Positions 1-55,325 of a DNA stretch of 55,325 nucleotides are shown piece by piece. This stretch comes from an uncultured Spirochaetales bacterium (lineage in GTDB: Bacteria; Spirochaetota; Spirochaetia; DTKZ01): the NCBI GenBank assembly GCA_937991975.1, contig CALKLC010000146.1:1-55325 (forward strand), given 5' to 3'. A program made the translations under genes and the position numbers. Position 1 is the stretch's first letter. Every line of letters begins with the position of its first letter. The notes beneath the pieces are model-generated. The model did no database searches. It saw only the letters and a program-made list of their open reading frames with translations, and was not told the DNA's origin.

Positions 1-15
1 TGCGCCGATTTCTCC

Positions 16-582
16 TTACAATTTCAACAGGCTCTTCAAGATCTCGGCTACCACCGGATTCATCAGGGTAAGGGCCAGCACCATCAGTACGATCAGATAC
101 TTCAGGGTAAGGTTCAACCGGTCTAACTTTCCGAGAAGCTCGGCCTTGGTTTCGTTTATGACTCCGTACAGCTCAGCCTTGGTTTCGTTTAATACTCCAT
201 ACAGTTCGGTTTTATTCTGCTGGATGATGCCCAATAGCTCAGCCTTGGTTTCGTTTAATACTCCGTACAGTTCGGCTTTGTTCTGCTGGATGGTTCCCAA
301 TAGCTCGGCCTTATCCCGTTCCTGTTTTCCTATCAATTCAGCAATGCGAGCTTCCAGATCCTTTTTTAGAACTTCCAGATCTCGTTTCAGAACTTCTAGA
401 TCCGCTTTTGTCGCTACGTCCTTCAGCAGCTCCTCTTTCAGTTCCGTCTTCGTGCGGTACCACTTGTCCTCTACCTGTGTATCAATTACCTGCTCCAGAG
501 ATTTGATCACGGTTTTCGCAGACTCCTTGCCGAATCCTTTCTCGAAAATCTCATATACTTCTATCGGCAATGTCACTGGCAT
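16..582 (-). CDS. DUF1640-like coiled-coil protein with C-terminal membrane anchor (tandem paralog 1, repeat-expanded)
   Basis: Part of ORF 16..663. The chosen ATG at 580-582 (MPVTLPIEVYEIFEKGFG) is preceded by AAGGAAGGG. Long coiled coil with KAELLG/KAELYG 11-residue repeats, then the hydrophobic tail LKYLIVLMVLALTLMNPVV. N- and C-terminal parts are nearly identical to 691..1071. Confidence 0.6.
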   Translation of the reverse strand: MPVTLPIEVYEIFEKGFGKESAKTVIKSLEQVIDTQVEDKWYRTKTELKEELLKDVATKADLEVLKRDLEVLKKDLEARIAELIGKQERDKAELLGTIQQNKAELYGVLNETKAELLGIIQQNKTELYGVLNETKAELYGVINETKAELLGKLDRLNLTLKYLIVLMVLALTLMNPVVAEILKSLLKL

Positions 583-690
583 ATACGCCCTTCCTTTTTC
601 TTCCCTCTCCCCTTCAATTGTACTCGCCCCTTCCTCAAAACCCCTGCAGCATGCTCCATCCAACCCCGCGAGCTATGCGCCGATTTCTCC

Positions 691-1071
691 TTACAATTTC
701 AACAGGCTCTTCAAAATCTCGGCTACCACCGGGTTCATCAGGGTAAGGGCCAGCACCATCAGTACGATCAGATACTTCAGGGTAAGGTTCAACCGGTCTA
801 ACTTTCCGAGAAGCTCAATTTTATCCCGTTCCTGTTTCCCTGCCAGCTCCCCTATTCGTGCTTCCAGATCTCGTTTCAGAACTTCTAGATCCGCTTTTGT
901 CGCTACGTCCTTCAGCAGCTCCTCTTTCAGTTCCGTCTTGGTGCGGTACCACTTGTCCTCTACCTGTGTATCAATTACCTGCTCCAGAGATTTGATCACG
1001 GTTTTCGCAGACTCCTTGCCGAATCCTTTCTCGAAAATCTCGTACACCTCAATCGGTAGAGTCACCGCCAT
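691..1071 (-). CDS. DUF1640-like coiled-coil protein with C-terminal membrane anchor (tandem paralog 2)
   Basis: Part of ORF 691..1122. ATG at 1069-1071 (MAVTLPIEVYEIFEKGFG) follows GGGTGAGG. Same N-terminus, ATKADLEVLKRDLE coiled coil and TM tail as 16..582, but without the 33-bp repeat expansion. Confidence 0.6.
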   Translation of the reverse strand: MAVTLPIEVYEIFEKGFGKESAKTVIKSLEQVIDTQVEDKWYRTKTELKEELLKDVATKADLEVLKRDLEARIGELAGKQERDKIELLGKLDRLNLTLKYLIVLMVLALTLMNPVVAEILKSLLKL

Positions 1072-1134
1072 CCTCACCCCCTCTTTATACTTCCTCTGTA
1101 AGCATACTACGGGAACTGACAAGGGGCAATACTT

Positions 1135-2691
1135 TCAGAAGTACCCCACACTGAGGCTGATCTTTGCTCCCAGGGAGAGTTTCCGGTACCGGGGATCAAT
1201 CCCGCTGAACTCAGAGGCGATTACCGAGGCCGAAGTGCCCCAGTAGATCGGCAGGGCCAGTGCGATGCTACCATGGGGGAAAGGATTGTTGATCTTGATG
1301 CCGGGTACAATGTAGCCCGAATGATCCCGCCAGGCATGGTTCCAGCGGATCCCGAAGTCCAGGTTGGGCAGGGGGAACCGTTTCCACAGAAAGTTGAGAG
1401 AGGTCTGGTGATCGGCAGGAGAACTCGATCCACTGCCCCCGCTGCTGGAGCCTCCTGCACTGCCCGTAACCAAAGGCCCCTCTGCAAAACGATCCCCAAT
1501 CCAGGGGAGATCTACCAACAGCCATTCGGGCAGTGTAACACGTACCCGATGCTCCCCGTAGAGCTGGATCTTCGGATCCCCCCACTCTTTGAAGAACCCG
1601 GATAGGGCCACGTACTCCCGCCGGGTAGTGAGCATGCTTTCGTGGAACAGATCCACACTCCAGAGGGTGGTCTTTGCCCCCACCACACCCCGGGGCGCGA
1701 ATCCACCATCCCTCCGTTTTTGGGAGGGGTACAGGGCTTCCAGCAGGAACTCTACTCCGCCCACCGGAAGGGTTAGCTGGGCTGCATAGCTCAGGTCTGC
1801 TGCACCCGGCTCGCTGGTATACCGCCAGGCGGGCTGGTCCATCACCACTGCAGTGAAGGCGGCTGTAGACACCGGCACGGTAAGCTTGAACGCGTACCCT
1901 CCTTCAGCGCCGCTTGTCAGGTTCGTGTCGCTGTAGATCCGACCGTTTCCCCAGGTAATTGCCTGCTTCCCGATCCGGAAAAAGTAACGATCCCACAGCA
2001 CATAGGTAAGGAACAGCTCACTGATCGACAATCCAAACCCAGGGTAGGAGGTTTCCACCGTGCCCTGCAGGCTGATGTCCCGGTCCGGCCTTGCCCGAAA
2101 GGTGAGGGAATTGGAAAACTCCGCATACCCGGAAAAATCCAGGTTCCTGTACAGGGAACGGAGGGTTTCCTGCACAGGCTTATCAAAGGGGGGAAGCTCT
2201 GTAAAGCCGGCAAGCCCTCCAATAGCAGTGGAAATACTCCCCGATACAGAAAGGGGCTCCCGTGTAAACTCTGCCAAGAGATCCGGAGGCGGGGCTTCCT
2301 TCACTTTCCGTTCCGTAGGGGCAGCCGAAGGAGGTTCCTCTGCCTCTTTTACGATCCCACTGCCTGTAGAGCCCCGAGTGGAGCTACTGTCCGCTGCACG
2401 GGGGATAGTAGCTCCTCCTGGTGCCTCTCCTGCGCCCGAAGGCCCCTCAATGGTTCCTGCCTCAGGGGAATCGAACAAGGCATCGATCTCTTCCAGGGAT
2501 TGGGCAGGAACCAGGATAGGCGTCCCGCAGAAAAGCAGCACACCCAGAAGGATCGAAAGAAGTCGGGCTGGCAGCGGTGCATTTAGGAGCGCTTTCAGGC
2601 GTCCTTTTAGACGCGCATTTAGGCGTGCCTTTAGGCGCCTTTTCAAGGGCTCTTTTAGACGCCCTTTCAGGGGCTGGTTAAAATCTTCCAC
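1135..2691 (-). CDS. Secreted or outer-membrane protein, possible beta-barrel; hypothetical
   Basis: 518-aa ORF. Basic RLK-repeat N-region followed by the hydrophobic stretch LLSILLGVLLFCGTPILVPAQS (signal peptide, possibly a relaxed lipobox). Gly/Ser-rich loops, alternating aromatic/hydrophilic strands and a C-terminal ...SLSVGYF with terminal Phe, as in many OMPs. The exact start is uncertain. Confidence 0.5.
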   Translation of the reverse strand: MEDFNQPLKGRLKEPLKRRLKARLNARLKGRLKALLNAPLPARLLSILLGVLLFCGTPILVPAQSLEEIDALFDSPEAGTIEGPSGAGEAPGGATIPRAADSSSTRGSTGSGIVKEAEEPPSAAPTERKVKEAPPPDLLAEFTREPLSVSGSISTAIGGLAGFTELPPFDKPVQETLRSLYRNLDFSGYAEFSNSLTFRARPDRDISLQGTVETSYPGFGLSISELFLTYVLWDRYFFRIGKQAITWGNGRIYSDTNLTSGAEGGYAFKLTVPVSTAAFTAVVMDQPAWRYTSEPGAADLSYAAQLTLPVGGVEFLLEALYPSQKRRDGGFAPRGVVGAKTTLWSVDLFHESMLTTRREYVALSGFFKEWGDPKIQLYGEHRVRVTLPEWLLVDLPWIGDRFAEGPLVTGSAGGSSSGGSGSSSPADHQTSLNFLWKRFPLPNLDFGIRWNHAWRDHSGYIVPGIKINNPFPHGSIALALPIYWGTSASVIASEFSGIDPRYRKLSLGAKISLSVGYF

Positions 2692-3355
2692 CCGTGTTTC
2701 CTGCCAGCGTGTTCCGCCTGTTTTCCAGAATATCCTGGCAAACCATACGCACCATATCCTCTGTTACAAAAAAAGGGCGGGTTGACTTAATCCGTTCCAG
2801 CCAGGAAAGGGGGAAGGACATAAGTCGTTCGATAAGCACATCTCGATTCAGCGTAGCCTTTCGATTGGCGATTTCCAGAACCTCTGCCCACTCGAAGGAT
2901 TGGTGCGTAGCGATGGCAAAGAGATCGAACACATCCTTCTCTTCGTCTCGATCTACAATCGCTGTTACTTTATTGGCCAGTATATTCATCGGGTTATCGA
3001 TTTTGTTCCCATCGATAAGATTACTTTTCCCGAAACGGAAGGAGGCGTCCTGGACAAAATCCACCTGCAGATGTCCTTGAAACCGGATACGGTGGAAGTT
3101 CTTACTCTGCACAACAGGAGAATACGCATATCCCCGAAAACCAAACTGATCCAGGATTTCCCGTATATACTCGGGAAATAGAGGATCCTGCGGTTCTGTA
3201 AAGAAATCCAGGTCTTCCGAACAGCGAAGGTGGTAATAGAACCGGTGCAGGGCGGTTCCTCCCGTAAGGTAGAAGGATGATTCAATGTTCCGCATGATTT
3301 CCAGAACTCGATCTTGAAGCTCGTACACGGATTTCGCATCTACCGTTTCTTCCAT
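2678..3355 (-). CDS. AbiEii/AbiGii-family nucleotidyltransferase toxin (type IV TA)
   Basis: 225 aa. The N-terminal FYLTGGTALHRFYYHLRCSEDLDFF pattern (G-G-T-A-L ... R-x-S-x-D-L-D-F) is typical of the DUF1814/AbiEii NTase fold. Overlaps the upstream small ORF by 16 nt. Confidence 0.7.
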   Translation of the reverse strand: MEETVDAKSVYELQDRVLEIMRNIESSFYLTGGTALHRFYYHLRCSEDLDFFTEPQDPLFPEYIREILDQFGFRGYAYSPVVQSKNFHRIRFQGHLQVDFVQDASFRFGKSNLIDGNKIDNPMNILANKVTAIVDRDEEKDVFDLFAIATHQSFEWAEVLEIANRKATLNRDVLIERLMSFPLSWLERIKSTRPFFVTEDMVRMVCQDILENRRNTLAGNTGGRF

Positions 3356-3681
3356 GCCAGCCTCGGAATGAAGTTTCGTTCTCCCAATAGACAGTTTCGT
3401 AACAGAAGGATCCGTTCCTGTATCCGCGCGTGTCGGGGGTTCGCTCTTTGACTCCCCATACCCTCTGAGAGGGAATGGAGAATCTCTCGGAGCTCCTCCT
3501 GCGGAAACAGCTTTAACAGGACGAGAGCAGGATCCGGATGATGGCGTACGATCCGATCCACCAATTTTTTCTTTTCACGAAAATCGCCACTTTTAAGGAT
3601 CCGCTCCAGATCCTCTACTCCCAGGCGATAATCCCAGTAGCAGTAGGTGATAATATCTTTCAGTAGCTCAGTGTTATCCAT
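3340..3681 (-). CDS. Putative cognate antitoxin or partner of the AbiEii-like toxin (small helical protein)
   Basis: Part of ORF 3340..3759. Start taken at ATG 3679-3681 (MDNTELLKDIITYCYWDY). 113 aa, overlapping the toxin start, a typical TA arrangement. Family assigned only by position and general resemblance to small partners found upstream of AbiEii-like genes. Confidence 0.45.
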   Translation of the reverse strand: MDNTELLKDIITYCYWDYRLGVEDLERILKSGDFREKKKLVDRIVRHHPDPALVLLKLFPQEELREILHSLSEGMGSQRANPRHARIQERILLLRNCLLGERNFIPRLAWKKR

Positions 3682-3700
3682 GGGGGTGTATTCCGTGTTT

Positions 3701-3720
3701 AGTGGTGCCAAAATTGTGGC
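3701..3720 (+). repeat. Conserved 20-mer AGTGGTGCCAAAATTGTGGC (copy 1 of 4)
   Basis: Exact 20-nt match to 12634..12653 and 27127..27146, and a 19/20 inverted match at 12774..12793. Contains the imperfect palindrome GCCAAAATTGTGGC. Lies 20 nt upstream of the ATG at 3681. Confidence 0.9.
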
Positions 3721-3762
3721 CGTCTGACATGCAATTACATATCCCATGGGCCACTGCATAGC

Positions 3763-4563
3763 TTAACGCCCGAGCTTTTCCAGGTACCCCTTGGAGTACA
3801 GGGTGTCGGGCTGGGGAGCGAGGGACGGCCGGGAGATGGTAATCCGGGTGGTTTCGTTCACGAACTTCCCTTCGATTTTACGGCCCCGCAGGTGATCCAC
3901 AATGTACACGGTAACAGGCACGAACCGGTTCGCGAACCGCTGGTAGGTAGGGATGGCGGTTGTGCGGAGAAGCTGGTTGGATAGGCTATAGTCTTCCTTC
4001 TTCCGTACCAGCAGGTCCTCCGTATCCACCCAGAGGATCGTACGGGGGAAGGTTACCTCGTCGCTCGTGGCCTGCATATCGAGGACTGTACAATCGAACT
4101 TGCCGAGCTTTTCCTGCCGGGTAGAGGTGATGCGGTAGTCAACGGCAAAACTGCTACGGGTAAAGTCGGAGTTCCGGGCATTGGAGTTCTGGAACCGGTC
4201 CTTCGCACTGGTAAAAGTGAACCGACGGTCAGCCGGGTCGTAGAACCAGAGGTTATTCCCGATTTTCAGGTATCCCTTGCCCTTGTCCTGCGGGGGAGAA
4301 AGGATCAAGATCAGGTACTTTTCCTCGGCGTCCCGACGGAAGATCACGAAGTTCGTCGTGGTTGTTCCTTCCCCCGGTTTTGTCTGCACCATCACGTATT
4401 CAGCGGAAAAATCCCCTTCCAGAAAGGATACCTGGGAATCGATCCGCTTCAGGAGTTCCACCCCGCTCAAGCTCACAGAAGGAGCCGCAGAAAGGGAAGA
4501 AACCGAAAACAAAAGATAGGCGGCCAACAGGAGAGGAAACAAGAGAAAATTCAGATGCCGCAT
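3763..4563 (-). CDS. LolA-like outer-membrane lipoprotein-sorting family protein
   Basis: Part of ORF 3763..4710. Start at ATG 4561-4563 (MRHLNFLLFPLLLAAYLLFSVSSLSA signal peptide). Body shows GKGYLKIGNNLWFYDPADRRF...NSDF, a pattern typical of the LolA_like family usually linked to FtsX-type permeases. Confidence 0.65.
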   Translation of the reverse strand: MRHLNFLLFPLLLAAYLLFSVSSLSAAPSVSLSGVELLKRIDSQVSFLEGDFSAEYVMVQTKPGEGTTTTNFVIFRRDAEEKYLILILSPPQDKGKGYLKIGNNLWFYDPADRRFTFTSAKDRFQNSNARNSDFTRSSFAVDYRITSTRQEKLGKFDCTVLDMQATSDEVTFPRTILWVDTEDLLVRKKEDYSLSNQLLRTTAIPTYQRFANRFVPVTVYIVDHLRGRKIEGKFVNETTRITISRPSLAPQPDTLYSKGYLEKLGR

Positions 4564-4728
4564 GGGTAGAATATGTATTTTACCACCTTTTAGCGCCGAA
4601 TTCCTACATGCCCCAGCAAGACAGGCGGCCCCGTGTAGCACGGAAAAGTCGAAGACGACCCGTTGCGCGGGAAAGATCTGTCTTTTATTCGCGAAGGTTT
4701 GTATGCTCATGTGTCGAGGCCGGGATGT

Positions 4729-5322
4729 TTAAAACCCAAAGACCTTCTCCAGCAATTTTACGAATGTCGGATTTGCAAAGGTTAGGGCAATCATGGCAAT
4801 GGCTAAGAATATGTTCAGTCTGAAATTAAGGCTCCGAAACTTTTCATCCATCTTTGTTTCCAGAAGAGAGAACTTTTCATCAACACTCTTGAACCGCTCC
4901 TCGATTTTTGTTTCAAGAACAGAAAACTTTTGCTCTACTACCTTGAAGCGTTCCTCCATCCTGGTTTCTAAGGCAATAAACTTCTGGTCTACTACCTTGA
5001 ACTGCTCTTCCATCTTCGTTTCTAAGGCAATAAATTTCTGGTCTACTACCTTGAACCGTTCGTCTATGCCCTTAAACCGCTCATCTATCTTGGAATCCAG
5101 AGCACTGAACTTTTCATTGGTAACCAGTTCGTTTTTTAAATCTTCCTTCAGTTCTATTTTTGTGTGCACCTTCTTTTCCGCGATTTCTTCAGAAGCTTTT
5201 TGCTGAATTTCCCGGATAACGGATTCTATGGCCCGGGCAAAGGTTTCCGCTTTTTCTTTCTGCCCAAAGGTCTCTTCGAGAAGATTATACAGGTCTCTCG
5301 GAAGGGTGTATTCCTGGATCAT
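4729..5322 (-). CDS. DUF1640-like coiled-coil protein with C-terminal membrane anchor (divergent third paralog)
   Basis: 197 aa. N-terminus LPRDLYNLLEETFGQKEKAETFARAIESV parallels LPIEVYEIFEKGFGKESAKTVIKSLEQV of the other two. Four 18-aa tandem repeats (FKVVDQKFIALETKMEEQ-like), then the TM tail LNIFLAIAMIALTFANPTFV. Confidence 0.6.
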   Translation of the reverse strand: MIQEYTLPRDLYNLLEETFGQKEKAETFARAIESVIREIQQKASEEIAEKKVHTKIELKEDLKNELVTNEKFSALDSKIDERFKGIDERFKVVDQKFIALETKMEEQFKVVDQKFIALETRMEERFKVVEQKFSVLETKIEERFKSVDEKFSLLETKMDEKFRSLNFRLNIFLAIAMIALTFANPTFVKLLEKVFGF

Positions 5323-5524
5323 ACTTTGAATATAGTACGCTTACCGAATAAAAGCAAACTACAAAAGCAAACTATAAAAACAAAGGGCCAGGGTCGTATG
5401 CGTCACGCCTGCCAGAAGGCCGCCTGTGGAGGACGCCTCCAGAAGGAAGGGGCAAAGAAGCCCTATCGGCCTTCCCGCATCGCCCTAAACAGAATACCTG
5501 GTTAGGGGGTACAGGGCGGGAAGC

Positions 5525-6868
5525 CTATCTTCCTTCCCGCATCGCCTCTACCGGCGGGACCGAGGCCGCCTGGGCAGTGGGTTTCGCCAGGGCAATCAGA
5601 ACGGCCAGAAGGCAAATGGAAAGGGTCTGCAGGAACGCGGGGAGAGAGGGAGAGGCCTGTAATCGTTTCCCGCGCAAAAAGATATCGAACCCTGCGAGGA
5701 TCGTAAAATCCACGGAAGAAAGGGCCCAGAGGAAGAGAATCGCCACCACCCCGCCTAACAGGACAGCCCCCAGGGTAAGGAACAACCCTTCCAGGAGAAA
5801 AAACCCCATCACCGAGGATCGTTTCATTCCAAGGGCTCGCAGGGTACCGATCTCTTTCCTCCGCTCGAATACCGTAAGACGATAGCTATTGGTAACCCCA
5901 AAGAACACCACCCCGGCCAAAATCCCCATCAGAACATAGGCGATGAAACGGACCGCATCCAGCAGTTCGTTCACCTGTTCCAGGTTCGCATCCAGCGTGG
6001 TGAGGGCATACTTCGTCCCCGACCATTCGGTAGTGTCCCGGTACCTCCAGAGGTCCTGCGTGCTGGAAAAAAGAGGGGTAAGGGGGAACCGGGACTCCAG
6101 GGCCGTTTGAAGGGCCCGTGCGATGGGTTCTACCCGTTGCGCATGGGGAAAGAACACGGCAATATCCGTGCACTGCCCTTCCGGGAACCGGACCAGGGTT
6201 CGCAACGCTTCGATATCCATGTAGGCAGTGTAATACCCAAAGAGGGAAGAATCCCTGAATATCCCTTCCAGCATCACCGTTGCGGTGTTGATCTGGCCGC
6301 TCAGGGTGGGAATGTAGAGAAGAAGATCGTCTCCCAGCCGGGCTTTCAGGAGCCTGGCCGTGGGCTCAGAGATGAGGATCCCTGGCCGTGCCCGGCCCTT
6401 TTCCTGCAAGGGCTTGTAACTGCCGGCTACAAAGGTAACCTGCTCGAACATGGGCGCTTCAGCGCGGAAATCCACCCCGTTCACGATTCGCTGACGGATG
6501 GAGTCGCCCGCAAAAAAGAGGGTAGTAGCTGTGTTCCGATAGTTGATCCGGGGGGATACAACTGTGTTTGGCGGCAGGTGTTCCCGCAGAGCCTGCATCA
6601 GGGGATCAGGATTCTCGATGAGGAGGGTGTACCGGTCTTTCAAGCCCCGTACTGTAATATCCCCCCCGTAATAGACTGAACCTTTCCGTTTCAGGTTGAA
6701 CACCAGGGTGTCGAAAAGGGAAGCCAGACTGAGGATCACAAAGGAGCTGAAGGCGACCAATGCCAGCAGCAGGAGGAATCGGTTTCCCCGCCGCCACAGG
6801 TTCCGGATGGAAAGACGAAGGGCAAGGGGAATCTGGAGCTTTTGCACCTTTCCCGTCACCCTATCCAT
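5525..6868 (-). CDS. ABC transporter permease, FtsX/MacB-like
   Basis: 447 aa. N-terminal TM, large extracytoplasmic domain, then the C-terminal FtsX-type three-TM bundle with ERRKEIGTLRALGMKRSSV. No ATPase gene is adjacent in this window. Confidence 0.75.
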   Translation of the reverse strand: MDRVTGKVQKLQIPLALRLSIRNLWRRGNRFLLLLALVAFSSFVILSLASLFDTLVFNLKRKGSVYYGGDITVRGLKDRYTLLIENPDPLMQALREHLPPNTVVSPRINYRNTATTLFFAGDSIRQRIVNGVDFRAEAPMFEQVTFVAGSYKPLQEKGRARPGILISEPTARLLKARLGDDLLLYIPTLSGQINTATVMLEGIFRDSSLFGYYTAYMDIEALRTLVRFPEGQCTDIAVFFPHAQRVEPIARALQTALESRFPLTPLFSSTQDLWRYRDTTEWSGTKYALTTLDANLEQVNELLDAVRFIAYVLMGILAGVVFFGVTNSYRLTVFERRKEIGTLRALGMKRSSVMGFFLLEGLFLTLGAVLLGGVVAILFLWALSSVDFTILAGFDIFLRGKRLQASPSLPAFLQTLSICLLAVLIALAKPTAQAASVPPVEAMREGR

Positions 6869-7129
6869 TTTTTCGTTCCTCCATCAACTCCATACTAGTT
6901 GTTGAGCCTCAACGCCGAGGCCGGCATCACTTTATCTATTTTTTATTGCCGACTCAATCGAGCTGCCCCAGCGATTCGAAGCGGGATTCAGCCTCTTTTC
7001 GGACACTCCTATAGAGATCCTCCAGCTGATCCCACTGCTCGAACAATGTATTCAGTTTCCAGCGCGTTGAGAATATCTAGAAAAGGACGTCCCTCCCCCT
7101 CCTTAGCCGATGGGCTTCTCTCATAGGTT

Positions 7130-7485
7130 CTATCTTCTGACTGATTCTGATCTATCAGGTTCGCCCATATCCAACCGTACCCCTGTCTGCCGGGCGATGC
7201 GGACAATAGGCCGAGTATCTTTCCTGTCTTCCGGTGATCCTTCAAGGTAGGCTACCACCAGATCGATCTTCCGCTCTCCCAGGCTCAGCTGCATGGATAT
7301 GACAGCATGCACTGCCTGGATATACCGTTCGGCTTCGGGGGCATTGGTTTCCACCAGAAGATCGATATCCCCCCTTTTTTCGTATCATCCGCACGGGAAC
7401 CGAACAGAAACCCCCGCTGGAGATCGGGAAACCATTTCCGCAGAGCGTCGAGTATCCTGTCTCGTTCTGTATCACTGATACGCAC
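7130..7485 (-). pseudogene. MNT-type (minimal) nucleotidyltransferase, frame-disrupted in an A6G6 run
   Basis: ORF 7285..7485 (GTG start, ...LFGSRADDTKKGG) and ORF 7130..7354 (ETNAPEAERYIQAVH...) are two halves. Reading in the -1 frame after AAAAAAGGGGGG (plus-strand 7369-7380) gives GS-x10-DIDLLVE, the canonical NTase motif. Confidence 0.6.
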
Positions 7486-7625
7486 TAGGGTGCCTGTTCT
7501 GCGGGTTTCTGTAAAAAGTGCAAGAAACGATCCAGATCTTCCCCAACCAATGGACGAACCTGCTCGAACTTTTTACGAAGAAACTCCAATCGATCCCAAT
7601 CGAGGATCTCAAGGCTGGGACTCAT
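7485..7625 (-). CDS. Small hypothetical ORF (46 aa) coupled to the MNT gene
   Basis: ATG at 7623-7625 (MSPSLEILDWDRLEFLRKKFEQ...). Its stop TAG overlaps the GTG of the MNT gene (TAGTG). No recognisable family, and it may be a fragment. Confidence 0.25.
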   Translation of the reverse strand: MSPSLEILDWDRLEFLRKKFEQVRPLVGEDLDRFLHFLQKPAEQAP

Positions 7626-7875
7626 ACACAACCCTCCCTTTGGAAAGGAGCAGTTCTTGAAAGGCGGGATCGAGGTGTTCCCCCTGGATGACCCGCCGGG
7701 GCCGGTACTTTTCCACGATAAGATGCAGGATCTTCTCTGCATCCTGCACAGCTTGCTGGTGCAGTTTGAGCCAGTGTTCCTGCCGGGCCTTCTGTCGGGC
7801 TTCCACAAATCGGTACAGGCTCTGGGGGTCTGGATTTTCTCTTTTCACCTGGCTTTGTAAGTCGCGCTTTTCCAA
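7609..7875 (-). CDS. Hypothetical 88-aa protein, possibly another decayed NTase N-terminus
   Basis: The ORF-track protein ends ...AEKILHLIVEKYRPRRVIQGEHLDPAF. This resembles the helix plus GS-x-LD-P-x-F start of some NTase families, but the Ser is replaced and there is no DxD. Weak. Confidence 0.3.
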   Translation of the reverse strand: MEKRDLQSQVKRENPDPQSLYRFVEARQKARQEHWLKLHQQAVQDAEKILHLIVEKYRPRRVIQGEHLDPAFQELLLSKGRVVYESQP

Positions 7876-7978
7876 AAATCTAACCTGCCCCTTCTGCGGG
7901 TTGCGAAAGGGCTTGCACCCTTCTTTCTCCTGCAGTACTTCCGCCCGTCTGCCTCCCGGCCCCCTTCCTTCTGGATCC

Positions 7979-9163
7979 CTACTTAACCGCCTTCTGGAGA
8001 GCCTCCACCTTATCTGTCTTTTCCCAGCTGAAGGTGTCCCGGCCGAAGTGGCCGTAGCAGGAGGTGGACTGATAGATCGGTTTCAACAGGTCGAGGGTTT
8101 TGATGATTCCTGCCACAGAGAAATCGAACACACTCTGGATCGCCTGGATGATTTTGTCGTCCGGCACCTTTCCTGTGCCGAAGGTGTCCACCATGATGGA
8201 AATGGGATGAGGTACCCCGATCGCGTAGGAAACTTGTATCTCGCACCGGTCCGCCAGGCCTGCGGCCACCACGTTCTTTGCCGCGTACCGGGCCATGTAG
8301 GCAGCGGATCGGTCTACCTTGCTGGGATCCTTTCCGCTGAACGCTCCCCCGCCGTGCCGTCCCATGCCTCCGTAGGTATCCACCATGATCTTCCGGCCGG
8401 TAAGACCTGTATCCCCATGGGGCCCGCCGATCACGAACCGGCCTGTGGGGTTGATGAAGTACTTTGTGGTTTTGTCCAGAAGCCCGGTCGGTTCCAGCAC
8501 CGGTTTGATGATCCGCTCGATGATCTCATGCTTAAGATCCTCGTAGCTGATGGTATCGTCGTGCTGGTGGCTCAATACCACCGTATGGATCCGTTTGGGC
8601 GTGAAGCCTTCATACTCGATGGTGACCTGGCTCTTGGAATCGGGCCGCAGCCACGTGATGACCCCATTCTTCCGCACCTCGGCAGCGTACTTTAACAGTT
8701 TGTGGGCATAGAGGATCGGCGCGGGCATCAGCTCCGGGGTTTCCCGGCAGGCAAACCCGAACATCATGCCCTGATCGCCGGCTCCCATCTGCCCTTCGTA
8801 CTCCTTCAACCCTTTTCCGCTTACCCCCTGGTTGATATCGGGACTCTGGGAATGGATTACGTTGATCACCGACATGCTCTCGTAGTCCAACCCGAACTCG
8901 GGCTTCGTGTACCCGATCCGGAGGGCCACCCCCCGGGCGATTTCCTGGATGTCCACGTAGGTCTTCGTGGTAATTTCCCCTCCCACCAGCACCATGCCCG
9001 TGGTAGTGAACACTTCACAGGCCACATGGGACTGGGGATCGTCCTTCAGGCAGGCGTCCAGCACCGCATCGCTAATTTGATCGGCCAGCTTGTCCGGGTG
9101 TCCCTCCGAAACCGATTCGGAAGTGAAAAGGTATCGTTTCTTATCCATTTCTTCTGCATCCAT
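7979..9163 (-). CDS. metK: S-adenosylmethionine synthetase
   Basis: 394 aa with [46 protein letters not shown] and [19 protein letters not shown]. Confidence 0.97.
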
Positions 9164-9210
9164 CCTTTGTTCGTAATCTTTAATTCTATCTCAGGCTTCC
9201 GCCACGTATT

Positions 9211-9741
9211 CTAAAGACGCAGTTCTTTATACCGCGCTTCGAGGGTGTTTGCAAGGGTGCGGAAGGCTTCGAGAAAGATTCCGGCCCGCTCAATCAGCCG
9301 GGCAATTTCCGGTTCGTTCTATTCGTGAGCGGAGAGGTTCCGTTGTTCGATCATCCGAAGCCAGATCTCTTCGTCCTGCAGGAGCCCTTGCTGGTATGCC
9401 TCCTTGAAGCAGCTTCCCGGATTCTGCACCTCGATACCCACGAAGGATAGGTACCGCTTCAGAACTTTCCAGCTCATCTCATAGGAAAACTCGAACCGTT
9501 TCACCAGAATGTCCAGGTACACATCTCCGAATCCATGGGTTCGGAAGGAATCCCTCCGCTCGTATACGGATTCGAAGGCTACATCGATGTCTGAGGTGAG
9601 GGAGGCTTCTCCAAAAGCTTCTGAACCGTACAGCCAGATACGGACAGGCTTCGCATGCTTCAGGATGATCTGTTTTACCTTTTGCAGGATCTCTCCCCGG
9701 GTCACGGGACATTCCTCCAGATAAGAACACAGGGCCCGCAA
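9211..9741 (-). pseudogene. Fused MNT fragment plus HI0074-type (HEPN-like) NTase substrate-binding protein, with an in-frame TAG
   Basis: The N-terminus has VRIWLYGSEAFGEASLTSDIDVAFE (NTase motif). It runs directly into ...KRFEFSYEMSWKVLKRYL...IEQRNLSAHE, then TAG (9319-9321), then the same frame continues NEPEIARLIERAGIFLEAFRTLANTLEARYKELRL to the stop at 9211-9213. The TAG sits where the family motif RN-x-x-x-H-x-Y has Tyr. Confidence 0.6.
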
Positions 9742-9829
9742 AGGATTGAAACGGGTGTCGGCTTCAAAGACGCGGTGTCTAAGCTAAATTCTGCTATCTG
9801 TATTGGCCGCTACCTCAATACCTAGAATC

Positions 9830-11449
9830 CTAATACCTATAATGGGAGGGTTTGAAGGGTCCATCCACCGGCACTCCGATGTACTCTGCCTGTTCGGGAC
9901 GGAGTTGGGTGAGCTTCACCCCCAGGTGGTCCAGGTGCAATCGGGCTACCATTTCGTCCAGGTGCTTGGGGAGAATGTATACCTTCTTTTCATACTGTTG
10001 AAGGTTCTGGGCCAACTCGATTTGCGCCAGTGTCTGGTTCGAGAAAGAGGTAGACATGACAAAGGAAGGGTGACCTGTGGCGCAACCCAGGTTCAAGAGA
10101 CGTCCTTCCGCGAGGATCAGGATGCTGTGCCCGTCCGGGAAGGTCCACCTGTCGTACTGAGGTTTGATGTTTGTCTTCTTGATGCCGGGAACTTTTGCAA
10201 GGCCGGCCATGTCGATCTCATTATCGAAGTGGCCGATGTTCCCCACAATGGCCCCGTCCTTCATCCGCATCATGTGTTCCACTGTAATTACATTGTAATT
10301 CCCTGTGGCTGTAATGAAGATGTCGGCAAACTCCACCACATCCTCGAGGGTTTTCACCTCGTACCCTTCCATTGCGGCCTGCAGTGCGCAGATGGGGTCG
10401 ATCTCGGTAACGATCACCCGGGCTCCCTGCCCCCGCAGTGCCTGGGCGCTTCCTTTGCCTACCTCACCGTACCCACACACAACGGCTGTTTTTCCTCCGA
10501 TCATCACATCCGTAGCCCGGTTCAGCCCGTCGATGAGGGAGTGCCGGCAGCCGTAGATGTTATCGAACTTGGACTTGGTGACCGAATCGTTCACGTTGAT
10601 GGCAGTAAAAAGCAGGGTGCCCTCTTTTTCCATACGATACAGACGGTGCACCCCCGTGGTGGTTTCCTCTGTTACCCCCCGAATCTGAGGAACAGTCTGT
10701 AGCCATCGGCCAGGGGTTTCCTTCTGGATCCGGGCGAGGCAGAGGAGGAGTTCCTTCAGGTCCGCGGGATCGTCGGGTTTCGGAGAAGGAACAGAACCTG
10801 CCCGATCGAACTCATACCCCATATGTACCATCAGGGTGGCATCCCCTCCGTCGTCCACAATCTGGTGAGGGCCGCGGGGTGGTCTTTGTCGGGGGGAAGA
10901 GGTGCTTTCAGATCGGCTTCCCGCTGCCACGGAAAGACTGCCGCTATTTGAAGGGTTCCTGCCAGCATAGGATTCGGGCACGATTGAAGAGGCTTCAGGA
11001 CCAGCCGCAATTCCCGTTACCCCGCGTTTACCGGCTGTACCCTCTGGACCGACACTGTCATACTCGGGAGCCGAGAAGTCCAGCGCCCGCTCCGTGCACC
11101 ACCAGTACTCTTCCAGCGTCTCCCCTTTCCAGGCAAACACGGGAACCCCTTTCGGGTTTTCCGCTGTCCCATTGCGACCTACAACTACCGCCGCTGCCGC
11201 GTGATCCTGGGTAGAGAAGATGTTACAGGAACACCACCGCACCTGAGCCCCCAGATCGGTAAGCGTCTCGATCAGTACCGCGGTCTGGATCGTCATGTGG
11301 AGGCTTCCCGTGATTCGAATCCCTTTTAACGGCTGCTTGTCTTTCCATTCAGCCCGGATCGCCATCAGGCCCGGCATCTCTTTCTCGGCGAGATCTATCT
11401 CTTTCCGGCCCCACTCGGCCAGGGAAAGGTCTTTTACCTTGAACTCCAT
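9830..11449 (-). CDS. ahcY: Adenosylhomocysteinase, with an extra low-complexity insert
   Basis: 539 aa with [67 protein letters not shown] and C-terminal [10 protein letters not shown]. Confidence 0.95.
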
Positions 11450-11581
11450 GTGTTTTCCTTCTCCTATATAAGGGTGTAATTATGCTTCGATTCCAAACAA
11501 ATTAGTCCAGAATATTTAGTCAGGCGAAAATCCGCCGCTTTTGCCTTGAACTGTTAAATCCCAGGATTCTATTCCAGTAGT

Positions 11582-12202
11582 TTAGGTTCGAATCAACAGG
11601 TTCCGCAGGTACAACCGAACCCCTTCCCGGGAATCCTCTGTACCTTCGGACACCGGAACTTCGGGCCCCGGGGCCACGTCTGTTAAAGGTGTTCCAGACA
11701 AATAGGTATGAGATGATGCCCCGTTCAACAGTGTTTGCATAGAAAGGGGAACCTCGTTCTCTGATACCAGGATGCACTCATTATTGCGGGGCCGGTACCC
11801 ATTGGCAGTTCTGGAAAACTGGAGTCCTGTTTTCGAACATAGATGCTCGATAAGGAAATCCACATCACTCTCCCCTTCCAGAAAGATCCGTTCTATCCCC
11901 TGCTCCTTTAACCGGCGAAGGGTGTGCTCCAGCTGTTCCTTGTAAAACACGATGTTCTTGATTGTACGCTTGAAATAGTTGTAGCTCCGTTTGGAGATCT
12001 CCTCCACCCCCGCAGGACTGACGATGTACTTGATGTTCCGATTGTTCACCTTTCGGACCATCAGGAACCCTTTCGTTGCGAGCCGCTTCAGGATGACGTT
12101 GGTCATTCCCAGGGAAAGGCCTACAATACGTGAAAGATCCCTCTGGTGGAGGGATGTATCCTGGTGGAGGTGTTCGAGAATTTCTAATTCTTTTTCATGC
12201 AT
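11582..12202 (-). CDS. Winged-helix (MarR-like) transcriptional regulator with an extra C-terminal domain
   Basis: The N-terminus LHQRDLSRIVGLSLGMTNVILKRLATKGFLMVRK is a wHTH. The rest is of unknown function, and the C-terminal extent is taken from the ORF track. Confidence 0.6.
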   Translation of the reverse strand: MHEKELEILEHLHQDTSLHQRDLSRIVGLSLGMTNVILKRLATKGFLMVRKVNNRNIKYIVSPAGVEEISKRSYNYFKRTIKNIVFYKEQLEHTLRRLKEQGIERIFLEGESDVDFLIEHLCSKTGLQFSRTANGYRPRNNECILVSENEVPLSMQTLLNGASSHTYLSGTPLTDVAPGPEVPVSEGTEDSREGVRLYLRNLLIRT

Positions 12203-12511
12203 AGAAATAAAGAACCACTTTTAAAATGATACGCATGGATCTAACTATCCGTATTTTGGCTACCCGTGTTTATGGATATGACTGCGGAACATCGTTTGAC
12301 CGGATACCCTTTACCAAAGGATAGGGCCCTCCCTTTCCCTTTGAATGCTCTTCGATTTGAATGCTCTTCAAAAGGATCAATCCGAGAAAGAGAAAGACCC
12401 CCTACCGGCACGAACGCAGCCGAAACATGCTGTTCGCACTCAGTACGGGTATGTGCAAACCGATCATTCGGTTCGCAGAACTCCCATTTCTGGAATGTTC
12501 ACTAATCGAAC

Positions 12512-12539
12512 ATTATAGCACGCTTAACGACAATTTCAA
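12512..12539 (-). promoter_or_regulatory. Sigma-70-like promoter TTGAAA-16 nt-TATAAT, reading leftward
   Basis: The minus strand reads ccTTGAAAttgtcgttaagcgtgcTATAATg. This would give a leader of about 300 nt before the ATG at 12202. Sequence prediction only. Confidence 0.35.
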
Positions 12540-12633
12540 GGTTACCTTTACAAAGTTCCACCGAAAAATTATGGGCCCAAATAAGGCGGCGCAGGAACCT
12601 ATTTCGAAGCTCTATGCACCGCAAGAAAACATT

Positions 12634-12793
12634 AGTGGTGCCAAAATTGTGGCAGTGTAAAACACTTCTCCATAAACCGTGTTGCCTCCCCCGGACAAGG
12701 GCCTCCTCTGCATAAGGCCTGCCATAAGGGCCTGCAAAGATAGAAAGTTCATTGTAATTTCATAGGTGAACTCGCCACAATTTCGGCACCACT
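12634..12793. repeat. Inverted pair of the conserved 20-mer flanking 120 bp
   Basis: AGTGGTGCCAAAATTGTGGC at 12634..12653, and its reverse complement with one mismatch (GCCACAATTTCGGCACCACT) at 12774..12793. Confidence 0.9.
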
Positions 12794-13129
12794 TGAAAAG
12801 CAATTACAGTTCTACATAACACAGCACTGGTAATTTCGAAGCCCCGCCACCATAAGAAAACGAACAAAACCATGCCCGTCGGGTTCTAGGCCATCGATTG
12901 ATAGCCTGTTGATTTATAGCCCGGCGATTCACAGTCCGTCGATTCACCGCTCATCGACTGAGGGGCGCCCTCACCACCCTGCCTCAATGGGTTCCCTAAA
13001 GTTTTTCTGTCACGATAACGAGCCCGGCCGGTTGAACGCGTCGGCCGGATCCCTGCCTCACTGTGTTCCTCCAAGGTGTTCTTTACCTCCAAGTACCCTT
13101 CCTTTCATTACCCTGCCTCAATGGGTTCC

Positions 13130-14707
13130 CTAAAGTTTTTCTGTCTGCCTCCGATTCAGGATGGGTTCCCGGGCTGCCCGTACCTCGTCCAGTCTTCCTA
13201 CAGGAGTATCATGGGGCGCTTCGTGGAGCAGATCAGGGGATGTGACAGCTTCCTGAGCGATTTGTAAGAGGGCTTCGGCAAAGGCCTCGAGGGTTTGCCG
13301 GGATTCGGTTTCTGTGGGCTCGATCATGAGGGCCTCCTTCACGATCAAGGGGAAGTAGACCGTGGGAGGATGGAAGCCGTAATCGAGGAGTCGCTTCGCA
13401 ATGTCCATCGTATGTATTCCCGGTGCTACTTCGCCGGTAGCCACAAACTCGTGCATGCAGGGCCTTTCATAGGGGATCCTATACGTCTTTTCGATCAGGT
13501 GTTTGAGGTAATTCGCATTGAGAACTGCATGCTCGGCCACTGAGCGTAACCCATCCCCCCCCATCTGGAGGATATAGGTAAAGGCACGAACCAGGATCCC
13601 AAAGTTCCCGTAGAAGGCTTTCACCCGGCCAATCGATTTTTCCGGATAGACAAGAGTGAAGTACTCCGAATACACCTCGGGGAGCCCCGTTCGATCGACA
13701 GAATGCCCAGTTCGATGAAGGCTCTCTTTCTGCTTTTCAACCTGTTCCCGGAAATTGGGCTGCTCCTGACTCCTTTGTTCTAATCTCCGAACGACTGGGC
13801 CGGGGAGGTAAGGAGCCAGAAGGGCTCCGGCTCCCACAGGACCCGCGCCCGGTCCCCCGCCCCCGTGGGGAGTGGAGAAAGTCTTGTGCAGGTTGAAATG
13901 CATCACATCGATCCCCACATCGGCTGGTTTCAAATATCCCAGAAGGGCATTGAAGTTGGCTCCATCCCCATACACGAGCCCACCGGCCCGGTGCACGATG
14001 GACGTCACCTCCTCGATATGTTCTTCGAACAAGCCGAGGGTATTAGGATTGGTGATCATGAGCCCCGCTACAGTGTCGTCACACCGCTCTCGAAGGACAG
14101 CCAGATCCACGTTCCCCCGTTTATCCGAGGGGATCTGCTCTGCCGTAAACCCAGCCATGGACACCGATGCCGGGTTCGTGCCGTGAGCACTGTCAGGGAT
14201 CAGGATTCGGGTGCGCTTCGTGTCTCCCCGATCCTGGTGAAAGGCCCGGATCATCAGGACCCCGGTAAGTTCCCCCTGCGCGCCCGCAGCCGGTTGAAGG
14301 GAAACGGAGTGGAAACCTGTGAGGGTTTCGATCGCGGTCTGTAACCGGTAGAGGAGCTCCAGGCTGCCCTGACAGAGATCTTCCGGCAGCAGGGGATGGG
14401 CTTCGGAAAAGCCAGGGAGGGAAGCTGCCAGATCGTTCACCTTGGGGTTGTACTTCATCGTGCAGGAGCCAAGTGGATACATGTGTGTGTCGATACTATA
14501 GTTCAGCCGGGATAATCGGGTGAAATGCCGTACTACTTCCAGTTCGGATACTTCCGGAAGGGGAAGATCCCTTCGAAGGGGGATCTCTTCTGGCAGAGGG
14601 TACTCGGGAACATCCGGTTCTGGAACCGATGCCCCTACCCTCCCTGGAGCCGAAAGCTCCCAGATGAAAGGTTCTACCGTACGGATCCGATGTTTTCTCG
14701 TTGTCAT
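13130..14707 (-). CDS. gcvPB: Glycine dehydrogenase (decarboxylating) subunit 2
   Basis: 525 aa with NYSIDTHMYPLGSCTMKYNP, the HFNLHKTFSTPHGGGGPG PLP-lysine region and operon context. Confidence 0.93.
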   Translation of the reverse strand: MTTRKHRIRTVEPFIWELSAPGRVGASVPEPDVPEYPLPEEIPLRRDLPLPEVSELEVVRHFTRLSRLNYSIDTHMYPLGSCTMKYNPKVNDLAASLPGFSEAHPLLPEDLCQGSLELLYRLQTAIETLTGFHSVSLQPAAGAQGELTGVLMIRAFHQDRGDTKRTRILIPDSAHGTNPASVSMAGFTAEQIPSDKRGNVDLAVLRERCDDTVAGLMITNPNTLGLFEEHIEEVTSIVHRAGGLVYGDGANFNALLGYLKPADVGIDVMHFNLHKTFSTPHGGGGPGAGPVGAGALLAPYLPGPVVRRLEQRSQEQPNFREQVEKQKESLHRTGHSVDRTGLPEVYSEYFTLVYPEKSIGRVKAFYGNFGILVRAFTYILQMGGDGLRSVAEHAVLNANYLKHLIEKTYRIPYERPCMHEFVATGEVAPGIHTMDIAKRLLDYGFHPPTVYFPLIVKEALMIEPTETESRQTLEAFAEALLQIAQEAVTSPDLLHEAPHDTPVGRLDEVRAAREPILNRRQTEKL

Positions 14708-14718
14708 GGAGTTACCCT

Positions 14719-14740
14719 ATACACAAGGTTCGATAAAGAA
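14719..14740 (-). mobile_element. Solo IS-end (TIR-like) sequence upstream of gcvPB
   Basis: Plus-strand ATACACAAGGTTCGATAAAGAA matches the right end of the IS at 32837..32858 (ATACACAAGGTTCGATGAAGTA), 16 nt exact and 20/22 overall. No partner repeat or transposase nearby. Confidence 0.7.
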
Positions 14741-14834
14741 AGAAGCGCTGCATTTCTTCCATTTTTTCAATCAATTTTCTCAATTTTTAAGGATATTACC
14801 GCCCCTGGAGCGCCCTAAATTTTATCAGAGCGAC

Positions 14835-16193
14835 CTACCTGTTCTCCCTCTTTGCCTGGATACCCCGCAGGGCCTCGGCCAGGCGGTCGATCTCTTCCCT
14901 CGTATTCAGTTCCGTCACACAGACGAGAAGCTCCTGGTTCCTGTCCGGGTAATACTTCGAAAGGGGTAAGCCCGGCACTATACGGTGCTCGACCAAGCGG
15001 CGCACTACCTCCTCAGCCGAAATCGGGCACTGGAGCACGAACTCCCGGAAAAAGGGGGAAGGACTCGTTACCCGAAATCCAGAAAGGGATCCCAATCGCT
15101 CGGCCGCGTAGCAGGCCTTTCGATAGGTAAGCTCTGCAACCTTGCGTAACCCCGTTTTTCCCAATAGAGATAGGTAAACGGCCGCTCGCAGAGCCACGTG
15201 CCCCTGGTTGGAGCAGATGTTACTGGTGGCTTTCTCCCGTCGAATGTGCTGTTCCCGTGTATTCAGTGTCAATACGAACCCATTTTTATCCCTTCGGTCA
15301 CAGGTGACTCCCGCCAGTCGTCCAGGCATCTTTCGCAGAAGCTCCCCCCGGGTAGCAAAGATCCCCAGGCCAGGCCCCCCAAAGGAGAGATGGCTTCCCA
15401 GACACTGTCCTTCCCCTGTGACGATGTCCGCTCCGAAGGATCCTGGAGGTTCGAACAGGGCTAAGGAGATAGGATCCACAGAAACCACGAAGAGAGCCCC
15501 CTTCTCATGGGTGGCCATACACAAGCTTCGATAAACTAGGAGGGTTCCCGTAAAAGTGGGAAACGGCACCACCACGCAGCACACCGTTTCATCAACCAAC
15601 CCCTCCAGCTCCTCCGGCCTCCACGCCCCTTCCTCTATCCCCCGGATCCGCAAACCGAAGGGCTCAATGTAGGTTTTCACCGTTTCGATGTACTCAGGGT
15701 GTAGGGCAGAAGAAAGCACCACGGTTTTTCGCTCCCCTCCCCTTGCCCGGTAGGCCAGCAGGACCCCTTCGGCCAAAGCTGCAGCCCCATCGTAGTGGGA
15801 AGCGTTCACCGTATCCATTCCCAGGAGGTCTGCCAGTAGACTCTGGTATTCGAACATAGCCTGGAGGGTCCCCTGGCTCGCCTCGGGCTGGTAGGGTGTG
15901 TAGGAAGTGAGGAACTCGCCGCGGGACACGATCGCTTCCAGGGCCGCAGGGATAAAATGCCGGTACGCTCCCGCACCCAGGAAAAAGGCAGTTTCCTCGG
16001 CTGTTGTGTTCCGGGAAGCGATCCGTTTCAGTTCCCTCACCACTTCCGCTTCAGACAGGGGAGGGGGCAGATCGATTACCGGCTTCCGATGCTTTTCCGG
16101 GATAGCCTGAAACAGATCTTCTACCCTCTCTAAGCCGAGGGCAGAGAGCATCACCCGGCGATCCTCATCCGTATGGGGAATATAGGGAATCAT
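14835..16193 (-). CDS. gcvPA: Glycine dehydrogenase (decarboxylating) subunit 1
   Basis: 452 aa. [37 protein letters not shown] and operon context. The start overlaps the gcvH stop by 4 nt. Confidence 0.93.
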
Positions 16194-16573
16194 AGACCTT
16201 TGACGAAGGCTTCGTACTCGGTAGCGGAAAGAAGTTCCTCGTACTCACTCGGGTTCGAAGCCTGGATCTTTACGAACCATCCAGCACCGAAGGGCTCCTT
16301 ATTCACCAGGGAAGGATCATCCTTCAGCTTGCTGTTCACTTCCACAATGGTGCCCGAAAGGGGGGCGTACACATCACTGGCGGCTTTCACCGATTCTACC
16401 ACCCCGAAGGCGTCCCCTTTCTTCACAACCTTACCCGTTACCGGTAGTTCCACGAACACCACATCCCCCAGGCTATCCTGCGCATAGTCTGAGATTCCGA
16501 CGGTAAACAGGGTTCCGTCTTTTCGAGCCCACTCATGAGACTTCTGGTACTTTACCTCAGGATCGTATGTCAT
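16190..16573 (-). CDS. gcvH: Glycine cleavage system H protein
   Basis: 127 aa, with HEWARKDG, the lipoyl-lysine motif [16 protein letters not shown] and GAGWFVKI. Confidence 0.95.
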
Positions 16574-16592
16574 ACGTTCCCCCTTCTGATTT

Positions 16593-17906
16593 TCAAGATC
16601 GGTAGGCCGGTTTGTACAACGGCCTCTTCACTACCCGTGCCCGTTTCAGGGCACCCCGAATCACAATGTAAATGGTTTTTCCACTCCCTGCAAGATCAGG
16701 CACTATAAAGGCATTTCCCGCAAATGCGTCCAGGCTCGGCGCGTACAGCCCCGTTACCACCCGGCCCACGGTTTTCCCTGTTTCGTCTGCCACCGGGTAC
16801 CCTGCCCGGGGTACAGATCGATCTTCCATCACGAAGGTGGCGAGCTTTTCCTTTGGTCCCTCCTCTTTTCGTTTTATAACTGCATCCCTCCCCACAAAAG
16901 GTTTTTCTAAATCGCAGGCCCAGAGGAGGGATGCTTCCACCGGAGTAATCTCCTCTGAAAGTTCGTGACCGTAGAGGGCAAACCCTGGTTCGAACCGGAG
17001 GGAATCCCGGGCTGCCAGTCCTGCAGGTCCTGCCTCGATTCCCAGGTTTTGGGCTGCGGAAAGGATCGCCTCCCACACAAAGGGAGTTCTGTCCCACGGT
17101 GGAAAGATCTCCACCCCATCCTCGCCCGTGTAGCCGGTTCGCCCAACCAGGCACCGCACGCCGGGGTAAGGATCAGCATGGGTCAAGTGGTTCGCCCTGG
17201 TAACCGATGCACCCCTCTGATCCGTTACATGCGGGGGTTCGCTCAGTAACTCCTTTCCCATCCACACCCACGACCAGCCGAACCGCTCAGGGGGAGTCCA
17301 GCGTTTCCCCCCCTCGTCTAGAGTAATCCGGGTCAGAATCTCCAGAGCTCGGGGACCCTGGAAGGCAATCATTCCGAAACGAGAGGAAAGGTCCTCTACC
17401 TTTACAGGAGTTGCGCCCCCCTGTGAAGTGAGAAGTGTATTCCATTCATTTACCGGTTCCCCCCCACCCGCTGCAGCAGGCATCGCACTCCCTTCTTTTG
17501 CCGGGATGGCGCTTCCTCTCCGTGCCCACTGCTGGAACCAGGCAAGGTCCTTTTCCATATTGGAGGCATTCACCACGATGAACCATTCTTCCTCACCCAA
17601 CCGGTACGCAAATAGGTCATCCAGCACCCCTCCATCCTCCCGAAGAAGGAGGGAATACCGCGAATAACCCACTTTCAGATCGGAGAGACGGGCTGTGAGA
17701 AGGGTGTCCAGTAGCTGGGTAGCACCCGGGCCATAGATCCGAATCCGACCCATGTGGCAGGTATCGAAAAGACCCGCGGAACGCCGGACCAACCGATGTT
17801 CCTCGATCGGCCCAGTTGGATACTGAATCGGCATTTCCCACCCCGCAAAGGGGACCATCTTTGCTCCCAGGGAAAGGTGTGTGGTATAGAGTATTGTTCG
17901 CTTCAT
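16593..17906 (-). CDS. gcvT: Glycine cleavage system aminomethyltransferase T, with insertions
   Basis: 437 aa. [46 protein letters not shown]. About 70 aa longer than typical GcvT because of two hydrophilic inserts. Confidence 0.9.
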
Positions 17907-17978
17907 ATACCGAGGGTAGTACTAAAACGCGAAATTGCCAATTGCCGTTTTCTATCGTTCCCTGTACACTCTGCAGGT

Positions 17979-18875
17979 ATGGAAATACTGGGAAAAGAGT
18001 GGAGGCCAGGAGACGGGGTCATTCTGGCTGATGGTGCCTGGGGTACAGAGTTCTTAAAAAGAGGGTTAACGCAGGGGAACCCAGCCGAAGAATGGAACTT
18101 GACAAAGCCGAAGGAAGTACAGGCCATTGCGCGGGAATACCTGGCCGCGGGTAGCCGGATCATCCTGACCAATACGTTCCAGGGTAGCCGTTTTCAGCTG
18201 GAGAGGCATGGGCTGGAATCCAAAGTACGAGAGATAAACCGTATTGGAGCCTCTCTTACCCGGGAAGTGTGCGAAGGGTCCGCCATTACGGCGGGAGACA
18301 TCGGGCCCTCAGGCAAACTCCTCCTTATGGGGGAAGTTTCAGAGCAAGATCTTTTCGAGGCCTTTCAGGAACAGGCTGTAGCGTTGAAAGAGGGGGGAGC
18401 CCAGTGGATCGTAGTGGAAACAATGTCGGATATTGGGGAGATGGAGATAGCGGTAAAGGCCGCTGTATCCACCGGCCTTCCTGTTGTAGCCTCTATGACC
18501 TACGAGCGGAATCCAGCAGGATACCGTACCTTCATGGGGCATACCCCTGAAGATGCCGTTGCTGCAGCCTTGAAAGCGGGGGCCTTCTGCATCGGTGCCA
18601 ACTGTGGTAGTGGGGTGGATACCTACGTGGAGTTAGCCTCCGTACTTCGGTCCCTCACGGATACACCCGTGTGGATCAAAGCAAATGCAGGCCTTCCTGA
18701 ACTGGTAGAGGGCAAAACCCACTATCGGATGGATCCAGAAACCTACGCCCGGTATGTTCCTTCCCTGGTAGAGGCAGGAGTCGACTTCATCGGAGGGTGC
18801 TGCGGAACCAGCCCCGCCTTTATCCGTAAGATAGCGGAGGTGATCCGGGACCACCTGTTCTTTCCTGCTGGATAG
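17979..18875 (+). CDS. Homocysteine S-methyltransferase-domain protein (MmuM / MetH N-terminal-domain-like)
   Basis: Part of ORF 17754..18875. ATG at 17979 (MEILGKEW). ILADGAWGTEF, IILTNTFQGS, NCGSG and the C-terminal zinc-ligand motif IGGCCGTSP. Confidence 0.8.
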   Translation: MEILGKEWRPGDGVILADGAWGTEFLKRGLTQGNPAEEWNLTKPKEVQAIAREYLAAGSRIILTNTFQGSRFQLERHGLESKVREINRIGASLTREVCEGSAITAGDIGPSGKLLLMGEVSEQDLFEAFQEQAVALKEGGAQWIVVETMSDIGEMEIAVKAAVSTGLPVVASMTYERNPAGYRTFMGHTPEDAVAAALKAGAFCIGANCGSGVDTYVELASVLRSLTDTPVWIKANAGLPELVEGKTHYRMDPETYARYVPSLVEAGVDFIGGCCGTSPAFIRKIAEVIRDHLFFPAG

Positions 18876-18998
18876 GGGGCTTATTAGTCTCATTGTTTCG
18901 ATAGCCCACGCTGCGCAGCTTCTCCCTCTGTGCATACTAAATAGTTCTTAAATGTTGATTCCAGGAGACGGGTTCCACCCTTTGGAATAATCCGCAAA

Positions 18999-19295
18999 GT
19001 ATCCACAAGTTATTCACAATTCCCCTTTCTAAACCAGGGTCTTTCCCTCGCGTCTTCCTTTCTGAAAAAACCTGCCCCTTTAGCATACCCAGAGAGGCAA
19101 TTCATTATCCAAAAGATCTCCAAAACGGGGGTAACGTATAAATCCCCTGTTTTCGGGGAAATTTTCGATTTTTTTCTACGCAGAATTGAAGCAGGATGCA
19201 TTTCTTTTCTGTCTAGTATATCCCCCTAAAAGAAATACCCGATTCCCCCATTGTGCCTGTAGATATTTCCAGATAGTATCCACAACTTATCCACA
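18999..19295 (+). promoter_or_regulatory. DnaA-box cluster (candidate oriC part or DnaA-titration site)
   Basis: Same-orientation boxes: GTATCCACA 18999-19007, TTATTCACA 19010-19018, TTATCCAAA 19105-19113, GTATCCACA 19276-19284, and TTATCCACA 19287-19295 (perfect). Two box pairs have 2-nt spacing. An AT/T-rich stretch lies at about 19150-19215. Confidence 0.6.
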
Positions 19296-19410
19296 GCTGG
19301 AGGAATCGGGCTATTTCCTGTGGGACTCTGCGTCCCCTATGGCCTCCCACGTCCCAAGGCCGCAGGACTCTATTGGCAGTGCTATAGCAGCGCTATAAAA
19401 ACCCACTTTT

Positions 19411-20076
19411 CTATTTTCCCCGGTCTACTCCCCGGTAATAGATCCGCACCTGTTTGTACAGTCCTTCCCCTTCACTCTTCGTGTCCACGTCCTCGAAATC
19501 GTTCAACGCAGTGTGGATGAGCCGCCGTTCAAAGGGATTCATCGGTTCCAGCAGGCGGGAACCCTTGGTTCGACGGACCTGTTCGCCGATCTTCCGGGCC
19601 ATCCGTATCAGGTTCTGTTCCCTCCGGCTGCGATAGTTCTCCGAGTCGATCACAACCCGCATTTCATCATTGGAAAGCTTTCCTGCCACCACATTGGCCA
19701 GGAGCTGGATCGCATCGAGGTTCTTCCCCTTCCGTCCGATCAGGATACTGGAGTGTTCGGACTCGATCCGTAAGCCGATCTTCTTGTCCTCCCGAAAGGA
19801 GATGGACACTGTTCCCGGATACCCCATTTTGGTGATCACGTTCTCCACGAAATCCACGATCGCATGCTCGAAATCGTTCTCCGGACCTTTCTTTTCGGGC
19901 GGAAGGTCTTCATCGTCCACATGGACCCGGATCACCACCTTCCCTTTTTTGAACAGAAACCCTGATTTTTGGGCTTCGACGATCTCCACGTCGAACTCGT
20001 CCCGATTCAGCCCCAATGCTTCCACAGCCTTATCGATCGCTTCCTTTTCCGTACGTCCTTCAAATTCTTTCACCAT
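19411..20076 (-). CDS. jag: Jag/KhpB RNA-binding protein (KH + R3H)
   Basis: 221 aa. Jag_N-like start MVKEFEGRTEKEAIDKA, KH-like middle, R3H motif EPMNPFERRLIHTAL. Follows yidC. Confidence 0.85.
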   Translation of the reverse strand: MVKEFEGRTEKEAIDKAVEALGLNRDEFDVEIVEAQKSGFLFKKGKVVIRVHVDDEDLPPEKKGPENDFEHAIVDFVENVITKMGYPGTVSISFREDKKIGLRIESEHSSILIGRKGKNLDAIQLLANVVAGKLSNDEMRVVIDSENYRSRREQNLIRMARKIGEQVRRTKGSRLLEPMNPFERRLIHTALNDFEDVDTKSEGEGLYKQVRIYYRGVDRGK

Positions 20077-20097
20077 ATGTTAACTCCTCGAGATAGA

Positions 20098-21858
20098 TTA
20101 CTGGGAAACCCTCCTTTTCCTGTTGATGTACAGCTGCTGGAAAATGGTGAGGATGTTCATCACGATCCAGTACACCAGTAGACCGGAAGGTACATCATAC
20201 AGGATGAAGAAAAAGATGATGGGAATACCGTAAGTCATCATCTTCATCTGGGCATTGGAAGCGGTGCCTGCCGTCTGGGTAAACATCCCACTGATCAACT
20301 GGGTAATGACGAAAAGGATCGGCAGCAACCGAATATCACTCCATCCGACGATAGGCAGTTTGTGGGGAGCAAAACTATAGATCGATTCCGGTGCGGATAG
20401 ATCCGTAATCCAGGGGGGGATGAACGCAGCCCCTCGAAGATCGAAATGTTTACTGAACAACCCATACATGGCAAAGAAGATGGGGATCTGGAGAAGCATG
20501 GGAAGGCACCCGCTCATGGGATTGATCCCTTCCCTCTTGTAGAGTTCTGCCATCTCCTGGTTCAGCTTCGTGGGATTGTCCTTGTACTTTCGTTTCAGTT
20601 CCTCCATCTTAGGTGCGAGGGTCTGCATCTTACTCGTAGATTCGTAACTCTTATGGGTAAGGGGGAACATGAGGATCTTCATTACGATGGTTACCAGGAT
20701 GATGGCCACCCCCCAGTTGGGAATGATCCCATAGAACAGACGGAGGAGGAACTTCAGGATCCCTTCCAGCCAGCCCAGGAAGATACTCGAATCGATCGCT
20801 TCATCGAAGTTCATGTCCTGCAGGCCAAACGCATTATCGTTCCTATTGTTGTACCTGCTCAGGTATTTGGATACCTTCGGTCCCAGATAGAACCGGTACG
20901 TATCGGTCTGGCGGGCTGTACGGATCACGGGCCGGGCAATGTAGATCTGAGCCGATTGGGGGATTCCTTCTACGGGGGTTGTAGAGAGAAGGATGGAATA
21001 CTCAGGCACCACAGGGGAAGCAATCACAGTGAAGTACTTGCCCACGATCCCCACCCAGGTGGGTTTTTCGGTCACTTCCTTTTCCTTTCCCTCCGGGACC
21101 TTTACCTCTTTCCGCTTCTTTTCCACATAGCTATAGAAATGACGATAGTCCCCCTGGCCGTCCAGCTTGGTGAACTGGGGGCCCAACTGGGGCCCGTACC
21201 GCAGGGTGTAGGCAACGTTGTTGAAGTTCAGGGGAATCACAGAGTTCAGGTTGGAATCTTCCAGAACGATGTCGATCTGCATCAGGTATTCCCCGGGTTT
21301 GAACAGGTACCGTTTCGTCAACCGAAAGGCTGAGTCCGGAAACCCGGTCACCTCGAACTCCCGGTAGAACTCGATCGTGTGCGCATCCACCCTCCGTACA
21401 AAGAAGGGTACGTCCAGGGCAGGAGCCCCTGGCCCTCCAAAAGAAAGGGAAAAGGCGCCAGGATCCTTCGCGGCTGGCAGTACCATATCTACCAGGTCGT
21501 CCTTATCCCTGTGCTCTTTCAGTTTGAGAGACTTTACCACCCCACCCTTTGTGGAAAAGGTTGCTAAAAAAAAGTCTGTTTCCAGGGTAACGGTCGATTC
21601 ACCCGGTTCTGTTTCCCCTTTCAGGGGAACGATCGTCCCTGTGGCAGGGATCGGTTGTGAGGAAGGGGGAACTACAGGAGAGACGGTAGGCGCCTCCACC
21701 GGTTTGGTCGTAGGCGGAGTAGCCTGCGCCGGGGAAGCTTGTTCTGTTTGCGGTGCAGGGGCCGGGGGAACGGGTGGGTAGAAGTAGTTCTGAATCATGA
21801 ACCCGATGGTAATGACAAGAACGGATAGAACGACAGCTAATAGAGTATTCTTTTCCAT
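20098..21858 (-). CDS. yidC: Membrane protein insertase YidC
   Basis: 586 aa. N-terminal TM, large periplasmic domain, and a C-terminal 60-kDa insertase core (NWGVAIILVTIVMKILMFPLT, GCLPMLLQIPIFFAMY). Confidence 0.92.
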   Translation of the reverse strand: MEKNTLLAVVLSVLVITIGFMIQNYFYPPVPPAPAPQTEQASPAQATPPTTKPVEAPTVSPVVPPSSQPIPATGTIVPLKGETEPGESTVTLETDFFLATFSTKGGVVKSLKLKEHRDKDDLVDMVLPAAKDPGAFSLSFGGPGAPALDVPFFVRRVDAHTIEFYREFEVTGFPDSAFRLTKRYLFKPGEYLMQIDIVLEDSNLNSVIPLNFNNVAYTLRYGPQLGPQFTKLDGQGDYRHFYSYVEKKRKEVKVPEGKEKEVTEKPTWVGIVGKYFTVIASPVVPEYSILLSTTPVEGIPQSAQIYIARPVIRTARQTDTYRFYLGPKVSKYLSRYNNRNDNAFGLQDMNFDEAIDSSIFLGWLEGILKFLLRLFYGIIPNWGVAIILVTIVMKILMFPLTHKSYESTSKMQTLAPKMEELKRKYKDNPTKLNQEMAELYKREGINPMSGCLPMLLQIPIFFAMYGLFSKHFDLRGAAFIPPWITDLSAPESIYSFAPHKLPIVGWSDIRLLPILFVITQLISGMFTQTAGTASNAQMKMMTYGIPIIFFFILYDVPSGLLVYWIVMNILTIFQQLYINRKRRVSQ

Positions 21859-21885
21859 GAAAATCCTTTCTCCCTGAATTGGAAT

Positions 21886-22128
21886 CTACGGAACAGGATC
21901 GTATCCGCCTGGGTTTCCCGGATGGCACCGAAGGATTCTTCGTACCCCCAACCAGGTTCCTCTACCAGCTCCGTACTTCTTTACCGCTTCCAGTGTGTAG
22001 GCCGAGCAAGAGGGGTAGAACCGACAGGAGGGAGGAAACAGAGGAGAAACGATGGTTCGGTATCCTTGAATCAGTAAAATGACAAACTTATCGGTTCCCC
22101 TCTGAAGGCTCCTCAAGAAGCCCTGCAT
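21886..22128 (-). CDS. yidD: Membrane protein insertion efficiency factor YidD
   Basis: Part of ORF 21886..22167. [31 protein letters not shown]...RILRCHP motif. Start taken at ATG 22126-22128, so the start is uncertain. Confidence 0.85.
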
Positions 22129-22450
22129 TCCTGAGGAGAGAGGAGATTTGCTGGAATCTTTCCTCATAGGTAAATTCTCCTGGATACAGGATGAATGCCA
22201 GATCGTACCCTGTTTTCACCCCTTGCTTGACCTGCCTGAAAGCTTCTTTTCCCAGCCTACGGGTCCGGTTCCGTTCCACTGCAGTACGGAGCTTCCGGGT
22301 GGGGATGAACACTACCCGGTTGTACTCTAACCCGTTTGCTCGGAAAAGAAGCTTCGCGCCGGGGCATCCTACTTTCCGGCCCGAAGAAAGGACCTCTTGA
22401 ATGAGGGATGCCCCCCGAAGCCTCTCCTGCCTAGTAAGGCTTCTTTTCAT
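22088..22450 (-). CDS. rnpA: Ribonuclease P protein component
   Basis: 120 aa, basic, with the [18 protein letters not shown] (RNR motif) region. Sits between rpmH and yidD. Confidence 0.88.
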
Positions 22451-22586
22451 CGGAAACCGTGAGTTTCTTTCTTCCCTTTCTCCGTCTCCGCATCAGGATC
22501 TGCCGGCCAGACTTCGTCTTCATCCGTGCACGAAAGCCAAATTTACGAACTCTCCTGCGTCTACTCGGTTGATAGGTGCGCTTCAT
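22431..22586 (-). CDS. rpmH: 50S ribosomal protein L34
   Basis: Not in the ORF track (under 60 aa). Hand translation from ATG 22584-22586 (RBS AGGAGA) gives [52 protein letters not shown] 7-aa tail overlaps the rnpA start by 20 nt. Confidence 0.9.
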
Positions 22587-22654
22587 ATACGATTTCTCCT
22601 AAGAACAAAATTCCGGGTAGGGTAGTATACGAAGTAGAGCTGACTCTGTCAATT

Positions 22655-23158
22655 CTAGTGCTTCGAACGTTTCTTGATCTCCTTTCCCAGATTCTCCAGG
22701 GCCTTTCGAAGCCGATGGTCTTTGATGAATGCGGGTTGTGCACTCGATCGCTGCACTCTTGGGGTTTGCTCACTCGGAACTTGAGTGACCGATGAGCCAG
22801 GAGGAGCGTATCCTCGATCCACCTGATCTGGATCCATATGGGGTTCTTCGGCCGCTGTGCCTTTCAAACGGAAATGAACCGCGGTGATTTCGAGGGAAGG
22901 GTGTTTTTTCTGGATTCGGTGCAAGATCCTTTTCTGTTTCAGCTGGAACATCTGCATCCATCCTGGATGATCGACCTCCAGCACGAGCGCTTTCCTGCGT
23001 ATATCGATGGGCCGGACATGGCAGGCAAGATCTACTCCCACCAGATCCAACCAATCAGAAAAGAAGGAAACGTACGCCTGCCCCTCCTTAAAGTTCAAAT
23101 GATTGAACAGGTCTTTGAGAACGTCTCCTGCTTTCTGGATATCATCCCGATTTCCCAT
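22655..23158 (-). CDS. DUF721 (DciA-like) protein
   Basis: 167 aa. ...VRPIDIRRKALVLEVDHPGWMQMFQLKQKRILHRI matches the DUF721 pattern. Canonical position after recF. Low-complexity C-terminal tail. Confidence 0.7.
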   Translation of the reverse strand: MGNRDDIQKAGDVLKDLFNHLNFKEGQAYVSFFSDWLDLVGVDLACHVRPIDIRRKALVLEVDHPGWMQMFQLKQKRILHRIQKKHPSLEITAVHFRLKGTAAEEPHMDPDQVDRGYAPPGSSVTQVPSEQTPRVQRSSAQPAFIKDHRLRKALENLGKEIKKRSKH

Positions 23159-24233
23159 CAGCCTTCAGCACTCCTTTCAATACAGTATACACCTGTGTCG
23201 TGGAACTCAGATAGGTCTGGTAGGGCTCGTCCGGAAGGAAAGTGAAAAAGGCCTGCTCATACGCTGGAAGAAAGGAAAAAAACCGTTTCCGCCGAAAGAG
23301 ATCCATCTCCAGCAGTACATCATCCAGAAGGAGGATAGGTTTACGAGCAGTTTTTTCGGAATAGAACAGGGCCTGGGCCGTCTTCAACACAAGGGAGGCC
23401 AGACGGATCTGGCCGTTGGAGGCTGACGTAGAAAACTCCCCTTCCCCAAAGAGGAACCGAAAACGATCCCGGTGAGGCCCGGAGCTAGATGATCCGAGGA
23501 ACAGATCCCGTTCCCGCCTTTCCTTGAGAAGGCGCAGGACTTCCTTTACCTCCCCATACTTCCAGGAGGGAAGGTATTCGATGGAAACAGGAATGGGTAG
23601 CTGGGACACTTCCCCAAAGATGGTAGAGAATACTTTTCCGAAGGCATCGACAATCCGTGTACGTGTCTGCGTGATCTCGATCCCTAGCCGACTGAACTCC
23701 TGATCGTATACCTCCAGCACATCGACCTGTCCCTGCTTCAATGCAGCATTCCTCTGTCTGAGGAGTTTCCCATACCGGTTCCAGAGGGAAAGAAACAGAG
23801 GTTCGGCCAGGACAGAAGTCTGGTTGAAGAAGTGCCTCTGCCGTTCCGGGGGTCCTACGATGAACTGGGTATCCTCGGGAATGAACAGGATGGAAGGAAT
23901 CTTCCCAATGAGTTCGCTTCGTTCTCTAATCTCCTTTTCATTCACAGTAATCCGTTTCTGCCCTTCTCTCAAAAGAAACCGAACCTGGATATTTCCTTCG
24001 GTTTCGGAAAGGAACTCCCCCTCTACCGCACATTCCTTTCCTCCCAACCGGATCAGATTCTCATCCTTTTTTGCCCGGAAGGAGGTTCCATAGGAAAGGC
24101 AGTATACTCCTTCCAGGATATTAGTCTTCCCCTGACCGTTCTCTCCCACAAGGAAGATCTCCCTGCCGGAACAACTCCACTGTGTATTTTCCAGGTTCCG
24201 GAATTGGTAGAAACGGATTGTACGGAATCCCAT
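23142..24233 (-). CDS. recF: DNA replication and repair protein RecF
   Basis: 363 aa. Walker A GENGQGKTNILE, signature-like SSSGPHRDRFRF...SNGQIRLASL, Walker B ILLLDDVLLEMD. Confidence 0.92.
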   Translation of the reverse strand: MGFRTIRFYQFRNLENTQWSCSGREIFLVGENGQGKTNILEGVYCLSYGTSFRAKKDENLIRLGGKECAVEGEFLSETEGNIQVRFLLREGQKRITVNEKEIRERSELIGKIPSILFIPEDTQFIVGPPERQRHFFNQTSVLAEPLFLSLWNRYGKLLRQRNAALKQGQVDVLEVYDQEFSRLGIEITQTRTRIVDAFGKVFSTIFGEVSQLPIPVSIEYLPSWKYGEVKEVLRLLKERRERDLFLGSSSSGPHRDRFRFLFGEGEFSTSASNGQIRLASLVLKTAQALFYSEKTARKPILLLDDVLLEMDLFRRKRFFSFLPAYEQAFFTFLPDEPYQTYLSSTTQVYTVLKGVLKADGKSG

Positions 24234-24236
24234 CGA

Positions 24237-25343
24237 TCAATCGAGCTGCATGGGCATCACGATATGGAAGTATTCGGTGCTTTCGGAAGGCCTGATCGTG
24301 AGGGCCCGGTTTGGTTCCGTGTACTCGATCAGTACGGAAGATCCCTCCATCACCCGCAGAGGTTCCAGGAGGTACACGTAATTCAGGGCAATCACATTCT
24401 CCGGCCCCTCGTAATCACAGATCAGTTCCTCCTTGGCCACTCCCAGATCGCTTTCCTCAGAACTCAACACCAAACGACCTTCGGAGAGTTCCAGATAGAT
24501 CCGCTTGGACTTCTGTTCCACCAGGAGGGAGACTCTCTTGATGGCTTCCAGGAGTTCCGGGATGCCTACTTTCAGTTTGTACTTCTGCTCGGCCGGAATG
24601 ACCCGTTGGTAGTTAGGGAATTGTCCTTCGATCAGGGCGGTGGAGAGTTTCTGGTTGTCGAACATGAGAAACACGTTCTTATCGGAAACCGCGATGGAAA
24701 TCGATCCTTCCCCTGAAGCCAGTCGTTGGACCAGGTTCAATGCCTTGGGAGGAATGATCACCTGGTTGAAGTCTGGAATGGGTTCTGAGGAGGGTTTCGA
24801 AATAAAAGAGAGCCTTCTTCCATCCGTGGCCACCATCACAAGCTGATCCTCGGTCTTCTCCATGCATACCCCATTCATGTAGTACCGAGTCTCGTCCTCG
24901 GAAACGGAAAAGATCGTTTGGGTGATCATTTCCTTGAACTGTTTCTGGGGAAAGGAAAAGTAAAGGTTCTCCGCAATGGAGGGAAGTTCGGGGTACTTGT
25001 CCGAAGAGATCGTCTTGAGCTTGAAATCGATCTTCTTGAATACAGGTTTGATGAGGAAGGTACCCTGTTCTTTCTCTTCGAACTCGATATCCCCTTCGGG
25101 CATGGAGCGAAGGATACCCAGGAACTTATCACAGAAGACTGTGGTACTTCCTGGTACGGATACCTCCACAGGAATCTTTGTTTCGAAGGCTACTTTCATG
25201 TCTGTTGCCCGAATCGTTAGGGTACCTTCATGGGCTTCCAGAAGGACGTTCGACAGAATGGAGATAGTGCTCCTGGAAGAGATGATTTCCTGAGCAACAG
25301 AGATCTCCTTTAACAGGGCGTTTTTTTCGCAGGTAAACTTCAT
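24237..25343 (-). CDS. dnaN: DNA polymerase III beta sliding clamp
   Basis: 368 aa, three-domain clamp pattern (MKFTCEKNALLKEISVAQ..., TRYYMNGV, ATDGRRLS, C-terminal MPMQLD). Lies between dnaA and recF. Confidence 0.95.
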   Translation of the reverse strand: MKFTCEKNALLKEISVAQEIISSRSTISILSNVLLEAHEGTLTIRATDMKVAFETKIPVEVSVPGSTTVFCDKFLGILRSMPEGDIEFEEKEQGTFLIKPVFKKIDFKLKTISSDKYPELPSIAENLYFSFPQKQFKEMITQTIFSVSEDETRYYMNGVCMEKTEDQLVMVATDGRRLSFISKPSSEPIPDFNQVIIPPKALNLVQRLASGEGSISIAVSDKNVFLMFDNQKLSTALIEGQFPNYQRVIPAEQKYKLKVGIPELLEAIKRVSLLVEQKSKRIYLELSEGRLVLSSEESDLGVAKEELICDYEGPENVIALNYVYLLEPLRVMEGSSVLIEYTEPNRALTIRPSESTEYFHIVMPMQLD

Positions 25344-25400
25344 TCTCCTCTCCTCTTTAGATAGATATACTAGAAGTGGTAGTAGTAAGGGTTGTAAGTA

Positions 25401-25543
25401 TGTGGATAATAGGATTATTTGTTCCTACCATAGATAGATAGTTTGCACAGCCTTCCTGTATAACTCTGTACCGGTTATGCACAAGTTGAGTCCTTCTGAA
25501 TGTTGTTCCAGGCTTTTCCATTGTTTTCAACAGTGTATCCACG
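25401..25543. promoter_or_regulatory. DnaA boxes in the dnaA-dnaN spacer
   Basis: TGTGGATAA 25401-25409 (perfect, reverse), TTATGCACA 25475-25483, GTATCCACG 25535-25543. AT-rich tract at 25357-25440. Confidence 0.5.
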
Positions 25544-25556
25544 GGTATTCCCCTTC

Positions 25557-27074
25557 TTACCCTTTGGAAGAATGTTCTCGAATCGTGCGGATCAGGTGCT
25601 GAATGATGGGCTCCAGCGTGGGATCCATCCGCATCCGGGTTTCGATCTTTTGACAGGCATGCATCACCGTAGTGTGGTCCCTTCCTCCGAACTCGAGTCC
25701 TACCTCTGTGGTGGAGTACTCGGTGATCTCGCGGGCAATGTACATGGCTACCTGACGGGGAAAGGCGATCGCTTTGGTTCTCTTTTTTCCGTTTAGATCC
25801 GAGTAGGTAAGCCCGAAGTACTCAGCAACAGTTTTCTTGATGATATCCATCGTAACGTTGTTCTGCCTGGGGCTGGAGAACATGTCCTTCAACTGGGATT
25901 GGGCAATTTCCAGGGTGATGTTCTTGTTAACCAGTTCCGCATAGGCGATGATCTTGGTGAGGGCAGCCTCCAGGTCCCTGACGTTCGTGGTGACCTTGCT
26001 ACAGATCAGGTTCAGTACCTCTTCGGGTATGGCTACATGGGATAGCTCTATCTTCTTTTTCAGGATGGCGTACCGTGTTTCGAAGGAGGGAGGTTGGAGG
26101 TCCACGTTCAACCCTCGTTCGAATCGACTGCGTAGCCGATCGGATAGAGATTTGATTTCCGATACAGGACGGTCGCAGGTAAAGACCATCTGCTTATTCG
26201 CTTCATAGAGGGCGTTGAAAGTATGGAACAACTCTTCCTGTGTTTCCTCTTTATTCTGCAGGAAGTGAATATCGTCGATCAGAAGAACATCCGCATTCCG
26301 GTACTTGTTCTTGAACTTATAGATGTTCTTGTCCCGTAATCCCTGGATGAACTCGTTGGTGAAGTTTTCTGCCGTTACGTACACTACTTTGAAATCGGGG
26401 AACTCTGAGTACACTGAATGCCCGATGGACTGGATCAGGTGGGTCTTGCCCAGCCCTACTCCCCCGTAGATGAGGCAGGGATTGTAGGCAGTGCCCGGAT
26501 TTTTAGCGATAGCGATGGCTGCGTTGGCTGCAAAGGAGTTGTTCACCCCAATGACGAAGTTTTCGAAAGTATACTCTTTTCGAAGTTGAGGATGGAGACC
26601 GCGGCTTTTCTTCTGGAGTGCACCCGCCGTGGGCAAGGACGCCGAGGTTACCGAAGGTGCAAAGCTTTCTGAGGAATTAGAGTTTCCTGTTCGAGATACG
26701 GATCCTTTTGGGAGTGTTGTTGGAGGGTCTGAGATCCCCATTTCCCCCTGAGCTGAGCCATTAGAGGAAGCAGAGGTGCTTTCTTTACTCGCAGTAGGTT
26801 GTTTCTTTTTTACGGTGAGGGTAATGGCTATTTTGAATCCTGACAGATCAAGAAGTTTTTCCTCGAGAAGGGATTGGTAGCGCTGCTTCACCTGGTCCTT
26901 GTAGAAGGACGAGGGTACGGAGAGGACGATTTCCCCTTCTTTGGAACCCTCATAGGTAAGGTTGGAAAACCACATGAGGTACTCTTGATCTGATATTTCT
27001 GATCGTATTTGCTGGATCGCCTCTTTCCAGAAAACGCCATAATCCCACGTCGTATCAGCCATATATCGATCCAT
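25557..27074 (-). CDS. dnaA: Chromosomal replication initiator DnaA
   Basis: 505 aa. AAA+ GGVGLGKTHL, LLIDDIHFL, the C-terminal DNA-binding region KKRTKAIAFPRQVAMYIAREIT...IGLEFGGRDHTTVMHA. RBS AAGGA lies 9 nt upstream. Confidence 0.97.
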   Translation of the reverse strand: MDRYMADTTWDYGVFWKEAIQQIRSEISDQEYLMWFSNLTYEGSKEGEIVLSVPSSFYKDQVKQRYQSLLEEKLLDLSGFKIAITLTVKKKQPTASKESTSASSNGSAQGEMGISDPPTTLPKGSVSRTGNSNSSESFAPSVTSASLPTAGALQKKSRGLHPQLRKEYTFENFVIGVNNSFAANAAIAIAKNPGTAYNPCLIYGGVGLGKTHLIQSIGHSVYSEFPDFKVVYVTAENFTNEFIQGLRDKNIYKFKNKYRNADVLLIDDIHFLQNKEETQEELFHTFNALYEANKQMVFTCDRPVSEIKSLSDRLRSRFERGLNVDLQPPSFETRYAILKKKIELSHVAIPEEVLNLICSKVTTNVRDLEAALTKIIAYAELVNKNITLEIAQSQLKDMFSSPRQNNVTMDIIKKTVAEYFGLTYSDLNGKKRTKAIAFPRQVAMYIAREITEYSTTEVGLEFGGRDHTTVMHACQKIETRMRMDPTLEPIIQHLIRTIREHSSKG

Positions 27075-27126
27075 TTTACGACATCCTTAGCTTCTTCGCA
27101 ACGCTCGGGCGACTTATTCTTTTTAA

Positions 27127-27146
27127 AGTGGTGCCAAAATTGTGGC
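27127..27146 (+). repeat. Conserved 20-mer AGTGGTGCCAAAATTGTGGC (copy in the dnaA-gyrB spacer)
   Basis: Exact copy of 3701..3720 and 12634..12653. Lies 53 nt upstream of the dnaA ATG (opposite strand) and 100 nt upstream of the gyrB ATG. Confidence 0.9.
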
Positions 27147-27167
27147 GGTTGCACAGGCTGTATCTAA

Positions 27168-29153
<1,986 letters not shown>

Positions 29154-29186
29154 TCCGTTCTATCTTTCTCGTAAGGAAGGAAGGCA

Positions 29187-31610
29187 GTGGCAGAATCGAA
29201 AGAAACGGTAATTCCCATAGCGATCGAAGACGAAGTAAAGACCTCATACCTTAACTACGCCATGTCCGTCATCGTGGCACGGGCGCTCCCCGATGTGCGG
29301 GATGGATTGAAACCAGTACACAGGCGGATCCTCTATGCGATGCACGAAATGGGGGTTCGCTCCAATCAACCGTACAAGAAAACGGGAAGGATCGTGGGGG
29401 ATGTACTGGGAAAGTACCACCCCCATGGGGATATGAGTATCTACGATGCTCTTGTACGACTCGCCCAGGACTTTTCCCTCCGGTATCCGCTGATTCAGGG
29501 GCAGGGGAACTTCGGTTCCATCGATGGAGATCCGCCCGCAGCGATGCGGTACACCGAAGCCCGCATGACGAGGCTGGCCGAAGAGATGCTCCGGGACATC
29601 AACAAGGAAACGGTCGATTTCGGTCCCAATTACGACGATTCTCTTCAAGAGCCCAGGGTGTTACCGGCGGCCTTTCCGTTCCTGCTTGCCAATGGGGGAA
29701 GCGGGATCGCGGTGGGGATGGCCACGAACATTCCTCCCCACAACCTGCGGGAGATCTGTAATGCCATAGCCCACTACATCGATCATCCGGAAGACCCTGT
29801 GGAAGAGTTGATGCGGCATGTGAAAGGTCCCGATTTCCCGACGGGTGGAACGATCTACGGAATCAAGGGGATCCGGGAGGCGTATACCACGGGAAGAGGA
29901 AGGATCGTGGTTCGGGCCCGATTCACCATTGAAACCACCAAAAGCGGGAAAGACATGATCATCATTACCGAAATCCCCTACATGGTAAACAAAGCAGCCC
30001 TCATTATGAAGATTGCCGATCTGGTGAAGGAGAAGAACCTGGATGGGATTTCGGATCTCCGGGATGAATCGGATCGGGATGGGATGCGGATCGTGATCGA
30101 ACTGAAGAAGGGGGTCAGTCCCAAGATCATCCTGAACTTCCTTTTCACCCATACCCAGCTTCAGGTGAACTTCGGGGTGAACAACCTTGCTCTGGTGGAC
30201 GGCAGGCCGAAAACGCTGAACCTGAAGGAGATGATCGCCTACTACGTGGACCACCGGAAGGAGGTGGTGATCCGGCGGAGTAAGTACGATCTACGCAAAG
30301 CCGAGGAACGGGCCCATATCCTGGAAGGGTTGAAGATCGCCCTGGAGAATATCGATGAGGTGATTGCCATCATCAAATCTTCTGGAACCGTAGAGATCGC
30401 CCGAACCCGGTTGATCGAGCGATTCCGCCTGTCCGAGATCCAGGCACAGGCGATCCTCGACATGCGCCTCCAGAGACTCACAAGTTTAGAGACAAAAAAG
30501 ATAATAGAAGAATTAGAAGAAACACTCGCCCTCATAGCCCAGTTGAAGGATCTCCTTTCCAGTGAGCAGAAGATCCTCCAGGTGGTAAAGAGGGAACTCC
30601 TGGAACTGGCGATCCAATATGGGGATGATCGACGGACAATGATCTTTCCGGATGAGATCGAAGGTCTCAATATCGAAGACCTGATCCAACGGGAGGACAT
30701 GGTGGTGATGCTTTCCAGCCGGGGATTCATTAAACGGGTCCCTGCTACGGCCTACCGGCTACAGGCAAGGGGGGGCAAAGGATCCTTATCCACCGTACTG
30801 AAGGAGGAAGACTATATCACCCATGTGTTTGTCGCCTCCACCCACGATTACATTCTCTTTATATCGAGCGAAGGGAAAGCGTACTACCTGAAAGTCCATG
30901 AGATCCCTGAAGGATCGAAGAACTCCCGGGGGCAACATATCAAGACCCTAATTTCCATTTCACCCAACGAAGATATTGCGGCTGTTGTTGAGTTAGCTCA
31001 ATTCTCCGATTCCACCTACATCCTCTTTGCCACACGGAAGGGGGTCATCAAGAAGGTGACTACCTCGGACTTCGAAAATGCCCGGACCCGCGGGATCATG
31101 GCGATTCGGCTCGATTCAGGGGACAAGGTAGTGAAAGGCCTTCTCACTGATGGAAAGCAGGAGTTACTGCTACTGACACGGAAAGGCCGAGCCCTGCGGT
31201 TCCATGAGGACAATGTACGTCCCATGGGGAGGAGTAGCCGGGGTGTGCAGGGGATCCGGCTTTCCTCGGGGGATGAGCTGGCAGGGGCTGTACTGATCGA
31301 GCCGAAGAAACAGGTGCTGCTGATTACTGAGTTCGGTTACGGGAAACGTCTCGACTTCGATAGTTTCCAGCCCCATGGAAGGGCCACCGGTGGCCAGATT
31401 GCCTACAAGATCACACCAAAGACCGGCGAGGTGTCTGGAGGCTTATCCGTAGAGGAAGACGATGAACTGGTTGTGATTACCTCACAGGGGAATGCACTGA
31501 AGCTTCGAGCGAAGGATATACCCACACAGGGGCGGGCAGCGCATGGGGTGAGGATGGTGGATCTTGAACAGCCCGACTTTGTAGTCGGTATAGACATCAC
31601 TCAAAGCTAA
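29187..31610 (+). CDS. gyrA: DNA gyrase subunit A
   Basis: 807 aa, GTG start after [49 protein letters not shown] (catalytic Tyr), C-terminal beta-pinwheel repeats. Confidence 0.98.
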
Positions 31611-32777
31611 CTACTTCAGCGAACCTTGTGTATATCCCCTACAGGCATACTTAGGGAGGTATTCCTCTTTCTTCTTCAAGGGAGTCTTATACCTTCGGAA
31701 ATAGAGAGCTTCCCAAAGGGGGGTCAACGGTTCGTGCGAGAGGAAGAAGCGCTGTTCATAGACGGAATCCAGTTTTTTCTTAAACTTTTCGGATGGGATC
31801 CCAGCCAGCAGGGCATGGGGGGGTAAGCGGAGGGCTCCCCAGTGGATGCGGTAGGGTTTCTGGTAGTTGTGGTACAGGAGGTAGCAGAGGAGGCGGGAAA
31901 GGCCATTCTGTACGTTGCGGGTGAAGCAGATGGATTTACGGTGATAGGCTGCGATGTCTTTGGTGAGTTCTCGGTCGATGTAGTTGGAGGGGAACAGGGG
32001 GTTATGGAGGGTACGGGGGAGTTTGGAAGAGGTACGGCGGTGGGAGAGCTGATTCTTTTCGAGGGCTTGCTGGAGGAAGGGGACTTTTCGGAGGGCGGCG
32101 GGGTAGGCGGGGTGTTTATCGGTGTAGAGGGTGAGGGTGGGGTAGGAAGAAGGGTTCCAGTAGGTGGAGAGATCCTGGAGGAGGGAGGCGAAGGAAGTGG
32201 AGAGGGCCCCGCGAGGGGGTTTGGGCAGGGCCTGTAAGGGATGCGGGGGGTTTTTCTGTTCGGGGGAGGGGGTTCCTTTGTGTCGGAGGGTGGCATGGGA
32301 GATGCCGTAGATGAATTGGGAGACCTTGCCGACGGTGAGGTTGATATTGTTGGGGAAGAAGTGGTTCAGATCGAAGCGTTCATACCCGTCAGCGGTGAGG
32401 TCTTCGTGGAGCTGGTGGGAGCGAAGGATGTGCTGGTGCAGGAGAAGGGCGTTTCGGCTGAGTCGATCGATGCGGTTTTGGATGGAAGCGGGGGAGCAGT
32501 GCAGGAGTCGGGCGATGGAGCTGAGGTTTTGTCCGGAGCAAAGGGCCTGATGGAGGGTGGGATAGGGGAGGGAACGTTTGGTGTAGTAATCCAACTGGAA
32601 AGTTCGGGTACTAAAGGTTTTTCCACAGGCTTTACACCGGTATCGGGTGACAGGCCCTACGACCTGGGTGTGGTAGGAACCGATCCGTACGATGGGGACG
32701 GCCCGGTGAGGCTCCTTCCCTGTGGGAAGAGAGTGATACGCACAGGCAGGGTTGGGACAGAAGGATGGGTGGAACAT
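31611..32777 (-). CDS. Transposase, Zn-ribbon + DDE type (IS1/IS1595-like; family uncertain)
   Basis: 388 aa. N-terminal CPNPAC...YRCKACGKTFS zinc ribbon, an HTH-like segment (LSSIARLLHCSPASIQNRIDRL), ADGYERF and TDKHPAY, and SNYIDRELTKDIAAYHRKSICFTRN resembling the C-terminal DDE region of IS1/IS1595-type enzymes. Confidence 0.7.
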   Translation of the reverse strand: MFHPSFCPNPACAYHSLPTGKEPHRAVPIVRIGSYHTQVVGPVTRYRCKACGKTFSTRTFQLDYYTKRSLPYPTLHQALCSGQNLSSIARLLHCSPASIQNRIDRLSRNALLLHQHILRSHQLHEDLTADGYERFDLNHFFPNNINLTVGKVSQFIYGISHATLRHKGTPSPEQKNPPHPLQALPKPPRGALSTSFASLLQDLSTYWNPSSYPTLTLYTDKHPAYPAALRKVPFLQQALEKNQLSHRRTSSKLPRTLHNPLFPSNYIDRELTKDIAAYHRKSICFTRNVQNGLSRLLCYLLYHNYQKPYRIHWGALRLPPHALLAGIPSEKFKKKLDSVYEQRFFLSHEPLTPLWEALYFRRYKTPLKKKEEYLPKYACRGYTQGSLK

Positions 32778-32858
32778 AGGTACCTCCGATCCTTCTTACA
32801 GAGGAAACTTACAAGTTGCTTGGGTTTTTCTATTCCATACACAAGGTTCGATGAAGTA
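31612..32858 (-). mobile_element. Insertion sequence (about 1247 bp) with 22-bp terminal inverted repeats
   Basis: TACTTCAGCGAACCTTGTGTAT at 31612-31633 against the reverse complement of 32837-32858 (TACTTCATCGAACCTTGTGTAT), 21/22. Encloses a single transposase ORF. No obvious target-site duplication. Confidence 0.75.
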
Positions 32859-32864
32859 AAGAGG

Positions 32865-32880
32865 TGTTTCACGTGAAACA
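32865..32880. promoter_or_regulatory. parS centromere-like site (perfect palindrome TGTTTCACGTGAAACA)
   Basis: Exact match to the canonical 16-bp ParB-binding consensus. Lies 6 bp outside the IS right end and about 2 kb from parAB. Confidence 0.85.
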
Positions 32881-32884
32881 AAGG

Positions 32885-33943
32885 TTAGATCTGGGAATCA
32901 AACTTTTCCTTAAACCTCTCTACCTCCCTTCTATACTCATCTCCTATCCTTTCCCTCTCTTTTGCCGGTAAAAAAGAAGCATTAAGAGCGGTAAGGTTCA
33001 ATGCGGTGAACTCTTCGATACTGAACTTGAAGTAGTTGGCAGCTTTTACATAATCATCGGAAAGGTCTGTGTCCTGAATTGTAGGATCATCGGAATTGAT
33101 GGTTACAGGTACTCCTAATCGAAAGAGCCTTCCCAGAGGATGGTTTGTTTCATCTGGCCAGGACCCGGTTTGGTAGTTCGAGGTTATGCACTGTTCCAGT
33201 ACAATGAATCGTTCCTTTAAGAGCTGTTGGAGGGAAGGATCCGTTATGGTGGCAGTTCCATGCCCTATTCGGGAGGCACCTAGTTCGATGGCTGACCATA
33301 TTTCTGAGGAAGGGGTAACTTCTCCTGCATGAATGGTTGATTTATAGATGTTGTCTGAATGAATTGTTTTAAACAGATTTTTGAAAAGGCTTATGGGATA
33401 ATTTTGTTCGTCCCCTGCTAGATCTATTCCGACAATATCGGTAAGGTTTAAGGAGGCAATTGCTTTATAGAGGTTGTACATCCCCTGCTCATCCTGTTTT
33501 CCTCGGTTGAGGGTAATCAGGTATTTGATCTTGAAACCTGCCTCCTGCGCAGCTTTGTTCCCAGCCTCTACGATAAGTCTGGTGATTTCTCGCCGATCGT
33601 AGTTGTTCTGAAGAGAAAAATGTTCTGGAGAAAAACGAAGTTCGATATAGAAAATTCCATCAGCTTTCAGGTTTTTTACTGATGCGTAGGTGATGTTATA
33701 CACATCTTCGTATGACCTGTACCAGTCGTTTTTAAACTTCGAGAGAAATAGCTGGAAATCTGGTTTTGATTCTTTTGGGAATTGTACGTACTGTTTGAAA
33801 GCATTGAACGCTTTCGGTACATCTAGCCCATTTTTTAGAGCGATTTTATGCCAGGTAGGCAAGTCGAAAGTGCCTTCCAGATGACGATGCAACTCTACTT
33901 TAGGGAAGTGAGTAAAAAAAAATTTTTGTTCTTTTTTGGGCAT
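32885..33943 (-). CDS. add: Adenosine deaminase
   Basis: 352 aa. VELHRHLEGT, IHAGE, ASRIGHG and TINSDDPT metal/catalytic motifs. Visibly lower GC than its neighbours. Confidence 0.85.
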   Translation of the reverse strand: MPKKEQKFFFTHFPKVELHRHLEGTFDLPTWHKIALKNGLDVPKAFNAFKQYVQFPKESKPDFQLFLSKFKNDWYRSYEDVYNITYASVKNLKADGIFYIELRFSPEHFSLQNNYDRREITRLIVEAGNKAAQEAGFKIKYLITLNRGKQDEQGMYNLYKAIASLNLTDIVGIDLAGDEQNYPISLFKNLFKTIHSDNIYKSTIHAGEVTPSSEIWSAIELGASRIGHGTATITDPSLQQLLKERFIVLEQCITSNYQTGSWPDETNHPLGRLFRLGVPVTINSDDPTIQDTDLSDDYVKAANYFKFSIEEFTALNLTALNASFLPAKERERIGDEYRREVERFKEKFDSQI

Positions 33944-34555
33944 GTTCCAGTTCCTTCACGATTTGACCAATTATACTATAAATCTACACTATTTAGTAAA
34001 TTTTTCAAGAAACAGAAGTAAGAAGTTCTTTTTACCACAGTTGATTACCTATTCGCATCACACAAATTGTCTGCTGACAAGGCGGTATGCTATAAGACAA
34101 GACTTTAAGGGACTGTTATTGGTAGGTAACCCATTTGTACCCAAAACCGCCTGTCATTAATACACACGGTATACAACTATCCACTAACGCAGCCCGTTCT
34201 TCATGCACCTCAAAAGATCAAGGCTTCCCTCATATATCAACTTACGAATCCATTTTAACTTGTAAATGCAAACCCTGCCCCAAAATTTTGATCTAACGAT
34301 ATCTATGAATAATTTTCGATATCTATGGATTTTTAATGTTGAACTATACTCTAGTTACATGCTGAGCGACACATGGCTTTTCTATGTAGCACTATCGCTA
34401 CGCTCTATGTTTTTTATCGGGTTAACCAGTGCCCCCTTTTTATTCGGTACTGGCTGTGATCTCTATGTTTCGAAGACAGAGAGAATTTTCCTTTTCATTT
34501 AAGGTACAGGAATAATCTGCATCGCCTGGTTTTTAGCACGCGGTTTAGCCCTGGC

Positions 34556-34783
34556 TTATAGCAAGGATTCCACCGAACTGATTTCTGGTACCACTTTCTT
34601 CAAGTACCGTTCCACCCCTTGCTTCAGGGTCAGCTGGGACATGGGACACCCATGGCAGGCGCCGGTTAGCTTCACCGTTACTTTCCCCGACTCATCCACA
34701 TCTACCAGTTCGATATCGCCCCCGTCCATCTGAAGGGATGGACGAACATCTTCGATCGCAGCTTGCACTTTCTCTTTCAGCAT
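34556..34783 (-). CDS. NifU C-terminal-domain (Nfu-like) Fe-S cluster protein
   Basis: 75 aa. IRPSLQMDGGDIELVDV...GACHGCPMSQLTLK. Confidence 0.85.
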   Translation of the reverse strand: MLKEKVQAAIEDVRPSLQMDGGDIELVDVDESGKVTVKLTGACHGCPMSQLTLKQGVERYLKKVVPEISSVESLL

Positions 34784-34872
34784 ATATTCTCCTCTGGTAA
34801 TACTTACTAATTTAGTATCGATTTGTCAATGAGGACTGTATTTTTCACACGTATTTCTGTATACTGAGCCCG

Positions 34873-35628
34873 ATGGGAAAGACGATTGTTTTTGCCAACC
34901 AGAAGGGGGGAGTGGGAAAAACCACTACCGCATGCAACCTGGGCGCCTACCTCGCAGAAGCGGGGAAAACTGTTCTCCTGATCGATTTCGACCCGCAGGG
35001 CAACTTATCCAGCAGTGTTGGTGCGAAGAACAATGGTAAAGGGATCTACGAGGCGATCAACGGCAAGGCTTCTATCGAAGAGGTGATTCAGACTACCCCC
35101 GTGGAGAACCTCTACATCGCCGCTTCCAGTGTGAATCTCACTGGTGCCAACGTGGAACTTGTGGATCAGAAGGATCGAGCGTTTTTTCTTCGAAGGACTC
35201 TCGAGCCCGTAAAGGAGCGGTATGATTATCTTTTCATCGATTGTCCTCCTTCCCTGGGGATCCTGACACTGAATGGACTGGTCGCGGCCGATTCGGTGAT
35301 CATCCCCCTCCAGTGTGAGTACTTTGCTTTGGAAGGTCTCAGTCTCCTGTTGGAAACGGTAAAACGGATACAAACCGGCATGAACCCATCCCTTGAAATT
35401 GGGGGAATCCTCTTCACCATGTACGACTCCCGGACACGGTTAGCGAATGATGTGGTAAAGGAAGTATGTGGTTATTTCGGCAAGAAGGTGTTCAAAACGA
35501 TCATCCCACGGAACGTCCGGCTGTCAGAGGCCCCATCCCATTCGGTCCCCATAAATCTGTATGATCCCACCTGTGTGGGGGCCAAGAGTTACCAGAAACT
35601 CGCGGAAGAGGTGATAGAGCGTGTCTAA
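34873..35628 (+). CDS. parA: Chromosome partitioning ATPase ParA/Soj
   Basis: 251 aa. Deviant Walker A NQKGGVGKTTT, IDFDPQGN, DYLFIDCPPSLG. Confidence 0.93.
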   Translation: MGKTIVFANQKGGVGKTTTACNLGAYLAEAGKTVLLIDFDPQGNLSSSVGAKNNGKGIYEAINGKASIEEVIQTTPVENLYIAASSVNLTGANVELVDQKDRAFFLRRTLEPVKERYDYLFIDCPPSLGILTLNGLVAADSVIIPLQCEYFALEGLSLLLETVKRIQTGMNPSLEIGGILFTMYDSRTRLANDVVKEVCGYFGKKVFKTIIPRNVRLSEAPSHSVPINLYDPTCVGAKSYQKLAEEVIERV

Positions 35629-36496
35629 GCGAGCACTGGGAAAAGGTATAGATGCTCTTTTCCAATCCTTTACTGAAGAGGGAAAAGCCGAGCCTCTTTC
35701 TCAGGGGTACGAAGTGCTGGAGGTATCCCGCCTGGTCCCGAATCCCCATCAGCCGAGGAAAGAGTTCAAACAGGAAACGTTAGAAGAATTGGCCGTATCC
35801 ATCCGTGCAAAAGGGGTGCTGCAGCCCCTTTTGGTAGAACCACGGGATGATGGCTCCTACACGATCGTGGCAGGGGAACGGAGGTATCGAGCTGCGATGC
35901 TGGCAGGACTAAAGAAGGTACCTGTCATCATCCGTACGTTTACCGAACAGGAACGGTTGGAGATTGCCTTGATCGAGAATCTCCAGCGGGAGGACCTGAC
36001 CCCGATCGAAGAAGCAAAGGCGTATCGCACGTTGATGGAAACCTCTGGCCTGAGTCAGGAGGAACTGGCAGAGCGGATCGGAAAGAACCGTTCCACTATC
36101 GCCAATACCCTTAGGCTTTTGAAACTTCCCGAAGATATGCAGGATGCGATCCATACAGGTTCAATTTCGCCGGGCCATGCCCGGGCCATCCTTTCGATCG
36201 TGAATCCCGCGGATATGCGAATCTTGTTCAACCGGATTCTGGCAAAGGGGCTTTCAGTTCGGGAAGCAGAGACGATGGCAGCCGAGTTGAACAAGGGATC
36301 CCGTGCAGCGGAGCCGGAAAAGGAATCTTCTTACCCAAGGCAACGGCATCTCGAACTGCAGGAGATGGAACAGCGCCTTCTGAATGTTCTGGGGACAAAG
36401 GTGCGGATCCGGGGAAATGGAAAACGTGGCACCATCGAGATCGCTTACTTTTCCACGGAAGATCTGGAACGAATAATCGAAATACTGGAACATTAA
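35621..36496 (+). CDS. parB: Chromosome partitioning protein ParB/Spo0J
   Basis: 291 aa, GTG start overlapping the parA end. NPHQPRKEF, IVAGERRYRAA, ENLQREDLTPIEEA, HTH SQEELAERIGKNRSTIANTLRLL. Confidence 0.93.
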   Translation: MSKRALGKGIDALFQSFTEEGKAEPLSQGYEVLEVSRLVPNPHQPRKEFKQETLEELAVSIRAKGVLQPLLVEPRDDGSYTIVAGERRYRAAMLAGLKKVPVIIRTFTEQERLEIALIENLQREDLTPIEEAKAYRTLMETSGLSQEELAERIGKNRSTIANTLRLLKLPEDMQDAIHTGSISPGHARAILSIVNPADMRILFNRILAKGLSVREAETMAAELNKGSRAAEPEKESSYPRQRHLELQEMEQRLLNVLGTKVRIRGNGKRGTIEIAYFSTEDLERIIEILEH

Positions 36497-36679
36497 AACT
36501 TCGAAAGTGTGGGGAGTTTCCCTAAAGCCGATGCCGGGATCAACGAATCGGGGAGATGCTAAGATAACATCCTGTACAGAATGCAGGGCGCCTGGTACTG
36601 AGAATGACCTGTAGAATCTGGGAAGGTTGGGGAAAAAAGCTCTATTTGCAGTCCTCCATGAAAGTGTATAGCCGCGCTC

Positions 36680-38185
36680 CTATGGGTGTTTTTGAAATTC
36701 AATTTCGAATCTCGTTCCTTTCTGGTGAGAAACGCGTAAGGAACCTCCAAGCTGATCCACCAGAATGCGTATAAGTTGTAGACCAAAGCTGGAAGGATCT
36801 TGCAGATGGAGAGATTCTGGAATCCCGATGCCGTCATCTTCCACAATAAGGGATACGCTCCCTATTTGTTTCTGCCCGTGATGCAGGGATCTATCTTGTT
36901 CGACACCCTTTTGCGTATGGCCTTTTTCATTCCTTTCTGTTTGCCCTCCATCTTTGATCTCGTGGGCAGACACACGAATTCGACCTTCACTCTTTCCGAT
37001 AAACGCGTACTTCAGGGCATTGGTGACGAGTTCGTTCACGATGATTCCCAGATAGGTGAGCTGTTTTACCGGAAGCACGATGTCCTCTACATCGATTTCG
37101 AGCGAGATAGGAACCTTTCTGGGAAATGAATCCATCAGTTCTCTCACTAATCTGGGTAAGTATTGTTTTAGGGATAGATGCTGGATCTGCTGGGTTCTAT
37201 ACAGTCTATCGTATAGAATGCCGAGACTTCTCAACCTGCTTTTAGCTTCCTCCAGCGTATCGATTACGTAGGGATCCTCTGATGCCTGTGCCTGCAGGGT
37301 CAACAGGCTTTCAACAGTTTGCATGTGGTTCTTGATTCGATGGTGAACCTCCCTCAGAAGGAGTTCCTTTTCCCGCAGAAGGGAATGGATTTTTTGTTCT
37401 GCTTCTATGCGGGGAGTGATATCCCGGGCTACAAGTATATGCTTCCATGCTCCCTGGATGCGTATGCAGTTCAATGTTAGCTCCACAGGAAACAGGGTGC
37501 CATCCTTTTTTTTATGCCATTGTAAGGGAACGAAGGTGTGTCTGCTTCTCAGTATTTGTAGGGAGAATTCAGGGTCAGTACCTAGCGTAGGGAATTCTTT
37601 ACCAAGCAACTCATCCCTCGCGTATCCGTACAGTTTTAGAGATCCTGAATTGGTATCCTCTATCTGTGCAGTCTCTTCGTCTATGAGAAGAACTGCATCA
37701 GAGATTTCTTCAAAGAGCGTTTTATATTTTCTTAGGTTTTCGCATGCTTCCTGTTCTAACCTTTTTCGATCCGTTATGTCCTGCGTTATTCCGATCCGAT
37801 GCGTGATCCTTCCTTCTGAGTCGAACAATCCCCGGCCAATGATCCGCAGCCATCGGTGATTCCCTCTTAAAGTAAGAGTTTCGACCTCGATATCGAAGGG
37901 TATGCCCTTTTCCACCAACTCCCTGATGGCATTAAGATGTAAGTGTCTATAGGAGGGGAGCTCGAGTGCAAGGATTTTTTCCAATTGCAAGGGAACGAAG
38001 GAGTCCATCTCGTAGATAACGAATAACTCTTTAGTCCAGGTATGCGTAGTTGTTTTAGTATCGACATTCCAGGCACCGATCCTGGCCATTTCTCCCATTT
38101 TCTCTAATAAATGAAAGGAATCTATAAGATCTTGGAACGCTAATAAAGGGGGTTGATTCGAAGGGACAAAATTTTCTATTTCCAT
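36680..38185 (-). CDS. PAS-domain sensor histidine kinase (HisKA_2/HWE-type), orphan
   Basis: 501 aa. Two PAS-like segments, the phosphoacceptor EVHHRIKNHMQTVESLL, and HATPase_c (NELVTNALKYAF, DDGIGIP, GLQLI). No response regulator adjacent. Confidence 0.85.
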   Translation of the reverse strand: MEIENFVPSNQPPLLAFQDLIDSFHLLEKMGEMARIGAWNVDTKTTTHTWTKELFVIYEMDSFVPLQLEKILALELPSYRHLHLNAIRELVEKGIPFDIEVETLTLRGNHRWLRIIGRGLFDSEGRITHRIGITQDITDRKRLEQEACENLRKYKTLFEEISDAVLLIDEETAQIEDTNSGSLKLYGYARDELLGKEFPTLGTDPEFSLQILRSRHTFVPLQWHKKKDGTLFPVELTLNCIRIQGAWKHILVARDITPRIEAEQKIHSLLREKELLLREVHHRIKNHMQTVESLLTLQAQASEDPYVIDTLEEAKSRLRSLGILYDRLYRTQQIQHLSLKQYLPRLVRELMDSFPRKVPISLEIDVEDIVLPVKQLTYLGIIVNELVTNALKYAFIGKSEGRIRVSAHEIKDGGQTERNEKGHTQKGVEQDRSLHHGQKQIGSVSLIVEDDGIGIPESLHLQDPSSFGLQLIRILVDQLGGSLRVSHQKGTRFEIEFQKHP

Positions 38186-38599
38186 GGACTATATTTATAT
38201 ATTTACTTATTTTAAATATTTTACTTTATTTAACATTTTAAATTGTTATTCCACTTTTTGTCAAGAAAAAATTTTTTAAAAGTGTATGAGGCCCTGTGAA
38301 GGGTAAAAAAGTGGATGGCGAAGGAGGAGAGCCGTCAGCTGAACCACTGTTCGCTGCCCCTCACACTGTGGGGTCGGCTCAAAGAGTAGGACGAACTCGG
38401 CGGTGTTCCACCTTACCCTGTACGAACGGTTGCAGAGGAATGGCATCCTGCGGGAAGGCTCTGGGGTACAAACAGATAAGGGCACAGAGTCCCTTCGTGT
38501 AACAGTCGAAAGGGGACGGTGTTCACACAGGGGGATGTAATCCTCTACATTGACAAAGAGAAATTCATTCTTTATAGTGAAATCCCGAATTGCCAAACT

Positions 38600-38684
38600 G
38601 GAGAGGTGTCCGAGTGGTCGAAGGAGGCGGTCTTGAAAACCGTTGAGCCGCAAGGCTCCGTGGGTTCGAATCCCACCTTCTCCG
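38600..38684 (+). tRNA. tRNA-Ser (anticodon UGA)
   Basis: Hand fold: acceptor GGAGAGG/CTTCTCC, anticodon loop CTTGAAA, long variable arm, T-loop GGTTCGAATCC. Confidence 0.9.
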
Positions 38685-38698
38685 AGGTATTGGACATT

Positions 38699-38786
<88 letters not shown>

Positions 38787-38789
38787 GAT

Positions 38790-38863
38790 GTGCCCATAGC
38801 TCAGCTGGATAGAGTATCAGATTGCGGATCTGATGGTCGGAGGTTCGAATCCTCTTGGGCACG
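38790..38863 (+). tRNA. tRNA-Arg (anticodon GCG)
   Basis: Hand fold: acceptor GTGCCCA/TGGGCAC, D-arm GCTCAGCTGGATAGAGT, anticodon stem TCAGA/TCTGA with loop TTGCGGA (34-36 = GCG), T-loop GGTTCGAATCC. Confidence 0.85.
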
Positions 38864-38869
38864 TGAACT

Positions 38870-38958
38870 GGAGAGATGCGAGAGCGGTCGAATCGGGCGG
38901 ACTCGAAATCCGTTGTACCGCGCAAGCGGTACCGAGGGTTCGAATCCCTCTCTCTCCG
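38870..38958 (+). tRNA. tRNA-Ser (anticodon CGA)
   Basis: Hand fold: acceptor GGAGAGA, anticodon loop CTCGAAA, long variable arm, T-loop GGTTCGAATCC. Confidence 0.9.
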
Positions 38959-39245
38959 TTCCTCTCGCAGCTCCAGTGGGTGCGAAAGCATACCGCTGGG
39001 GTATCCTGTTTATGTGAACGCGCATCACCTGGTTGTCCAGTGGATGTGAAACGGACGCCGAAGTGTAAAGGCACGCTGCCGGATTGTCCAGTTTATGCGA
39101 ACGTGCGCCGTAGCGTAAACGTAGGGTATGCAATAGGTGAAGCGTTTTGTGGGTTTACAATATGCGCACGCTGCTGCGTAAACCCAAGGTTGCGGTAGGG
39201 GTGTATGGTGGGTTTTTGATAAATGCATCTGGGAACGCTCGAATT

Positions 39246-39333
39246 GGAGAGATGTCCGAGAGGCCGAAGGAGCACGCTTGGAAAGTGTGTGTACCCTAAC
39301 CGGGTACCGAGGGTTCGAATCCCTCTCTCTCCG
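39246..39333 (+). tRNA. tRNA-Ser (anticodon GGA)
   Basis: Hand fold: acceptor GGAGAGA, anticodon loop TTGGAAA, long variable arm. The 3' half is identical to tRNA-Ser(CGA). Confidence 0.9.
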
Positions 39334-39338
39334 GATTA

Positions 39339-39461
39339 CCCCTTTAGTACTTAGGTTAGGTTCCGTGCAATCTGCTGTCACCCAACCCCGTCAGGCCCGG
39401 AAGGGAGCAGCGGTAAGTGATCAGGGATGTGCCACGGGGTACTTAACCGGTGCTAAGGGGG
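39339..39461 (+). ncRNA. ffs: Signal recognition particle RNA (small, 4.5S-type)
   Basis: Contains GTCAGGCCCGGAAGGGAGCAGC, the conserved domain IV with a GGAA tetraloop. The flanks pair (CCCCTTTAGTAC... with ...GTGCTAAGGGG) into one long hairpin, followed by GTTTTT. Classic position upstream of dnaX-ybaB-recR. Ends approximate. Confidence 0.75.
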
Positions 39462-39477
39462 TTTTTAACAGGCAATC

Positions 39478-41343
39478 ATGTCGTATGAAGTAACTGCCAA
39501 CAGGAAGCGTCCTTCTAATTTCGAATCCCTCGTTGGACAAGAGTTTGTCGTAACCACCCTTAAGAACTCCCTTTCTCAGGGACGGATCGCCCATGCATAT
39601 TTGTTCGCCGGGCCTCGGGGGGTAGGAAAAACCTCTGCTGCCCGCATCCTGGCCAAGGCCCTGAACTGTGAGAAGGGACCTACTCCCACTCCATGCGGAG
39701 TGTGCACCAACTGCAGGGAGATTTCTGCCGGCTCTGCCCTCGATGTAATAGAGATCGATGGAGCCTCCAACACCTCGGTGAACGATGTGCGGGAGATCAA
39801 GGATGAAGTTCTCTTTGCTCCCGCCTCGGGCCGATACAAAGTGTACATCATCGACGAAGTACACATGCTGTCCAACAGCGCGTTCAACGCCCTGCTGAAG
39901 ACGATCGAAGAACCTCCTCCCTACATTGTTTTTATCTTCGCAACTACCGAGATACACAAGGTTCCGCCAACTATACGCTCTCGCTGCCAGCAGTTCAATT
40001 TCCGGCTGATCCCCCTGGAAACTATTCTGGAAAGGCTTCGGGAAGCGGCGGCAGACCTGGGGATCCAGGCAGAGGAAGCAGCCCTCCTCTGGATCGCAAA
40101 GGAATCGACTGGTTCCCTGCGGGACGCATACACAATCTTCGATCAAGTAGTTTCGTTTGCGGATGGTCATCTGACCCTGAAAAAGATCCAGGACAAGCTC
40201 GGCCTTACTGGGTTCGATCGAATCAACACCCTGGTAGCGCTCCTTTCCGCTGGTAAGGGAAACGAGGCTTTAAACCTCTTTGACGAGGTAATGAGTAGTG
40301 GTGTGGCTGTGGAACAGTTCGTGATCGAGCTGACCGACTTTTACCGATCCCTTCTATTCCTGAAGCTGGGAATCCATAAGCCCGCCCTTTTGGGGTATAC
40401 GGAGGAACGATTTTCGGCTGAGGTTCTTCAGGATTTATCGGTCAGGCAGATCGAAAAAGCGTTGAGTCTTCTCCTGGAGCTGTACCGGAACCTCCGCTAC
40501 TCGATCAACGGCCGGTTCGAAGTGGAGTTGGTGTTAAGCCGGTTGGCGGACCTTCGGAACTACCTATCACGGGAGGAACTCCTGGAACGGATCCAGGAAT
40601 TGCGTAAGGAACTCCGGTATGCTCCAGACCGGCCTGGAGCAGGAACAAGGAAAGAACAATCGGGTGCAGAACAGAAGGGAGCAGATCAGAAAGGCGCAAC
40701 CGTCTCCTTTCTTTCGGATGAAGGGCTGCGGGAGACTGAGGGGTGGCAGGAGAAGGGAAAACAAAAAGACACCCCTTCATCGGGCAAAAGGGCCCCTGAA
40801 TCCCTCCCCAAGGATGAGAGTTCCCCTGAAGGGATGTCTCAAGCTGAACCAGCCGAAGCATTCAGCCAGGAAGTTGTATCGACCCCGGATTGGCAGGAAG
40901 AGGAGGATCAGCCAGAGCAAAGGATCTCCCAGATTGGGATCGCAAAGATAAGGGAAACCTCTAGAGAAAAAGGAGAACTGGAACCTTCCCAGCGGCAGGG
41001 AATCATCGCGAGCCTGAAGCGAAAGAAACTAACTTTGAGCTCTACGCTTGAAAAGGCAGAGACCTGGCGATGGCAGGAGAATTCCCTTATTATTGTATTC
41101 AGAAACAAGTTTTCCGCTGATCTGGTGCAGGCCGATCTTGCCCTGGTTACCCAGAAGGTGAGGGAAGTCCTGGGCCAGGAGGTAGAGGTAATGGTTCGCT
41201 TCGAACCGTCCCGAGCCGAGCAGGAGGGAGGAGTTGGTAACAGGTTAAATGAAGGGTCGCCTGGGGTTGCACCGTCGGAGGGTGGAAAAGGGGACCGTAT
41301 CGAAATCGCGCGGAAAGTATTCCGGGGGGAAATCATACAATGA
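39478..41343 (+). CDS. dnaX: DNA polymerase III subunit gamma/tau
   Basis: 621 aa. FESLVGQEFV, AYLFAGPRGVGKTS, the zinc module CGVCTNCREI, VYIIDEVHML, SRCQQF. Low-complexity acidic central region. Confidence 0.93.
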   Translation: MSYEVTANRKRPSNFESLVGQEFVVTTLKNSLSQGRIAHAYLFAGPRGVGKTSAARILAKALNCEKGPTPTPCGVCTNCREISAGSALDVIEIDGASNTSVNDVREIKDEVLFAPASGRYKVYIIDEVHMLSNSAFNALLKTIEEPPPYIVFIFATTEIHKVPPTIRSRCQQFNFRLIPLETILERLREAAADLGIQAEEAALLWIAKESTGSLRDAYTIFDQVVSFADGHLTLKKIQDKLGLTGFDRINTLVALLSAGKGNEALNLFDEVMSSGVAVEQFVIELTDFYRSLLFLKLGIHKPALLGYTEERFSAEVLQDLSVRQIEKALSLLLELYRNLRYSINGRFEVELVLSRLADLRNYLSREELLERIQELRKELRYAPDRPGAGTRKEQSGAEQKGADQKGATVSFLSDEGLRETEGWQEKGKQKDTPSSGKRAPESLPKDESSPEGMSQAEPAEAFSQEVVSTPDWQEEEDQPEQRISQIGIAKIRETSREKGELEPSQRQGIIASLKRKKLTLSSTLEKAETWRWQENSLIIVFRNKFSADLVQADLALVTQKVREVLGQEVEVMVRFEPSRAEQEGGVGNRLNEGSPGVAPSEGGKGDRIEIARKVFRGEIIQ

Positions 41344-41657
41344 ACATCAATCCGTTCGAACTGATGAAGAACTTCCAGAGCCTCCAGACGAAGCTGAACG
41401 AAACGCAGGAAAAATTGAAAAGCGTGAAAGTGGTGGGAAGTGCCGGAGGAGACCTGGTGCAGGTAGAAATGAACGGTCGGTTCGAGGTCCTTTCGGTACG
41501 GATCTCCCCTGAAGCGGTAGATCCTGCGGATATTCGTATGCTGGAAGATCTAACGAAAGCCGCTATTTCCGACGCACTGGTCAAGCTCAAAGATGCCATC
41601 CGGCTGGAAATGTCAGACCTCACCGGCGGCATCCCTCCGGGATTTTTCGGCGTATAG
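41340..41657 (+). CDS. ybaB: Nucleoid-associated protein YbaB/EbfC
   Basis: 105 aa. ATGA overlap with dnaX. MKNFQSLQTKLNETQEKL...GSAGGDLVQVEMNG... Confidence 0.9.
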   Translation: MNINPFELMKNFQSLQTKLNETQEKLKSVKVVGSAGGDLVQVEMNGRFEVLSVRISPEAVDPADIRMLEDLTKAAISDALVKLKDAIRLEMSDLTGGIPPGFFGV

Positions 41658-41673
41658 AGGAAAAACTTATTTC

Positions 41674-42270
41674 ATGAAAGCACTGGATGAATTGATTGCC
41701 CACCTTGCGAAACTACCCGGACTGGGGAAGAAGAGTGCTTCCCGCATCGCCTACTATCTTTTGAAGGCAGATCCTCAGTACGTGCAGAACCTGGCAAAGC
41801 AGCTCATCCATGTGCGAGAACGAATCCATCCCTGCAAGGAATGCGGCTCCTATACGGAGGAGGATCTCTGCTCCCTCTGTACCGATCCCACACGGGACAG
41901 GTCTCTAATCTGTGTGGTGGAGCAGCCGCCGGATGTAGAGGTGATCGAATCGCTTCGGGAGTACCGGGGACTGTACCACGTTCTGATGGGGGTCTTATCT
42001 CCCCTAGAGGGGGTGGGTCCTTCGGAACTGCGGATCTCGAAGCTTATGGAGAGGTTACGCTCTTTGCCGGTGAAAGAGGTGATCATTGCCACGAATCCCA
42101 CTCTGGAGGGAGACACCACAGCTCTCTATCTGGTTCAACTGATCGAACCCCTCGGGATCCGAACCTCCCGGCTGGCTCTCGGCCTGCCCGTGGGCGGAGA
42201 CCTGGAGTATGCGGATCGATTGACCCTGGCCCGGGCTTTGCGCGGCCGCACTCCCCTTTCCAGAAACTGA
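41674..42270 (+). CDS. recR: Recombination protein RecR
   Basis: Part of ORF 41593..42270. ATG at 41674 (MKALDELIAHLAKLPGLGKKSASRIAYYL). C4 zinc finger CKECGSYTEEDLCSLC, then a Toprim region. Confidence 0.93.
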   Translation: MKALDELIAHLAKLPGLGKKSASRIAYYLLKADPQYVQNLAKQLIHVRERIHPCKECGSYTEEDLCSLCTDPTRDRSLICVVEQPPDVEVIESLREYRGLYHVLMGVLSPLEGVGPSELRISKLMERLRSLPVKEVIIATNPTLEGDTTALYLVQLIEPLGIRTSRLALGLPVGGDLEYADRLTLARALRGRTPLSRN

Positions 42271-42315
42271 CAGGAAGAAACATGTTATGATGAAGGGTTG
42301 GAAAAGGAGGGAATC

Positions 42316-43236
42316 ATGTCCATCAAGTATCGCCTGCTTACCAGGAGTGATTTCGATGGGCTGGTGTGCGCCATGCTCTTCAAAGAGCTGGATCTGATCG
42401 AAGAAATCCTCTTTGTCCATCCCAGTGACATGCAGACGGGAAAAGTACAGGTTCGCCCTACGGACATTACGACGAACCTTCCCTATGTGGAGGGAGTGTA
42501 CCTTGCCTTTGATCATCATGCGAGCGAAGCGATCCGGGAACGTCCTCACCAGAACTATATCATTGTGCCTGCTGCTTTCTCCGCTGCCCATGTGGTGTAC
42601 GATTACTACGGAGGTCCCCGTGCTTTTCCTCCCCGGTACGAGGAGATCGTTCTGGAAGCAGACAAGATCGATGCGGCCCGCTTGACCAAGGAGGAAGTAC
42701 TTCACCCAACCGGATGGATCCTGCTGGGGTTCCTGACAGACAGTCGTACCGGACTGGGAAGGTTCAAGAACTTCCGGATTTCCAACTACCAGTTGATGAT
42801 GGATCTTATCGAAGCATGCAGGATCTATTCGATCGAAGAAGTTCTATCGTTTCCCGATGTGCAGGAACGGGTGGCCCTGTACCGGGAACAGGAAGCCTTG
42901 TACCGGGAGCAGCTCAGGCACACCAGCCGGGTGGACGGAACTGTGCTGGTGACGGATCTACGGAAGGAACCCGTCATCTACGTGGGAAACCGTTTCCTCC
43001 GGTATGCCCTGTATCCTGATACCAACCTATCCCTCCAGGTGATGTGGGGACTGAACCGGCAGAATACAGTGATCAGTCTGGGTAAGTCGATTTTCAATCG
43101 AACCTCGCCTGTTCATGTGGGAGCCCTTCTCCTTCGGTACGGAGGCGGGGGGCACGAGAACGCAGGAACCTGCCAGGTCCCCAACGACGATGCAGACCGG
43201 ATCGTGGAAGAGATCCTGGAAACAATAAAGGGATAG
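42316..43236 (+). CDS. DHH/DHHA1 superfamily phosphoesterase (NrnB / exopolyphosphatase-related)
   Basis: ATG at 42316 after AAGGAGGG. SDFDGLVCA, AFDHH (DHH motif), and C-terminal GGGGHENAGT (DHHA1 GGGH motif). Confidence 0.7.
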   Translation: MSIKYRLLTRSDFDGLVCAMLFKELDLIEEILFVHPSDMQTGKVQVRPTDITTNLPYVEGVYLAFDHHASEAIRERPHQNYIIVPAAFSAAHVVYDYYGGPRAFPPRYEEIVLEADKIDAARLTKEEVLHPTGWILLGFLTDSRTGLGRFKNFRISNYQLMMDLIEACRIYSIEEVLSFPDVQERVALYREQEALYREQLRHTSRVDGTVLVTDLRKEPVIYVGNRFLRYALYPDTNLSLQVMWGLNRQNTVISLGKSIFNRTSPVHVGALLLRYGGGGHENAGTCQVPNDDADRIVEEILETIKG

Positions 43237-43346
43237 CAGGTGCTGGCCGAGGAGCATGGCCCATGAACGCGTTATATCAAGATAGTTCCCACATATCTCG
43301 CCCTTGACACAGGGAGGCAGAATCCGTATCTTTCCCTCATCTTGCA

Positions 43347-44939
43347 ATGAATCCCATACAGAAAGAAATCGAAAGGCGGCTGACCTTCGCCATTATCAGC
43401 CATCCCGATGCGGGAAAGACTACCATCACGGAAAAACTTCTTCTCTTCGGAGGAGCCATTCATACGGCAGGCGCGGTAAAATCGAAGAAGAATACCCGGA
43501 AAACGGTTTCCGACTTCATGCAGATGGAGCAGGAAAGGGGAATCTCCATCTCCACCTCGGTGATGGGGTTCGAGTACCGGGGTCGAAAGATCAACCTGCT
43601 GGACACTCCGGGGCACGAGGATTTTTCCGAAGATACTTACCGAACCCTCACCGTGGTAGACAGTGCCCTCATGGTGATCGATTCTGTAAAGGGTGTGGAG
43701 GATCGTACCCGAAAGCTATGTGAGATCTGCCGGATGCGGAAAACCCCGATCATTACCTTCATGAACAAGCTGGACCGGGAAGGCCGGGATCCGATGGAAC
43801 TCCTCGATCAGGTGGAGGAGGAATTGGGGATCACTGTATGCCCCATGAGCTGGCCCGTAGGACAGGGACGGGAGTTCAGGGGAGTGTATAGCCTGTATGA
43901 GAAACGGCTGATCCTTTTCGATCCCCACGGGACGCAGGAGGCGGATAGCTCTGTACAGATTACCGATCTGGCAGATCCTACCCTTGACGAAAAGGTGGGG
44001 AAGACGCTCGCCGATAAACTCAGGGAGGATGTTTCGCTTCTTCAGGAAGTATACCCGCCCTTTGACCGGAAAGCGTACCTGGAGGGGCTCCAGACCCCTG
44101 TGTTCTTCGGAAGTGCCCTCAACAATTTCGGGGTACGGGAACTCCTGGATTGTTTCGTGGATATTGCCCCTCCTCCGCTTCCCCGGCCCCTGGAAGGCGG
44201 GTCGTACGTATCTCCCTTTGCCGAAAAGTTTTCCGGACTGATCTTCAAGATCCACGCGAACCTGGATCCCCGTCATCGGGACCGAATTGCTTTCATGCGG
44301 GTTTGTTCGGGGGTGTTCGAACGGAACAAGACGTACTACCACGTGCGGAGCGGGAAAACCTTCAAGACTGCAAACCCTACTGCGTTCATGGCCCAGGACC
44401 GGTCTATCATCGATGAAGCCTATCCGGGAGACATCATTGGGATCCACGATACAGGAACTTTCAAGATCGGAGATGCCATCACGGAGGGAGAGATCCTCCG
44501 CTTTACCGGAATCCCCAGCTTCGCTCCCCAGATCTTCAGGACTGTGGTGAACCTGGATCCTCTCAAATCCAAACAGCTGGAAAAAGGGCTGGATCAGTTG
44601 ACGGAAGAAGGGGTGGTGCAGGTGTTCACCCGCCTCAACTCCAGTCAACGCCTCGTGGGAGTGGTGGGGCAACTCCAGTTCGATGTGCTGCAGTTCCGCC
44701 TCGAAACAGAGTACAAGGCCCAGTGCCGGTTCGAACCTACCGAGTACACCAGCGCCTGCTGGGTACACTGCGGTGATAAGACTCGGCTGGAAGAGTTCAT
44801 CCGGCGGCATGAAAACAAACTCTGCCGGGACAGGGAAGGCCGGCTCGTGTTCCTCGCTCGAAACCGATGGACCATCGAACGCACCTTTCAGGAAGAAAAG
44901 GGAATCCAGTACTACTTCACCTCGGATTACGAGTCTTAA
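43347..44939 (+). CDS. prfC: Peptide chain release factor 3
   Basis: 530 aa. RRLTFAIISHPDAGKTTITEKLLLFGG, LLDTPGHEDF, FMNKLDR. Confidence 0.95.
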   Translation: MNPIQKEIERRLTFAIISHPDAGKTTITEKLLLFGGAIHTAGAVKSKKNTRKTVSDFMQMEQERGISISTSVMGFEYRGRKINLLDTPGHEDFSEDTYRTLTVVDSALMVIDSVKGVEDRTRKLCEICRMRKTPIITFMNKLDREGRDPMELLDQVEEELGITVCPMSWPVGQGREFRGVYSLYEKRLILFDPHGTQEADSSVQITDLADPTLDEKVGKTLADKLREDVSLLQEVYPPFDRKAYLEGLQTPVFFGSALNNFGVRELLDCFVDIAPPPLPRPLEGGSYVSPFAEKFSGLIFKIHANLDPRHRDRIAFMRVCSGVFERNKTYYHVRSGKTFKTANPTAFMAQDRSIIDEAYPGDIIGIHDTGTFKIGDAITEGEILRFTGIPSFAPQIFRTVVNLDPLKSKQLEKGLDQLTEEGVVQVFTRLNSSQRLVGVVGQLQFDVLQFRLETEYKAQCRFEPTEYTSACWVHCGDKTRLEEFIRRHENKLCRDREGRLVFLARNRWTIERTFQEEKGIQYYFTSDYES

Positions 44940-45090
44940 AGCCAGCCTCTTTGTGTTTTTCTGCGCACGAGGGATCATAGCGTTTTACACCGGCCGGGCT
45001 TTCTTTTTTCCTGCTCGGGCCTTCTGTTTTCCCATTCGGGGGTTTTCTCGGATCCAGGGATATTTTGCATTTACTCCCGGACGGGTCTTC

Positions 45091-46107
45091 TCAGTGCAGG
45101 AACAACAGCACTGTGCCTCCTACCGCCACAATGGCCCCGATGATTTCACGGATGCGTACCGGTTCGTGAAAGAGGAAATGGGAGGGCCCGATGATCAGTA
45201 CGGGTACTAAAGCCATGATGGTGGAAGCTACCCCTGTAGAGGTATGCTGGATCGCCAGAAGACTCAACGATACCCCCAGAAAAGGGCCGAAAAAGGATCC
45301 CAATAGGATGATCCGCATCGCTTTCTTATCACGGACAGCCGCTATGAGTTGGGGCACATGCTGAGTTGCTAGCACAACGGCAGTAAACCCCGCGATTCCG
45401 GCCAGGCAGCGGATCTGGGTGGCCGCGAAAGGATTGAAGGAAGGGGCCCCGTGCTTACTGAGGATAAGACCTCCAGCCTGTCCGAGGGCTCCCCCAAAGG
45501 CCAGCAGGACACCCCGTATGGGGTGGCGAAAGCGGGAGCGGGATGCAGGTAGACGAGAGATCTCCGGATGGATCTGGCGGGATGCAAGCGGCTTTGAGTT
45601 AGGATACGCCAGGGGAGGATCTGCGTAGCTTTCTTCAGGAGTATCCTCTTCAAGATTCTCCCGTTCCAGGATCACCAGGGCGATCCCTGTCAGGGTGATG
45701 ATCATTCCGATCAATCCCTGCATGCTGATCCGCTCATCCAGAAAGATCCAACCCAGCAGAGCAGAAAGGGGTGGAACGGCCGAGTAGATCAGCATAGAGA
45801 TCCGCCCTCCGATCTCGATAAAGGCCTGAAATAGGAGAATATCCCCGATTACAAAACCTACAAGACCGGAAGCCCCCAACCAGACCCAGAGGGAAGGGGG
45901 TGCGTCGAAGGGCAGGATCCTCCCCCGGGTGATCCAGGAAAAGAGGGTTAGAAAGAGAAACCCGAGGGTAAGCCGAAGGAGATTGAGGGACCGGGTTCCC
46001 ACTCGTTTTCCTGCGAACTCGAAACAGAGGACAGTGACGGTCCAGAAGATCGCGGTGGCTAAAGCGGCGAACTCTCCCAGACGAGGGCCAACAGGGGTGC
46101 TCAGCAT
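45091..46107 (-). CDS. EamA/DMT-family transporter
   Basis: 338 aa. Ten predicted hydrophobic helices in two EamA-like halves, separated by an unusually long hydrophilic linker. Confidence 0.8.
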   Translation of the reverse strand: MLSTPVGPRLGEFAALATAIFWTVTVLCFEFAGKRVGTRSLNLLRLTLGFLFLTLFSWITRGRILPFDAPPSLWVWLGASGLVGFVIGDILLFQAFIEIGGRISMLIYSAVPPLSALLGWIFLDERISMQGLIGMIITLTGIALVILERENLEEDTPEESYADPPLAYPNSKPLASRQIHPEISRLPASRSRFRHPIRGVLLAFGGALGQAGGLILSKHGAPSFNPFAATQIRCLAGIAGFTAVVLATQHVPQLIAAVRDKKAMRIILLGSFFGPFLGVSLSLLAIQHTSTGVASTIMALVPVLIIGPSHFLFHEPVRIREIIGAIVAVGGTVLLFLH

Positions 46108-46162
46108 GGGAAGACCATACCATAGACAAGGTTAGGTTGAAAACTACAGGAAAAAGGATACA

Positions 46163-46693
46163 ATGGTAGGCATGGAAACAGCAGAAGCTCGCGAGGTGTA
46201 CGGATACCTCAAAGGGACACCCCTGTTTACCTATTTTGAGGAAAAATCTATGATGGATCTCCTCCAGAACTCCCGGCTGATTCGGTGTGATACGGAGCAG
46301 CGAGTAATACAGGAAGGGGAGGTGGTTCCAGAGTTCTACCTGGTGGCACGGGGAAGCGTGGATGTAACGGTAAGTGAAGGGGATCGTGAGGTTTTCATCA
46401 GCACCATCGGGGAGGGTGAATTCTTCGGGGAAGCGGGACTGTTTGCCCGGGTAAGGAGGACAGCCAACGTGGTAGCTTCTGACGGGACCGTTTTGGTAGC
46501 GGTCAATAGAGCATTCTTCCTTTCCTTTCTTCAAAAAAGACCCAAAGCAGGGATTCAGTTCCTCATGCTGATCATCTACAGTTTGCTGAAGAAACTGCGT
46601 ACTGTAAATCAGGAGCTGGCCTTTGAACGAAAGTTCGATATCGATCAGGAGGACATCGATGACATCATACGGGGTATTCTGGAAGAAAAATAA
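46163..46693 (+). CDS. Cyclic-nucleotide-binding-domain protein
   Basis: 176 aa. The FFGEAGLFARVRRTANVVA phosphate-binding-cassette pattern. No attached effector domain. Confidence 0.75.
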   Translation: MVGMETAEAREVYGYLKGTPLFTYFEEKSMMDLLQNSRLIRCDTEQRVIQEGEVVPEFYLVARGSVDVTVSEGDREVFISTIGEGEFFGEAGLFARVRRTANVVASDGTVLVAVNRAFFLSFLQKRPKAGIQFLMLIIYSLLKKLRTVNQELAFERKFDIDQEDIDDIIRGILEEK

Positions 46694-47237
46694 CAAGCAT
46701 TATCAGAAGGCGCCCCCCTTTGCCCCTTTTGGGAGGGCAATCGTCCCAAAAAGGATCAATCAGGCAGGGATCAACGGAGCTATAATCCTTACGGCTCTGG
46801 CTGTACTGAGCATCCTGCAAAGTTTCGTTTCCTGCGCGACTGTTCCCTATGTTCAGAAAGAAGAGAAAGTGGTGAAGCTAGTGGAGCTGATCAACCGGGG
46901 CGGAGTAAATGAAGTGCCTGGTCTGGCAAGTACACCCTTTCTGATCGATGGGGAAATCGTACTCCTCCAGAAGGATCTTTCGGAATTCTGGGAAAACCTG
47001 CACAAGAATGGGTTCAGTATCCGCAGTCCTAAAGTTGTGCAGAATCGGTTCGTCCGCGTGGAGGACGCGAAGGTGTTCCGGGATTCCATGGAAGTGCGTA
47101 CTTTCCTGAAGAAGTATGTGGATCGGGATACATCCCTCGTGCAGGTTCAGTCCGCGGACGGCACGTACTATTTTCTCCTCAGCAGGGAGGTTAAGGGGTA
47201 TCCCAGGATGCTTGGGTTCGGGGGGCCAGTACGATGA
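46659..47237 (+). CDS. Hypothetical lipoprotein or secreted protein
   Basis: Part of ORF 46623..47237. Hydrophobic AIILTALAVLSILQSFVSC (possible lipobox). Start uncertain, because no start codon in frame follows the upstream stop. Confidence 0.4.
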   Translation: MTSYGVFWKKNNKHYQKAPPFAPFGRAIVPKRINQAGINGAIILTALAVLSILQSFVSCATVPYVQKEEKVVKLVELINRGGVNEVPGLASTPFLIDGEIVLLQKDLSEFWENLHKNGFSIRSPKVVQNRFVRVEDAKVFRDSMEVRTFLKKYVDRDTSLVQVQSADGTYYFLLSREVKGYPRMLGFGGPVR

Positions 47238-48436
47238 AGATGAATATCAATCCAGTTTTAAGCCGGAAAAAGCAGATTCCCCATCGGGAACAGGTGCGGG
47301 TTTTGTCTTCGAGGGGGGCTCTTGCCCATGCGGATAAACCCACCTCTTTTGGGAAGAGAGCCTCTTTGAGGAAATTTGCCCCAGCGGGGGGGATTCCATC
47401 CGTAATTAACCGTGCCTTTGCGGTTAGAATCGCCTGTACGGTTCTTCTCCTTTTCTTCGCGATGGCTGGCTTTGGCCAGGAAGCTGTCGCTGTGTACGTG
47501 CAGGGGGAGGCGAACGCGAAGAATTTGCAGGGTAAACTTCTTCCTCTGGAAATCGGAGATCCTCTGAAAAGCGGGGAGTCGGTCATCACCAAGACCACAG
47601 GACGGGCTGATCTGGAGCTGCCCAATAAGAGTCTGATCCAGGTGAAACCGAACACGGTATTCACCCTATCTGAAGTGGAATTGGAGGGGGAAAAGCAAAC
47701 CGTCCTGGCTACCACAGTCGGCTCTGTATCCTACCGGCTGAACAAGTTCACGGGCCGGGGGCCGTCCATCCGGACAGCCGGGGCAGTGGCGGGTGTGCGG
47801 GGAACGGATCTTACCGTGTATGCAGGAGCGGACGGCTCCACCCTCGTGGTGGTGGAACAGGGGGCGGTGGCAGTGGAAGCGGTCGGCAAAGAGGTGACCC
47901 TGGAAAAGAACGAGGCGGTGGAGGTGAAACCGGGTAGTCCGCCGGGAGAGAAGTTCAGCTGGATCGGGAAGCAGATCGACTACAGCACCTGGAACCAGGG
48001 GAAAATGGAGGAGTTTCTGAAAGACCCCGTGGCCGGAATCGAGCGGGTGGCCCTGCAGCTGGAGATCTACCGGAAAGGACTGGCCGATACCCTGCCCCTT
48101 CTTCGGAAGGCAGAAACAGAGGTCAATAAAGTGTACGAGGATCTAAAAAAGGCGGTAGAGGCAAAGGATGAGGCGCGGGCTGCTCAGCTTCGGGAAGAGC
48201 TCCTGAAAGGAGTGGGAAAGGACCGGCGGATCCTATTCCTCAACATGCGGTTCTATGCCTTATCCTACCTATCTTTGCGGCGGTACGTGGTGGGCGGTTT
48301 GTACATTCAGATGAAGAGCCGCTACATTACCAAACCCACTGCTGTGGTGTACCAGGAGTTCCTGGAACGGTACAGGGACATTCTACAGAAGTACGAAGAG
48401 ACGATCGTGCCCCAGCTGGTGGAGGCGGATATTTAG
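47234..48436 (+). CDS. FecR-domain protein with a C-terminal helical region
   Basis: 400 aa. ATGA overlap with the preceding ORF. TM/signal stretch IACTVLLLFFAMAGFG, FecR-like beta region GESVITKTTGRADLELPNKSLIQVKPNTVFTL ... GVRGTDLTV ... VEQGAVAV. Confidence 0.6.
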   Translation: MKMNINPVLSRKKQIPHREQVRVLSSRGALAHADKPTSFGKRASLRKFAPAGGIPSVINRAFAVRIACTVLLLFFAMAGFGQEAVAVYVQGEANAKNLQGKLLPLEIGDPLKSGESVITKTTGRADLELPNKSLIQVKPNTVFTLSEVELEGEKQTVLATTVGSVSYRLNKFTGRGPSIRTAGAVAGVRGTDLTVYAGADGSTLVVVEQGAVAVEAVGKEVTLEKNEAVEVKPGSPPGEKFSWIGKQIDYSTWNQGKMEEFLKDPVAGIERVALQLEIYRKGLADTLPLLRKAETEVNKVYEDLKKAVEAKDEARAAQLREELLKGVGKDRRILFLNMRFYALSYLSLRRYVVGGLYIQMKSRYITKPTAVVYQEFLERYRDILQKYEETIVPQLVEADI

Positions 48437-48449
48437 CCCCGTTGTGCAC

Positions 48450-48629
48450 AGCGGGCAGGCGCGTACCGGGAGGGTGTATACTGGGCTGGGGCGTGGCTGT
48501 ATGGCGAATAGCGGTCTGGCGCGTACCAGCCTGGTTTAGACTTTGCCGGCGCGTTCCGGCATGGTATGTACCGGGCGGAAGCGTAGCAGTATGGCGTGGA
48601 GATATCTGACGCGCCTGCACGCTAACTAT
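48450..48629. repeat. Six degenerate 30-bp tandem repeats (core GGCGCGT ... TATGG)
   Basis: Units start at 48450, 48480, 48510, 48540, 48570 and 48600. They align in phase, with the conserved G(C/G)GCGT at unit positions 10-15 and ATGG near 22-25. Confidence 0.7.
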
Positions 48630-48660
48630 GGGAGTAAACGAAAGAGGGAGGAGGAAATCC

Positions 48661-49398
48661 ATGACGAAAAGAACCTTTATGCAAAGAAATAAAAGTGAAG
48701 GAAGAAGCGGCCGTGTGGGAACAGGGGTAACTGTGGCCGCTGGGCAGAGCGTTAGCGCGCTCGATAGATCAAGGGAAGAGGGCGCTGGAGTGCTCGATAG
48801 AGTAATCGGCAAAAACAAGGGCCTGCTCGACAGCTCTGCAGTAAAAACCGCAACGGTCTCTAGAAGCCCGGCCGGAAGAAATACAGGTGAAAACAGAACT
48901 ATGTCGGTTTGTAGAACCGCCGCGGTCCGTGTTTCCCCGACTGAGGAAAAAGGCAAAACTACTGCTGTTCTGGCTAGAAAAGCCCGCATCGTCCTCGCAG
49001 TCCTGGCTGCCCTTACCCTTCTTACCCTGTTTTTCGGCTGCGACCTTTTCATGGCCAAGGGAGTTACCATCGAGGAACGGATCGACATGTTCATGAAGGA
49101 CGTGAACGCGGGGAATTACGGGAAGTTGTATACCCACATTCATCCGGATGCAGAATTGTATGAGCAAACTAAATCTGCTGATTATTGGAATAAACCGGAT
49201 GTTTTTCCATCAGGTGAAAAGTATACCTTAGGGCTTGTTGTTCCGGTTGGGAACTTGGTAACTACGAAAATAAATAGCATGTCTAGATATGACAATGATA
49301 CTATTATATTCGAAATGGCAAAAGATGGAGATGATTATAAAATAAAGAAAATAACTATACAAACATCATTTATATTATATAACTTAGTTTCAAGATAA
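48661..49398 (+). CDS. Hypothetical lipoprotein
   Basis: Part of ORF 48628..49398. ATG at 48661 after GGGAGGAGG. Long basic/low-complexity N-region, then IVLAVLAALTLLTLFFGC (lipobox). The mature domain is encoded by AT-rich DNA. Confidence 0.45.
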   Translation: MTKRTFMQRNKSEGRSGRVGTGVTVAAGQSVSALDRSREEGAGVLDRVIGKNKGLLDSSAVKTATVSRSPAGRNTGENRTMSVCRTAAVRVSPTEEKGKTTAVLARKARIVLAVLAALTLLTLFFGCDLFMAKGVTIEERIDMFMKDVNAGNYGKLYTHIHPDAELYEQTKSADYWNKPDVFPSGEKYTLGLVVPVGNLVTTKINSMSRYDNDTIIFEMAKDGDDYKIKKITIQTSFILYNLVSR

Positions 49399-49758
49399 AA
49401 GAGTTATTAATGGAGGCCGCCAATCCTACTATGAAAGGATGGCTGGCCCCACCTTCCTGCATGCTTCCCCATCCATTTGTATAGCGGGCGTGGCCTGAAG
49501 GGAAAGAAGCCTGTCTTTATCCTCAAATAGGGGAATCTTTTTAAGGTTCTGTATGGATATGAGTGACTCCGAAAATTGAACGTATCAGTTATAACTCGAA
49601 ATACGCTTGAGAAAATTGAGGGAACTTACTGTTTGATTCTTCTGCGAAATACTACTCTTCAATGTGTTCCCCTGTTTCAAACGATCATGGCTAACATCAT
49701 TCCCATTGTTCCTTGACAGGCAGCCAGGTTGCAAGAACTATAGAGAGGAGGAGGCTGT

Positions 49759-50208
49759 ATGCTAATCGGTATTTCACCTGTAATTGGTCCGGATCTACTA
49801 AACGTTTTGTACCGGATGGGGCATGGGGACGAACTGGTACTTGCGGATGCTTTTTTCCCGGGAGAGTCGTGCAACAGCCGAGTGATTCGGGCAGATGGTA
49901 TCCGTATCCCGGATTTACTGGACGGGATCCTGCGGTTGATCAATCTGGATACCTATGTGGCCCATCCACTGGTGATGATGGCTCCTGTTCCGGGAGACGA
50001 ACTGGATCCAGGGGTAGAACGTTCCTACCGCGAGGTGATCGATCGGTTGTGGCCCGGGACTCCTTCCATCGAGCGGATCGAGCGGTTTGCCTTCTATGAA
50101 CGGGCAAAGAAAGCCTTTGCCGTGGTAATGACAGGGGAAACAGTGAAGTATGCCAACATCATCCTGAAAAAGGGGGTAATTCCCATCTCGAGGCCGTTGG
50201 ATCATTAA
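49759..50208 (+). CDS. fucU: L-fucose mutarotase (RbsD/FucU family)
   Basis: 149 aa. [65 protein letters not shown]. Collinear with FucU as remembered. No other fucose genes nearby. Confidence 0.85.
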
Positions 50209-50283
50209 TGACTCCTCTGGTGAGCCTGGTAGTGGGTTTCGGATTGAAGGACATACGACTAAAAGGGTGTTGTGTCGATGTTA

Positions 50284-50312
50284 TTGAATCTTACCTGCAT
50301 GTTTGTTATCAT
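50284..50312 (+). promoter_or_regulatory. Sigma-70-like promoter TTGAAT-17 nt-TATCAT
   Basis: TTGAAT 50284-50289, 17-nt spacer, TATCAT 50307-50312. Lies about 10-15 nt upstream of the riboswitch aptamer. Confidence 0.5.
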
Positions 50313-50321
50313 ATTGGCTAA

Positions 50322-50410
50322 TCGAGAGAGGCGATGAGGCTCGCCTTGAACCGCCGGTTTGGCTGATAGCCTCTATGAAGGGACTCCCCTCCATAGAGGC
50401 TTTTTTCTTT
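50322..50410 (+). promoter_or_regulatory. Fluoride riboswitch (crcB motif) with terminator expression platform
   Basis: GGCGAUGAGGCUCGCC-UUGAAC-CGCCGGUUUGGC-UGAUA-GCCUCUAU matches the conserved fluoride aptamer: P1 50330-33/50342-45 and pseudoknot GAGGCU 50336-41 with AGCCUC 50368-73. The 3' strand is shared with the terminator. Confidence 0.88.
50368..50410 (+). terminator. Rho-independent terminator (riboswitch expression platform)
   Basis: Stem AGCCTCTATG (50368-77) / CATAGAGGCT (50392-50401), followed by TTTTTTCTTT. Confidence 0.85.
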
Positions 50411-50427
50411 GGGGGGGCGTTAAGGGG

Positions 50428-50473
50428 AACGCCTAATAACAATAGGAAGAAACGCCCAATAACAATAGGAAGA
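50428..50473 (+). repeat. Tandem 23-bp direct repeat AACGCC(T/C)AATAACAATAGGAAGA x2
   Basis: 50428-50450 and 50451-50473 differ at one position. The repeat ends 17 nt before the ATG at 50491. Confidence 0.9.
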
Positions 50474-50490
50474 TAGGAATAGGCAGCGAG

Positions 50491-52029
50491 ATGAATAATT
50501 TTCCCACTGTAAGCATCCTGTTTGATAAAGATGTTTCCCTGGCACAGGCGGTTGCACAACCGGATTGCTTGCATGATCTGAATCTGGACCAACTTATAGA
50601 TGCTATTACCGGGCCAAAGCAGGAGTACGATTTAACCCCCTTTTTCTACACCCCTCTGCGGGATCCAGATACTGTGCGATATCGGCAGGAAGTGATGCGG
50701 GATCTGGAGAATGAATCTCTCATAGAGCACATCAAGGCTTTCTCGAAGGGAATGAGCACTGTCCGACGCTACCTGGGTATGGCGGAAAAATTGGACTTCG
50801 AGTATCACAGGATGGGCTGGACACTGGAGGCAGCCCTGGTTTACTGCGATACAGTAATGGCAGTATCCCCTCATCTGGCGACTGACTCCTTACGATCCCG
50901 CGGGTTAAGAGCGATCCGGGAGTACGTGGAGCAGTATGTTTCTTCACCTTCATTCCAGGTATTGGCATCCGAAGCGCGGCAGGTGAAGCAAGCTTTGGAA
51001 GAGGTGCAGTACTCTGTGATCATCGAGGGCGGCAAGTTCCGCGTAAAGCGGTACGAGGGCGAGGCAGAGTACGGCATAGAGGTGGAGAAAACTTTCGAGA
51101 AATTCAAACAAACCGACGCACAGGATTACCTGAAGCGGATCCCTGAAAGAAGCGGGATGAGCCACATCGAAGCAAAGATTCTCGAGTTCGTCGTTAAATT
51201 GTTCCCGGAACCCTTTGCCGCATTGACTCACTTCTGTAACCAGCGTTTCCCCTTCATCGACGAAAGGATTCAAACTTTTGACCGGGAGATCCAGTTTTAT
51301 CTGGCCTATCTGGATTTCATAGCCGATCTCAAGCGTCGGGGGCTGCCTTTCTGCTATCCCCAACTAAGCGCCGCAAGCAAGGAGATCTACCTGTACGACG
51401 GCTTTGACCTGGCTCTTGCCCATGCCCACCGGTATAACCAGCAGCCTATAGTTCTGAATGACTTTTCTCTACAGGATTCGAAGCGCATCCTTGTCGTTAC
51501 TGGACCCAATCAGGGGGGGAAGACCACGTTTGCCCGTATGTTTGGACAGGTCCATTACCTTGCAAGCCTTGGCTGTCCTGTGCCGGGACGGGAAGCGCGC
51601 CTTTTCCTTTTCGACCGAATCTTTACTCATTTTGAACGCGCAGAGGATGTTCGTACCCTGCGCAGCAAACTGGAAGATGACCTGTTCCGCATGCACTCCA
51701 TGCTCGCTCAGGCCACTCCTGAAAGCCTCTTTATCTTGAACGAGATTTTTACTTCTACGACAGTTCACGACGCCCTCCTGCTGAGTAGAGAGATCATGGC
51801 ACAGCTGACCGATAGGGATGTGCTGGCCTGCTGGGTCACCTTTCTGGACGAACTGGCTTCGCTGAATGAGAAAACCGTCAGCATGGTCGCTTTGGTCGAT
51901 CCAGAAGACCCTGCCAGACGCACCTTCAAGGTCGTACGGATGCCGGCCAACGGACTTGCTTACGCTATGTCGCTAGCCCGCAAATACCGCCTGACCCGTG
52001 AGCAACTCAAGGAACGGTTATCACCATGA
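50491..52029 (+). CDS. MutS-family ATPase paralog A (domain V only; no mismatch-binding or Smr domain)
   Basis: 512 aa. Walker A VVTGPNQGGKTTFARM, LRSKLEDDLFRM, Walker-B region SLFILNEIFTSTT, FLDEL. The N-terminal helical region has TPLRDPDTVRYRQEVMRDL, like the MutS core. Confidence 0.8.
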   Translation: MNNFPTVSILFDKDVSLAQAVAQPDCLHDLNLDQLIDAITGPKQEYDLTPFFYTPLRDPDTVRYRQEVMRDLENESLIEHIKAFSKGMSTVRRYLGMAEKLDFEYHRMGWTLEAALVYCDTVMAVSPHLATDSLRSRGLRAIREYVEQYVSSPSFQVLASEARQVKQALEEVQYSVIIEGGKFRVKRYEGEAEYGIEVEKTFEKFKQTDAQDYLKRIPERSGMSHIEAKILEFVVKLFPEPFAALTHFCNQRFPFIDERIQTFDREIQFYLAYLDFIADLKRRGLPFCYPQLSAASKEIYLYDGFDLALAHAHRYNQQPIVLNDFSLQDSKRILVVTGPNQGGKTTFARMFGQVHYLASLGCPVPGREARLFLFDRIFTHFERAEDVRTLRSKLEDDLFRMHSMLAQATPESLFILNEIFTSTTVHDALLLSREIMAQLTDRDVLACWVTFLDELASLNEKTVSMVALVDPEDPARRTFKVVRMPANGLAYAMSLARKYRLTREQLKERLSP

Positions 52030-53549
52030 AAGTGTTTCTCCTCTACCCTGACAGGGATTTCGATCTGTCAAAGCCATTGCCGCCCCTCATCGAGGCTCTG
52101 GAAAGAGATCTGGGGCTCGATATTCTTCTCAACACCATGGCTCAGGGTGATCGATTCCTCTACCAGGTGGCGCGGCAGGTTCTGCTGTCGATCCAGGACG
52201 ACTCTGCAGTGATTGCCTACCGTCAGGGAATTCTAGAGGATTGCCTCCAGCATGCCGGGGTTGTCCAGCAGCTCTACCGGATCCCCCTGGAGTTCCTGGA
52301 ACGGAAGCGCAAATACTTGCTGTGGATCTCCCTACGGCATTCCAGCCCCGGTTCTCTCCTCAGTAGTGCGCGGCAATTAATTGAATCCTCCCTCGACCTG
52401 CTGCGGCAGCTGCGTCAAATTGCCGACCAGAACTGTAAAACATTTGCTTCGGAAGGATTCCGTCGGTTCTTTCGCATGATTCAGCAGGAACTGAACGACG
52501 CATACCTGGAAGTTGTGAAAGGGCACATCCAGATGCTCCGTTTTCCCCACGGTGTCCTGCTCAGGGTGCGTTTAGGTAAGGGGAACGAGGGAGTGGATTA
52601 TGAGCTCTGCAAGCCCAACGGCGCGAACAAGAACTGGCTGCAACGACTTTTCACCTCCCGTTCACATAGCTATTCCTATACCCTTCACCCCCGTGATGAA
52701 GCTGGGGCCCGTATCTTGAGCGAGTTGCGTGACAGGGGGCTTGCCCTGACAGCGAATGCAGTTGCCCAGGCCGCCGAACATATCGAGAGCTTCCTCCATA
52801 TCTTGCAATGGGAACTGGCATTCTACATGGGATGTATGAATCTTTCCAATCAACTGACCGCGTGGGGTTTCCCTGTGGCATTCCCCCAGGTTGCACCCAC
52901 CTCCGAGCATGGGTTTTCCTGCAGGGGATTGTACGATGTCTCCCTGGCGCTAACGATGGGAAATGGTGTCGTAGGGAACGATGTGTCCGCCGAGGGAAAA
53001 CCGCTGGTGCTTATTACAGGGCCGAACAAGGGCGGCAAGACAACCTTTCTCCGTAGTGTGGGGCAAGCGTATCTGATGATGCAGAGCGGGATGTTTGTGC
53101 CGGCAGAAAGTCTCTCCGCCAGCCTGTGCTCGGGCCTTTTCACGCACTTCAAACGGGAGGAGGATGGGACAATGGAGAGCGGCAAATTCGATGAGGAACT
53201 CAGCCGCATGAGTACGATCGTTGATCATCTCACCCCACATGCGATACTCCTGCTGAACGAATCCTTTGCCGCCACCAACGAGCGAGAAGGTTCGCAAATT
53301 GCCTGGCAGATCGTCGATGCCCTTCTCGAAAAGGGCCTCCGGGTGTTCTATGTTACCCATCTCTACGAGTTTGCCCGCCGCTGTTACGAAGAGGAAGGAG
53401 AAAAAATCCTTTTCCTCCGTGCCGAAAGGCTACCGGATGGAACCCGTACCTTCCGACTCAAGGAAGCCCACCCAATGGAGACAAGCCATGGGATGGACCT
53501 GTACAGGAGGATATTTGGCGTCGAACGACAGAAGAGTATGGCCGGATGA
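52026..53549 (+). CDS. MutS-family ATPase paralog B (domain V only; no mismatch-binding or Smr domain)
   Basis: 507 aa. ATGA overlap with paralog A. Walker A LITGPNKGGKTTFLRS, SGKFDEELSRM, Walker-B region ILLLNESFAATNEREG, VTHLYEFA. Confidence 0.8.
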   Translation: MKVFLLYPDRDFDLSKPLPPLIEALERDLGLDILLNTMAQGDRFLYQVARQVLLSIQDDSAVIAYRQGILEDCLQHAGVVQQLYRIPLEFLERKRKYLLWISLRHSSPGSLLSSARQLIESSLDLLRQLRQIADQNCKTFASEGFRRFFRMIQQELNDAYLEVVKGHIQMLRFPHGVLLRVRLGKGNEGVDYELCKPNGANKNWLQRLFTSRSHSYSYTLHPRDEAGARILSELRDRGLALTANAVAQAAEHIESFLHILQWELAFYMGCMNLSNQLTAWGFPVAFPQVAPTSEHGFSCRGLYDVSLALTMGNGVVGNDVSAEGKPLVLITGPNKGGKTTFLRSVGQAYLMMQSGMFVPAESLSASLCSGLFTHFKREEDGTMESGKFDEELSRMSTIVDHLTPHAILLLNESFAATNEREGSQIAWQIVDALLEKGLRVFYVTHLYEFARRCYEEEGEKILFLRAERLPDGTRTFRLKEAHPMETSHGMDLYRRIFGVERQKSMAG

Positions 53550-53702
53550 ACCTGGCTTCCCAACCTGGTACGTGAACTTTAAAATTATTTTACCAAGAGA
53601 TTTTTGGGTAATAGTTAAAGGCACTAATGAATAAATAAGGAGAGTGTGGAAAAATAATAGTATAAACGTTATGATAGAACGATAAGTCTGGAAGGTGAAG
53701 CT

Positions 53703-55304
53703 GTGGTAAAACAGAAGAAAAATATCAAGAAACACAAAGATAAAAACAAAACCAGCGGCGCAACCATCGGCTATGAAGCCGAACTATGGGACATGGCGGA
53801 TGCACTACGAGGCAGTATGGACGCTGCTGAATATAAGCATGTTGTCCTTGGTCTACTGTTCCTAAAGTATGTTTCTGATTCATTTGAAGAACAGCATAAA
53901 AAACTTGAGGCTGAACGGGAAAAGGGTGCAGACCCTGAAGACCCGGACGAGTACCTTGCAGAGAATATCTTTTGGGTGCCACAGGAAGCACGTTGGGGTT
54001 ACTTGAAGGCAAATGCGAAACAGCCGAACATCGGCCAGTTGGTGGACGATGCTATGGCAGCTATTGAAAGAGATAACCCCGCACTCAAGGGAGTCCTCCC
54101 TAATGATTACGCCCGTCCGGCACTGGATAAAACGCGGTTGGGTCAGCTGGTAGACTTGATCAGTAATATTCAGGTGGGGAACAAGGAAAGCCGATCGAAA
54201 GACATACTCGGCAGAGTTTATGAGTACTTTCTCTCGAAATTTGCCAGTGCGGAAGGGAAAAAAGGAGGGGAATTCTATACGCCCCGTTGTGTGGTTAAGC
54301 TCCTGGTTGAAATGATCGAACCTTACCGAGGGAGGGTATACGACCCCTGCTGCGGTTCATCGGGGATGTTCGTTCAATCAGTGGAATTCATCCGTGCACA
54401 TGCAAGCGGCAATGGGAACGGTGGAGGAGTCCGAGCTGATATCTCTATTTATGGTCAGGAATTGAACTATACCACCTGGAAACTCGCCCGGATGAACCTT
54501 GCGATTCGCGGTATCGATGCTAAGATTGCCCACGGTGACACATTCCATAATGATTGTTTCCCGGATCTTAAAGCTGATTTTATCCTGGCCAATCCTCCCT
54601 TTAACGTATCGAATTGGGGTGGCGATCTTTTACGAAATGACAAGCGGTGGAAGTACGGCGTGCCTCCTGTGGGAAATGCGAACTTTGCCTGGGTCCAGCA
54701 CATCATCTATCATCTAGCGCCAGGGGGTATGGCAGGATTTGTACTGGCTAATGGTTCCATGTCTTCAAATCAATCGGGAGAGGGCGAGATCCGTAAAAAT
54801 ATAATCGAAGCTGATCTGGTGGACTGTATGGTAGCTTTGCCTGGACAACTCTTCTACTCTACTCAGATTCCTGCTTGCCTGTGGTTTCTTTCTCGAGATC
54901 GTAAAAAGGGAAAGTTCCGCGAGCGGAGTGGCGAGGTGCTATTTATTGACGCTAGGAAAATGGGCCGGCTGGCTGATCGCATCCATCGTGAGTTGACAGA
55001 AGAGGACATTACCCGGATAGCCAATACATACCATGCTTGGCGCGGTGAGGCAATAGGCGGATCCCAGCGCACAGAATATAAGGACGTCCCCGGATTTTGT
55101 AAGAGCGCTACGCTGGATGAAATCCGCAAAAATGGTTACGTGCTTACACCAGGGAGGTATGTTGGCGTAGCCCCACAGGATGAGGACGACGAGCCGTTCG
55201 AGGAAAAAATGCACCGGCTTGTCGCCCAATTGCGCGAGCAACAGGCCGAGGCGGCACGGCTGGATGAAGCGATTGGGAGGAATTTGAAGGAATTAGGCTT
55301 CTAA
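53703..55304 (+). CDS. hsdM: Type I restriction-modification system, DNA methylase subunit
   Basis: 533 aa, GTG start after GGAAGGTGA. The HsdM N-domain ([32 protein letters not shown]), motif [11 protein letters not shown] and motif IV LANPPFN. An ATG at 55306 starts a further ORF (probably hsdS), truncated by the window end. Confidence 0.92.
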
Positions 55305-55325
55305 ATGAACAGACCGTTTATTACA

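Follow-up and report, generated by a model that had tools for sequence, protein, structure and literature searches.

A link between the crcB motif RNA, now known as the fluoride riboswitch (Rfam RF01734), and genes of the MutS family is on record, and Baker et al. 2012 reportedly list MutS among riboswitch-associated genes. Among the genes that accompany the crcB motif, mutS was named by Weinberg et al. 2010 (Genome Biol 11:R31; PMC2864571), who in addition observed an overlap of terminators with the motif; the supplements of that study hold nothing further on mutS. The association of the motif with DNA repair (mutS) was repeated by Sherlock and Breaker 2020, together with an account of the identification of fluoride as the ligand (PMC7266159). 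In the mechanism described for the class, binding of fluoride blocks formation of the terminator (PMC8004769). A functional study of the fluoride-associated MutS-like proteins was not found in the open-access full text searched, where Weinberg et al. 2010 was the only relevant return.

Here a locus of this kind is described from a 55,325-nt contig of an uncultured Spirochaetales bacterium (CALKLC010000146.1), referred to in its full length as the window. The RNA is very probably a transcriptional fluoride-ON riboswitch governing a two-gene operon that encodes a pair of MutS-like ATPases, A and B. If it behaves as the characterised members of its family do, its ligand would be fluoride and its polarity ON.

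Anatomy of the switch

The features between the upstream gene and the start of gene A are as follows.

49759-50208, + strand: fucU, the gene upstream of the switch (Pfam)
50284..50312, + strand: predicted sigma-70-type promoter (TTGAAT, 17-nt spacer, TGtTATCAT; 9/12 matches in the scan)
50321..50382, + strand: fluoride riboswitch aptamer, RF01734 (covariance-model score and covariation)
50330-50333 with 50342-50345, + strand: P1, GGCG with CGCC (RF01734 alignment)
50353-50355 with 50361-50363, + strand: second hairpin, GCC with GGC (RF01734 alignment)
50336-50341 with 50368-50373, + strand: pseudoknot, GAGGCU with AGCCUC, from the P1 loop to the 3' tail
50368..50406, + strand: intrinsic terminator, the expression platform (folding and repeat finder; hairpin of -21.2 kcal/mol)
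50428..50473, + strand: tandem 23-nt direct repeat, AACGCC(T/C)AATAACAATAGGAAGA twice, in the 5' UTR from the terminator to the start of gene A

A fluoride aptamer had been proposed here in a sequence-only reading of the window, and a search with RF01734 bears it out. The match at 50321-50382 (+) extends over all 64 model positions and reaches 44.5 bits, where the gathering score is 34, with an E-value of 4e-9 for the whole window and 2.3e-11 in a local rescan; it is the sole riboswitch match of Rfam 15 over the whole window. The local alignment places GAUG in the P1 loop, AACCGCC..GGCUGAU around the second hairpin and CCUCUA in the 3' tail. The unpaired nucleotides of the binding core are all present (GAUG of the P1 loop, the AACC linker, the CUGAU linker and the U-A after the pseudoknot); they match the Rfam consensus and are invariant or nearly so in an alignment of 48 sequences. 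Judged by its sequence, the RNA is a genuine fluoride riboswitch of a well-known class. The second hairpin is termed P2 in some papers, where P3 is kept for the pseudoknot (PMC8004769). A minus-strand match to the sok antitoxin RNA (RF01794; 50298-50457, 18.1 bits, gathering score 59, E 0.05) was rejected as noise because it is produced by the terminator hairpin.

The three helices of the aptamer, which the sequence-only reading had drawn in the same places, are supported by covariation. The alignment comprised 48 aptamers from related loci together with the window, and from it a covariance model, R1, was built and run on all loci. Across the 48 sequences 96.4% of the cells in the three helices are paired, in an alignment that leans somewhat towards fluoride-aptamer structure because its homologs were selected by a regular expression, and 10 of the 14 pairs have changed on both sides. 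When the 3' partners were slid by 1-3 columns as a control, pairing fell to 37-57%. P1 is 98.4% paired with compensatory changes in 2/4 pairs, the second hairpin is 90.5% paired with covariation in 4/4, and the pseudoknot is 99% paired with changes on both sides in 4/6. Every nucleotide that is invariant in the 48 homologous aptamers is also found in the window aptamer, which scores 64.5 bits with R1.

The aptamer shares sequence with its expression platform. The arms of the terminator (50368-50382 and 50387-50401) are 15 nt long and 93% complementary according to the repeat finder, and the hairpin is followed by U6 (T6, 50401-50406). Its 5' arm begins with AGCCUC (50368-50373), which is also the 3' strand of the pseudoknot; this double use, recognised in the sequence-only reading, is seen in the fold and recurs in 63/69 loci with an upstream aptamer (from the best 80 of 535 relatives, see below), where the terminator 5' arm overlaps the pseudoknot 3' strand. 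A hairpin and T-run lie 3' of the aptamer in 67 of the same 69. The leader at 50318-50412 folds at -37.9 kcal/mol (z = -2.9) into P1, a small hairpin and a long hairpin. The terminator was missed by a simple terminator scan and recovered by folding and the repeat finder.

The promoter has hexamers TTGAAT at 50284-50289 (-35) and TATCAT at 50307-50312 (-10, with an extended -10 TG), as described previously from the letters of the sequence, and it implies a transcription start near 50319-50321. The scan by itself is weak evidence, because it returned 2 sites where chance alone would give 1.3. In the two closest relatives, L083 and L084, near-consensus hexamers resembling TTGACA and TATAAT lie at the same distance from the aptamer, in surrounding sequence that does not align with the window. 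Logan annotation gives a 37-aa ORF at 50208-50321 (768-881 of contig L081), without a Pfam match, that takes in the stop codon of fucU, the predicted promoter and the aptamer's first base; it is most likely a spurious gene call.

In the proposed mechanism transcription would start at about 50320, driven by the promoter at 50284-50312. Without fluoride, AGCCUCUAUGAAGGG (50368-50382) would pair with 50387-50401, and the hairpin with its U6 would end transcription near 50406. Once fluoride and Mg2+ are present, the aptamer would hold AGCCUC (50368-50373) in the pseudoknot with GAGGCU (50336-50341), so that the terminator would be blocked and RNA polymerase would read into genes A and B. The start and stop codons of the two genes overlap, and the proteins are therefore probably made together and likely to act as a heterodimer.

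Between the terminator and gene A, the leader extends for about 85 nt in the window versus about 25-30 nt in L083 and L084. It holds the tandem 23-nt repeat, which is found nowhere else in the window (0 expected by chance) and is absent from both of these relatives; the repeat is for this reason regarded as a lineage-specific insertion or duplication outside the conserved switch. It doubles an SD-like AGGAAGA motif, and a small hairpin, GGCGTT..AACGCC, lies alongside it at about 50417-50433.

Riboswitch and MutS-like genes in related loci

Relatives of protein A were collected with one genome per GTDB species. From 535 confirmed relatives the best 80 loci, with 52-68% identity to A, were carried forward. 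These best 80 of 535 include Chloroflexota, Nitrospirota, Desulfobacterota, Atribacterota, Spirochaetes, Acetothermia and others, as well as Firmicutes (Thermoanaerobacter, Moorella and Sporomusaceae). The nearest named homologs are spread over Anaerolineae, Gemmataceae and Desulfobacterota, and Desulfosoma caldarium and Moorella naiadis (L073) are among the carriers that have been cultured.

Of the best 80 of 535, 77 loci have at least 300 nt of upstream sequence and could be used for counting. In 48/77 an aptamer precedes the A homolog on its own strand by no more than 400 nt, and in a further 21/77 it lies 0.4-4.2 kb upstream in the same operon, with same-strand genes between and often in the company of crcB, enolase, a Na+/H+ exchanger or Usp, giving 69/77 in total; in the remaining 8/77 no aptamer was found by R1 within the fetched flank. 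The order riboswitch, A, B is nearly universal in these loci and is conserved across phyla. The sequence-only reading had implied that a switch placed before MutS-like genes "instead of a fluoride exporter" was out of the ordinary. This part of it does not hold: given the 69/77 loci (from the best 80 of 535) and the appearance of mutS in PMC2864571, a riboswitch before MutS-like genes is the rule in the family of protein A and is not unusual.

The counts depend to some degree on the model. R1 was trained on the same loci, and its hits at about 21-35 bits may include false positives. In a subset of 17 loci, RF01734 at its gathering score recovered 14 aptamers, including 10/15 of the nearest-upstream R1 hits; 4 further R1 hits were recovered by RF01734 at 25-31 bits, and one, the L038 aptamer, gave no Rfam match at E <= 0.05. 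The exact number of aptamers thus depends on the model and the conclusion does not. Four loci with RF01734 scores of 25-31 bits, below the gathering score of 34 (L004:688-748, L007:2070-2131, L065:3262-3338 and L057:5792-5859), carry clear homologs of the window aptamer, with terminators and the same gene context, and it follows that standard Rfam annotation under-calls the MutS-associated subtype.

The remaining genes of the related operons make up the classic fluoride regulon: they encode CrcB, DUF190-CBS, a Na+/H+ exchanger, Usp, enolase, an MFS transporter, a dynamin-like GTPase and an uncharacterised protein of about 480 aa. The dynamin-family GTPase, with a DUF6062 match, is represented by ORFs of 151-631 aa in 11 riboswitch loci. 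The family without a Pfam match (198-507 aa, mostly about 480-507 aa) occurs in 6 loci, always between the riboswitch and MutS-like A. Examples of the two are L029:9081-10859, L056:89-1975, L024:195-1640 and L030:3957-5480.

The comparison bears on other readings of the element. It may be asked whether the aptamer is a chance or decayed match without a regulatory role, the hairpin and U6 being the terminator of fucU. The hairpin does follow fucU on the same strand, at a distance of about 160 nt, and it would also halt read-through from that gene, yet RF01734 reaches E 4e-9 across the whole window, all nucleotides invariant in the 48 homologs are present, and a predicted promoter stands between fucU and the aptamer. 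In 69/77 loci (from the best 80 of 535), moreover, aptamer and terminator go with the MutS-like genes and not with fucU, while the upstream neighbours differ from one locus to another. This explanation has practically no chance of being right. Another possibility is that the fluoride-aptamer fold serves here as a specificity variant for a different ligand relevant to MutS-like proteins, seeing that a MutS-associated subtype can be recognised (GAGGCU/AGCCUC and a UGAUAG linker versus GGAGUU/ACUCC and UGAUGA in Rfam) and that several MutS-associated aptamers fall below the Rfam gathering score. The differences of the subtype are, however, compensatory changes in the pseudoknot that spare the invariant positions; crcB, enolase and Na+/H+ exchanger genes occur in the same operons of related loci; and both aptamer subtypes are present in some loci, for example L045, L064 and L077. 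To our knowledge no ligand variant of the fluoride riboswitch class has been reported, and the chance of one at this locus is very slim.

There is also a slim chance that control is mainly translational, or both transcriptional and translational, rather than by termination alone. The unusually long leader of about 85 nt and its tandem repeat with SD-like AGGAAGA motifs would suit such an arrangement, but the ribosome-binding region is about 100 nt away from the aptamer, with which it does not pair in the predicted fold; as an insertion, the long leader is peculiar to the window, and relatives retain the canonical terminator with U6 that is present here. Fluoride-dependent relief of termination remains the preferred reading of the switch.

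The MutS-like pair and its surroundings

The genes downstream of the switch and an RNA gene elsewhere in the window are listed here.

50491..52029, + strand: MutS-like ATPase A, 512 aa (MutS core and domain V; Walker A GPNQGGKT)
52026..53549, + strand: MutS-like ATPase B, 507 aa, a paralog of A
53703-55304: hsdM, type I restriction-modification methylase, next after B (Pfam, NCBIfam)
39354-39451: small SRP RNA, last in a tRNA cluster

Gene B starts within the stop codon of gene A, in the overlap ATGA, and the two proteins are 29% identical over the C-terminal (ATPase) half. Pfam finds MutS_V in both, in keeping with their earlier description as MutS-family ATPases, and nothing else; the mismatch-binding domain I, the connector domain II and Smr were not detected by Pfam in either protein. 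Scores for A and B with the NCBIfam models are 63-94 bits for MutS (MutS1) against cut-offs of 480-642, 60-76 bits for MutS2 (TIGR01069) against a cut-off of 400, and 52-68 bits for KamC, the lysine 5,6-aminomutase reactivase ATPase (NF052383), against a cut-off of 300. As all of these lie far below the cut-offs, A and B are not equivalogs of any of the named families. Their kinship to KamC is distant and runs through the common ATPase domain only. By sequence both match the MutS core and ATPase with E 1e-17 to 1e-18. With the structure of A predicted by AlphaFold (mean pLDDT 73, pTM 0.70), Foldseek retrieved MutS, MSH2/3/6 and the Thermus MutS2 core, over about 540 alignment columns and with E 1e-13 to 1e-15.

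In place of the Asp-Glu of MutS, MutS2 and the MSH proteins, the Walker B motif reads Asn-Glu (Asn417-Glu418 in A, Asn411-Glu412 in B); in alignments these residues fall opposite D693-E694 of E. coli MutS and the corresponding Asp-Glu in MutS2 and in Taq MutS. The Asn-Glu is at least 98% conserved among 77 A-type and 71 B-type sequences and does not vary in a separate alignment of 58 A homologs. Protein A has an invariant Phe451 at the position of MutS His728 (the region of A residues 450-451) and protein B keeps the Thr-His motif, a difference that suggests an asymmetric heterodimer. In E. coli MutS, the engineered D693N substitution, which replaces the Asp that coordinates Mg2+, lowers the affinity for Mg2+, slows ATP-driven switching and impairs repair in vivo (PMC2857095).

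Since neither a mismatch-recognition domain nor an Smr nuclease domain was found by Pfam, classical mismatch repair is unlikely for A and B, and a role in fluoride stress is implied by co-regulation only. Mg-fluoride species poison ordinary NTPases. It is a tentative idea, and on balance an unlikely one, that the pair is a dedicated fluoride-stress machine and not a mismatch-repair enzyme, in which the Walker B Asn makes the switch insensitive, or responsive, to Mg-fluoride; the altered Mg2+ site may be linked to Mg-fluoride chemistry, which is speculation. If this were true, A and B could remain functional at high fluoride, or serve there as sensors or repair factors.

The observation that no crcB or eriC-F gene follows the switch stands, as the next gene after A and B is hsdM according to Pfam. 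In tblastn searches of the 55-kb window with queries taken from related loci, CrcB (three sequences), DUF190-CBS, the Na+/H+ exchanger, enolase, Usp, the dynamin-like protein and the 481-aa uncharacterised protein gave no match at E <= 0.01; eriC-F was not among the queries, and the three ORFs downstream were checked by Pfam. An AT-rich spacer of about 150 nt separates B from hsdM, and GC content is 0.42 at 53500-53999 (a 500-nt interval) versus about 0.55 in genes A and B. A search of the interval from B to hsdM for an intrinsic terminator gave none, which leaves the 3' end of the regulated transcript uncertain; co-transcription of hsdM with A and B is possible. The exact protein was found only in the Logan metagenome assemblies ERR9287621 and ERR9287890, and hsdM is also the neighbour in the two Logan contigs that carry it and not in other relatives. 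Elsewhere in the window an RNA gene cluster at 38599-39451 contains four tRNA-Ser genes (tga, gct, cga, gga) and tRNA-Arg (gcg), followed by the small SRP RNA.

Comparison with known systems

The riboswitch call alone matters little, as any Rfam-based annotation would label the aptamer and the link to mutS was published in 2010. The locus is a clean example, with promoter, aptamer, terminator and A/B operon and no other fluoride gene found nearby. The riboswitch itself is routine and the remaining interest lies in the fluoride-induced MutS-like pair, which raises the question of why bacteria of many phyla induce paired, truncated MutS-like ATPases under fluoride. Testable handles on this question are the invariable pairing of A and B, the conserved Walker B Asn, and the co-operonic crcB, enolase, Usp and dynamin-like genes.

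The proteins resemble known MutS relatives in part. A and B are similar in size to the Thermus thermophilus MutS2 core (PDB 7vuf) and share its core and ATPase, and the engineered E. coli MutS D693N (PDB 3k0s) carries the Walker B Asn that A and B have naturally. They differ from MutS in their length of about 510 aa versus about 800 aa, in that domains I and II are not detected, and in the use of Asn-Glu instead of Asp-Glu; unlike MutS2, they are without a detected Smr domain. In contrast to both MutS and MutS2, the pair is probably heteromeric, with catalytic-site residues that differ between A and B.

The RNA shares its fold, conserved nucleotides and terminator-overlap ON design with the Bacillus cereus crcB leader and the Thermotoga petrophila aptamer. 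Compared with the RF01734 class, the window has the pseudoknot GAGGCU/AGCCUC rather than GGAGUU/ACUCC, and its second hairpin has 3 base pairs and a possible G-U pair, unlike the class examples; beyond its downstream genes, nothing more than ordinary sequence variation separates it from them. With the crcB-motif RNAs upstream of mutS of Weinberg et al. 2010 it has in common both the gene association in the 5' UTR and the terminator overlap. What goes beyond that study is the occurrence of the riboswitch-A-B unit in 69/77 loci (from the best 80 of 535), the constant occurrence of the paralogs as a pair and the Walker B Asn-Glu. These additions consist of numbers and anatomy and leave the kind of system unchanged; as the RNA class and its mutS context have both been published, the window element is a standard instance of a system already known.

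Follow-up and report, generated by a model that had tools for sequence, protein, structure and literature searches.

Two adjacent genes of an uncultured Spirochaetales bacterium encode MutS-like ATPases and lie between a fluoride riboswitch and hsdM, a gene of a type I restriction–modification (R-M) system, which raises the question of whether the two proteins serve a fluoride response or a defence island, and what they might do there. The stretch of DNA analysed (GCA_937991975.1 CALKLC010000146.1:1-55325), referred to here as the window, comprises 55 325 nucleotides, and the features of the locus are listed in Table 1. A preliminary description had reported paralogous ORFs of 512 and 507 residues (A and B) with an ATGA overlap, each carrying a MutS core and domain V without domain I or Smr, as the only genes between the riboswitch and hsdM. 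All of these points are confirmed: the ORF calls agree, no further ORF with homologues is present between the riboswitch and hsdM, and profile–profile comparison relates A and B over 454 columns with 99.9% probability and 24% identity. MutS_V (PF00488) is the sole Pfam match in each protein (residues 335–464 of A and 328–490 of B), the same search returned no MutS_I, MutS_II or Smr match in either, and the chains end about 45–60 residues past the ATPase core. AlphaFold2 models of A and B (mean pLDDT of 80.7 and 85.0, respectively) align with MutS/MSH chains and with the Thermus thermophilus MutS2 core (PDB 7vuf) over about 480–590 columns; the structure matches start at domain III, and the predicted fold of both proteins corresponds to MutS domains III, IV and V. 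The term 'truncated' used in the preliminary description is misleading, as A and B have the full length of their subfamily, which is distinct and strongly conserved.

Table 1. Features of the MutS-like locus (positions in the window; all on the + strand).
Feature	Position	Strand	Basis and remarks
Promoter-like site TTGAAT, 17 nt, TG-TATCAT	50284..50312	+	Consensus scan, 9/12 plus extended -10 TG; consensus match only
Fluoride riboswitch aptamer RF01734 (crcB motif)	50321..50382	+	Rfam cmscan, full model 1-64
Putative intrinsic terminator of the expression platform	50368..50411	+	Inverted repeat, MFE fold and sequence reading
Two tandem copies of the 23-nt unit AACGCCYAATAACAATAGGAAGA	50428..50473	+	Repeat search, family D1, 96% identity
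MutS4A-type subunit (ORF A), 512 aa, MutS domains III-IV-V	50491..52029	+	ORF call, Pfam, structure match
ATGA stop/start overlap of A and B	52026..52029	+	SD-like AGGAA inside KER codons of A
MutS4B-type subunit (ORF B), 507 aa, MutS domains III-IV-V	52026..53549	+	ORF call, Pfam, structure match
hsdM	53703..55304	+	Pfam N6_Mtase and HsdM_N; start 154 nt 3' of B

The pair matches MutS4A/MutS4B, described by Lin, Nei and Ma (2007, NAR; PMC2190696) as neighbouring genes whose products contain the MutSac domain alone, the 4A stop codon overlapping the 4B start codon and Thermoanaerobacter being one of the taxa. By these published features the pair would be an ordinary member of that family. As in MutS4A/B, sequence comparison recognizes no part of the proteins except the C-terminal MutS ATPase region, the paralogous genes lie side by side, A before B, with a stop/start overlap, and the distribution is patchy over distant bacteria and some archaea, resembling horizontal transfer; Thermoanaerobacter is a carrier here too, the close homologues including those of Thermoanaerobacter sp. 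and Thermoanaerobacterium (loci L017 and L068). No structural difference separates the two, but the 2007 account does not cover three features described below: the association with fluoride riboswitches, the invariant Asn-Glu of Walker B and the H-loop difference between the subunits (His or Phe). Reference MutS4A and MutS4B sequences are known from T. tengcongensis, Thermoplasma, Ferroplasma and M. yongonense. At least 592 species-level genomes carry the A–B pair. Other MutS-related identities were rejected. For MutS1, there is no MutS_I or MutS_II match, and A and B score 93.6 and 73.5 bits against a cut-off of 480 bits (NF003810) and 87 and 63 bits against 641.7 (TIGR01070). For MutS2, there is no Smr match, and TIGR01069, which is the best NCBIfam match of B, gives 60.3 (A) and 75.6 (B) against 400 bits. 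KamC (NF052383) gives 52.4 (A) and 67.9 (B) against 300 bits, and aminomutase genes are absent from the annotated recurrent neighbour families of 80 related loci.

The leader has the layout of a fluoride-dependent switch. The promoter-like site lies directly 5' of the aptamer, which reaches 44.5 bits (gathering score, 34; E = 4e-9; Rfam cmscan of the window) and is also among the best matches of our home-built riboswitch model R1, the alignment of which itself includes this aptamer. The putative terminator consists of the stem AGCCUCUAUGAAGGG / CCCUCCAUAGAGGCU followed by the U-run UUUUUUCUUU; its inverted repeat (50368–50382 and 50387–50401) is 93% complementary and the same hairpin is present in the MFE fold. 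Since the 5' arm of the stem shares nucleotides with the 3' strand of the aptamer pseudoknot, the arrangement is that of an ON switch acting by antitermination, and the segment 50368–50401 with its U-run is the predicted expression platform, in which terminator formation would compete with the aptamer. When fluoride is lacking, the leader RNA would fold the terminator and transcription would halt; when it is present, the aptamer pseudoknot would sequester the 5' arm and RNA polymerase would proceed into both genes. The 23-nt repeats, each copy of which contains an SD-like AGGAAGA, sit between the terminator and the start codon of A. The ATGA overlap and the internal Shine–Dalgarno sequence probably couple translation of the two ORFs, so that A and B would be made together and are expected to join as a MutS-type heterodimer composed only of core/lever, clamp and ABC-ATPase domains (III-IV-V), without a mismatch-binding or nuclease domain.

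An association of mutS with this riboswitch is itself not new. Genes annotated as mutS are reportedly listed behind the crcB motif, or fluoride riboswitch, by Baker and coworkers in Science in 2012. The part of Weinberg et al. (2010; PMC2864571) considered here likewise names 'DNA repair (mutS)' among the genes behind the motif, so that the preliminary description was correct in stating that crcB-motif surveys listed mutS-like genes, and it gives the same terminator logic as that found in the window's leader. As in the window, the 5' UTR of these mutS-like genes contains a fluoride riboswitch and an overlapping terminator; the same part of the article makes no mention of a MutS4A/B pair, an absent domain I or unusual ATP sites.

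How often homologues occur as pairs and behind a riboswitch was assessed in 80 genomes (one locus each) sampled across many phyla, with the overlap scored in 78 and the riboswitch in 77 assessable loci. A is followed directly by B in 80/80, and the 4-nt overlap, preceded at constant spacing by GGAG(CG), is kept in 72/78; one A–B fusion protein of 1026 residues exists. An RF01734-type riboswitch lies within 300 nt upstream (≤300 nt) in 45/77 loci and farther upstream on the same strand in 21 more, giving a same-strand upstream riboswitch in 66/77; at the threshold used, the other 11/77 have none. In a test set of 13 loci, most had an Rfam match upstream of A, and R1 gave 132 matches in about 1 Mb. 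In most loci without a near riboswitch, the pair is part of a larger fluoride island with genes for enolase, CrcB, CBS/DUF190, an Na+/H+ antiporter, USP and a dynamin-like GTPase, and these are also the recurrent neighbours of the survey, together with phosphoglycerate mutase and hydrogenlyase-like subunits. An actinomycete locus (L069) has a hydrogenlyase-subunit context like that of the Mycobacterium yongonense island discussed below. In the window the pair is alone, with no other fluoride gene within the 55 kb.

The pair is thus near-obligate in fluoride islands, being almost always riboswitch-led or among riboswitch-controlled fluoride genes in the 80 loci, and comparative genomics shows it to be a core, horizontally mobile component of a fluoride-response regulon. 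On an IncFIB conjugative plasmid of Klebsiella the order is riboswitch, antiporter, USP, MutS4A, MutS4B, accompanied by crcB, eno, gpmA, a CLC-family channel gene and a family-II-type pyrophosphatase gene. Conjugative plasmids of Klebsiella, Enterobacter, Citrobacter and one E. coli strain carry the pair as well, which makes it available in tractable hosts. The FRM island of E. cloacae, which has been studied by experiment (2017; PMC5533749), has the same riboswitch-controlled gene set as the Klebsiella plasmid and many of the 80 loci, but no MutS4 pair, whereas the window has the pair alone. FRM confers very high fluoride resistance with eno, ppaC and gpmA and without MutS4, and the pair is therefore not needed for all fluoride resistance. 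The islands suggest further candidate members of the regulon, notably the dynamin-like GTPase, which has a zinc-ribbon-like DUF6062 tail.

The ATPase sites depart from the canonical ABC/MutS site in a consistent manner. Walker A is intact (GPNQGGKTT, residues 338–346 of A; GPNKGGKTT, 332–340 of B). Walker B reads FILNEIF in A (Asn417-Glu418) and LLLNESF in B (Asn411-Glu412), where Asn417 aligns with Asp693 of E. coli MutS and Asn411 with the Asp of Thermus MutS2; the earlier reading of Asn at the Walker-B Asp position with Glu kept is borne out by these alignments. In the homologue alignment Asn-Glu is present in 72/72 A sequences, and B has Asn in 73/73 and Glu in 72/73. Asn-Glu is thus invariant in both subunits and the norm of the family; the preliminary description had counted such a norm against its proposal in the case of a characterized subfamily, and this family is functionally unexplained. 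The H-loop residue is Phe in A (72/72) and His in B (73/73), corresponding to Phe451 and His445 in the window, an assignment backed by alignment to His728 of E. coli MutS. Phe451 renders the A site degenerate, and the constant Phe/His difference, which is new here, implies an asymmetric heterodimer with two unequal composite ATP sites. The signature Ser is replaced by Gly in both families (the window's own A copy has Ser392), and the canonical GRGT after Walker B by F(T/A)(S/A)T. Of the canonical elements, Walker A is therefore present; the Walker-B Asp, the signature Ser in the family and the H-loop His of A are not.

A laboratory variant with the same substitution has been characterized. E. 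coli MutS D693N has Asn at the Walker-B Asp position and keeps the catalytic Glu, as in A and B; it loses the bound Mg2+, leaving the metal pocket empty (PDB 3k0s), binds ATP with a more than ten-fold weaker Kd and has a strongly Mg-dependent kcat (Lebbink et al., 2010). D693N impairs mismatch repair, whereas in A and B the Asn is natural and invariant, and the latter go beyond D693N in their replacement of GRGT and of the signature Ser. By analogy, Mg2+ coordination in A and B would be weak and the ATPase slow, Mg-dependent and switch-like rather than a fast motor. That the altered metal-ligand residue is relevant to fluoride, as the preliminary description proposed, is plausible on the same analogy; a third MutS-like gene inside a fluoride operon (L076) keeps the canonical Asp-Glu, which counts against this idea.

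We interpret the locus as a fluoride-inducible MutS4A–MutS4B operon encoding a heterodimeric ATPase of the fluoride-response regulon, a reading drawn from sequence comparison to which we assign a probability of about 0.6. Of the earlier suggestion of a fluoride-stress system, membership in the regulon is strongly supported by the upstream riboswitches and the fluoride-gene neighbours. For the activity itself our tentative proposal, for which we would put the odds at somewhat below even, is that the heterodimer is an ATP-gated DNA clamp, probably acting on recombination or repair intermediates. Such a clamp would sustain genome maintenance while fluoride poisons Mg-dependent phosphoryl-transfer enzymes, and its Asn sites might lessen trapping by ADP-magnesium-fluoride complexes. 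The statement that no function had been assigned was nearly right: the family was named in 2007, and a 2017 paper reported a modest recombination-promoting effect, homeologous recombination in M. smegmatis being raised by the MutS4 operon from an island of M. yongonense. This result, a single heterologous experiment (55 versus 22 colonies) carried out without fluoride, points weakly to DNA recombination as the MutS4 target. The island also holds enolase and NADH-dehydrogenase/hydrogenase genes, and the experiment was interpreted without reference to fluoride, though the island has the fluoride-island layout. The clamp region of B carries a net positive charge (mean +4.6), and that of A is near neutral; both proteins are acidic overall, and the basic clamp of B is a weak hint of DNA binding.

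Two alternatives concern whether the pair is a fluoride-regulon system at all. Many homologues are annotated in databases simply as 'DNA mismatch repair protein MutS', and A and B might be ordinary or decaying pieces of MutS1/MutS2 that have no special role and came to lie behind a riboswitch by chance, an explanation with negligible probability: the ORFs are intact and 60–82% identical to full-length homologues across phyla, 1103 representative clusters are found at E ≤ 1e-30, the gene order, 4-nt overlap and family-specific motifs are conserved, and the scores lie below the equivalog cut-offs of MutS1 and MutS2. The conservation data refute it, and the homologues, which the preliminary description had allowed might turn out to be such fragments, form a conserved distinct subfamily. 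That the two ATPases and the adjacent type I R-M system constitute an anti-phage or anti-plasmid device, as in the earlier defence-island proposal, is very improbable, even though hsdM follows closely on the same strand with no terminator detected between it and B, and paired ABC-type or SMC-like ATPases are common in defence systems. This reading fails because an hsdM homologue is present in 0/80 related loci and PADLOC returned only marginal P-loop-level matches (best E = 7e-4 over about 35 residues). Moreover, the neighbours in the survey are consistently fluoride-regulon genes, those upstream in the window are housekeeping genes (dnaX, recR, RF3 and fucU), and promoter-like sites precede hsdM. 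The neighbourhood survey effectively refutes a defence device, and the adjacency to the R-M gene is a coincidence.

Other alternatives accept the regulon and change the target, the MutS fold having roles beyond DNA, such as that of MutS2 on collided ribosomes. The heterodimer could clamp stalled or collided ribosomes, or another RNA–protein complex, and split them with ATP, being induced as fluoride–metal complexes stall translational GTPases. Like the MutS2 core (7vuf/7vuk; B. subtilis 7qv3), A and B have domains III-IV-V without domain I in what would be a dimeric ABC-type clamp; the fold matches include 7vuf and 7vuk (target-normalized TM-score of A, 0.63–0.67) and the B. subtilis MutS2–disome structure 7qv3, MutS1/MSH chains fitting the fold equally well. 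The MutS2 model heads the NCBIfam matches of B, and the very high conservation between phyla, which extends along the entire chain (about 50% in its N-terminal half, about 65% in the ATPase domain), would be in keeping with a universally conserved partner. MutS2, however, forms homodimers, carries KOW and Smr domains at its C terminus and has the canonical Asp-Glu in Walker B, in contrast to a presumed heterodimer that lacks KOW and nuclease domains, has Asn-Glu in each subunit and carries a degenerate H-loop in one of them. With a low MutS2 score, no recurrent ribosome-related genes in the 80 neighbourhoods and the sole experimental report favouring DNA recombination, we consider a ribosomal target unlikely. 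Quite unlikely, in our estimate, is an enzyme reactivase that opens fluoride-poisoned enolase, phosphoglycerate mutase or pyrophosphatase with ATP and frees Mg-F-phosphate, by analogy with KamC, a lysine 5,6-aminomutase reactivase by its NCBI name. The KamC model (508 positions, the size of A and B) matches at E = 4e-14 and 7e-19, which places a MutS-V fold in an annotated non-nucleic-acid role; enolase adjoins the pair in 18/80 loci and His_Phos_1 (phosphoglycerate mutase type) in 9/80, and gpmA, eno and the pyrophosphatase gene accompany it on the Klebsiella plasmid. Yet the KamC scores do not exceed those for MutS1/MutS2 and the lead comes from a database name, many loci including the window have no enolase nearby, and the FRM island achieves its resistance with these enzymes and without MutS4.

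Returning to the regulon ATPase, a bolder version, which we regard as rather unlikely, would make MutS4A/B an ATP switch hardened against fluoride: the Asn Walker B, the Gly for Ser and the His-less site would have evolved to lower Mg2+ occupancy, thereby escaping locking by ADP-magnesium-fluoride or aluminium-fluoride. Induced when ordinary Mg-dependent NTPases are trapped by fluoride, it would step in as a clamp on DNA recombination intermediates or stalled ribosomes, or would strip Mg-F-phosphate from poisoned enzymes. If true, this would be the first NTPase active site adapted against metal-fluoride poisoning. As a separate observation, the dynamin-like GTPase that co-occurs with the pair keeps the DxxG Asp (read by eye), which is at odds with the idea of a fluoride-tolerant site.

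Listings of mutS genes behind fluoride riboswitches go back to 2010, and MutS4A/B, named in 2007, has since then been an orphan subfamily; these two threads were not found joined in the literature searched. The window itself is a modest result, an ordinary family member whose R-M adjacency is without significance. What is added here is that mutS genes linked to the riboswitch conform to the MutS4A/B definition in the literature, that their membership in fluoride islands is near-obligate and that their ATP sites are asymmetric and depart systematically from the canonical form.

The coupled pair of ORFs placed behind a fluoride riboswitch in the preliminary description was recovered by ORF calling and by Rfam (see the table of features), with the stop codon of the MutS4A-type ORF (A) and the start codon of the MutS4B-type ORF (B) sharing the four bases ATGA. 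A promoter-like site matching the consensus (TTGAAT, 17 nt, TATCAT, with an extended -10 TG) ends nine bases 5' of the aptamer, the 3' end of which is overlapped by the 5' arm of a strong hairpin that is followed by UUUUUUCUUU. Judged from its sequence, this arrangement would be the usual layout of a fluoride ON switch, and passages of Weinberg et al. (2010; PMC2864571) describe the same switch logic in general terms. After the riboswitch terminator and before the ORF of A begins, the leader contains a 23-nt unit (AACGCCYAATAACAATAGGAAGA) twice in tandem, each copy with a Shine-Dalgarno-like AGGAAGA. Since hsdM is the next gene after B, A and B are the only genes from the riboswitch to hsdM, as had been noted. 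The pair is preceded in the window by dnaX, recR, RF3, fucU and genes for an EamA transporter and for cNMP-binding and FecR-like proteins. Five clustered tRNA genes come before the small SRP RNA, after which lie dnaX and recR, and this ordinary housekeeping context identifies the contig as chromosomal. When 12 representatives of the neighbour families were searched against the window by tblastn, no other fluoride genes were found; here the pair stands alone behind its own riboswitch.

Features of the window around the A/B pair
Feature	Position	Strand	Basis or remark
tRNA cluster, SRP RNA, then dnaX and recR	38600-39451		housekeeping context
Fluoride riboswitch aptamer RF01734, full-length	50321..50382		Rfam, 44.5 bits (gathering score 34), E = 4e-9
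Strong hairpin	arms 50368-50382 / 50387-50401		5' arm overlaps aptamer
Tandem 23-nt leader units	50428-50473		two copies
ORF A, 512 aa	50491..52029	+	ORF calling
ORF B, 507 aa	52026..53549	+	ORF calling
hsdM	53703..55304		Pfam N6_Mtase and HsdM_N

MutS_V is the only Pfam match in either protein, and the two are paralogous over nearly their whole length (hhalign 99.9 %, 454 columns, 24 % identity). The AlphaFold2 models, a check suggested in the preliminary description, are usable (mean pLDDT of 80.7 for A and 85.0 for B). Foldseek aligned each model over about 480-590 columns to chains of MutS, MSH2, MSH3 and MSH6 and to the MutS2 core; with the MutS2 core of T. thermophilus (7vuf and 7vuk), A reached a target-normalized TM-score of 0.63-0.67. 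On the basis of these alignments, A and B consist of a core/lever (domain III), a small clamp (domain IV) and the ATPase (domain V). The clamp is modelled as a β-hairpin and a low-confidence loop (about residues 174-224); this region is basic in B (mean net charge +4.6) and neutral in A. The mismatch-recognition, connector, Smr and KOW domains are all absent, which agrees with the earlier observation that domain I and a Smr or other nuclease domain are missing. The label 'truncated' is the wrong word, because homologues of A and B are full-length and equal in size, with 60-82 % identity, in Chloroflexota, Planctomycetota, Desulfobacterota, Parcubacteria and others. Anaerolineales and Thermoflexus provide the best of the named homologues, and the full HMMER scan gave 1103 representative clusters (50 % identity) at E <= 1e-30.

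The window pair was compared with the published description of MutS4A/B and agrees with it in every feature tested. This subfamily, in which only the MutSac domain is recognizable, was defined by Lin, Nei and Ma (2007; PMC2190696) as two adjacent copies, MutS4A and MutS4B, which occur patchily in distantly related bacteria (Thermoanaerobacter among them) and in a few archaea. A profile of A matched at least 592 species and was used to fetch 80 genome loci, in all of which a B homologue directly follows A. The two genes overlap by 4 nt in 72 of 78 loci and by 1 nt in three more, and the Lys-Glu-Arg codons conserved in A contain a Shine-Dalgarno GGAG(CG) at a constant distance 5' of the B start. 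The best explanation for translational coupling that is so deeply conserved is that A and B form a putative obligate heterodimer. The order fucU-MutS4A-MutS4B also occurs on two short metagenomic contigs. In one homologous protein (P0263, 1026 residues) a MutS4A-type half is fused to a MutS4B-type half that is 51 % identical to the B of the window; it may be a true fusion or the product of a frameshift where the two genes meet at ATGA, and as a functional clue it is informative for the A-B partnership only. Another candidate fusion (P0209, 634 residues) was rejected, as it appears to be internally duplicated and is probably an assembly artefact.

The gene-neighbourhood survey proposed in the preliminary description also places the pair among fluoride genes. 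Rfam, applied to 13 loci, placed RF01734 directly 5' of A in the majority, with as many as four copies in a single locus. From these hits we built a covariance model (R1) for the fluoride riboswitch, the structure of which is the 6-bp pseudoknot helix picked by RNAalifold rather than the nested P1 and P3 helices. R1 recovers all 16 Rfam hits of the 13 test loci plus a few extra and gave 132 matches in about 1 Mb. Among the 77 loci with enough upstream sequence, a riboswitch lies within 300 nt 5' of A on the same strand in 45 (43 of them with at least 32 bits; hits below about 27 bits are uncertain and two of the 45 loci depend on them), at 300-1000 nt in seven and farther 5' on the same strand, with intervening genes, in 14; 11 have none at the threshold used. 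Loci without a detected riboswitch still carry fluoride-type genes on the same strand, as in L022, where the genes follow one another in the order dynamin-like GTPase, enolase, MFS transporter, CrcB, CBS protein, A and B. Clustering and Pfam annotation of the genes around the pair in the 80 loci gave a dynamin-like GTPase with a DUF6062 tail (27 loci), enolase (18), an MFS transporter (15), a CBS/DUF190 protein (15), a 145-residue protein with no Pfam match (13), CrcB (11), an Na+/H+ antiporter (10), His_Phos_1 of the phosphoglycerate mutase type (9), Mrp/Nuo-like hydrogenlyase subunits (9) and a universal stress protein (8). By this genomic context the pair is assigned to the fluoride regulon, and the fluoride link appears as the rule and not as a peculiarity of the window. 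In three 13-kb loci (L043 with six hits, L018 and L037 with five each) riboswitches occur on both strands and each heads a separate small operon, so that such islands are densely riboswitch-regulated.

The same survey speaks against the proposal that the pair forms a defence module with the adjacent R-M system. No hsdM homologue was found in any of the 80 loci and a PADLOC scan gave marginal P-loop-level matches only; the defence-island reading is therefore rejected, and the R-M gene merely happens to come next on the contig. Transcription may read through from B into hsdM, since no terminator was detected after B, although promoter-like sites lie 5' of hsdM.

The ATP sites were compared in alignments of 72 A-type and 73 B-type sequences of the genome loci (see the table of motifs). 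In HMMER alignments to PDB chains, Asn417 and Phe451 of A correspond to Asp693 and His728 of E. coli MutS, and Asn411 and His445 of B correspond to the Asp and His of Thermus MutS2. The change at GRGT removes the equivalent of Arg697. The Asn-Glu reported in both Walker B motifs is therefore the norm of MutS4A/B; the reservation that it might simply be the norm of a characterized subfamily holds in a weakened form, the subfamily being uncharacterized. The Phe/His difference at the H-loop makes the A and B sites consistently asymmetric, as in ABC heterodimers with one degenerate site.

ATP-site motifs of A-type and B-type proteins
Motif	Canonical	A	B
Walker A	GxxxxGK(S/T)	intact, GPNQGGKTT	intact, usually GANQGGKST
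Walker-B Asp	Asp	Asn 72/72	Asn 73/73
Walker-B Glu	Glu	Glu 72/72	Glu 72/73
After Walker B	GRGT	F(T/S)ST	FAAT
Signature Ser	Ser	Gly 71/72 (window: Ser392)	Gly 73/73
H-loop	His	Phe 72/72 (VTF)	His 73/73 (VTH)

Exactly the same Asp-to-Asn change was made in E. coli MutS by Lebbink et al. (2010): the crystal structure showed an empty metal pocket, the Kd for ATP rose from 0.034 to 0.5 µM and ATPase activity now depended strongly on the concentration of Mg2+. The analogy predicts weak Mg2+ coordination by MutS4A/B as well. Resistance of the Asn sites to ADP-metal-fluoride trapping would be an attractive extension but is unsupported: a third MutS-like protein, encoded in the fluoride operon of one locus (L076), carries the usual Asp-Glu, and DxxG is retained by the dynamin-like GTPase that co-occurs with the pair (DTPG, read from the sequence). 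These two cases rule out the generalization that all NTPases of the fluoride regulon have altered Mg ligands. Of the fluoride reading in the preliminary description, regulon membership stands, and a relevance of the altered metal ligand is plausible. The third gene (L076:4169-5500, 443 residues) lies in a Bacteroidales operon between the dynamin-like gene and MutS4A; the motifs of its product are GPNMAGKTT, FDE as a canonical Walker B and, at the H-loop, SSH, and these differing motifs indicate that more than one MutS lineage was recruited to fluoride operons.

The analysis shows that the pair belongs to the fluoride regulon, that its proteins have the MutS III-IV-V fold, that the two genes are obligately paired and that the ATP sites are non-canonical and asymmetric. 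Evidence on its function comes from the genomic island of M. yongonense described by Kim et al. (2017; PMC5742357), which contains enolase, NADH-dehydrogenase and hydrogenase subunits and MutS4A/B (the Type I 'recombination-driving' island, OEM_51290-51410) and is laid out like the fluoride islands of our survey, although fluoride is unmentioned by those authors. Integration of the MutS4 operon in M. smegmatis gave 55 versus 22 rifampicin-resistant colonies; true recombinants made up 75 % versus 31 % of the sequenced colonies, with longer tracts in the presence of MutS4. This result is weak but direct evidence that MutS4 acts on DNA, and our literature search found no other MutS4 experiments. 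Together with the basic clamp region of B, it leads us to prefer, with a probability of about 35-40 %, a reading in which the A-B pair would act as an ATP-gated DNA clamp that aids recombination or repair during fluoride stress. A MutS2-like ribosome-collision factor is improbable, and a KamC-like reactivase of fluoride-poisoned Mg enzymes is less probable still; A and B score 52-94 bits against NCBIfam equivalog cut-offs of 300-642 bits for MutS1, MutS2 and KamC and thus belong to none of these families.

The window pair is an ordinary member of a known but uncharacterized family. The MutS4A/B pair was published in 2007 (Lin, Nei and Ma, PMC2190696) and the association of the riboswitch with mutS, which the preliminary description mentioned, in 2010 (Weinberg et al., PMC2864571; the first 200 of its 438 supplementary files do not mention MutS); the core association was therefore already known, and the defence half of the earlier interpretation was wrong. 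The searchable literature on the fluoride riboswitch yielded nothing on the function of linked MutS, MutS-like or mismatch-repair genes. Within that literature, three points appear to be new: the riboswitch-linked mutS genes are equated with the pair MutS4A/B, a fluoride context is nearly universal for MutS4, and the site changes are invariant, with an A/B asymmetry. These points make a question more than fifteen years old directly testable, with sharp predictions.

The pair was also found on 45 plasmids, and the enterobacterial ones offer tractable hosts. On the IncFIB plasmid NZ_CP058867.1 of K. pneumoniae a riboswitch is followed by the genes for a cation:proton antiporter, USP, MutS4A and MutS4B, in that order; beside them are genes for a P-type ATPase, crcB, gpmA, eno, uspA and a DHHA2-domain (pyrophosphatase-type) protein, and a second riboswitch match lies 5' of a CLC-family channel gene and a DUF190 gene. 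This complete island (L081, 77.8-92.4 kb) has counterparts (H14-H21) on conjugative IncF-type plasmids of Klebsiella, Enterobacter, Citrobacter and Salmonella, and many of the isolates are of wastewater or clinical origin. Among 5426 complete genomes of E. coli, one has the island. The commonest neighbour of the pair, a Dynamin_N GTPase with a C-terminal DUF6062 rich in CxxC/CxxH (representative L064:834-2546), accounts for 37 genes in its 27 loci (for example L008, L015, L021, L024, L036, L059 and L062), often directly behind a riboswitch of its own. A full-text literature search found no paper joining fluoride, riboswitch and dynamin, and the GTPase appears to belong to the fluoride regulon as a member not yet described. 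The protein of about 145 residues without a Pfam match (representative L026:1745-2182) is usually encoded next to enolase and behind a riboswitch (for example in L032, L034, L050 and L067), and a small zinc-ribbon and HEAT-repeat protein adjoins the enolase or dynamin-like gene in seven loci (representative L062:3965-4429).
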